Source: Chiloscyllium plagiosum (Eukaryota). From it: a DNA stretch of 51,588 bases. The position numbers and the translations under genes are program-made. Positions 1 through 51,588 of the stretch are shown here, one piece after another. The number at the start of each line of letters is the position of its first letter. Position 1 is the first letter of the stretch. The notes beneath the pieces were generated by a model that saw only the letters and a list, made by a program, of their open reading frames with translations, made no database searches and had not been told where the DNA came from. Location: NCBI RefSeq assembly GCF_004010195.1, contig NC_057752.1, forward strand, positions 12,288,253 to 12,339,840, in the 5' to 3' direction.

Positions 1-1330
1 GCACCTTGTCTGTGGCCATCAATAAACTAATCATTGTAAGGGGCTCAGCAATCTCATCCTAGCTTCACAGGTACACTTGATCAGGTTCTGGGATTTATCC
101 CCTTTAAAGATATCAATCACCACCGCTATGGACATTTTTCCAAGCAGTCACCATTTATTTCCCCCACATTATGTCCTTCTCTACAGTAAACACCACAAGA
201 TACTGGTTTAGTATCTCCATCTCCTGCGGTTCCACACAGCTACTTTGCTGATTTTTGACTGGTCCTATTCTTGCCCTTGTTACCTTTTTAAAAGAAAGAT
301 TTATAGATCCTTTGGATTCCCCCTTAACACTATTTGCCAAAGCTGTCTCATGTCCCCTTTTTTGCCCCTCCTGATTTCCCTCTTAAGTATACTCTATGCC
401 TTATACTCTTAGGGATTCACTCTCTGCTGTCTATACCAAACATCTGCCTCTTTCTATTCTTAACCCAAACCTCCAAAGTTCTCTAGTCATCCAACATTCC
501 CTACACCTATCTGTCCCTCACCTTAGCAGGGGGATATTATCTCTGGACTCCTGTTATCTCCTTTATGAAACTTTCCATTTTCTAGCTGTCCTTTTTAAGC
601 TGCAAACATCCACTCCACCTTCCCTGCCCCCCCCCACCAAAAAAAGTTGGCCTTCATGCAATTTAGAATTTCAACTTTTAGATCTGGTCTATTCCTTTAT
701 CATTTTAAAATAGAATTGTGGTTGCTGACCCTAAAGTGCTTCCCCCACTGACACCTCAGTTACTTGCTCCGTCTTATTTCCCAAGAGTAGGTTAAGTAAT
801 TTGCACCTTCTAATAGTAGATCCACAGACAATCAGAATTAGTGTATACTTAAATTCCCCTCTGTCCAAAGCCTTGACAGTCCCAGTCTGTTTGGAAAGTT
901 AGAAGTCCCCCATCATTACCACCCTTTTCTTACAGAAGAGATCTCCTTGCAAGTTTCTCAATTTCCCACCCGACTATTGGAGAGTCTATAGTAAAACCCT
1001 AATGAGGTGATCAGCCTTTATCTCAGTTCACCCAACTTCCCTGGATGTATTCAAGAACATCCTCAATTAAAGCTGTAATGTTATCCCTTATCAAAAACAC
1101 CACTCCCCCTCTCTTAGCCCTTTTTTCCTATAGGATTTGTATTCTGAACACAAAGCTGTCAGTCCTGTCCATCTGAGCCATGTCTCTAATTGTTGATATC
1201 CTAGTCCCAATGTTCCTAACTGTGCCTCAAGTTCATCGGTCTTCCCAATTAGGCCTCTTGCTTTGAAGCAAGTGCAGTTTAATTTCAGTCCTACCTTGCT
1301 CTCAGCTTTGTTCCTGCCTTGACTTGCTCC
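1..1330 (-). mobile_element. Decayed CR1-clade LINE (APE endonuclease and start of RT region)
   Basis: Minus-strand remnants of CR1 ORF2 motifs: ETWL (~1180, ORF 1091..1363), VVMMGDF (~900-925) and SVFTVE-like VVFTVEKD (ORF 155..340). Many frameshifts. Confidence 0.8.
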
Positions 1331-1973
1331 TTTTCCCCAACTGATCACTTTCCTCTCCATCACCCTGGATCTCTTCAGCTATAGCCAAATAGAATATTGG
1401 CCTTAAATGTGGCCTAAAATTCTAAGTCACCACATAATACCCAAGGAGGCTTTGCAGGAGGGTACAGAAACAGACATTGCCTGGTTTCGTGGGTATTGGC
1501 TGAAGGATTGGATAAACTTAGCTTGCTTTCACTTGAAGGATGAGGGGTGAGCTCCTGTTACAAAAATTGGAGACATGGATATTCAGTCTTTCAAGGCAGA
1601 AATGCCAGTTACTAGAGGACTTAGTTACACTTTAACCTCTAAATATTAAAGAGGGGCAAACTCTTACCACCTTGTCTAAGTGCAGAGAATGTTCTGTGAG
1701 GTGGATACAGTATGAGACATCTCTACATATATGAACAGGTAGGGAACAGAAAGATAAGGACCACTTGGAGGCAGAAGGTTTTTCCCCCCATTTGGAGAGG
1801 GCACTGTTTCTGCAGACTTGGTGAGCTGATGGGCCTGTTTGTGTTGTGTACTGTTCTTATAACAGCTGCTTTGTTGAGACTGCACCTTAAGGTTGTGCAG
1901 TTTGTCTCAATTTAAGAATGTCCTGACATGGAGGCAGTTCAAAAGAGATTCACTTGGCTGATTCCAAGGATGA

Positions 1974-2186
1974 GGAGAAAGGCGAGGACTGCAGCTGCTG
2001 GTGATCAGAGTTGAAAAAAAAAAGTGGCACTGGAAGAGCACAGCAGGTCAGGCAGCATCCAAGGAGCAGAACTGCCATTTCAGGAATAATCCTCAGGAAT
2101 GAAGGGTTTATGCCTGAAAAGTCAGTCCTCCTGCTCCTGATGCTGCCTGACCTGCTGGGCTTTCAGCACTGCACTTTTTCAACTGC
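1974..2186. mobile_element. PLE terminal-repeat derivative: two inverted copies, hammerhead cores decayed
   Basis: 1974-2099 (minus) and 2100-2186 (plus) match the recurrent gctgcctgacctgctg repeat. Flanked by a 12-bp direct repeat ttccaaggatga (1962-1973, 2187-2198). Inserted in a CR1 3' fragment. Confidence 0.8.
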
Positions 2187-2449
2187 TTCCAAGGATGAAG
2201 TGATTAACTTCACAGAACAGCTAAACAGGTTAGGCATTTAAGAGTTATTGTATTGTAGGTGAAGCATGAAAGATTCTAAAGGGGGCTTGACCAGGAAGAT
2301 GTTCCAACAGGGGAGAAGACAAGGACGAGAGAAAGAAAGAGGAGGATCCTGACCTACTGCACATTTACAGAATAGCTGACTAAGCAAGGCAGGCAGAGGA
2401 ATCCAGGAGATAGTTTTAAAAGAAGCCTCCGTCTGACAGGTTGGAGATT

Positions 2450-2880
2450 CTTAGTCAGTTTGCTCATTCTCCTGAGCAAGTACTGTGGTACAAGGAACTA
2501 ATCAAGTAGGGGCAAAGACATGCAGTTTTAACTTAGAATGCAAGAGCCAGGAGAAATAGACACTTCTCTGGCCAGGATCAACAGGGCCTGGACAGTGGAT
2601 ATTGGGCAGATGTTTCTCCTACCACTGGAAACTAGTACCCCAGGGCACAACCTTAGAGTAAAAGGGAAGGCCTTTTTAAAGAATGGAAGAATGGAGCTAG
2701 GTCTTCAGCCAGAGTGGTGAATCTAGAGTTCATTGCCATAATGCTTGGAGGCCAGGTAGATTAAGATGGGGAGGCTCCAATTCTCAAGAGGATCAGGGGT
2801 TATGGACAGAAAGCCAGAGAATGGGGTTGAAAAAAAACTTAATGAATGGTAGAGCAGACTTAATGGGCTGAACCTTATCC
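2450..2880 (+). mobile_element. CR1-clade LINE 3' fragment
   Basis: GHNLRVKG motif (ORF 2538..2720) and 3' UTR sequence similar to the tail of the 29700-32114 copy. Confidence 0.7.
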
Positions 2881-5483
2881 TTAGTTTTCACAGGACAGTG
2901 CTGGCCCTGACCTCTAGTCAACTGGCCATAAAGGTTCCCACATGACAGGTGTAGATTTACCCTCAAACAGCCACTTCCAGTCTACATTCCAATTCCTGCC
3001 TAATATTGCAATAGTGAACCTTCCTCCAATTGCATACTTTGAGAATCACAAAAAAACACTTAGTGGGAGATTCAAGATGGCAGCAACCCAGCAAGGCTGA
3101 GTCTATAGTGCTCTGCCCAACACTCGGGCAAAGTGGGATACCAACCTTCAAACCTTTTAAATCATTTAGAATAACTCTTGCCCAGCATAGTCATTTTGCA
3201 TCAAAAAAACCTGTAATAGTTTAGTGTTGTTCTTAAAATGAAGGGCAAAAATTCCCAAAGTGCACAACAGGCAGGGACCCCTCCCCCTGCAGGGGCAGCA
3301 ATGTCTGCGGCCACCTTGGGGGGGAAAACTTACTGCAGAGGCAAGCCTGGTCTCCAGGACCAGCAAGCTGCAAGAGAGGATCGATGCCTTCAGTGAAGAA
3401 TCCAGGACCATGTGGGAGTAGTTCTTGGTTGCGCTTCTGCAGCATGACCGAGAAGTTGAAAAACTTGAACAATGTGTCGAGGGGCAGAGCAAAAGGCCAC
3501 AACCTCAAACTGTTGCTGCACTGGCACAGGCTGGGTCCTGGCTCTCAAGCAGAGAGTCTGGACCTTGGAAGAGCACAATCGACCACCTCGATAATTGGGG
3601 CTGTTGAAAAAAAAAAAATTCAGTTGCTGGGTCTTCCCGAACAGGAAGAGGAAGGCCAGCTTGCAGGCTTTTGGAGCAATGGCTCCCACAAATATTAAAG
3701 TTGGAGTCTGGACTGGACCAGGCCATCTACAGGTGGAGTGGGCCCCACCAGGTTGCTATACACAGGCCTGGGTCAGACCAGTGCCCCCACCCAGTTCTGT
3801 TCTGGCTCCAATGCTATAGAGAGCAGCAGATGCTCCTGGAAGCTTCCAGAGTCCTGGGGAAGGATCCGTGGGCCATGATACACAAAAGGTTCCAGGATTA
3901 TGTTATCCCAGGATTTTTCTCTAGCCATGGTCTGCAAGAGGAGGGCATTTGAGGAGGTGAAGTAGCACCTAAAGAGACCTAAATATCGAATATTCCTTGT
4001 TACTCAGCAATGCTGCGCTTCAGCCACAAAGGATCCATATACAACTTTGGATCACTGGAGAAGGCAAAAGAATTCTTGGACTCTCTTCAATAGACTAAGA
4101 TTCAAACCGTATGGATAATGATTTAGCTTTGCCCTGCTCTCCCACTGGTTTACCCTTTCCTTCTGTCCTTTGTTCATTACCTTCTCCAGGGGGCAGGGAG
4201 GGGGGGGCTCATTTGTTATTCACCTTTTTTAAAAACAGGCCATGTGGCTTATTGGGTATGTGGGGGGTGTTTTGTCCTATTTTTAAAAAAAAGTTCTCAT
4301 CTTAGTTTTCTAATAATTGCTGAGATTGTAATTTTGTAGTATGCTTGCTAAACACACCTAGGTGTTGGTGTGTGGTCACTCACTTAACTTTGGTTTTATA
4401 GAATACTTGAATTTGTCTACTCCATTTTGTAATGCCTGGGCTGAGGGCAGGGAGATGGGGTTATTAATAGGTAGTTACACCCCCTGGGAGCAAGGGGGAA
4501 AATCTCCTTTCAAATGTGATTTTTAAAAAAACAAAAAACCTTAGGAATAGTTTATTGTATTGGTGTAAGTGTCTTAAGTTTTTGCTTTTGTGAATTCTTC
4601 AGTGTTTACTTGGTGTTTTGGGTGGTGTTCTTTCTCCTGGGGGCGTGGGGGGAGGCGGGTGTCTCAGGCTTGCCTGGACAATCACCTATTCGCTTAGGTG
4701 GTGTGCCTGGAATGTGTCGGTCACCAAAAGGAAGATACTAATCAAACCTAAAAAAAAGGTTGATTTAGCTCTTTTACAAGAGACATCTACTTGATAAAAG
4801 AGCACTTAAAATTACAACAGGGTGGATTTGATGAGGCCTTTTTCTCATCTTTAGCTCAAAAAAGTAGGGGAGTGGTCATTCTCATTCAGAATATTCCTTT
4901 TAAAATCTTAAACCAGATAGATGAATCTGGATGGTGTATACTGATCAAAGCCCTAATAGATGGAGAGTAGTATGGGATTTTGAATCTTTATTGCCCCCTG
5001 GCACACATTCAAATTTGTAACAGAAGTGTTCTGCAAGTGGATGGCTTTTGGGGCCCACCATAGGAGGAGGAGATTTTAAATTGTATTATGGACTCAGATA
5101 GGACACCCAAGAGTACTATGGGTATAATCTTAGATCCAGACAATTGGCAGATCTGAATAAGGAGCTAGGGCTAGATGATGTGAGGAGATGTCTTTACCCC
5201 AGGGCAGAGACTTTTTCTATTTGAACCCACACAAGTGTCATACTAGAATTGATGTTTTTTGCTCCCTTGACCCTTTAGAATTCCAGATCATCCTGCAAAA
5301 TAGGTAATATAGCAACCTCTGATCATGCCACACAGTATATATGGAAGACAAGACTAGAGATAATGGGACAGGTCCCAGACATTGGTGTACAGATTTCTAA
5401 ATGAAAGACAGCAAATTTATAAAATATTTTTTCCTCAAGAGTTCAAAACCTTTCTGGAAATTAATTCAGGTACAGCCAGTAAC

Positions 5484-5505
5484 CAGTCAGTCAGTCAGTC
5501 AGTCA
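5484..5505 (+). repeat. (CAGT)5 microsatellite inside L1 ORF2
   Basis: cagtcagtcagtcagtcagtca read directly. Confidence 0.9.
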
Positions 5506-7254
5506 ATGTGGGAGACCATTAAGGCTTGAGGTCTGGATTTCATATTCTGCGACCCAGAAAAAAGCCAAGGGAGAACAGTGCCTGCTTGAAGGCAGCGAGA
5601 CAGCATATGTTGATAGGCCCTCTATTACTAAGCTACAAAAGGATCACAGCCCTTAGGACAGCCTTGAATACTGCACTTACCAAAACAGCAGAGAGGGAAA
5701 TATTATTTGCAAAGCTAAGACTATGAATATGGCGACAAGCCTGGCAGTTACCTAGCGTATCTTGCTAGGGAAAGAAAGCTCCTCAAGCAATCATGTCCAT
5801 TAAGGAAAGTGCTGGTACTCTGACTTGTGATTCTAAAGGCTGTATTGATCCTTTTACAAAAGTTCTGTTTTGACTTGTACAAAATTGCAGGACTGAGGCT
5901 AGAATGAAGATGGAGTCCTTTAAAAACTTGGCCTTTCTGGATTTAACCTGAGCAGGTGTCAATCTGAATGCTCCCTTGGCAACCCAGGAAGTACGTGATG
6001 CAATTAGATAGTTTCAAAGTGGCAAATCACCTGGACCAGATGGATTCCAGGTTGAATTTTATAAAAATTCATGGAGAACTGGCTGGTCCACTTATAGACA
6101 TAAATAATTACTCAGTCAGGGCTGCCTCCTGCCCTCAAGAAGCAAATATTTCTCATTCAAGGAAAGGCCCCAGAAGATTGATCATATAGACGAATATCCT
6201 TGCTAAGTGTAGATTTTAAAATCCTTTCTAAAAAATGCTAGCATTAAGATTGGAGAGGGTCTTACCATATATCAAGAGGGGACCAGACAGGGTTTATCAA
6301 GGTCCATAGATCATCTAACATTAGAAGGATCCTAAATATGATACAAGCCTGTCAACAGGAAAGAATACTGGGGATAGTTGTCTCGTTGGATGCAGAGAAG
6401 GCATTTGACCAAGTTGAATGGTCAGTTTTTTAAAAAAAAACACACTGGAAAGGTTTGATGTTTGAGAGGTCTTTTCTAAATGGGTTTCAATACTATACAA
6501 TGACAGCAAAGCAGCCGTGATTACCAATCATTTAGGATTGGATAGCTTCAGTGTAGGTAGGGGCTGTTGTCAGGGATGTCCTCATTATACTTGCTAATTG
6601 AACCACTAGCAGAAGCTATACAAACCAGCTCTAACAGTGGCTCTGAGGGTTGGTTCAGGTAAACAAAAATCACTATGTAGATGATGGCCTCCTTTTCTTA
6701 ATCCTTTGATATCCATACCCTGCTTAATTCAATTTAGCATGTTCTGGCTATAAAATCAATTTTATGAAACCGGAGGCCATGCAGTTAGGTGGTCTCACCT
6801 GTATATCCAATTTATTGGACGGATCTGGTTTTCCCTTTTGGTGGTCACTAGAGGGCTTTCTATACTTAGGTATTTTTATCACCCCAGTATTTGGTCAGCT
6901 GTATAAAGCCAATTTTGTGCACCTACTAGAGAAAATAAGGCAGGACCTTCAACATTGGGGAGACCTCCCAATATCCTGGTTAGGCAGAGTAGCTCTAGTT
7001 AAAGGTGAATATTCTGCCTCGTCTCTTATATCCTAGGAGAATGCTCCCTTTGACATTGTGGAGACTGGTGTTATGTAAACTACATGGCTAGCTTGGTTCC
7101 TTTATTTGGAATCATAGACGGCCCTTATCAAATTAGAAAAGCTGCAAATGGCCCCTCAAATCTTATTTTCAGATGAGAGCAATTATGGACTATTGCAAAA
7201 ACCCAATTGTATTAAATACAATTAAAGCCTGGAGGATAATGCAACAAGATGAGT

Positions 7255-7532
7255 GGGCGGCACGGTAGCACAGTGCCTAGCACTGCTGCCCCTCAGTGCC
7301 AGAGACCCGGGTTCAATTCCCGCCTCAGGTGACTACCCAGTGTCTGCGTGGGTTTCCTCCCACAATCCAAAGATGTGCAGGTTAGGTGAATTGGCCATGC
7401 TAAATTGCCCGTAGTGTTAGGTGAAGGGATAAATGTAGGAGAATGGGTCTGGGTGGGTTGCGCTTCAGTGGGTCGGTGTGGACTTGTTGGGCCAAAGGGC
7501 CTGTTTCCACACTAAGTAATCTAAAAAAAAAA
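7255..7532 (+). mobile_element. HE1-like tRNA-derived (V-domain) SINE inserted in L1 ORF2
   Basis: Head gggcggcacggtagcacagtg (A box) and B box gggttcaattcc (7309-7320). Central gtgggtttcctcc...gtgcaggttaggtgaattggccatgctaaattgcc. Tail gacttgttgggccaaagggcctgtttcc followed by an A-run. Confidence 0.9.
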
Positions 7533-8574
7533 GGAGGGTAACTTAAAACCCTCATACTCCTATAGTGGAGCATTGGGTTCTCAGCCAGGGCTGAGACACT
7601 ACATTTAAAACCTGAAGGTCCAGAGGTATCTCTTGCTTAGAGGACCTGTTCGATAGGTAGGTTGTCTTGAGCAGCTGCACCAGAGGTTTGACTGCCTAAT
7701 GGAGACCTTTTTTCACATTTCCAAATGAGATTATATACAGAAGCCCACATTAATCAGACAGTCCCTACAAAATCAGATAGGGAGAAAAAAAGTGCTATGG
7801 CCAATGGGGCCACCCTCGGTCAGCACTTTATCACTCATTACATAATGGGGTATCAAAAGACATGGAATGACTGTTCAAAACATGGAACCAGGAATTGGGG
7901 TTAGAAATTCCATCAGAAGCGTGAGTGGACATCTGGGAAATGCCAGAAAGATCTCCATTTGTAATAGAACTCAAGCTATTCAATTAAAGATACTCCATGG
8001 GGCTCATAACACCGGAATGACTGGCAAGTTTTAGGGTAGGAACATCCCTAATGTGTCCTAAATGGGAAATAGAAGTGGGTGCACTCGCACACTTTATGGA
8101 CATGTCACAAGATCTGCAAATACTGGGACAGAGTAGAGAATGCTCGGACAGAAATCTTGGGAACAGAGATTGGATTGGATCCAGTGTCTCTTCTCCTGGG
8201 CTTTTCAAATCTGCCCTCCCTGGATGTATACAGGAGGAAACTATTCTTCATTCTCTTGCTGTGCAAGGAAAAATCTTAGTCAATTGGGTAGCTGAGGGCC
8301 CTCCAGGACTTTTGAGCTGGCACAGGTTAATCATGGAATATAACCCTTAACTTCCACAAATATGGTGGCCAAAAAAAAAAAGGGAATTAATCTAAATATG
8401 GCAGCCCTTTCAACTATATAGAGACATATTTCGGCCATATTGTCAAGGCTTTTGTCTTGATGTGGTAGTGGTTCTGGCCAGTCTGGGGAGGGGCTGGGTG
8501 GGTGGAGGAATCCTGTATAAATACAGGTTTTAAATCATGACTTGGGTCAGTCGGTCATAGAGCTATATAGCAAT

Positions 8575-8885
8575 CTTGTAATCTGAGGTAACCCTCTTCG
8601 CTGTACACTACACCTCCAATTGGTGTCATCTGCAAACTTACTAAGTCTTATGCTCACATCCAAGTCATTTAAGTAAAATGACAACAAGTAGAGGACCCAG
8701 CACTGATCCTCGTGACACCCCACTGGTCACAGGCCTCCAGTCTGAAAAACAACCCTCCACCACCCTCATCTACTTGAGCCAGTTCTGTATCCAAATGGCT
8801 AGTTCTCCCTGTATTCCGAGATCTAACCTTGCTGATCAGTCTCCCATGGGGAACCTTGTTGAATACCTTACTGAAGTCCATGTTA
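8575..8885 (-). mobile_element. CR1-clade RT fragment nested in the L1 3' region
   Basis: ORF 8669..8881 MDFSKVFNKVPHGRLISKV, plus minus-strand KFADDT (~8620-8640). Confidence 0.85.
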
Positions 8886-8996
8886 ATACTTCAAGTATAT
8901 GCTTAATTATTACACTTAGTAGTAATGCAAGACATCTTATATGCTTTGTTTGTTTGTAGGATAGATTTGTAGTTAGCTGAGTGATTTTTCTTGGTG

Positions 8997-9120
8997 GAGA
9001 AAGTGAGGTCTGCAGATGCTGGAGATCAAAGCTGAAACTTTATTGCTGGAACAGCACAGCAGGTCAGGCAGCATCTAGGGAACAGAAGATTCGATGTTTC
9101 GGGCACATGCCCTTCTTCAG
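8997..9120 (-). mobile_element. Solo PLE terminal repeat with near-intact minimal hammerhead motif
   Basis: Minus strand begins CTGAAGA-A-GGGC-ATGT-GCCC-GAAAC-ATC (9120-9093). 14-bp TSD gatttttcttggtg at 8983-8996 and 9121-9134. Confidence 0.85.
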
Positions 9121-9224
9121 GATTTTTCTTGGTGTTTTGGTTATTACATATTTAATTGTATATTTATACTTGTCTGTATTAGAGTAGTGTTAAACATTTT
9201 TTCTTCCTTCAAAAATACTAAAGA

Positions 9225-9840
9225 ACCTTAGCTATGGTCACTGTTCTACAAAAATATTCCCCGACTAAAACTTCAACCATCTGGCTGGGCTCATTCAATA
9301 CCAGGTCCAGTCTAGCCCCTTCCAAAGTTGGACTGTTTACATAAATTGTTCAAAAAACCACACACCCTGGACACCTAAAATTCTCCCCAATCTAAGGCCC
9401 CAGCACTGAATAAAATCAGTCAATAAAGTTGTCACCCAGTACAACATTCATTCACAATTTACCATGATCGGTCCACGTTTCTTTATCACCCATTGGCAGT
9501 TGGGATTGTACTCAGACCTACAAAGTGACTACACTGAACTCTACCCATATGGCCTTCCTGGATGAGCCCTCCAAGGTGTCTTCAGTCCAGCTGAAATATT
9601 CTCCCAAAAGAGTAAAGCTAAACACTCCCACTTTTTTTTTTAAAAAAACATCCCTCTTTCATCTGAAAGATTTAAATCCCAAAATGTTAAGCAATCAGCC
9701 TTATGCCCCTCTCCAGTCTCAAATTGCTACAAGATCATAGTTGTATGTATTAATCCAAGTTCTAACTTAATCTGCCCTACGGGCTATAGTCACATTAAAA
9801 AGACATACATTTCAGATAGCCAGTCCCACCATGTTCAGTA
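9225..9840 (-). mobile_element. CR1-clade endonuclease region remnant, continuing 2880-3060
   Basis: SDH motif (agtgaccat on minus, ~9234-9242). KVCNWRKVHYCNIRQEL lies on the other side of the L1 (ORF 2963..3151). Confidence 0.65.
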
Positions 9841-10717
9841 GCCTCTCCATCTGTTCTTCCTGTCTTACCAGGATTTTTAAAAGTTCCAAACACTAGTGAT
9901 AAAGTAGTCAAAATTATTGGGTTTAATTAAACCCTACATGCTAAAATCTTCATTTCATGTACAAGAACATTTAGTGCTGCGCTCGAGTCTCTCCACTTAG
10001 TCTGCCTTTTAATTTTTTTTTAAAATCAAAGTGCATGACATCACTTTCGTCTATTTATCTCCATTTGGAGTGTATTAAACCCACTCAACCAATCTACATC
10101 TCCTGCAGATTCCTTATTGCAATATACCCCCCCCCCCCCACCTATTTTTGGTATCACCAGTAAATTTGGTGACATTACCCTCTGCCCCTTCATGTCATTA
10201 CAGATAGCAATGAATGGAAGCCTGGGAGTGATATTGTGATACTTTGACTGGAAGAGAAGTCCCACTCATCTAGATTTAAAAACAATGCTGGAGAAATGCA
10301 GCAATCTGGCAACATCTGTCGAAACAAACAGTTAAGATTTCAGAGTCTGGACTTCAAAGCAAGGGGAGCTCTAATATATTTTTTAAAATGCTGTTCATGA
10401 AGGAGTGATGAGCAAGTGAAACAGATTATCCATTGCACTGGGTATTCTTACAGAAGAAAGCATTAATGCTGAAAAGGAGACAAAGCATTGAGAAAAAGAT
10501 AAAAGAAATGGACTCTGCTGAGCAGAGTCAATAGGACACGGTCAAGGGGGAAAATGAAGTGAAGGGGGAGGAGATGGAGGTAGGGAAGGAAAGAACAGGG
10601 TCTTGTAATCAAAAACAAAAAATGGCAGGTAGAGGTCATGCTCAAGTGGAGGTCAACTCAAAGGGTAGATTCAAGAAAACTGTAAAAGTGCCTAAGTGGA
10701 AAAATGAGATGGTTGTT

Positions 10718-10931
10718 AGAATCAGAATGCCTCCAGTGTGGAAACAGGCCATTGGCTGAACAAGTCCACACTGACCCTCCAAAGAGGATCCCATCCATAC
10801 CCATTCCCCAAAATTAGTCTATGTTTCCCCTGACTAATGCACCTAACCTACATATCCCTGAACACTATAGGCAATTTAGCATGGCCAATTCAGCTAACCT
10901 GCACATCTTTGGACTGTGGGAAGAAACCCAC
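10718..10931 (-). mobile_element. Partial HE1-like SINE inserted in an old PLE remnant (~10280-11020)
   Basis: gcaatttagcatggccaattcagctaacctgcacatctttggactgtggg is the reverse complement of the SINE core at ~7360-7410. Confidence 0.85.
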
Positions 10932-12319
10932 TGGCTTGGAATACTACAGCATGTGCAGGACGGAAAAGCATTGGAGAAAGATAGCTTATTGAAAAGGACA
11001 AGCAACTGAAAGAGGGGTTGGGTCACTTGAGTAGAGTAATTAATCCTGACTTTACTCCTCAATCCAGGAGAGGACACTGCCCCCAAGTGAGCTGCTGGTC
11101 TTGCATTACTTTTCCAGCAAGGTAAAAAAAAACCAAATGTTTGTGGTAATTCAAATGCATTACATCATGTAGTCCCACTTCACATCCAGAACTAAAAATC
11201 TTTCTAACAGGATTTCCCCTTTCACAAACCATGTGACAGTTTAATTACATTAAACCCCATTGCCTCTTGAATAATGGACCCCAGCAATTCCACCCCCCCC
11301 CCTCCCAATTACAGACATTAGACCCACTTTCTCCCTCCTTGAAGAGGGATGTCAATTTTCCAGTCTACTGGAACCCTCCTAGAATCCAGTGATTTCTGGT
11401 TTATTTCAATTAACACCTTAACTCTTGTTGCAACTATTTCCTTTAAAACCTTTGGATGCAGGCTCTGGTTTTGGAAGGTGGAAAAGTTGTCATTAGTTTG
11501 TCAAATTTGTCCCTTATGACGGAGGCTCTTAAGACTTCCCCTCCCATTAGCACCTCACTTTTCATCTTTGCATTTGTTTCACTGACAGTAAAGCATCCCA
11601 AAGTTAGTTTCAACTACATGCAATTTCCCCATTTATGAATTCCTCAGCTGCATCCACTTTAAGAGAAAGTCCCATTTTAAATACATGAGCAGCTACAGTA
11701 AAAGACTTGGTCATCTGCTACTGGTTCCTCAAACTTCCCAATTCTATGGCCTACTAGTTTGTTAGTCATAGGCATACAAAATGACAAAGGCAGTCAGAGT
11801 ATCCTAAGTGATTCATCTTGGATTTTGATAAAGATTTTGCAGTGTTATGCAACGTGCTCAATATCTACCACTGCTCGTCTGCTGACCTTGCCCTTTGTCA
11901 AAAGGAGGGAGAGAAAATAGACCATGCTCTCTTTATACTGAAAGCTGGTCTTTAAGTTGAGGCCAGAGTTGCTCTCCCTCAATGGGATTTGAAGTTTTAC
12001 TATACAGTGATCATTACCCACTAGAGGATCCTTAGAGATATTTGTTATTAGCCATTTCTCATTAGATCAAAATAACATTCCATGTCAGTCCTTCAGTGCT
12101 CTGCTGATACACAAACAAGCAACTACAAAGGGCTTACCCACAATTTGAACATTCACCATAGATCCTAAAGCAAGAATCATACACCTAGAGCAAATGTTTC
12201 ATGATCAGCAGCTGTGTGGAGAGTTAACATGCACCTTGACAGTACACTGGCTTGGATTTGATTGCACATAAATGGTGAGCAGTGGTGCAAGATCAAACTT
12301 AGCTTGAAGTTGCCTCCTA

Positions 12320-12400
12320 AATGAAGGGCTTCTGCCTGAAGTGTCAACTCTCCTGCTCCTTAGATGGTGCCTGACCTGCTGTGCTTTTCCAGCAAACGTC
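12320..12400 (+). mobile_element. Decayed PLE terminal-repeat fragment
   Basis: tgaagggcttctgcctgaagtgtcaactctcctgctcc...cctgacctgctgtgcttttccagca matches the family. Confidence 0.75.
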
Positions 12401-12711
12401 TCAAAACTTTAAAAAAAAACAGCAGCAGGGAAGGGGTGAAGATGTACAAATCCTACCCAAAAAACAAACACTCCTGGCAATCCAAAGTAGAATATTTCAG
12501 CAAGTGACAATTGAGCTAAATGATCACCTGCCAATAATTCAGTTGTTTTCTCCAAGCCCATTTCAGTTTTGAAATCACTACTGAAATTTCTTGCATCCAG
12601 ATAAGATCATTTTTGTAACTGACTGTTTCTGCAAATGTAGAAGATTAGCCACACAATTCAATTGCTGTTTCCTAGTCTATTTCTAGAAGATTGTAGTCTT
12701 AAAAATCAGCC

Positions 12712-13257
12712 AATTAAAACAAAAATGCTGACAGTCACAGGTCAGGCAGTATCCAGTTGGAAAGCAAACCAAAAAAAAATGTTGGAGTTGAGATGACCAT
12801 TCACTTTAGCTGAAGTGTGGAGGGAGCAATATTTATGCAATGGTGGGGGTGTGCAGTGGGTCTGGAGAAAAAATGTTGCTAGTTCAGTGATCAAGTGACA
12901 GAATGGCAGAACAAGTGTAGTCTAATTACCAGACTGGCAAAGACAGACAGGCTCACTGGGATTTTGGGGAGGAGGGGGAGAAAGGGCAACAGAAGGTAAC
13001 ATGCATAAAAAATATATAGGCTCACAATCTGAAGAAGTGAAGTGTTGAACTCAGTATGGAGCCCATAAGGCCCTAAAAACTGCTAAGTTTGAGATATGTT
13101 GCTCTTCTAGTTTGCACTGATTTGCTGTAGCATTTCAGAGCTAAGTGAAGCAAAGTCATCTAGACTTGAAATGTTAACTTGCTTTCTTGAATGGATGCTG
13201 CCTGACCCCTGATCTCCAGCATTTGTTTTTTCCAGATTCTAGCAGCTGCAGTAATTT
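12712..13257. mobile_element. Old PLE remnant with inverted terminal copies
   Basis: caggtcaggcagtatcc near the left end and ggatgctgcctgacc near the right end. Purine-rich interior like the other PLE bodies. Confidence 0.55.
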
Positions 13258-13269
13258 GACAATTAAAAA

Positions 13270-13820
13270 CACAATACAAGTTTTGCACAAGTTACAATTT
13301 CTACTGCCACTTTAAACATGGACTGATTTTAAGATTTATACAAGATTTAAAGTGCTGATTGAAGTTCTAGCATTTACAAGAAATTGGATACAATCCAGTG
13401 CACAAACTGAAAAACTATGGAGCTAAGAGACTACATTCTGTTTGGATAAAAACCTGATCAACCAGTGTAAGGTGAGTTTGATGGATAACATTGCAATTTG
13501 AAACAAAGAACTGGATAAAAGCCAAGATTTACTGGATCCAACTGAAGCTTTAAAAAAAGCTGTTAGAACATTTAAATTTTTAAAAATTGTTAGATGGTAC
13601 AAGTCACAATCTAAAAAGGTATAACCCATTTTATGTACTCAAACAAGTCAGCAGGCCCAACCAGCATGGGCACTTATTTTTGTACAAACAGTCGTGACCT
13701 ATATACCTGTCTATTAGCTCCCCATCTTATTTTTAAAGTTTACATTCATCGGTTTCAAGCAGTCAAACCAGTAGCACATTCCACAGCCAAAGCTGATGTT
13801 AAGGTCCTTCAGTACTGGTC
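13270..13820 (-). ncRNA. Candidate terminal exon of a minus-strand spliced transcript (3' end undefined)
   Basis: Acceptor-like catttttagattttag|GACC at 13821/13820, followed by AT-rich, UTR-like sequence with no repeat I recognise. No long ORF and no clear polyA signal located. Confidence 0.25.
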
Positions 13821-14004
13821 CTAAAATCTAAAAATGTTGACAGGATACCATCCTTAATTTCTGGAGCACTGACTTAGTTTCTTTGGGGTCCAGGCAACAT
13901 TTGTAATTTGACAATGCTCACTGAGAGAGAGAGAGTTATATCCTCATAGTATGGAGCCCAATATTGCTCCCAGCACTTTAACCAAGGGTCATCATGCCTT
14001 ATAC

Positions 14005-14132
14005 CTAATGGGCCGGATGCAGAGGACGGCAGGATCCCCATTGGGCGTTCCATAGACGGGTAGACCGTCCAGCCCCTGGGGCCCGCCCCGCCGATGCGTT
14101 AGGCGTCCTACGGCCGTGGGACACACACACGT
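14005..14132. other. Unclassified GC/CpG-rich segment
   Basis: 78/110 G+C over 14011-14120 and 13 CpGs over 14011-14131, in a CpG-depleted background. Lies between a minus-strand CR1 RT remnant (~13936-14004) and a plus-strand CR1 3' end. Confidence 0.8.
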
Positions 14133-14328
14133 GAGGGGAAGAGGTGGCAGCTGGTACAATTACAACATTTAAAAAGGCATCTGGACATGTATACGAGTAG
14201 GAAGGATTAGAGGGATATGGGCCAAGTGCTGGTAAAGTGGGATTTGAGAAATGTAGGATATATACTTGGCATGGAGGAGTTGGACGGAAAGGGGTGTTTC
14301 CTTGCTGCACATCTATGATGAACTCTAA
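14133..14328 (+). mobile_element. CR1/HER1-like LINE 3' end
   Basis: gctggtacaattacaacatttaaaaaggcatctgga...gagggatatgggccaagtgctgg...catctatga matches 35375-35455 and 36471-36590. Confidence 0.85.
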
Positions 14329-14919
14329 AATGGATCCTCTTGAAAGGTTGAACTAGTTCACTTTTCTACACCAAGCCCGAAAAACCATTTTTAAAAGGAA
14401 CATTTAGAAGCCCAAAGGATGGGTTGTAGTTACATGCAAACAACCTACAGTATTTCTTACTATATGGCTTAAAAGTATGTACAAACAGAAATATTTTAAA
14501 AAGATGTTTAACTTTGCTCCAAAAGAAAAAGCCAAAACTAAATCCAGTTCCCCTAGCTCAGTGGCAGAATGATGGGACCATTTATTTTTAGGTTTAAAGT
14601 TCTGCAGCCAGAATAGGGGGATGCATTTTAGTGAACATTGAGAGCTGGCACAAGTGATTCGGCTCTATACAAATCAATGTAATCCAGAGAATTAAATCAG
14701 ATTTCGTTCAAATGTTTGTAAGAGTTAAGTGATTGAGACTAAAGTGGTGCAATCACATTGCCTAATGGCAGCATACATTCCATATGATTGCTATGTGGAA
14801 TTAGGCTTCACACTCAGTTGGTAATTTTGTATAAATTGTAAATATACATCACTATTATAATGAACACCAGGTCATGATCTGACATTATGGGGTATAGTTG
14901 ATTAATTCACAAAATAAAA

Positions 14920-15980
14920 GTATGGTTCAAAAAGAGGCTATTATGTTTACACCAACTCTCCAAACAAAGTGATGTTGTCATTCTTTACCTTTCCAGGGTC
15001 TGTTTCTATTTTAGTGTGCAGACATCCAATACCCTCTTGAATGTCTCAGTTGAGACCGCTTCCACCTTATTTCTAACCCCAACTACTTGCTGTGGAAAAA
15101 AAAGCGTTTCTTCTGCAAGTCACTGAATTTCTGCTTTGTTGGAAAAGTTCCTCCCCATCTAGCCCACTAGGTTCAGTTTTGAAAACTTGGAGCTCTTTGG
15201 AAAAAAAAAGTCCCAACCCCTTAAATCTATCCTGGGTGACTAAAATGTCTAACCCTTGAAGCCATTCTTGGTCAAGGTCTCCTGCACTCTCCAATATGTT
15301 CACATCCTTCCTACAGTGTAGCATTAAATTGCCTATAATTATTCCAACTGAGTTTCTACAAGTTCAACAGCACCTCCTTGCTCTTGCTCTCTATGCCCCT
15401 ATTAAAGCCCAGGATATCATGTGCTTTAACTGTTCTCCACCTGCCTCAATGATCTGTGTATACATAGGTCCCTCTAATTCTGCACCACCTTTAGATTTGT
15501 AACCTAATTATGTATGCCCATGTTCTTCCTACCAAAAAAAAGTATCACTTCACACCTAAAGTTGAACAGCAATCCATCCACCTATTTGACCAAATTACTT
15601 ACATCCTTCAAGGAAAGATATCCTCAACTTCTACACTGTCCTCAAATTTACTATGCTTCATCCAAAACTGAAATTGTCTACAGTAGTAAGCAGCTAAAAT
15701 GGTCTCCATACCAACTCCTGGGGAACTCCACCACAGGTTCTTCCAGACTGAAAAATACCCATTCACTAACTCACTATTGTTACCTTCCACTCAGCCAATT
15801 TTGTACACGTTACTATCATGCCATTTATTCTATGGGCTACATTTTCTTACAAGGGTTGTGCAACACTAAACATCTTTTAGATGTTTATGCACACCATATT
15901 CAGCATTACCCCTCTATGTTCAGAGTGGTTCTTGAATTGAGCACATTTATAATCCATGAGTGGCTATCTTTCACAATTGT
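14920..15980 (-). mobile_element. Decayed CR1-clade RT and 3' region
   Basis: Minus-strand HCRKDV...LE, SGVPQ-like and NWLSG-like remnants. Confidence 0.7.
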
Positions 15981-16199
15981 TTTGCTTACGTTGGAGCTTT
16001 AACATTAAATTCTTGTCAGTTGTTTCATTGTCAATGATCAACTTTGTTAGTCTCAAAGTAGCCCTCTATCAAAAGATACTCCCAACACCACTGCTTTGAA
16101 CAGGGAAGGGAGGAAAAAAGGCTTCATTGGTTAGCAACATTACTAACAAACTGAAATGGAAGTTATCCATTTCTTAAATGGTTGTGCAAATACCTGCAG

Positions 16200-17130
16200 T
16201 GTCAAATATTTATTGTCCACCCAGAGTTGTGGAGAAAGGAATTAGTGAGCAGTCCTGAACTGCTGCAGCCCATGAAGCACATGTACACCTAAAGTGCAGT
16301 TGGGAGGAAATTCAGATTTGACCAAGAGAATGAAGGGACAGTGACATACAGAAGAACCTGGGATTATCTGAGTGACATGGATGGGAAGTATTTTGTTCTG
16401 TTAAATTGGATAACAGTTGCCAAGTGATCTTGTTTGGATAATCCCAAACTTGGTTAATCAAATGCCAGAGAGAGGTTTCTCTGTAGTAAGTGCTGATAAG
16501 GCCTTCCATCAAATGGACAGGTAGCTAATTGGCCAGGTTCGATTTATCCTCCATTTTGTCCACCAGGAAAAACCTCAGCAATGCAGAAAACTGCCAGGAT
16601 AAATTCTTGTTAAAGCTGGAACAGCTTGGCTAGGTATAGCAATTCTGGAGCACAAGTCTTCTGGCCCACAACCTTTACAGTATCTAGAGTCTCCAGCCAT
16701 TTCTTGATATCACATTGAATGATTCAAACTGACTAAAGACCAGTGTTTGTGATGCTGGGGACCTCTGGAGGCAGAGATAGCTCATTTACCTTCAGCTGCA
16801 AGTAGAAAGTTCTTCACCTTTTTGCACATTAGTGTGCTAGACTCACGGTGGTATGGGGGATATGGTGAGGGATGGAGTGTTTGTGACACCACCTCCTCTT
16901 CCATTAAGAGGATAAAATTTCCTACCACCTAATAACTGGCAGGACTGTAGAGCTTTGATCCATTCTGCTGATTGAGAGAAGTCTTAACCTTGGATATTGC
17001 ATGCTGCTTCCACATGTAACTCCAGATGCTGCCAGACTGGAGTCTCAAATCATTTTGCTCCTCACTCCATGTTTGGTGCTGCACCAAGTGTTCTGAAGTG
17101 CTCACTTTTATCCAGCCCAGAAAGTAGTGG
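16200..17130 (-). mobile_element. Old CR1/L2-group LINE remnant (distinct family)
   Basis: Resembles a shark LINE tail as I recall it (tttattgtccaccc...gaactgctgcagccc). Minus-strand RT-like fragments; heavily decayed. Confidence 0.45.
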
Positions 17131-17960
17131 TGTGGAGTCAAAACACATGCAGTAAAACAAACTGCAAGTGAAATAGAAGCAACGACTAATCCTAAAATTA
17201 TCTTGGATAATTAACAAAGACAAACCCACTAAACCTTTCAAGCAAGTTCATGGTTTATCCTCTCCCTTGGGCAACATGCAAAAAAAGGCCCCAAATTTTT
17301 CCCCATCATTAAAATTGCATCCCAATTCTGGCAGAAAGTGATCAGCACATTTAGGAGCAAGCTTTCACATTTTTTTTTTAATCATTTGGTAAAGTGTTGA
17401 AAAGGATAGTTAGACATGCCCATAAGAGTAATAGTTGTGCCTCAGGTGTCTTAATGTTTTACTTGAAAAAGAACAGCCAACACTCCACTTCAAGGTACTT
17501 GGAGTAGTCAGAGCATAACCATACCCTCATGATACAGGCAGAATCCTACTATGACTGAAAGTAGGATCTTTGACAGCTAGTAATTACAATTAACCAACCA
17601 TTTGAAAACTAGAAATGCATTTTTTTTAAAAATGCGACTACAGAGTTAAGCTAAGTCAGGAAAAGCAAGACAAGTGTGGATGCAGTGGGCAAGTTTCCCA
17701 GTTAGACAAAACAGCTTCTGCAGAAGAGCTTAAAAAAGGCTAAGCAACCACACAGCCATTCGGTTCTGTCCTTCCAGCTTCTCCTAGTGAGCTGATGCTG
17801 TATCCAATAGGTGACAGCAATTCTGAACTTATGCTGTGTTTACTGCAAACTTCCCTCAAGTCTTTCCCCTGTAACTCCCACAACATCCAGCTTAAACTAT
17901 TCTTTACCTTCTTACCCTACAAGATATGTGCCATCCAAGCACTTATCCCAAACAGTGGTT

Positions 17961-18268
17961 TTAGATTAGATTCCCTACAATGTGGAAACAGGCCCTTTGG
18001 CCCAACCAGTCCACACCAACCCTCTGAAGAGCAACCCACCGAGAACCATTCCCCTACATTTACTCCTGACTAATGCACCTAACTAGTCAGTTTAGCATGG
18101 CCAATTCACCAGACCTGCACATCTTTGGATTGTGGGAGGAAACTAGAGCACCCAGAGGAAACCCACACAGACAGAATGTGCAAACTCCACAGTTGTCAGG
18201 TGGGAATTGGACCTGGGCCCCTGGTGCTGAGAGGCAGCAATGCTAACCACTGAGCCACCATGCCACCC
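17961..18268 (-). mobile_element. HE1-like SINE, full length
   Basis: Minus head gggtggcatggtggctcagtggttagcattgctgcctctcagcaccagg, SINE core, and (AATCT)n tail seen as ttagattagatt. Confidence 0.92.
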
Positions 18269-18530
18269 TAACAAAACAATTTATACTACCAAAGCTTGAA
18301 TCCCCTTCACTGGTCAAATCTCTACCAAAACCACTGATCCTCATTTAGTTTGGAACTAAAATTGCTCTTTTTCAGCTCCTTGTTTCCACTGTTGAATCCT
18401 GTCAAATTCAATATTGCTCCCAAATATACCCCATCAGGTATTGAAAATCGTAGTAGGCAAATCAAGATGATCCAAAGATTTGCTTCCATTTATAGCAATT
18501 CAGCATTGCAAGTTAGGGGGTTGTGGGCTT

Positions 18531-18648
18531 GGAGACAGTAAGGACTGCAGATGCTAGAAGCCAGTCAGTAGATGGAGCTGGAGAAGCACAGCCGATCAGA
18601 CAGCATTGGTGGAGCAGGAAAGTCAACATTTTGGGCCAGGACCCTTCA
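18531..18648 (-). mobile_element. Decayed solo PLE terminal repeat
   Basis: aggactgcagatgct...gagcaggaaagtcaacattttgggccaggacccttca matches the family. Hammerhead core is broken. Confidence 0.7.
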
Positions 18649-18739
18649 ATTGCCCACAGGTGATTTACTGTCAGTTTTTTTTTAAAAAACAGTAACAACC
18701 ACTAAGTAATGGTGATTTGGGTGGTGGAAAATCTGTTGT

Positions 18740-18980
18740 GCACAATGGCACTTTGCATTAACAAAAAAGGTTGTGGGTTCAAGCCATACTCTGGGCCATG
18801 AACACAATGCAAACAAGTATTTAGTATAGCATTACAGAAACACTAGATCATGGTCAGGTTTAATGTTTCATTTGGAACCTTCAATCTACTTTGTCAGATA
18901 GACAACTGACTATTCCAAATCTCCCATTACTCCTGAACATCTATCCTTTGACGAACACCAAGCAGATAAAATCTGCTTTA
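18740..18980 (+). mobile_element. Possible ancient tRNA-head SINE (SacSINE/DeuSINE-like) remnant
   Basis: B-box-like aaggttgtgggttcaagcc and a tail-like atctatcctttgacgaacacca. Recognised from memory only. Confidence 0.3.
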
Positions 18981-18984
18981 TGGT

Positions 18985-19430
18985 ATGGGTAGTTCAAACA
19001 AACCCAGTTCAAGCCCTAAAGTTGATGAATTAGACTTCTGGATTCCATAAAATCAACAGGGTCTAAGCAGGAAGTGAAGTGTTGTTCTTCTAGCTTGTGC
19101 AGATCTTCACTGGAACACTGCAGCAAGCCAATGAGATGTTGGCCAGAGAACAAAGGTATGTTGAAGTGGCAGGCAACTGAAAGCTGGCTTTAGTTTGCTG
19201 ACAGACCATGGATGTCCTGTGAAACAAAGATGTCACCTGGTCTATGCTTAGTTTCCCCCACTAAAACCCCATTGAGTAGTGAATGCAGTAGACTAGATTG
19301 TGTAAAGTGCAGCTTCACCTGGAAGATGTTTGGGTCCTTGGATTGGGGGGGGGGGGGGGGGCAGCAGGGAGGGTAGAGGAGAATGGGTAGGTGTTACACC
19401 TATGATTGCAGGAGAAGGTACCATGGAGTT
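18985..19430 (-). mobile_element. PLE GIY-YIG endonuclease remnant
   Basis: Minus-strand FQVKLHFT/NLVYCIH (~19275-19325) resembles the VYCI start of the PLE GIY-YIG domain. Confidence 0.6.
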
Positions 19431-20689
19431 GCAGCCTTATCCTCCTGTGTCATCTCAGTAGGAAATCCTTGCTCTGGGACACCCTGGTTCATACTTCAAC
19501 ACCAACTGCCTCCTGGCATGTTCAATTAAACATCTTTGAAATACTGATATTCTTCAGTGGAAGAAATATTTGAGAAAAGACTAAGTTGGAAGACAAATCT
19601 GAATGATGATTAAAATAAAGATTGGCTGAACAGAAGGCTTTGCTGTCTCCATGTTAGTGTACCAGGCCACAGCCCACTTCATTAAAACATACTTCAAGAT
19701 TTTTTTTTACTGTGTTTGTTTCACTTTCACTAATAGTCAGTTTAATAAAAATGTAAGTTAATTTTCTTTAATACAAAATCTTAATCAGATTCTTGCATAG
19801 AATATACACTGTGCAGAAAAGCATGTTTGGGCAATGCTAGGCCTATTAAAAACAACTTCAGACTGATACTAAGCTGCAGTTTATCATATTGGTGCATTCT
19901 CTAGAGCAATGCCTCTACCAGAGGCCACTTGCCAATAAATATTAGCATTCTTCAGTACATGAATGTTTGCATTTGCAATACCAACATCCTGATGAGCACA
20001 AGATGAATCTTACTGACAAAATACTACCTTCCGCCTCAATCTCAAAATAGCATTTACCCATTTGTGATAAAGATGCACAATCAAGATGCAGGAAGAGACT
20101 GAGCATGGGCTATGCATACCATATCTATGACGAGTTGCCAGAAATGTGAGCTCCATCTTGTTGTATTGGCCAAAGCTTAGTTTGTTTATACTAGCTAAAT
20201 CTTAAGTCAGTTTTGTCAAGGTTTCATGGCCTTGCAACAAAAGTCCCACAATGCAGGTTTTGCCATTTTTACCATAAATTGATTCACCTACCTACCCCAT
20301 GCCTATGGCAGCATTAAAATCTAGTTCTAGGAATGGTGGGTGGGACAACTGGTCAACACATCCCAGAATTGACTGGTAACCCCTGGCACTTAAGCTGTTA
20401 TGCACCTGAACAAGTTTTAGGCTAAAACTGTCCTGCATAAGCTCCTGAAAAGTTGTCCCAGACACTTCAAGTGACAACTGGCATTGCTTCGCAGGCAAAA
20501 GCCTTCAGGATGGAGTGTTGTAGAGGCAGGAAGCTGTGCTTTGCACTTGTGACAGAGTCCACTACACTAGAACACTAGTCTATGGTGGATTCAGAAGACA
20601 GTCCAAAAGTCAGCCATCTGGAGGAATGGCCTCCTTTCTTCTCTACCAGAAATGTCACCATCTGTTAACTGTAAAGTCCAGTCAGTTTG

Positions 20690-22640
20690 TCCATCCAGTC
20701 ATGTATAGACCTCCAAATAGTAGTCAGTACCTGGAGTGCAAGTTTCATTTCCTAGTGTAAGTGCAGGAAAGGCAAAGTTAGTGAGCATGGTGGGGTGGTG
20801 GATCTCACTAGGGAACAGGCAGTACTGGATTTAGTACTGTGCAATGACAGACCTGGTAAGGGAGCCAAGGTGAAGGGACCCTTCGGAGGCAGTGATTGCA
20901 ATGATGGAATTTACTTGGCAATTGAGAGGATAGAGAAAAAAATCAGAGGCAACAGTATTATAGCTGAATAAAAAAGGCAACTACAGAGACAGAGGGAGCA
21001 GTGGGTAAAACTGACAGCAAGAGTTTCTGGAGTAATACAGGAGACATTGCAGAGATTCATCTTGGAGTAAAAAGCAGCATGGTACAGGGAGGAGGCGGCA
21101 ACTATGGCTGACTGGGGAAGTCAGGGATAGCATAAAGCAAGAGTGAAAGCATACAAGTGGTAAGGACAGTGGGAAATGAGGATTGGGAAGCTTAAAGACC
21201 AGAGGGTAACAAATTAAAAATGTGTAATCTAGCCAGTAATACGACTAGAAGTTTTAGATATACAAAGGTAAAGAGGACATTGAGCCACTGAAGTCTGATA
21301 CTGAAGTGTACTGGTGGGGGCACAAGGAAACAGGAACAAGTTACAGTCTTCACTGTGGAGGACTGAAGTAATATCCCAAAAATTCAAGAGTGAGGGGGCA
21401 GGGCAGAGCATGGTGGCCAGCATCAAGGAGAAGGTGCTAGAAAAACCTGAAGTTGGATATATCACCTGGACCAGATGGACTACATCCCAGAGTTTAAAGG
21501 CAATAGCAGAGGCATTAGTGGTGATCTTTAAGGAAGGTCCTAGAGGACTGGAAAAAAAAAATCACCAATGTGACACCTCTGTTTGAAATTCTAAGTAACA
21601 AGCATGTTAGACCAATGGATGTTGTTATCTACCTGGGCTGCAAGGTGGCACAGGGGGCTACTGAGCAAGACAAGGGCCCATGGTAGGAGGTAAGGTGCTA
21701 GCATGGATAGAAGCTGGACTGTCTGGCAGAAAGATTAAAAAGTCCTTCTCAGGGTGGAAGCTAGTGAGAAGTGGTGTTCTGTAAGGCTGTGTTGGGATCA
21801 CAACTTTTCACTTCATACTTTGGCCAGAATGTCTGGATTGTTTAAAGTTTGCCAAAGAGACAAAGATAGGTAGAGGCACAGGTAACATTGAGGCAGCAGG
21901 AGGTCTGTAGAAGATTTGGACAGGTTAGGAGAATGGACAAAAAGTGGTAGATGGAGCATAACATGGGAAAGAGGTCACTTTGGTCAGACTAACAGGCATA
22001 GAGTTTCTGAAATGGAAAAAAATGCAGAAATCTGAAGTGGAGAGTCTTGGGAGTTCCAGTTCAGGATTCTCAAGGTAAACTTGCAGGTTGAGTATAGGAA
22101 GGCAAATGTGATGATAGCATTTGAGGACTTGAAGTACATCTGTACTTTTCAGGCCTGATAAGGCTGGAGTCAGACCATGTTGTTTGGAACATGTGAGCAA
22201 ATTTGGGCCCCATTTCTCAGGATGTACTGACCCTGGAGCCTGTCTAGAGGAGGTTAGTGACAATAGTCCCAGGAATGAAACTTAGAGGAACTTTTGAAGG
22301 TTTATTCTCAGGAGTTTAAGGATGAGGGGGCCACCTATTTGAAAATACTGAATGACTTGGACAGCAGATGTTAGAAAGATGTTTCCATTGTTGAAACTAG
22401 GCCCTGAAGGCCTAGCCTTAGAGTAAAGAAATTTTAAAAAGATAAAGGACATCTCTACAGCCAGAGTGGTGAACCTATGAATTCGTTGCCACAAAGCTGT
22501 GGAGGCCAGGTTTGAGTATACTTAAGAACTTCACTCTTAAGGGTTATGGGATAAAACAGGAAAGTGTGGTTGAGAAACAGCCATGATTGAATGGCATAGC
22601 TGACTTGATGGGCTGAATTTCTGCCATGTTTTATAGTCTC
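20690..22640 (+). mobile_element. Decayed CR1-clade LINE (EN to 3' end, internally deleted)
   Basis: LDLVLCN, SVFTVED, PGPDGLHPRV, SGV and KF-like remnants. 3' tail similar to 32030-32110. Confidence 0.85.
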
Positions 22641-22900
22641 ACTCCATCTCCACTACTTTAACTACTTCCCTCCAAGGCTCATGCCCTATTTCTCACTTGC
22701 CTGCAACATTTCCCCACTCATTGATCCCTCAACCCTGTTCTGAAGAGTCAGGAAGTTCAGACATCTCCCAACCTGCACCAAAAAAACCAAACAGTTGCAC
22801 CATGCACTTAGATACCATCTCCCTTATTCCAGAGGAATATCCCAGGATAGAGCCAAAACAGGTGGGTTGCCTGACATTCAGCTCATCCTGACTGACCACC
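22640..22900 (+). mobile_element. PIF/Harbinger-like Myb/SANT ORF remnant
   Basis: RAKTGGLPDIQL-like peptide (~22848-22890) after ttattccag. Shares the 18-mer ctcacttgcctgcaacat (22692-22709) with 37121-37138. Confidence 0.4.
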
Positions 22901-24275
22901 CAAATGGCTGACTAACCATGTTCAGGACCTTGGATTTGTTTAGGTGGAGCCCTGACCAAATTCTACTTCCCTTGACCTGATCAAGTACAAGGTCAAATTT
23001 TCATCTTTGGGTAGGTGCTGAATGGTACAGTTAATAGAAGGTGGAGTATGCAAACAACAACAAAAAAGGGTAAGGCAGGAATATAATGAGCATTAAAGGC
23101 TCAAGCAAGGAGCATTTGGCTGGTGTACTGGAACATGCCCAACATGTTGGTGGCCAGTATCTAGTATAGAGGCTCTTTGAAACAATGAGTTAAGTCAGTA
23201 GGTACCCCCTTGGATTTCTGGGTCAAGAAATTTCAGCATCTAGTTTGCTCACATGTTGTGGTAGGTTGAGAAGTGGTGCATTAATGACAGACATTAGGTT
23301 CGAAAAAGTATTTAAAATAGCATACAACTGCCTAGCAAGAATCTGCTTCAATACTAGGGAGTTAAAAGATGAAAGGAGCTACAAAAGATAAGCCTCTGGA
23401 ATGCTAGTGAGATTCTGCCAAATTTCCTGCATGGCCCATATTCAGGACCTTCTGAAGATTCCATCCTAGATGATAGATGGGATGGGCCATTGAAATTCTA
23501 TTAAAGACAGGAAAAAGAAAGCATTCAGATGTTTTACCAGATAGTAAACAGAGTGTGGGGGTTGTCTCACCCACAAGCTGGTGAGTCCAAGTTTGTTTTT
23601 ACTGCAATTCACAACAGCAACAACTGACCTGACTAAAAGAGAAGATCCAAGAGGTCTTGACAAGGTAGATGTGGAAAGGTTACCATGTGAAGGAAGATTA
23701 GAACTAGGGGTCACGGTTTAAAAGTTAAAAACAGGGTTGTCCATTTAGAATGGAACAAGGCAACTTAGGTACCAGAACTTAGTGGCAATAGATAGTAATT
23801 AACAACTGCTGGTGATATGGATCAAGCCAAAGTCATTTATGGAACTGCAAAAATAAAACCAAAATACAGTTAACAGTACATAAGCTTGGACACCAGACAA
23901 GCACAAACTAGTTGTCCCTTAATTTGAGGATATTTGCTAAGAGCATGACTGTGGTGGTCATGTGATTGAAGTGATGGATCCTCTACCAGATGAGGGCAAT
24001 AAGCTGTAATGAAATCCAGGAGTTCAGGATTTTCCCTTTTGTCAGTGAGGCATTGTGACCAAAGTGAGATGGACAAGTGGTCAAGATTCAAAAACAGTCA
24101 GATTAATTCTTCAGAGATTCAGTTTACACAGGGAATGGAGATTTTTTGGTCATCCAAAAGTGTACATCTTGTACAAGGCAGCAAGAAAGGCAGATCACCA
24201 AGTTGGTCCTGGAAAAACATTCATCCTCTTTGCTCCCTCAATGATATGCACTGGGGACCTTTTCAACCTTTAAAG

Positions 24276-24550
24276 TTAGATTCCTTAGTGTGGAAACAGG
24301 CCTGTCAGCCCAACCAGTCCACACCAACCCTCCAAAGAGTAACCCATTCAGACCCATTTCCCTGACTAACACCTAACACCATGGGCAATTTAGCATGGCC
24401 AATTCCCTAACCTGCACATCTTTGGACTGTGGGAAGAAACCTGACCACCCAGAGTAAACCTAGGCAGACACTGCAAACTCCACACAATCTCCCAATCACC
24501 AGAGGCTGGAATAGAACATGGAACCATGGTTCTGTGAGGCAGCAGTACTA
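24276..24550 (-). mobile_element. HE1-like SINE
   Basis: Reverse complement of the SINE core and tail (gtggaaacaggcc...gcaatttagcatggccaatt...gtgaggcagcagt). Confidence 0.9.
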
Positions 24551-25379
24551 GTTAATTAAAAAGGTCCCATGAGTGGTGAATTGGCACCACAAGAATCTCA
24601 ATTCACCACCAACCCAACTCTGCACCTTCCAAGCAGACCAAATAGTAGGCAATGACACAAGTCATCTCAAACTATGGATTGTATACATGCTGGCCATGTG
24701 AGTTTTGGCATAGAATGACAGGATAAAGGAGTTGCCCATCTAGATAGCATGTAGTACTGAAATTCCAGCTGAGCTTTGTGAATAATCACCAGATATGGTG
24801 ACTAGCAGCCTTGCTTGCACAGTACAAAGTTTGAAGGCATGTGTTTCAGGTCTCATTCCAGAGAACTGCAAGCATATCATGAAGTTTCTGAAGATTTGGA
24901 TGTCCAAGAACACAATCTAGAGTGGACAATCAAAAGATTAACTAACACCAAGTAGAAATGGCTGGACAGGTGGTGATGTTCCACAGCTTACAGCTACAGT
25001 GGTGTCTGATCCCATTGAGCACTGCAGTGCTCACATCTGCAACAAGTATCAGTTGCTGGAGGAATGACAGGTCAATTCTGAGGAAGAGTTTGAGCTTCAG
25101 ACACTGGCATATCTACAGGGAGCATTATCTAGATGCTGTGTTTCAGTAAACAGTTGTACCAGCTAGATTAAGTATCTGAAATAGTCTGGTCAGTGACAGC
25201 AGGGAGGGAGACTAAGTGAGGCAAGTAAAGAGCCTGTATTCAGCAACAAGAGCCTCAGCTCTACTTGTCCAATAGTAGATGAGGTACCTGCTCCATGTGG
25301 ATGAACAGGAGTGTAGGAAGAAATCAGCCAGCTGACCAGTACTGATACAGGAGCCCATGGGGGGGGGGGGGAAGAGAGA

Positions 25380-27590
25380 TGGTGTTGGGGAGCAAAAAGA
25401 CAAGTGGTTGTTGTAGGTGAACAGTTAGCATCTTTTGTAAAACAGGATGCTAGAGTGTTGCATGGAAAGGTTGCCTACCTGGTGCAAGGATGAGGAACAT
25501 CTGACCAGCTTGAAAACATATTGATGCAGGGGAAGAATCCAGTTGTGGTCCACATTGGGACATGGACAAGGTGAGGAAAAAAACCCATTTGGGGTTAACA
25601 GGCACTAAGAACAGGTCCTCAAGAGTTTAGTCTCTTGATTACCACCCAAGCTACATGCAAACTGGTGGCTGTGCCTGTGAGAGTGTCCTCCCACAATGCA
25701 AAGATTGCAGATTAGGTGAATTGACAATGCTAAAATTGTCCAGTGTTCAGGATGTGTAGGTTAGGTGCATTAGTCAAGGATAAATATAGGGTAGGGGAAT
25801 GAGACTGGTGGGTTACTCTTCAAGACTTGTTGGGCCAAAGGGCACTTCCATACTGTAGGGATTCTATGGAGAAGCAAGAATAAAAAGGGAAGTAAACACT
25901 GCTTGAGTTGGGGGGAGGGGGGGGTAAGAGGAAAAAAACAAAAGAGGGGTTCCATTTAATGAGGCATAGGCATAAATATTGGAACAGGAAGAATCTGTGC
26001 CATTGGGACAGAGTCTCCACCTGAACCAAGCTGGGGCCAGTTATCTAGCAAAAGCAGTGGTCAACAGGACATTAAACTAGAGGGGGTAAAAGGAAAGGGT
26101 AATTCTTAGTATAATGGCTAATGGGAAACAAAGCAGGTTAGCATGAGGGGAGAGTGGATTCGATTGCATGGCAGAGTATAAAAAAAATTAATCTCCAGAA
26201 CACAAACAGGACAGTGTTAGGAATCTAACTTAAGAACATTGGATAAAGAGATGACAATGAGAAAAGGGACAACAGGACTGAAGGTTTAGTGTCCGAATGC
26301 ATGCAGCATACAAAAAAGGTAAGAGCTTGTGGTGCAGATTGAAGTTGGCAGGTGTGTGGTCGGCACCATGGAGACATGGTTGCAAGGCAAAACAGGACTG
26401 GAAGCTGTACATCCTATTAAAAAGGCAGGCAGGTGGGCAGGGGGGATGGGGTTGCCTTATTGGCAAGAAATTTTAGCCATAAACTAGGGTCAGATGTAGA
26501 ATCTGTGGGTAGAGTTTAGGAACCACAAAAAGGTGAAAACTATAATGTACGGACCACAACAGTACCAGGATGTGGGGCACAATATACATGCCTTTATCTC
26601 CTGGTGTATGAAAGGCAATGCTGCAGTAATCATGGGAGATTGCAATATGCAACTGGACTGCAAAAGTCAGGTTGACAGTGGATGGCAAGAAAAGGAATTT
26701 GTGGAATGTGTACAGGATGGCTTTTGGGAGCAGTTTGTGGTGGAGCACTGAATTTAGTGCTGTGCAATGAGGCAGACTTGGTAAGGGAGCTTAAGATGAA
26801 GGAACCCTTTAAGAGGCAGTGACCATATGATCAAATTGCAGAGTAAATTCTAAAGGGGAAGAAGCTAGAATCAGATGTAACAGTATTACATAGTTGAATA
26901 AAGGCAAGGAGGCAGGAGCTGACCAAGGAGCCTAACAGGAAAGAGTGGAACATGGCAGGAGATTTTGGGAAGTAATTCAGGAGACAGGAGAGAGAGAGAA
27001 TCATCCTAGGAAAAAGTGGCATGATACTAAGGAGGTAACTGTGGCTGACCAGGGAAGTCATGACTGCATAAAATGAAAGGAAAAAGCATAGTGGTGAAAG
27101 GCAGTGGGAAGCCTACAAAGATGAGAGAACAACTGAAAGGGAAGGAGAAGGTTTAAAACTAGCCAGTAAAAGATTGCAAGAGTTTTAGATGCAAGAACAA
27201 GACTGCTGGAAAGTGACATGGAGAAGTAGTAATGGGGAAACAAAGACAGAAACTGAACAAAAAAAGCACTGTGCCAGTCTTCAGTGACAAGTAGAGTAAA
27301 ATCCCAAAAAATTCAAGAGTTGTCAGGGGCAGCAGAGAAGAACATGGTGGCCAACAAAAAAGTGGTGCTAGAAAAAACTGAATGGCCTGAAGGTGTATAA
27401 AAGTCACCTGGATGACATAACATCATTCTGTAGAAGATTGCTGAAGAGATAGTGGAGGCATTAGTGCAGATCTTCCAGGAAGCATTGGAGACAGGGAGGG
27501 TCTGAACGACTGGAAAATCATTAGTGTAACCCCTGTTGAGAGAAAGTCAAAAGATGGAAATTACAGATCAATTAGCCTGACCTCAGTCTA
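25380..27590 (+). mobile_element. Decayed CR1-clade LINE with ORF1 SGNH-esterase remnant and ORF2 EN; contains a partial HE1-like SINE (~25675-25867)
   Basis: CLPGAR and PVVVHIGT (~25470-25560). ETWLQG, AVIMGDCNMQLD..EFVECVQDGFWEQFV (ORF 26533..26751), SDH, and NYRSISLTS (~27560-27587). Confidence 0.85.
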
Positions 27591-29620
27591 GAGATATACA
27601 ACCTGGAAAGACTTTTGGTCCAACTTGTCCATGCTCACGAGATATGGTAACTAATCTGGTCCAATATCCCCTTCTATTCAAATACCCAGCAGATGCCTTT
27701 TAATGTAGTAATTGTACCAGCCTCCACTTCCCCTGGAAAGATCCTTTTAAAAAACTTTCCCCTCCCCCTAAACCATGCCCTATAGTTCTAGATTGCCCCA
27801 GCCCAGGAAAACAACATTTTTGGCCCTATCCATGCCCCTTGATTTTTATAAGCCTCAGCCTCCAACACTAGGGAAAACAGCCTCAGCCTATTCTGCTTCT
27901 CCCTATATCTCAAACTCTGGCAAGATCTTTGAACCCTTTCAAGGGTCAAAGCCTTCTGATTGCAGGGAGACCAGAATTGCATACAAAAAATGGCCTAACC
28001 AATGTTCTTCACAGCTGCACCATACCATCCCAATTCACTCAATCCTCTGACTGAAAGAAAAACTTACCAAGTACCTTACTATCTACCTGTGATTCTACAT
28101 CTGTGAACAAACCTACATTCCAAGGTCTCTGTTCAGCATGGGACTCCAGGACCTTACCATTAAAGGTGTACAAGTACTACTGGTTTGCTTTTCCAAAATG
28201 CAGCACCTTGTTTATCTAAAAATTCCATCTGCTGCTCTTCAGTCCATTGGCCCATCTGATCAAGATCCTATTCTTCACTGTCCACTACATCTCTAATGAG
28301 TTCTTTAAACTTTTATAGGAATATTTGTATAAGAAAAGTGGATCCAGCATGGATGCTGGTGGCACACCACTGGTCACAGGCCTCTAGTCTGAAAAGCAGA
28401 GCACCACCTGTCTACTTTAGACCTAGTTCTGTATCCAAATGGATAGTTCTCCCTGTATTCCATGGGAGATAATTTTGCTAACCCATCTGCAATGAGGAAG
28501 CTTGTTAAATGCCTTATTGAAGTCCACATCCACTGTCCTCAAGCCTCTTCATTAACTGGAGTTATTTTGAAGTAGAGACATTTCCTCATGCACAAAGCCA
28601 CCATTAGCTATCCCTAATCAGTCGATGAGAAAGTGAGGACTGCAGATGCTGGAGATCAGAGCTGAAATGGGTTGCTGGAAGAGCACAGGTCAGGCAGTAT
28701 CCAAGAAACAGGAGAATCGACATTTTGGGCATGAGCCCTTCAGAAATGAGGAAAGTATCCAGCAGGCTAAGATAAAATGTAGGGAGGAGGGACTTGGGGG
28801 AGGGGTGTGAAAGTGTGATAGGTGGAAGGAGGTCAAGGTGAGGGTGATAGGCTGAGAGGTCAGGAGGAAGATTGCAGGTTAGGAAGGTGGTGCTGAGTTA
28901 GAGGGATTTGACTGAGACAAGGTGGGGGGGGGGGGGAATGAGGAAACTGGAGAAATCTGAGTTCATCCCTTGTGGTTAGAGGGTTCCTAGGCAGAAGATG
29001 AGGCACTCTTCCTCCAGCTGTCACGTTGCTATGGTCTGGCGATGGAGGAGTCCAAGGACCTGGATGTCCTTGGTGGCCCCAAGTCCCTCCTCCCTACCTT
29101 TTATCGTAGCCTGCTGGACACTCATTCCTGAAGGGCTCATGCCCGAAATGTCGATTCTCCTGTTCCTTGGATGCTGCCTGACCTGCTGTTTTGCTGGAAA
29201 AGCACAGTCAGCTCTAATCAGTCTTTGCCTACTGAAATATGCAGATCTTTTCCTTTTTGATTCCCTATTTACTTCCCTGGCTTTTCTTTACCATTTTTCT
29301 TAAATAAATGGTACCCTCCAGTTAGCCAGCCTCTAGTCTTCGGGCACCTGAGGTGTGACTATCAATGAAACAAATTTAAAATCAAGGGGTTCAACAATCT
29401 CTTCCCTAGCTTCCTGGCGTTTAGGGTACACCTGATCATGTCCTGGGGATTTATCCATCTGTTTTAGGGCATCCACCACTAATTATGGTCATTTTTTCAA
29501 GATATTGCCCCATAGTGTCTTCCACATCCTTCTCCACAGTAAACACTGATGCAAAATACTCATTTAGTATCTCCAACTCATGGTTGTCCTTAGCATATTC
29601 ATAAACCCCTTCGTATTCTC
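27590..29620 (-). mobile_element. CR1-clade LINE RT and 3' remnant, interrupted by a PLE insertion
   Basis: MQFWSPCN (ORF 27788..27982), VTSGVP and DFNKAFNKLPH on minus. Continues after 29223. Confidence 0.8.
28624..29213 (-). mobile_element. 5'-truncated PLE with GIY-YIG C-terminus, 3' terminal repeat and inverted 5' repeat
   Basis: Minus 29071-28937 translates KDIQVLGLLHRQTIAT*QLEEECLIFCLGTL*PQGMNSDFSSFLI. ~29075-29190 is an inverted copy of ~28685-28800. 10-bp TSD ctaatcagtc at 28614-28623 and 29214-29223. Confidence 0.88.
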
Positions 29621-29699
29621 TAAGATTGGAGCCTATAACAGATGTTATTTCTGAATACTTGGAAGTGTAAAGTAGGACAAAGTCAGCCTGGTTTCACCA

Positions 29700-32114
29700 A
29701 TGAGGTGGAATTGAGGAACCACAGGCAAAAAACCATAGTGGGAGTTTTATGTACAAACCTCCTAACAGTGGTCAGGACCAGGGGTGCAACATGTACTGGG
29801 AAATAGAAAAGGCATGTCAGAAAGGCAGGGTCACAGTGATCATAGGAGACTTCAATATGCAGGTGGACTGGGTAAATAATGTTGCCAGTGGATCCAAAGA
29901 AAGGGAATTCATGGAATGCTTACAGGATTGCTTTTCGGAACAGCTTGTCATGGAGCCCACAAGGGAGCAGGCTATTCTGGACCTAGTGCTATGTAATGAA
30001 CCAGACTTTTATTAAAAAATCTTAAAGGGAACACTTAGGAAGAGCGATCATAATACGGTAGAGTTCAGTCTGCAGTTTGAAAGAAGGCAAAATCGGATGT
30101 AATGGTGTTACAGTTAAATAAAAGTTAATAAAATGAGGGCATGAGGGGAACTGACGAAAATAGACTGGAAGCAGAGCCTAGCAGGGAAGACAGCAAAAAT
30201 GGCAGGAGTTTGTGGGTAAAACGGAGGACACTGTACAGAGGTTCACCCCAAAGAGAAAGATTATCCAGGGAGGGCTTAGACAGCCATGGCTGAAAGGAAG
30301 TCAGGAAATCAAAGAAAAAAAGAGCCTATAAAGTGGCCAAGAGCACTGGGAAATCAGAAGATTGGGAAGGCTACAAAACAAAGGATAACAGAGAAATAAG
30401 GAAGGAGGGGATCAAATATGAAGGTAGGCTAGCCAGTAATATTAGAAAGGATCGTAAAAGTTTCTTTCAATACATAAGAAACAAACGACAGGCAAGAGTA
30501 GACATTGGGCCACTTCAAACTGATGCTGGAAGCCTAGTGATGGGAGATGAGGAAATAGCTGGAGAAATTAATAAGTACTTTGCATCAGTCTTCACAGTGG
30601 AAGACATGAGTAATATCCCAACAATTAAAGGGAGTCAGGGGGCTGAGTTGAGTATGGTTGCCATTACAAAAGAGTGCTAGAAAAGCTAAAAAGTCTTAAA
30701 ATTGATAAATCTCCTGGCCCCAATGGGCTACATCCTGGAGTTCTGAGGGAGGTGGCTAAGGAAAGAGGCACTGGTTGAGATCTTTCAAAAGTCACTGGAG
30801 TCAGGGAAAGTCCCAGATGATTGGAAGATCACTGTTGTAACCCCCTTGTTCAAGGATCAAGGCAAAAGATGGAAAATTATAGGCCAATTAGCCTAACCTC
30901 AGTTGTTGGTAAAATTCTGGAATCCATCATTAAGGATGAGGTTTCTAAATTCTTGGAAGAGCAGGGTCGGATTAGAACAAGTCAANNNNNNNNNNNNNNN
31001 NNNNNNNNNNNNNNNNNAGGTGAGCTACTGGTATGGATTGAGGATTGGCTGTCTGACAGGAGGCAGAGAGTTGGATAAAAGGTTTTTTTTTGGAATGGCA
31101 GCTGGTGACAAGCGGTGTCCTGCAGGGTTCAGTGTTGGGGCCACAGCTGTTCATGTTATATATTAATGATCTGGATGAAGGGACTGGGGGCATTCTAGCA
31201 AAGTTTGCTGATACAAAGTTAGGTGGACAGGCTAGTACTGAGGAAGTGGGGAGGCTGCAGAAGGATCTAGACAGTTTGGAAGAGTGGTCCAGGAAGTGGC
31301 TGATGGCAGTCAATCTGAGCAAATGAGAGGTCTTGCACTTTGGAAAAAAGATTAGAAGCATGGATTACTTTCTAAACCGTGAGAAAATTCATAAAGCCAA
31401 AGTAGAGGGATCTGGGAGTGCTAGTTGAGGATTCTCTAAAGGTAAACATGGACTCAACCTGCATGTTTAAGAAAGCGAATGCAATGTTGTCATTTATCTC
31501 AAGGGGGTTGGAATATAAAAGCACTGTTGTGCTACTAAGACTTTATAAAGCTCTGGTTAGGCCCCATTTGGAGTACTGCGTCCAGTTTTGGTCCCCACAC
31601 CTCAGGAAGGACATACTGGCACTGGAGCGTGTCCAGCAGAGATTCATATGGATGATCCCTGAATGGTAGGTCTAACATACAAGGAACGGCTGAGGATCCT
31701 GGGATTGTATTCATTGGAGTTAAGATTAAGGGGAGATCTAATAGAAATTTAGAAGATAATACATGGCTTGGAGAGGGTGGATGCTGGGAAATGGTTTCCG
31801 TTAGGCGAGGAGACTAGGACCCACGGACAGCCTTAGAATTGGGGGGGGTAAATTCAGAACAGAAATGCGGAGACATTTCTTCAGCCAGAGAGTGGTGGGC
31901 CTGTGGAATTCATTGCCACAGAGTGCAGTGGAGGCTGGGACGCTAAATGTCTTCAAGGCAGAAATTGATAAATTCTTGATGTCACAAGGAATTAAGGGCT
32001 ACAGGGAGAATGCAGGTAAGTGGAGTTGAAATGCCTATCAGCCATGATTGAATGGCTGAGTGGACTAGATGGGCCGAATGGCCTTACTTCCACTCCTATG
32101 TCTTATGGTCTTAT
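29700..32114 (+). mobile_element. Best-preserved CR1/HER1-like LINE ORF2 pseudogene (EN + RT), 5'-truncated
   Basis: YKPPNS..VIIGDFN..AILDLVLCN, KYFASVFTVED, NYRPISLTSVVGKILE, SGVLQGSVLGPQLF..INDL..KFADTK, LYKALVRPHLEYCVQFWSPHLRKD. Ends in a tcttatggtcttat tail. Frameshifted, with an N gap at 30986-31017. Confidence 0.95.
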
Positions 32115-32189
32115 AGGACTAGTTCAGTTTGGTATTATGGTCAGCAGAGACTGGTTGCACCCAAGGGTCTGTTTCACACTGCATGATTG

Positions 32190-33685
32190 TATATGACTCA
32201 AAGTAGAGTGCTAGAAATTCTGGGAAGCATAAAGATAGACAAGTCCCCAGGGCCAGACTGTATATATCAAAAGTTACTATGGGAGGGGAGGAATGAGATT
32301 GCTGTGCCTTTGGTGATGATCTTTACATCCTCATTCTCCATGGTAGTACCAGATAGCTGGAGGGAGGAGAATATTGCTCCTGTTCAGGAAAGGGAAGTCA
32401 GAATTACAGACCAGTTGGTTTTAAGTCTATGGTAAGCAAGCTACTGGAAAGGATTTGGACTAGTTAGAAAAACCAGTTTGATTAAAGATCAGCAGCATGT
32501 CTGAGGGCAGCAGGTCATGTCTAAAGGCTAGAGTTTGAGGAGATGATGAGACAGGTTGACAGTTAGTGGATGTGGTGTATATGGATTTCAGTAAGGCATT
32601 TGATAAGGCTCCCCAAAGCAAGCTCATCCAGAAGCTTAGGTGGTATGGGATACAGGGAAATCTGGCTGTCTGATAGAGCTGGCTAGCCAAAAGTGTGGTA
32701 GTGGATGGAAAGTAACATATTCTGCCTGGAGGTCAGTGACCAGTGGCATCCTGCAGGGATCTGTTCTTAGACCTCTGCTCTTTGTAGTTTTTAAAATAAG
32801 TGACTTGGGAGAAGGGTGGGTTAGTAAGTTTGCCAATGACATGAAGGTCAGTGGTGCTGTAGGTAGTGTTGAGGGCTGTTGCAGGCTACAACATGACATT
32901 GACAGGATGCAGAGCTGGGCTGAGAAGTGGCAGATTAAGTTCAACCCTGATAAATGCAAAGAAGTGATTCATTTTGAAAGGTCAAATTTGAATGTTGAAT
33001 ACAGGGTTGAAGACAGGATTCTTGGCAGTGTGGAGGAACAGTGGGATCTTGGGATCCCTCAAAGTTGCCACCCAAGTTGAATGGTGTTTTGGCTTTCACT
33101 AAATGGGGGATGGAGTTTAAGGACTGCAACAAAACCTCATGGCTCTAAAACCCTGGTTGGGCTGTGCTTGGAATAATGTGTCCAAGTCTGGTCACCTCAT
33201 TATAGGAAGGACAGATGCTAGAGGGCACAGAGGATATTTACCAGCATGCTACCTGGATAGGAGAGGCATGTCTTTTGAAGGTTGAATGAGCTGGGGTTTC
33301 TCCCATACTGAAGAAAAAAAGGGTTGACTTGATAGAAGTGTACAAAGTAATAAGAGGCATAGAGTAGATAGCCATTTGTTTCCCTGGGGAGAAGTCTCTG
33401 GCTGTCACAAAGTGACAATTGTAAAGGTGGTGTGCNNNNNNNNNNNNNNNNNNNNNNNNNNNNNNNNNNNNNNNNNNNNNNNNNGGAAGTCAGATGCATA
33501 AAGATGTTCTTTATGCAGAGTGGTGAGTGTGGAATGCACTGCCAGCAGTGCTAGTAAAGTCAGACATTAAGCAACTGTTGGACTAGAACATGGATGGCAG
33601 TAAGCTGAGGGGTGTGTAGGTAAGGTTGATCAAGATTAGTGCTCAGCACAACATGGGCTGAAGGGCCTGTATTGTTCTATGTTGA
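32190..33685 (+). mobile_element. CR1-clade LINE RT remnant
   Basis: IDKSPGPD, VYMDFSKAFDKAP, SGILQGSVL, KFANDMK, WAEKWQIKFNPDKC. N gap at 33436-33484. Confidence 0.9.
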
Positions 33686-33849
33686 GTGGTGAATTGAAGG
33701 CTGGGGAGGCCAGGTCAGAGTAGGTTTAAAACCAGATGCTTACAGGGAGAAGTGGGAAAATGGTTGAAAGCTTCAGCTGTGATTAAATGGTGGCAGACTC
33801 TGAGCTGAATGGCCTAATTTCTATTCTGGTGTTAGGCTTTGCTCAGATT

Positions 33850-34370
33850 GAAGGTTGTTGAGCTCCAGGTGTATAACAATCATTCCAACTTTTCTATACT
33901 GCTGAAACTTAGACCAAGTCTAGGTGACACCTCTGGAGTACCATGAATGTTGTTGGAGAGATTCTTGCATCACCTGGATGATTGGCTGCTTAAAAGGATT
34001 TGATGCACCAAATAGCACCATGGGGGCCATCATTTGTAAGGAACTCTCCTGGGCTGCCACATGCCTTGGATGTACATATACTGACTGCCAAAGCAACCCT
34101 CTTCACCTAGCTCAAGGAAGGCACTTTAAGAGGACAGAAGCAGCATTAAGGACTCCCTAAAGGCTTCAAGAAATGGGGATGTTAGTGCAAGAGAATCCAT
34201 GTTCAAAAAAAAAGGTGGACTTGAGGAACCTCCTGTCTGAAGGAAGATTCTGAAAACCTGTCAAAGACTATGGAAAGAGGGACCAGAAAGAAATATTGTC
34301 AGGAACCACTTCTGCCTTGAATAGTCAGATATGCAGCCCTGGGACTAGGCTCAGCTATACAAAGACCCAC
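33850..34370 (+). mobile_element. RTE-clade LINE C-terminal remnant
   Basis: LYTAET (~33894-33910), WAATC (W.GH-like) and LPKQ-like remnants of RTE ORF C-termini. Strongly decayed. Confidence 0.5.
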
Positions 34371-35455
34371 AAAATACATGATTGGTGACATGAATTTCCT
34401 GGTGGACAGTCATACCTTCTAGCAAGGTGATTGCTGATAATGCTGGGACAGGTTTCAGCTGCTGGAGTTCCTTCCATCCAGAGAATGCATATCAGGTGTT
34501 CCAAGATGGGAAGGGAAGTTTCTCCAGTTAATGGGATGATTTAGATTCCTTCTTGAAGGCAGATATAGTTGCCATAGTCATGAAGTGGAGGGTAGCAATG
34601 GTGGGGGAGGTAGCAATGTCAATGAAATCTCAGCTTTGAAGCCCTCAGCTGAAATATCATGGGGTCCTAAGCTTTGTTCCTTTTCATCCATTCCATTTCT
34701 TGTTAGCTTTAATAGTTCACTTATTGATCCTACCACTGGATACTGGGACAGCCTGAAGATTAGTTGCCACTGTGGATTCAGTAAAGAAACTGAAAGTGCT
34801 TTCTCTAGCACCAATGGATGGTGTCATTGCCAAAAGAAATACCATCCAGTGATCAGAGAATTCTATTTTATTAGAAATTGTCTAATGCACCAATTGCAGT
34901 GTTTGAAAAGCCACAACTTTTCATTTGGGGATTGAAATATAAATCTAAAGTCTAAGTTAGTAGAGAGCAAGTTGCAATTCAAAAGGGTGGCCCATGAGTC
35001 AGTAGAAAGGTGGGACCACCTTTGGAGATAGATGCTTACAGCTCAAATTGAAATTCCTGTTTTCCCAGACACCAAAACCAGTCTGGTTTCTTAAAAAAAA
35101 AAGAGGGTGTTTTAAACTAATTCTCGATCTGGAGATCTCAGGTGTGCCACTTTACCCTAGTGGCAAACTACAGGGAAGTTTATTTGGTTTCTCATTTCTC
35201 AGGAAAAGAGGTACCCAGAACCTAAAGGCAGCTTGGAGACAGTCTCTTCCCTGGGGTGGGAGCATCCTGAACTGGAGGGAATAGGTTTAGGGAGAGAAGA
35301 GAAAGATGAAACCTAAGGGCAACTTTTTCATGCAGAGGGTGATGTGTATGGAATGAGCAGCCACAGAGTGGTGGAGGCTAGTACAATTGCAACATTTTAA
35401 AAAGGCATCTGGATGGGTGTATGAATAGGAAGCAAGGGTTTGGAGGGATATGGGC

Positions 35456-36450
35456 TGGAAATGTGTTGCTGGAAAAGCGCAGCAGGTCAGGCAGCATCCA
35501 GGGAACAGGAGAATTGATGTTTTGGGCATAAGCCCTTCAGGAATGGGGAAGTTTGTCCAGCAGGCTAAGATAAAAGGTAGGGAGGAGGGACTTGGGAGAG
35601 GGGTGTCGGAAATGTGATAGGTGGAAAGAGGTCAAGGTGAGGGTGATAGGTCAGACTGGGGTGGGGTTGGAGAGGTCAGGAAGATGATTTCAGGTTAGGA
35701 AGGCTGTGCTGAATTTGATGGATTTGACTGNNNNNNNNNNNNNNNNNNNNNNNNNNNNNNNNNNNNNNNNNNNNNNNNNNNNNNNNNNNNNNNNNNNNNN
35801 NNNNNNNNNNNNNNNNNNNNNNNNNNNNNNNNNNNNNNNNNNNNNNNNNNNNNNNNNNNNNNNNNNNNNNNNNNNNNNNNNNNNNNNNNNNNNNNNNNNN
35901 NNNNNNNNNNNNNNNNNNNNNNNNNNNNNNNNNNNNNNNNNNNNNNNNNNNNNNNNNNNNNNNNNNNNNNNNNNNNNNNNNNNNNNNNNNNNNNNNNNNN
36001 NNNNNNNNNNNNNNNNNNNNNNNNNNNNNNNNNNNNNNNNNNNNNNNNNNNNNNNNNNNNNNNNNNNNNNNNNNNNNNNNNNNNNNNNNNNNNNNNNNNN
36101 NNNNNNNNNNNNNNNNNNNNNNNNNNNNNNNNNNNNNNNNNNNNNNNNNNNNNNNNNNNNNNNNNNNNNNNNNNNNNNNNNNNNNNNNNNNNNNNNNNNN
36201 NNNNNNNNNNNNNNNNNNNNNNNNNNNNNNNNNNNNNNNNNNNNNNNNNNNNNNNNNNNNNNNNNNNNNNNNNNNNNNNNNNNNNNNNNNNNTTTTGGTA
36301 CTGGTCCTCCTGGGAGCAGATGCGGCGGAGTCGAAGGAATTGGGAGAATGGGATGGCGTTTTTACAGGGGGCAGGATGGGAGGTGTAGTCCAGGTAGCTG
36401 TGGGAGTCGGTCGGTTTGTAGTAGATGTCCGTGTTGATTCGGTCGCCTGA
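35456..36450 (-). mobile_element. 5'-truncated PLE (RT C-terminus to 3' terminal repeat), mostly under an N gap (35731-36292), inserted in a CR1 3' end
   Basis: GDRINTDIYYKPTDSHSYLDYTSHPAPCKNAIPFSQFLRLRRICS is a PLE-type RT C-terminal motif with CpGs retained. Terminal repeat at 35456-35545. 17-bp TSD tttggagggatatgggc at 35439-35455 and 36471-36487. Confidence 0.92.
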
Positions 36451-36899
36451 GGGATATGGGCCGCTATCTCTTTGGAGGGATATGGGCCAAGTGCTGGTAA
36501 ACAGGACAAGATTCATTTAGGATACCTGGTCAACATGGATGAGTTGGAACAAAGGGTCTGTTTCTGTGCTGTACATCTATGGCTCTAAGCTGAGAAATAA
36601 TTAACAGGGACTGTTGACTAGTAGCAAAGAGCTATTAGAAACCAGGGACTGGAACTTTTCCATGTTACCAAAGTGCAACTTTCATTTTATGCAAGGCTGT
36701 AGTTCCATGCAAACTTTTAGCACCTATCCACCCTCTTATGCTAGCCCAATTCTGTACAGAATTGTAGACAGCTGTTGGGCCAACATAGTTGGTACTAATG
36801 CCATATTTAAAGCTGGCAAGTGCTCACAGCCTAGAGATGCTCAATGGTTAGACACTTATCCCAGACAAATTAAAACTTCTGTCTCAGGGACCAGGAGGC

Positions 36900-37330
36900 C
36901 CCATTGGGCAAAGTAGTGCAAAGAAGTGCTCTTCAGAACTGGCAGATGAGACCATAGCACTAGACCCTGCCAGCCTGATCTAGAGTTGCTACTGAGGTAG
37001 GTGCAGTCTGGAAAAACCCAGACATGCAGAAAGAAAGTCAATGACCTGCTGTGCTCCATGGTAAATGCCACCATCTTTCCACTGCTACCCAAATCATCTC
37101 CCACCAAGAGTGGTCACCTACTCACTTGCCTGCAACATCTTCCCTCAATCGTTCTCAACTACTTGCCCTGTAGTCTCCATTGCTAATTCACTCAACACCA
37201 TGTTTTCTTCCAACCTGCACCAACAGCTGTGCCACCCACTTTCACTTCATCCCTCCCTCTACAAGAGAAAAAAAAAGGAGCTAGATATTGGTTCTTATCC
37301 CTGGAGAGAGATAGTGGTGCCATTAAGTAT
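36900..37330 (+). mobile_element. PIF/Harbinger-like Myb/SANT ORF remnant
   Basis: EVLF...PA*.(R)VATEV...QTCRKKVNDLL (ORF 37001..37186) resembles the Myb/SANT-like protein of Harbinger transposons. Confidence 0.5.
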
Positions 37331-37833
37331 CAGCTAGAAGAGCCACACATTTGTTTCCACCCTGTTACCTTCAACCCTAAGAGTTGAAGCTGTGGAGGGT
37401 GTACCTACCTCTGGTGGGGTCACAGCATATCTGGACCCACTGGTCAGGATTGCTAGACCAAACCTCAGTCAGTCAGTTAGCTCTAATGTAAAGCAGACCC
37501 CCTCCACCCCAGTTGCAAGGCCTGGAAAAATGTTCAAAAGTGCAGTGGGGCAAAAATCAGAGGGCATTATGGGTACACAGATGAGATGTTTGTGTAAAGA
37601 AATTCCACTTTTCTACATATGATCACTTTTTAACCATTAGGTGAAAGAGTATCAATTGCAACTAATATTGGAAGATTCAAAGCCCACCCAAACTTCATGC
37701 TACATGTGCAATGGCCCAAGGTGGACAGCAGCTTCTACAACACTTGGGTAAGTGACTATGATTGCTACTTTGACACTAGACTCCATCTTTCTCAGCAGAT
37801 GAACAGCTACTGCAATAGCAGGATTCACTCAGT

Positions 37834-38134
37834 GGGCAGCATGGTGGCAGTGGTTAGCACTGCTGCCTCACAGCACCAGTGACCTGGGTTCAATTCCCAC
37901 CTCAGGCAACTGTGTTGAGTTTGCACACATTGTGTCTGGGTGGGTTTCCTCCAGGTGCTCTGGTTTCCTCCCAGTCCAAAAATGTGTAGTTAGGAGAACT
38001 GGCCGTGTTAATTTGCCTATAGTGTTAGGTGAAAAGACAAGTGTAGGGAAAGGTCTGGGTGGGTTGCTCTTGAGGGTCAGTGTGAACTTGTTGGGCAGAA
38101 GCACCTGTTTCCACATTAAGTGATCTGATCTAAT
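37834..38134 (+). mobile_element. HE1-like SINE, full length
   Basis: gggcagcatggtggcagtggttagcactgctgcctcacagcaccagtgacctgggttcaattcc head, core, and gatct-repeat tail. Confidence 0.92.
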
Positions 38135-39079
38135 GTGGCCAGGAATGCTGGGGCAAGAAATCGGATGGCACACTGAAGACTAGTGCTCATGGTACATAAA
38201 ACATGTTTCAGCTTTGCTATATGGGTGACTATGTATAATGTTGCTCTTGGAGGGATCTCAAAGCCCCTCCCTCAAAGCACTGACCCCACTTATTCCATTT
38301 TCACCTACATTGTGAAAACAAGTGCTCAATGGAGGGTAACAGGGGAAAAAGTCTCAGGCTCAGCCTTTATCTGACAAGTGCCCCAAATTTGTCAAGCAAC
38401 CCTGAACAGTGACTGACATTTGTGCAGATCCCAGACAGTCATCTTACAGATTGGTTGGACTGGACCCACAGGGCTAACAATGATTACTCCCTGGACTGCA
38501 GAGGTAGGACTCCTGGATGAGCTGCCAAAACCAACTCACCCCTAGAAGGATACCAGAGGCTATTCTGGATTTACTATGCTGAGAATCATTCCACCCCCTC
38601 CACTGAGAGGAGTACGGCTTTAGACATGGCCAGTTAAGAGTGTTTGCACCACATCCACAATTGGCATATAGGGCAGGTACAAAAGTGACTGAACTGCATT
38701 CAAATTAAAACACCCTCCTGAAGGACTGCTGACAAACAGCCAAGCTTGTGCTTTCCTATGCAAGTTCAACATGTGCACAAGTATGGTGAACCTTTATAAC
38801 ATGGCAGGGTAGGAGGTAGACAAGGTACCAAAATGCAAGATAAGGATTCCATGAGCATCTAGGTAGTATGGAGTGATCAACCAAACAGATGAGGTGCAGC
38901 CTGGTTCAGTTGAGAGAGAGTCTGCCCTTACATGTAAAGGGCCCTTGCAGTAGCATTCCAAGGAGAGATACAGTGTAATATAGAAGTTCACCATTAAAGT
39001 GCATAGTGTTATTATAAATGAATCAGATGTTATCATTGACAGGTCAGATACCAGAATTTCTGGAGATGGAGGTGCGCAA

Positions 39080-39230
39080 CTGCTCTGGTTTCTTCCCACA
39101 ATCCAAAAAGTGCAGGTTAGGTGAATTAGCAAAGGGGTAAATGTAGGGTAATGAGTCTGGGTGGGTTGCACTTTGGCAGGTTGGTGTGGACTTGTTGGGC
39201 CAAAGGGTCTGTTTCCACACTAATCTAAAA
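39080..39230 (+). mobile_element. Partial HE1-like SINE (3' half)
   Basis: gtgcaggttaggtgaatt...gacttgttgggccaaagggtctgtttccacactaatct. Confidence 0.85.
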
Positions 39231-39322
39231 ACACTTGCCTTGAGATGTTTATACCAGGTATCCAAAAATAGAGGAAGTCTGTAAAAACAAGTGGCAAGCT
39301 AGATTTACATAGTTCCTGCTGT

Positions 39323-39455
39323 GGAGAAAGTGAAGACTGCAGATCAGAAAGTAGTGCTGGAGATCAGAGAAGAGAGTGGTGCTGAAAAAGCACAGCAGGT
39401 TAGGCAGCATCCAAGGAGCAGGAGAGTGGATATTTCAGGCAAAAGCCCATCAGGA
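39323..39455 (-). mobile_element. Decayed solo PLE terminal repeat
   Basis: Matches the family. Imperfect 14-bp direct repeat atagttcctgctgt (39309-39322) / atagcacctgctgt (39456-39469). Confidence 0.75.
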
Positions 39456-39559
39456 ATAGCACCTGCTGTTACTTCTATCCTGGGAATTAATGTCTAGTTT
39501 CTACCCAGCAGTGGGACAGCACATTAAATGGAGGAGAGATTAGGTTAGTAATTAAAGTG

Positions 39560-41270
39560 ATAATGAGGGTTAATATTGGTTTATTATTGTAGATCCAACC
39601 AAGGATTAGCCATTTGCAAGTCTGGGAACATTAGTTTAATTGAGTCACAGCACAGAAATGGATGAGTGTCAAGTAAATTCTCATTTGAATTTAGCACTGA
39701 AAGAAACTTAGTCATAAAAACTGTGCTAAAACTGAAGTGTAATAATTAGGGCAGAGTTGGTTTGGAGCAGATGGGGGAATATGTAGCAGAAAGAGCAACT
39801 GAGGAACAATGGCAGATATTTAAGAGTCCTAGATGCTCAAGAGATGTGGCCCAGTCAGGAAGACTAACTGATAAAGGATAGCACCAGATTGAAAGTAGTA
39901 ATATTCAATGTGGCAGATTAGCTGCAAATCAGGATTGGGGAAGTTTTAAAAGCCAAAGAAATTATCCAAAAGCAAAGGAATACAAAAAAAACTGGGGGCA
40001 AGCTGGCTTGCCTCTTCTATAAGAGGATAAAGCTGAAGTGAACACAGAAAAAGGTTGGGGAAATGGTGAAGAACTAGAAACAGCACAGGAATTGAAAAGG
40101 AGGTATACAAGGAGCAATCTTCTAGGAATCCTTCATTCAGGCAAGTTAGGGGATTAGAAACTTAATGTAACATCTTTATTCATGAAGGAGGCAGACAAGA
40201 TAGATACTATGGCCAGTTAGCTTAACATCCACCATTGGATGATTTTCCTGGTCTACATTATAAATTGAGGATTTTAAAGAGTGCACAATAAAACAGAATC
40301 AGCATGGCTTAATGCAAAGTCATGTGACAAAATTTGTTACAGTTCAGATACTGAGCAGGACAGATTATTAGTAATGCTTGTTTAAAAGTCCCACCATCGA
40401 CTAGGAGCCCATGGTGTTGCTTCTTTGTGAAGTAAGATGTAATAGATAGAGGACAGTGAACATGGGTGCCATTTTCAGAATGGCAACCTGTAATAATGGA
40501 GTATGTGAGAAGTGAATGTGCTATCACCAAATTTGTGGATGACAAAAGTAGTGAGGATGCCAGCAGAAACTTGGAGATGCCATATGTAAAAAAAATTGGT
40601 TTGGCAGAAGTAGAAGAGCTGAGTACCATGTGTGGGAAAAGACTACAGAAAGTTGTAGCAGAGTGTTTTTGGGTTCTCAAACATGAATCAAAACCCATAA
40701 CATCCAGGTTTAGGAGGTATGGAGAAGGCAAAATGGAATGTTGGTCTTTATTTCAAAAGGGTAAAGTAGGAAAAGTATTTTAAACAAAAAAATTATACCA
40801 CTGAATACTGAACAGTTTTGGTCCCCTTATCCAAGGGGAGGCATACTGGTACTGTATCATTCCAAAGGCTTACTACATCAATATCATAGTAATGCCCGAA
40901 ACGTCGATTCTCCTGTTCCCTAGATGCTGCCTGACCTGCTGCGCTTTTCCAGCAACACATTTCCATCTCTGATCTCCAGCATCTGCAGACCTCACTTTTC
41001 CCTACATCAATATCATAGGTGAATGATCTGACAAGTATGTTGGGCCTAAACTCATTGAAGATTAGAGATAGATTAGTGGATTGACAAGAGGCTGTATCCC
41101 CTCATGGGATAAGTCTAGGGCCACAGGGCATAATTTGAGTATGCAGTCACCATTTAGGACATGACAAATTTTGTAAGGTAATTAATCTCAAATTCCTTTA
41201 CTAGAAGTGGCTGGGTGATTAAGATTCAGGGATGAGGCACAGATTTTAAGTTAAAGGGAATCAAGGGCAA
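39560..41270 (+). mobile_element. Highly decayed CR1-clade LINE
   Basis: YWPVSLTS, QHGL..SCD-like, SEWQPV, KFVDDK and QFWSPY remnants. Confidence 0.7.
40890..41001 (+). mobile_element. Young solo PLE terminal repeat, truncated within hammerhead stem II
   Basis: Starts taatgcccgaaacgtcgattctcc with CpGs intact. Perfect 17-bp TSD ctacatcaatatcatag at 40873-40889 and 41002-41018. Confidence 0.92.
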
Positions 41271-41499
41271 AGGTAGCATCCCATGCTAGTCAGTCAGGGG
41301 GCTTGGACACTTTGGGACTGAATCCGGACTGTCTACCCAAAAACAAACAACCAGTGTCAAGCAGTCATTACATGTCTTGACTGTTCCTGCTTGGAGAGTT
41401 TCTCAGAGTGAGCACAGGCATGAGGGGGAGTGGATAGAACAGCACTCACTGTTGGCACAGATGGGGAGGTGCCCCAAGTGACTGAGTGGACAGCTCAGA

Positions 41500-41850
41500 T
41501 GACATGCAGGATGAGTAGTGTTGGAGTGGAGGAGTGCAAGTGAGGAATGATGTTGCAGGGAATGGAATGGCAAGAGCTGGAGCCTTGAGTGGGAGGGGAG
41601 TGTAGTAGTAGAAGTTGGAAATATTGGAGAGAAGCTGCTGTTTAAACTGGCAGATTAGAAAAGGACTGAACTTCAGTGCAGAGCATTCCTCCAGGCAAAG
41701 ACTGCACTAAGCTGGATGGCAATCTTGAACCAGGCTGGCATAGTGGCCTCCACTGGTGGTCCTAGAGAGGCCCAAGTCCTGCATCTGCAGGATCCTGTCC
41801 AATGGGACCTTCAGATCCTTGCCTGCAATGCAGGGAATGAGGGACACCAT
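41500..41850 (-). mobile_element. PIF/Harbinger-like Myb/SANT ORF remnant
   Basis: Minus AGKDLKVPLDRILQMQDL...PAWFKIAIQLSAV resembles the N-terminal helices of the same domain as 36900-37330. Confidence 0.4.
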
Positions 41851-42259
41851 TGAGTGAGCTAGATTATGGAGACATTTGGTTAGATACAAGAAATTTAGCA
41901 GGGCTTCTATGAAAAGACAAAAATAAAACTCAAGCCAAAAAGATTCAGCCCAAGTAATGAAGTGTAGGAGGAAGCAAGTATTCTAATTGAAAGTTTGGAG
42001 CAGTTCAATATTTATTGTTTTGTTCTGCACTCACTGGTTTCAACCCCACTAATCCTATAGATCAAGCCACTGCCCCAGTGTTGTATCCACTTTCCCCTCC
42101 TGCCTGCACCCCCCCCACCCCCAATATTAACAGGGGGACTCCAATCAGGTGTGGGGAGAATGACCAAATGGGATTGTTCCTACCTACAATTTGTTAAGCA
42201 TGAACAATTATGGTATTCTGGGGTGTAAGAGGACCTCAGAGGAACAAAAAGTCACTTAC

Positions 42260-42417
42260 CTATAGTTTTCTAGAAACCAGGTTGGCAAAGAACCAGTCCC
42301 GTATCAGGTCAATTCACTTATTCAGTGACAGAAAACATCTCACTATGCCATGAGATGTAACTTTCACATTTGAAAGTGGTACAGGATTTTATAATCTAGA
42401 AGTGACATAAGTCGTAA
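42260..42417 (-). ncRNA. Candidate internal non-coding exon with strong predicted RNA structure
   Basis: Consensus donor AG|GTAAGT at 42260/42259. Acceptors tttttcag| (start 42417) or cttctag| (start 42395). Stops in all frames. Confidence 0.4.
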
Positions 42418-42473
42418 CTGAAAAATCCTTCAAACTAAAGTGGTTTACAAAGTTTTCCATACTTTCAAACACC

Positions 42474-42556
42474 TTCCTGAAGGGCTCATGCCCAAAATGT
42501 CAATTCTCCTGCTCCTTGGATGCTGCCTGACCTGCTGTGCTTTTCTAGCAAACATT
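42474..42556 (+). mobile_element. Decayed solo PLE terminal repeat
   Basis: ttcctgaagggctcatgcccaaaatgtcaattctcctgctccttggatgctgcctgacctgctg. Confidence 0.8.
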
Positions 42557-43869
42557 CATTCAGTTCCATACCTTCAAGTAACCTGGCCTCTGCACCAAGG
42601 GCAGTCAACAGCAGCCAAAGGGAGTTTTTTTTAAACTAGGCAGCCACTAGCCTTATCTTTCTACTGATCCAAAGAATACACAAGTAGTCAAAAAAAAGTG
42701 TATAGATAAAGCAAGCAGCTATGAACTGCAAAAGTAGAGTATCCATCAGATAGTCTGGTCAGTTACTATGCTGCTAGAAGCAAGCCAAGTCTCAGACCAC
42801 TGAAGTAACAAAACAGCAAGATGGAAAGGACTAGCTGTTGAGGGACCAAACGTCAGGAAGGTATGCTCCATGTACAATAGGCCTAACTCATCTATCAAGT
42901 GTAAAAATGTTTGTGTAGTTCAAACAATCTGATTGAATTTTATTAGAGTTACCCTCCCTGCCAGAATACTATTATCTCAAAATCAGCTTCAGCAATGAAG
43001 TTCGTCTCACCTTGACAATGTTGAAAGCTTTAGTAATAGCAGACTTGTTCCAAAATATGTACACAAAGCAACAATTGGATCTGGATACAAACTAGGTTGC
43101 AAAGAAATTCCATACCAAGGCTAGGTTTAGCAAAAGCAGTGTTCTGCCAGAGGTGAAAACAAGATAGATAACACAAGGAATGTATTGGTGTGGGATGTTC
43201 AGGCATCCAAGTGGGTGGAATGAAGTTTTGAAACTGACAAGCCATCAGAAGAATCAAGGACATAAGTGGGACTAGAAAAACTAATTAAACCTGATAAACA
43301 GTGCTGTTACCTAGCCTGGACTTCTACCTTGCAGAGGGTCATTACCAGCTCTGACATCTCTCCTGGCCACAATCCCAAACTTTCTACAAGGACTAACCTC
43401 ACCTGGAATTTGCTTCCTCTATAACCAAAAAAGACATATGTAGCCCTATTAATTCACTCCCAAGTGTAGTCCACTTGTCACAACCAGTAATACTGAAGGC
43501 TCTAAGTCACATGCCATTCTTAGTTGCAATTCCATGTTCTATTAGAAGAAAACATGCCTTAGTATCTCAACTTGCAGGTCCTTCTTTATACCTGCCACAG
43601 AAGGAGTCCTCAACAACCTGACCAAGATACCAAGTCAAGTGCATCCAGCCCTGGCCTTTTGGACTTTGGAGTCAGTTGAATGCTTAAAAACTATTTAAGG
43701 TAAAAGGGATATGGAACAAAAAAGTAGACGTACACAGTTCAACCACAACATAACTAAGGTGGTAGAACAGGTTCAACAGGATGAACAACCTACTCACTAT
43801 TCTATGCACATTGAAGGAGCAGAATCACACTGAAGAGCCAGCCTCAGATGCCATCATCTCCAGTTAGAG

Positions 43870-44480
43870 GGAGATATGTATAGCATGGAATTGGACTGAA
43901 GGGTCTTTCATCCATGCTGACCAGATATCCAACCTAATTAGTCCCATTTGCCAGCACTTGAGCCTTTGCCTCTAAACCCTTCTATTCATATCTATTCAGG
44001 TGCCTTTTAAGTGTTGCAGTTGTACCAGCCCCCATCACTTCCTCAGGTAGCTTATTCTATACATGCACTGTCTGCATGAAAACATTGCCTCTTTGGTCTC
44101 ATCTTTTCCTTCTCACCCCAAACATATGCCCTCTAGTTCTGGACTCCAACCCCAGAGAAAGACTGTCAATTTACCCTATCCATGCCCCTCATGATTTTAT
44201 AAGCCTCCAAGGTCACCCCTCAGCCCCCATGAAAAAGATAGCCCCAGCCTATTCAGCTTGTCTATTAACTAAATCCTCCAACCCCAGCAGCATCACTGCA
44301 AGTCTTTTGATCCTTTCAAGTTTCACAACCACCTTTGATAGGAAGGCCAGAATTGCATACAATATTCCAAAACTAGAATAACCAGTGTCCTGTACAGCCA
44401 CAACATGACCTCTAACTCCTATACTCAGTATTGACCAATAAAGGAAAGCATACCAAGTACCTTCTTCACTATCCTAACTA
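43870..44480 (-). mobile_element. CR1/HER1-like LINE 3' portion
   Basis: Reverse complement of the 3' end seen at 14133-14328. MQFW and LYRTLV motifs on minus. Confidence 0.85.
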
Positions 44481-44949
44481 CTGAGGAAACACTTGTTACA
44501 TTCTTGAACACTTGAATATTGATCCCTCAACCTACATCAATAAGATGCTGACAATTGTCTCAATGAGAAACATTACTAGGCTCCTGTGACATGACAGGGC
44601 ACCAGCTTAGGTGTCCTCCTTTGGAGGAGCAGCACTTTGGGAGGATATATAAATAAAAGGCATGATACAAGTTGTTTATTCTATAGGACTGCAATTGCAG
44701 CTCAGATGAATTTTGATAGTAATCTCATTGAATTAGGAGATATTTGTTATATGACAACTATGACTTCAGACTAACCTAAAGATTAAAAAAGTTTCCACTC
44801 CTTGCTGTTTCAATGATTAGGCACACTGCTTTTCCACAAGTCATTTAAATTATCTTCTGGACAGTACATTAGCATTATGCTAGTCATTCAGTTAACACCT
44901 TTTTTTTAAAAAAAAAAGTGTTGTACATTTAAATTGCATATTTACTTTT

Positions 44950-47700
44950 AGAGTCAGACCTACAGCACAGACAGGCCCTTTGGCTCCAACCCCAAAAGGT
45001 TAGGGCCATTTCCTTCTAAACCTTTCCTATTGACAATCTGACTGACTCAATATTGTTAATGCACCTGCCTCAACCACTTCCACAACAGCTCATTCCATAT
45101 GCTGACCACCCTGTGAAAACATTGTCCCTCAGGTTCCCTTTATTCTTTAACCTTAAACTGATGCCCTCTAGTCCTCAATTCACCAACCCTGGGAAAAGTC
45201 AGTGTATTCACCCTATCTATGCCTCATGATCTTATATGAACCTAGAGTCCTAGCAACATTGTTAATTTCTTCTGCACACTTTCCAGTTTAAGAACATTCT
45301 TCCTATAAGGTGACCAAAACTGAACACAATACTCCAAGTGCAACCTCAATGTCTGTACAACTGCAAATAAACACTTTCCAACTTCTATACTCAATGCCCT
45401 GACCAATTGAAGCCCAGTGTGCCAAAAGCTTCAATGCCCAGTCTACCTGTGATGCCACTGTCAGATAACATGCACCTGGAACTCCAAGGTTCCTCTGTTC
45501 CACCACACTCAAGGCCCTACCATTCACTATGACAATGTGCCACATGAGGCTGCTGCATAAGATAAGGATGCATGGCATTAGGGGTAGAGTATTAGCATGG
45601 ATAGAGGATTAGTTGACTGTCAGGAAGCAAAGAGTGGGGATAAGCAAGTGCTGTTCTGGCTGGCAATCAGTGACTAGTGGTGTGCCTCAAGGATCAGTGT
45701 GGAGACCACAAATATTTACAATTTATATAAATGATTGAGTTGGGACCACATGTACAGTACCAAAGTTTGCCAGCAACATGAGCAGCAGAGCAAAGTGTGC
45801 AGAGGACCATAGATACAGAGTGGGCAACTGTATGGCAGATAGAATACAGTGTTAGTAAATGTGAAGTCATACATTTTGTATGGAGTAACAGCAAAACAGA
45901 TTACTTAAATGGTAAAAAGTTGCAGCATGCAGATTTGTAGAGGGACCTGGGGTGTCCTTGTGTGTGAATCACAGAAGGTCAGTCTGCAGGTATAACAGGT
46001 AATTAGGGAGGCAAATGGAATTCCATCCATCATTGCTAAAGAGGCTGCGTTTAAAAGCAGAGGGGTAATGTTACAGCCATACAAGGTGCTGGTGAGATAG
46101 CACCTGGAGGAATGTGTGCAGATTTGGTCTCCTTAAGAGTAAATGGCAGGGATGCAAAAGAGACTCACTAGGTTGATTCTGGCTTAGGAGGAGAGACTGA
46201 GCAGATTGGGATTATATTTATTGGAAGTAGGAATGGGGGGGAAAAAAAAAGATAAAATAGATAGGATGTTTCCATTGTAGGTGAAACTCTGACAAGAGGG
46301 CATGGCCTCAAGATTAGAGGAAGCAGGTTCAGAACTGAATGGAGAAGGAAGTTCTTCACCCAGAGGGTTGTTAATCTAAGGAATTCCTTGCCCAGGGAAG
46401 GGTGGACACTACATCAGTAATTGCTTTTAAAGCAAAAAGCTAAATCCTTTACTTTTTTGAAGTAAAGGAAGGGATATGGTGAAAACGTGGGTAAATGGAG
46501 TGGAGCCATGATCTTAGTGGCTGAGCAGGCTTGAAGGGCTAGATTGCGTACTCCTGATTCTGTGTTCTTATGAAACTCCTACATTGATTTGACTTTCCAA
46601 AAATCAAGTCCTCACTCATCTGTATTAAACTATTTGCCATTTCTCAACCCACATCCCTAGCTGACCAAGGTCCTGCTGCAATTTCTAATAGCCTTCCTCA
46701 CTGTCCACAATGCTCCCTATTTTAGGGTCATCTGCAAAATTTGCCTTGTGTTATCTATATCAATAATTTGTATGAGAAAGAATAATAGAGTCAGAGTCAG
46801 TTATACAGCATGGAAACAGACCCTTCAGTCCAACTGGTCTATGCTGACCAGATATTTAATCTAGTCCCATTTGCCAGCACTTAGCCCATATCCTTCAACC
46901 CTTCTATTCAGAAACCCATCCAGATGTCTAAGGCATTTAGTTGTACTAGGCTCCACAGCTTTGTCAGGCAGCTCATTCCATACATGCACCACCCTCTGAA
47001 AAACATTGCCCCTTAGGTCCCTTTTATATATTCTATATTCTTTCCTTCATCTTAAAACCATGCCTTCTCATTCTGGACTCCCAAACTCAGAAGCCACATC
47101 TGTTTACCCTATCCATGCCCCTTTATTTTGAGCCCCTAAAGATCAACCCTCAGCCTCTGACAAAAAACAGCCAGCACTGACCAGAGGTACAGCACTAGTC
47201 ACAGGCCTCCTGTCTGAAGGCACTTTCCACCATTACCCTCAGCTTCCTACTATCAAGCCAATTGTGTCCAATTTGCCAGATCCTGCAATTCCATACAACC
47301 CAACCTTCCAAAGCAACCTACATATGGAACCTTAAAGCTTTACTGAAAAATCAATGTACAGTAGACTAAATCTACTGCCCTGCCCACAACCTTTTGTTGG
47401 TTTCTAGACCAAAAGGAACCAAAACTAAGTCATTCTAAACAAATGACCAAAGCTAAAATTTAATATTACATTCCATGACACAGCAATCCTGTTGCTATGA
47501 AGTCTGCATCTTATGATTCTGCTCCACAACCACAAGTGATCCCAAATAAGCCTGTTGGATGAGAACCTGGTATTGGTTATTTTTAAACTCAACCTTCCTG
47601 GTCACTTCAAAAGTAGTTTCACAAATTTTAGGGGCATGATCTCACAGCCATACTGACTAATCAAACCTGGTCTTTCCAAAAAAAAAAATGTACATCTTAT
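44950..47700. mobile_element. Nested CR1-clade fragments (minus ~44950-45530, plus ~45535-46572, minus ~46575-47700)
   Basis: PHMRLLHKI, VTSGVPQGSV, YKVLVR..LEECVQIWSP on plus. LEYCVQFWSPY on minus. CR1 3' tails at ~46570 and ~46790. Confidence 0.8.
47394..47589 (+). mobile_element. Short insertion, probably the terminal repeat of a second PLE family with its hammerhead core deleted
   Basis: 7-bp direct repeat caacctt (47387-47393, 47590-47596). ctgctccacaaccac|..ccaaataagcctgttgga resembles a shark PLE repeat as I recall it. Confidence 0.45.
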
Positions 47701-48417
47701 TCCTCAAATCTTGAGGTATCCCATTTCCTCCAAATGGAGGAATCAATGGCAGCCCTGGATGGAGCCCACCACAATATTTTTTACTTTTAACAGAGTTTGT
47801 TTTTGCTGCGACAGGAGACAAACAGACTGACCCAAAATGGGTGGCATTAGAATTGTCACCTCCACTCCCAAAATGTGGGAAACAAAGTGATTAGTGTTAA
47901 GTTGCTCTTCAGCTCTTTCTCCAAATGAAGTTTAGCACAAGAAACAAATTGTGCATGATACATTAAAATGATGCCTACAAAACTTGAATGTCATGGTGAT
48001 CATCAAGTTTGCAGACAAAAATTGTCATGGTGGTAATTCAAGAGATAGCCTTAGATTAGAGGATTAAACAGGCTAGATAAAAACTGTAGACACTAAAATC
48101 AAACAAAAACAGAAGTTGCTGGAGAGACTCAGCAGGTCTGGCAGCATCTGTGAAGAGAAATCAAAGTTAAATGTTTCACATCCAGTGATCCATCCTTAGC
48201 TGATAGGAGCTAGGAAAGTGTTGGTTTAGATGCACAAGATAGGATGAAGGAGGGAGAAAAGAGAAGAGAAAAATGTCAAAGAGGGTGTTGCTGGAAAAAC
48301 AGGCCAGGCAGCATACAAGTATGAGAATTGACATTTTGGGCACAAGTCCTTCATCAGGAAGGTGGAAGAGGGGGTGATAGGTCAGGGGGAGGGTGGAGCA
48401 GATTGGGTGGGAAGATT

Positions 48418-48513
48418 AGAGATGGAAATGTGTTGCTGGAAAAGTGCAGCAGGTCAGGCAGCATCTAGGGAACAGGAGAATCGACGTTTCGGGCATTAGC
48501 CCTTCTTCAGGAA
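48418..48513 (-). mobile_element. Young solo PLE terminal repeat nested in an older copy
   Basis: 10-bp TSD tgggaagatt at 48408-48417 and 48514-48523. CpGs intact. Confidence 0.88.
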
Positions 48514-48514
48514 T
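48479..48514 (-). ncRNA. Minimal type I hammerhead ribozyme motif (PLE-type), intact core
   Basis: Minus RNA AUUC-CUGAAGA-A-GGGC-UAAU-GCCC-GAAAC-GUC/GAUU. Predicted cleavage between 48483 and 48482. Confidence 0.8.
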
Positions 48515-48966
48515 GGGAAGATTGACAAGTCAAGAGGATGGTGCCAAGTTGGAGGGTTAGATTGCAGGAGGGGGGCGGGGTGGAAGAATAAGAGATTGAG
48601 AAACTAGAAGTCTGCTGATTGGAAACTAGTGAACTCAATGTCCCCTCTACCCCACCTCATCCAATTCTCCAACTTGGAAAAAAGTCAAGAGGGTGGTGCC
48701 ATCTACCAGTTAACCCCCATCTATCACCTTCTCCCATTCCCAGTGAAGGGTAGAGGTCTAATGTAGACAAACATGGGTACTGCAGATGCTGGAGATCAGA
48801 GTCAAGATTAGAGTGGTGCTGGAAAAGCATAGCAGGTCTGGCAGCATCTGAGGAGCAAGACTTGGCTGTTCCTCAGATGCTGCCTGACCTGCTTTGCCCA
48901 AAGTGTATTCTGGATTAGTGGTGCTGGAAGAGTACAGCAGTTCAGGCAGCATCCAGGGAGCTTCGA

Positions 48967-49002
48967 AATCGACGTTTCGGGCAAAAGCCCTTCATCAGGA
49001 AT
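48967..49002 (-). ncRNA. Minimal type I hammerhead ribozyme motif (PLE-type), intact core
   Basis: Minus RNA AUUC-CUGAUGA-A-GGGC-UUUU-GCCC-GAAAC-GUC/GAUU. Predicted cleavage between 48971 and 48970. Confidence 0.82.
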
Positions 49003-49725
49003 AAAGGCAGTGAGCCTGAAGCGTGGAGAGATGTAGACTACTCCACTGATGCTGTCTGACCTACTGCACTTTTCCAGCACTACCCACTTGGACTCCATCT
49101 GCAGTCCTCACTTTTTCCAGGTGAGGTGGGGGTGAGAAGTAATTAGTAGGTATACAGCCTAGAGAGAAAAGAACAGTTGGACAGAAACAAGTTGATAATC
49201 TGACTGGAAAGGTGAATAGCTATTAATGGAGATTGTTAGTGGCTAACAATAGGTCGTGTTTAATGATAGACTGAGATAACAAGGCCTGGTGTGTGATGGG
49301 GGTCGAGGCCATGAGAGAGAGTTCAGGCCATAACATTAGGAAACTTTAAGTATAGAGGGCTGCAGGCAGATAATGTGTTTTTGTTTGATATAACTAGGCT
49401 GACCAGCAGAAGACAAAATTCACTCAAGCAATTTAATTATACTAGGCTCCACAACTTCCTCCAGTAGAATTCACCAAGGGTGAGGCACTTGGTAGTGGAA
49501 TTAGTGAACAGTAGGACCCTAGGCAACAGCAAGGATCAGAGGGACCATGTCTATGCCTACTAGCCTCCAAGGTAGAAGGGGTAGATAGTGATTAAGTTGG
49601 CACTTGTTAGCTGAAGCCTAGAGTTTAGACTAGAGGGGCTATGCTGGAACTGTAAAAAATATTGGTTAGGCCACAGCTTGTATTGTGTGGAGTTAGAGAT
49701 TATATTGCATTGGAGGGGGCATGGA

Positions 49726-49931
49726 GGAGAAAGTGAGGACTGCAGATGCTGGAGATCAGAGCTGAATGCATTGCTGGAAAAGCATAGCAGGTCAGGCAAC
49801 ATCCAAGGAGCAGGAGAATCGACATTTCAGGCACAAGCCCTTCTTCAGGAAAGGCTCATGCCCGAAACATCAATTCTCCTGCTCCTTAGATGCTGCCTGG
49901 CCTGCTGCGCTTTCCCAGCAACACATTTTCA
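49726..49931. mobile_element. Inverted pair of PLE terminal repeats inserted in a CR1 remnant (~49400-50340)
   Basis: Minus copy 49726-49850 and plus copy 49851-49931. Possible 7-bp TSD gcatgga (49719-49725, 49932-49938). Confidence 0.85.
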
Positions 49932-50449
49932 GCATGGAAGACATTACCCAGGATGTTGCCAGGGCTAGAATGTTTTAGTTATTGAGAGAAATTGGATAGA
50001 CTGGAGTTATTTGCATTATAGTTACAGATTAAGAGGCATGAGAATGATGACTTACATGCATAACATAAGGGGCACAGATAGGGTAGACAGGAACTGCTCC
50101 TTGGCAGTTGGAGAACACTAGTTGAGACAGTAGGTTGAGACAGAACTTTTCACCTTGTAGTGGCAATTTGAAACTCCTACCTGCAAAGGGTAGGAGAGAC
50201 AAGCCCTCAACACTAAAGCATTGAGATGTACATTCACAACAGGCCAAGTGTCAGGGAGAGAGATCAGACTAGTTAGGGAATTGCTATTGACTAGCAGACT
50301 CGATGGGACAAGAGGCCTTATTCTATGCAGTAGACCTCTGACAAATCAAAACATGCAAACTGCTGATTTCAAGAAGGATCCAATCCACAAAAACCTTCAA
50401 ATGTGATAACCTTTCAAACATTTTTACTTCTAAAGAGTGAAACAGTTAC

Positions 50450-50600
50450 CTGAAACCATTGTTGTATAGCAAGTAAGCTGCAAGTACTAAAGATGGACTG
50501 ATCTCTGAAGGGTTAGTTTAGATTTAAACAGACTGCTCTATCATGCTCTTGACATAGTCAGGGCGGTTAAGATTTTAACAACTCCGTTGCTCAAACACTC
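50450..50600 (-). ncRNA. Candidate exon 2 of the minus-strand transcript
   Basis: Branch-point-like CCTAAC about 20-25 nt upstream of acceptor catttcaatttag|GAG (50601/50600). Donor CAG|GTAACT (50450/50449). Stops in all frames. Confidence 0.4.
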
Positions 50601-50739
50601 CTAAATTGAAATGTTTCCTAACGTTAGGGGTGCTGACAAGGTCTTCATTTGTTGACATTTGGCTCCGAGACAAATCCAAACTAAACTGACATTTTAGGTG
50701 GGCAGGTAAGAATTTAGAAAAATAAAAAAAATAAAAAAT

Positions 50740-51588
50740 TGGATTGTCAAAACGTGACAAATATGAAGCAAAAGTAAATATTCAAAACGAGTATAAGAAC
50801 TTTGAGTTCACTTCACGGGCACGAAATGGATCTCACCCAACAGTTAACTTTGTGGCACTTCTCAAACTCCAAAACGAGTACTCATTCCTCACCCACTAGA
50901 CACCCACTTTGGTACTCCACCCCCACAAGATGGTCCTGGGGCATTAACCCTATCACTACCGCGGGCAGGCCTCGTCCATATGACCTTGCTCTCTTGGCGC
51001 ACCCGTTGCTAAAACAATCAGTGCTCTCGTTGCTCCGATCACCGTCACTGTCCGCTCATCACCACCTCGCTTACACAGCTCAGCCTATCATGAAAAGGAG
51101 CCATGATTCCGAATCCACTTACCACCTAAACAGGTAGCACCGTCTCCCTTCAGAAACCCGCTGTCCAACCCTTACCCCCCGAAGAAACATTCACTCAAAG
51201 TCGCTCCCACTCGATCGCTTTTCACTGACTGGACTTCGGCGCTGAACCCACCCACTTCACATACCATTGGTCAATCCTGTTGAGAAACGTTCAATACGAA
51301 CAAGGTATATTAGGACTCTCGTCAGCCATTAGGCAATAATTCTGTCAATCAGAAAGGCGAGCGGCGGTAGGCTACATGATCTCGTGGAAAGGGGTGTGTT
51401 CGTGCGTCACGAGGAAGGAGCAGCCAGAAAAAGTAAACAGTTCAAATTGGAGACTTTCCAGCCTTAAAGGTTTCGTTACACTAAATATTTACATCGTTTA
51501 ATTGAAGCTTTCTTTCACAAATGTACATAGAAGGAGGGGGCTCGTGAATGAGGGGAAGACGGATTGGAGAAGGAGAAGACTGAGGAAT
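50740..51588. promoter_or_regulatory. CpG-rich, repeat-free promoter-like region, possibly bidirectional
   Basis: Sharp rise in CpG relative to the rest of the window. ATTGG/CCAAT at 51266-51270, CCAAT-like variants at ~51325 and ~51345, CRE-like TGCGTCAC at 51403-51410. Confidence 0.65.
51176..51260 (-). ncRNA. Candidate first exon of the minus-strand transcript (TSS approximate)
   Basis: Donor GG|GTAAGG at 51176/51175 within the CpG-rich region, just downstream (on minus) of a CCAAT box. Confidence 0.35.

What the first reader, a model, noticed from the sequence alone, without database searches (positions are those of the whole stretch)
48479..49002. Two intact minimal hammerhead ribozyme motifs in Penelope-like terminal repeats
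Seen: both minus-strand copies contain the full core CUGANGA / stem II GGGC:GCCC / GAAA...GUC, with an extra A between A9 and G10.1. Stem III is reduced to the palindrome ACGU and stem I is short. Across copies in this window the stem II loop varies (UAAU, UUUU, AUGU, UCAU, UUAU, UUGU) while the GGGC:GCCC stem is mostly kept. Established: PLEs carry minimal hammerheads proposed to cleave as dimers through a palindromic stem III. Inference: these two same-strand copies ~490 nt apart could form a dimeric ribozyme in one transcript. They are also sense to, and intronic in, the candidate minus-strand transcript.
Basis: partly seen in the sequence, partly recalled or inferred. Interest (0 to 1): 0.7.

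Follow-up and report, generated by a model that had tools for sequence, protein, structure and literature searches.

The report
Two Penelope stubs carrying minimal hammerheads
The two tiny hammerhead-ribozyme motifs are really there, but they sit in two likely separately inserted stubs of very common Penelope-type jumping genes, a kind of motif described in 2014, and they are predicted not to fold together, so they are likely inert passengers rather than a working pair.

Summary
Observation confirmed. Both minus-strand motifs (C3 at 48998 and 48510, 488 nt apart) carry the full minimal type-I hammerhead core, a 4-bp stem II and the ACGU palindrome; shuffles give 0.04 such motifs per window. 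They match the published consensus for Penelope-like element (PLE) min-HHRs. The same repeat directly follows a PLE endonuclease end at 28.9-29.1 kb, in a genome whose PLE proteins match bamboo sharks best. The dimer idea is not supported. The copies belong to different subfamilies (83% alike) and flank no ORF. B has its own 10-nt target duplication inside an older PLE end. The active dimer fold is predicted to lie 18-27 kcal/mol above the ensemble. They look intact because they kept three CpGs that other copies mostly lost (30 of 78 CpG positions changed). The host transcript is unproven: there is a CpG island and a donor site, but no exon and no reads between the copies. The scan has noted this motif class many times elsewhere in this genome. 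Side note: 5 of 11 core-bearing copies lack three core bases, hinting that core-dead templates still transposed.

The parts
48967..49002 (-). Copy A minimal type-I hammerhead motif (C3 48998; predicted cut 48971/48970)
48479..48514 (-). Copy B minimal type-I hammerhead motif (C3 48510; predicted cut 48483/48482)
48909..49032 (-). Stub A: 34 nt of pLTR, hammerhead and tail; family contigs diverge from the window at 49032
   Evidence: loose ends at 49032; the 3' limit is read by eye
48418..48513 (-). Stub B: starts 3-4 nt before C3 and spans the predicted cut; 97.6% identical over 84 nt to the plus-strand copy at 40890-40973
48514..48523 (.). 10-nt target-site duplication of B (element-upstream copy)
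   Evidence: chance of >=10 nt in random 31x31 zones 0.33%
48408..48417 (.). 10-nt target-site duplication of B (element-downstream copy)
48284..48407 (-). Older PLE end into which B likely inserted; decayed hammerhead at C3=48357 (G12 lost, stem II mismatch)
48770..48900 (.). Fold-back pair of tail pieces between A and B (forms a long hairpin; source of the spurious Rfam miRNA hits); an 8-nt repeat at 48761 and 49031 may bound it together with A
   Evidence: chance of >=8 nt 2.4%
49042..49120 (+). Inverted, degenerate tail copy predicted to pair with A's tail and enclose A's motif in a hairpin loop
49753..49938 (.). Fold-back stub with a third, near-intact minus-strand core (C3=49848; C11.1 and C15.2 changed to U)
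28630..29219 (-). 5'-truncated PLE: inverted pLTR, GIY-YIG C-terminal end (29068-28925), pLTR, hammerhead lacking 3 core bases, tail; links the repeat to a PLE ORF without a gap
36295..36450 (-). PLE RT C-terminal fragment (84% to a Chiloscyllium punctatum protein); an N gap separates it from the pLTR plus hammerhead at 35730-35448
50501..51500 (.). CpG island with a minus-strand GTAAGT donor at 51122-51117: the only basis for a host transcript

Best explanation
The two motifs are intact minimal hammerhead cores in two short end-stubs of Penelope-like retroelements that likely inserted separately, were likely copied from uncut element RNA, and are predicted not to fold into an active dimer, so they likely do not cut RNA at this locus. 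Shown: the cores, their family, the link of the family to a PLE ORF end, B's target duplication, the different subfamilies, and CpG-biased loss in other copies. Inferred: in full-length elements the motif sits in the pseudo-LTR and works weakly, as a dimer through the 4-bp ACGU helix and probably with help from the element's own protein. The reverse transcriptase copied about 100-125 nt of such RNA into DNA, straight across the scissile bond. B landed inside an older PLE end, in a 1.9-kb stretch that holds 9 of the window's 20 strongest repeat hits. A and B look intact because they are young and still have their three CpGs, not because the pair is selected.
For: A and B are 83.5% alike over 85 nt, while B is 97.6% alike to the plus-strand copy 7.4 kb away. 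No PLE ORF lies between them: tblastn with 120 PLE homologs hits only 28.9-29.1 kb and 36.3-36.4 kb. B has a 10-nt TSD, and its downstream flank is another pLTR plus decayed hammerhead. In the 13 other copies, 30 of 78 CpG positions differ, against 5 of 139 non-CpG positions in the 3' core and stem II and 14 of 227 in the tail (core/stem vs tail Fisher p=0.34). Active-dimer constraints cost +17.6, +24.0 and +26.9 kcal/mol in three transcript contexts; A's core is predicted to pair UGAUG with CGUCG and B's core with its own flank. Literature: monomers show no activity and dimers or trimers low activity (PMC4209133); the Anolis HHR needs protein and its cleavage is dispensable for insertion in vitro (PMC11167929); PLEs tend to insert into or next to PLEs (PMC6765202).
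Against: Of 55 pairs among the 11 core-bearing copies, only 2 are same-strand and within 500 nt (3.6%), and A-B is one of them (post hoc). The B-core/A-site junction pairs 7 of 10 stem I positions, better than either homodimer. The folding model has no Mg2+, tertiary contacts or protein. It also penalises isolated dimers by 10.8-15.6 kcal/mol, and no active ribozyme was run as a positive control, so it cannot exclude assisted folding. All 4 descriptor hits are on the minus strand, although 8 of the 11 core-bearing copies are too. Earlier scan notes report U6 fusions at the predicted cut elsewhere in this genome (not tested here), which would mean the family does cut in vivo.
Confidence: 0.85

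Rival explanations
1. A and B fold into an intramolecular heterodimer in a host pre-mRNA, perhaps with PLE protein or a chaperone, and cut the first intron, affecting the transcript.
For: Nested, pseudoknot-free dimer topology with a 4-bp ACGU helix; 7 of 10 stem I pairs in one junction; proximity in 2 of 55 pairs; CpG island and donor site 2.1-2.6 kb upstream on the same strand.
Against: +17.6 to +26.9 kcal/mol for the full dimer and +9.1 to +21.2 for half-dimers. The GAAG that pairs with B's flank is the common form in laid contigs (about 78% of X4 depth at 48962-48963) and pairs in cis with A's own upstream GCUUC, so it is not a local adaptation. Likely independent insertions. No host exon among 243 minus-strand frames of >=45 aa.
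Confidence: 0.05
2. Each stub can be cut only in trans, by pairing with RNA of an active PLE bound to PLE protein (mainly in the germ line), giving rare incidental cuts without function.
For: The palindromic ACGU allows any two family members to pair; family RNA reads are abundant on both strands; protein-assisted cleavage is shown for Anolis PAc; U6-fusion notes (untested).
Against: No place where many molecules begin or end in run X6 (a polyA single-cell library is a poor test). Both cores are predicted to be sequestered.
Confidence: 0.08
3. A and B are the two terminal repeats of one small non-autonomous element (retrozyme-like, about 490-nt unit).
For: Same strand, and 488 nt is within the 51-972 bp range of animal retrozyme units.
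Against: 83% identity and different tails. The spacer is a mosaic of other pieces and has almost no contig depth, so it is not a repeated unit. B has its own TSD; the best repeat across an A..B unit is 7 nt.
Confidence: 0.02

Closest known systems
Minimal type-I hammerheads (min-HHR) in pLTRs of metazoan PLEs (Cervera & De la Pena 2014, PMC4209133; read parts 1-2 of 4 of the main text and part 2 of 3 of supplement 2; supplement 1 not searchable)
   Same: Fits the printed consensus CUGANGAH, G10.1-C11.1, GAAA, palindromic 15.2-16.2, NUH; mostly dispersed single motifs; 2-bp helix I and 4-bp helix II each have precedents in their table.
   Different: No shark term was found in the searched supplement. 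These two have both helix I and helix II at the short end.
PAc Poseidon element of Anolis (PMC11167929; passages and second half of the main text read)
   Same: HHR at the pLTR end followed by a tail; copies retain the uncut scissile bond, as expected if unprocessed RNA is the template.
   Different: Homologs of the RT fragment here carry a CX2-5CxxC linker, the Neptune/Nematis feature (PMC8557442). Whether the ORF starts inside the motif was not determined.
Non-LTR retrozymes of animals (bioRxiv 10.64898/2026.07.22.740005; part 1 of 5 and passages read)
   Same: PLE-related type-I HHRs; found in the one chondrichthyan sampled and often in introns in Xenopus.
   Different: Retrozymes are head-to-tail arrays of one unit; A and B are unlike, dispersed stubs.
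Small PLE hammerheads that cleave as dimers (Lunse, Weinberg & Breaker, RNA Biol 14:1499; not held; seen only as a title and summary in review PMC6765202)
   Same: Palindromic, very short stem III and type-I topology.
   Different: Cannot compare constructs or rates; the paper was not read.

Membership tests
PLE min-HHR | Conserved core CUGANGA...GAAA...UH | tested here: met
PLE min-HHR | Unpaired nucleotide between A9 and 10.1; G10.1-C11.1 pair | tested here: met
   consensus
PLE min-HHR | Palindromic 15-16 positions, no stable helix III | tested here: met
   ACGU in both
PLE min-HHR | Type-I topology with a short helix I | tested here: met
   2 bp + mismatch + 1 bp; 2-bp precedents
PLE min-HHR | Located in a PLE pseudo-LTR | tested here: met
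   Homologous repeat follows a GIY-YIG end without a gap at 29068-28654; B is 84-89% alike to those ends. For A's subfamily the link is by homology only.
PLE min-HHR | Self-cleavage as a dimer | not testable with these tools
   Predicted unfavourable; no read ends at the bond in a library unsuited to show them
PLE min-HHR | Stem II kept while loop II varies across copies | tested here: met
   4 of 87 non-CpG stem vs 15 of 51 loop differences. Within the two motifs only loop positions 48496/48497 appear among the 40 variant rows shown (10 hidden, >=88% filter). No compensatory change was seen.
Full or tandem PLE (pLTR-ORF-pLTR) at this locus | RT/GIY-YIG ORF between two near-identical repeats | tested here: not met
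Non-LTR retrozyme | Tandem units each with an HHR | tested here: not met
Neptune/Nematis clade | CX2-5CxxC linker between RT and EN | tested here: inconclusive
   Motif in the linker region of 5 of 6 homologs examined; the window's own linker is not sequenced and no tree was built
Rfam hammerhead families | Covariance-model match | tested here: not met
   (no hit at E<=1)

The most novel reading that the evidence does not exclude
Two independently inserted Penelope stubs from different subfamilies have by chance assembled a protein-assisted heterodimeric hammerhead that cuts the first intron of a shark host transcript, so the genome's mass of such stubs would form an overlooked layer of conditional pre-mRNA cleavage sites.
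Probability: 0.05. Interest if true: 0.65.

Novelty: new member of a known kind. Interest (0 to 1): 0.13.

Why it matters
As it stands it matters little: it is one more example of a motif known since 2014 to be widespread in animal PLE ends, here in a shark-type genome where it is extremely abundant. The function of PLE hammerheads is still called unclear (PMC8557442). Two things here bear on that. Both stubs span the scissile bond, so their templates were uncut or religated. And a core-deleted form occurs in both ends of one insertion and in other copies, which would be genomic support for the in vitro result that cleavage is not needed for insertion. If a chance heterodimer did cut a host intron, dispersed stubs would become regulatory elements.

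Tried and rejected
Rfam scan: no hammerhead; two miRNA-family hits below gathering score on the fold-back at 48825-48900, rejected. No own genome was held, so no genome-wide counts could be made. Exact-pattern scans of metagenome and viral contigs: 0 matches each. Sequencing-run search: no RNA holder listed. Run X7 laid 0 reads. X6 (about 2% of the run read) lay almost only on repeat bins on both strands, with no locus splice joints and depth 0 in the six bins 48589-48762; this is a weak test of expression. The loose-end pile at 49002 (83, 393 and 233 contigs) might mark 5' ends at stem I, but its first letters match the other subfamily's upstream sequence, so it is inconclusive. Pfam on 243 minus-strand frames of >=45 aa gave one hit (zf-AN1, E 0.008, 45908-46132), rejected on inspection; shorter exons would be missed. 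Protein Atlas was uninformative (best score 0.86). Pfam missed the RT fragment. The bacterial promoter scan does not apply. Counts for the 5' half of the core were dropped because deleted and truncated copies misaligned there. Findings look-ups by nearby place and by sequence returned nothing. Paper searches for shark or cartilaginous-fish PLE hammerheads found no dedicated study; the library is incomplete. The energy test has no positive control from a published active ribozyme.

Full report
Observation. The minus strand holds two complete minimal hammerhead cores with C3 at 48998 (A) and 48510 (B), 488 nt apart. Each reads CUGANGA, an extra A, GGGC-NNNN-GCCC, GAA, ACGU, C, with predicted cuts at 48971/48970 and 48483/48482. 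Stem I is two pairs, a U.U mismatch and one more pair. A relaxed descriptor finds 4 motifs in the window (9120, 48510, 48998, 49848), 2 with the palindrome; 300 dinucleotide shuffles averaged 0.043 and none gave two. Rfam has no matching model.

What the repeat is. A profile search gave 27 hits at E<=1 on both strands, 20 of them strong, 9 of those between 48.1 and 49.95 kb. In contigs of DNA-like runs the summed depth on the motif is about four (X1) to six (X4) orders of magnitude above neighbouring unique sequence; the tool warns this is no copy number, so I take it only as very high abundance. An RT fragment at 36450-36295 matches 272 of 274 candidate proteins, best 84% to a Chiloscyllium punctatum protein, and two of three homologs scanned carry a GIY-YIG domain besides an RT match. 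tblastn with 120 homologs finds a GIY-YIG C-terminal end at 29068-28925. It runs without a gap into a pyrimidine-rich pLTR, the hammerhead repeat and a tail, with an inverted copy at its 5' side, the textbook PLE layout (PMC8557442, passages and section 15). The RT fragment is separated from the pLTR at 35730-35448 by an N gap, so that link is not shown. B is 84-89% alike to these ends. A is linked by homology only.

The two copies are likely separate insertions. A and B are 83.5% alike over 85 nt, whereas B is 97.6% alike to a plus-strand copy at 40890-40973. B is bounded by a 10-nt direct repeat (48408 and 48514; chance 0.33%), starts 3-4 nt before C3, and is followed by an older PLE end whose own hammerhead at 48357 is decayed. 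A starts at 49032, where family contigs diverge from the window. An 8-nt repeat (chance 2.4%) may bound A together with the fold-back at 48770-48900. No ORF lies between A and B, and the spacer is not a repeated unit. A review states that PLEs tend to insert into or next to existing copies (PMC6765202, passages), which accounts for the clustering.

Why these two are intact. The motif contains three CpGs (C11.1-G12, C15.2-G16.2, C17-G1.1). In the 13 other copies aligned, 30 of 78 CpG positions differ, nearly all by transitions. Only 5 of 139 non-CpG positions of the 3' core and stem II and 14 of 227 tail positions differ (p=0.34 between the last two), against 15 of 51 in loop II. Counts for the 5' core were dropped because of misalignment. 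A, B and B's sister at 40891 keep all three CpGs. Youth explains this without selection at the locus (inference). Loop variation with a fixed stem likely reflects selection on master elements. In laid reads and contigs the only variants listed inside the motifs are loop positions 48496 and 48497 (40 rows shown, 10 hidden, >=88% filter). No compensatory change was seen.

The dimer hypothesis. The A-B dimer is nested and so possible. For it: only 2 of 55 pairs of core-bearing copies are same-strand within 500 nt, and the B-core/A-site junction pairs 7 of 10 stem I positions. Unconstrained, stem II forms (0.60-0.99), but A's core pairs with its own cleavage strand and B's with its flank. Isolated dimers are also penalised by 10.8-15.6 kcal/mol and the model lacks ions, tertiary contacts and protein, so this lowers the idea but does not kill it. 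In print, a Schistosoma min-HHR is silent as a monomer and weak as a dimer or trimer (PMC4209133). The Anolis motif cuts only with the element's protein, and cleavage is not needed for insertion in vitro (PMC11167929).

Host transcript. There is a CpG island at 50.5-51.5 kb (o/e 0.61-0.97 against 0.10 overall) and a minus-strand GTAAGT at 51122. Pfam found no credible exon in 243 minus-strand frames of >=45 aa. A polyA single-cell run gave 2655 reads on 48270-49130, 97% running on into other loci, none in 48589-48762, and no pile of ends. That library and depth cannot show absence. 'Intronic and sense' is therefore plausible but unverified.

Mechanism, committed. Shown: sequence anatomy, family, TSD, CpG pattern. 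Inferred: PLE reverse transcriptase copied short stretches of uncut element RNA across the scissile bond and inserted them independently in a PLE-rich patch; the stubs now decay neutrally and likely do not cleave (0.85). Rivals: an assisted heterodimer in a host intron (0.05), rare trans cleavage with active-element RNA (0.08), one retrozyme-like unit (0.02).

Earlier notes. The scan has many notes on this motif class elsewhere in this genome, with counts of 127,000-240,000 cores, start-anchored stubs and U6 fusions at the predicted cut. I could not check these genome-wide. B's start fits the start-anchored reading, and the window's density (2 intact cores in 51.6 kb) implies by simple arithmetic that about 1 in 100 intact cores would have a same-strand intact neighbour within 500 nt downstream even without clustering.

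Novelty. A new member of a known kind. Searches for a shark-specific description found none, a 2026 preprint includes one chondrichthyan, and the dimer-cleavage paper and one supplement could not be read. The most useful by-product is the 3-nt core deletion in 5 of 11 core-bearing copies, including both ends of the 28.6-29.2 kb insertion, which suggests it was present in the template.

Noticed in passing
window 28738-, 29133+, 35535-, 42482+, 39448- (first base of stem II): 5 of 11 core-bearing copies lack 3 bases of the CUGANGA-A stretch (four read CUGAA-GGGC, one CUGAU-GGGC). Both ends of the 28.6-29.2 kb insertion share it, so it likely predates insertion: a core-dead subfamily may have transposed. 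Three of these share loop UCAU.
   Followed up: partly
window 49753-49938 and 2022-2177: Head-to-head fold-back stubs with a near-intact core on one arm at 49848; similar fold-backs at 48770-48900.
   Followed up: partly
window 50501-51500: CpG island with CCAAT-like boxes and a minus-strand GTAAGT donor at 51122; likely a promoter, gene not identified.
   Followed up: partly
window 36295-36450: CpG-rich, open PLE RT fragment next to a 562-nt N gap, while the pLTR beyond the gap has lost all three motif CpGs; the two may not be one element.
   Followed up: partly
window 29700-33100 (+): LINE fragments with endonuclease (PF14529) and weak RT (PF00078) hits.
   Followed up: no
window 7340-7522, 10736-10931, 17981-18143, 24276-24440, 37932-38126, 39076-39230: A second dispersed repeat family on both strands, SINE-like by appearance; identity not tested.
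   Followed up: no
window 14001-14500: Local CpG enrichment (o/e 0.62) with no assignment.
   Followed up: no
window 43191-43203: Run X1 differs from the window and from X2 at 9 listed positions in 13 bases, a block polymorphism or small replacement.
   Followed up: no
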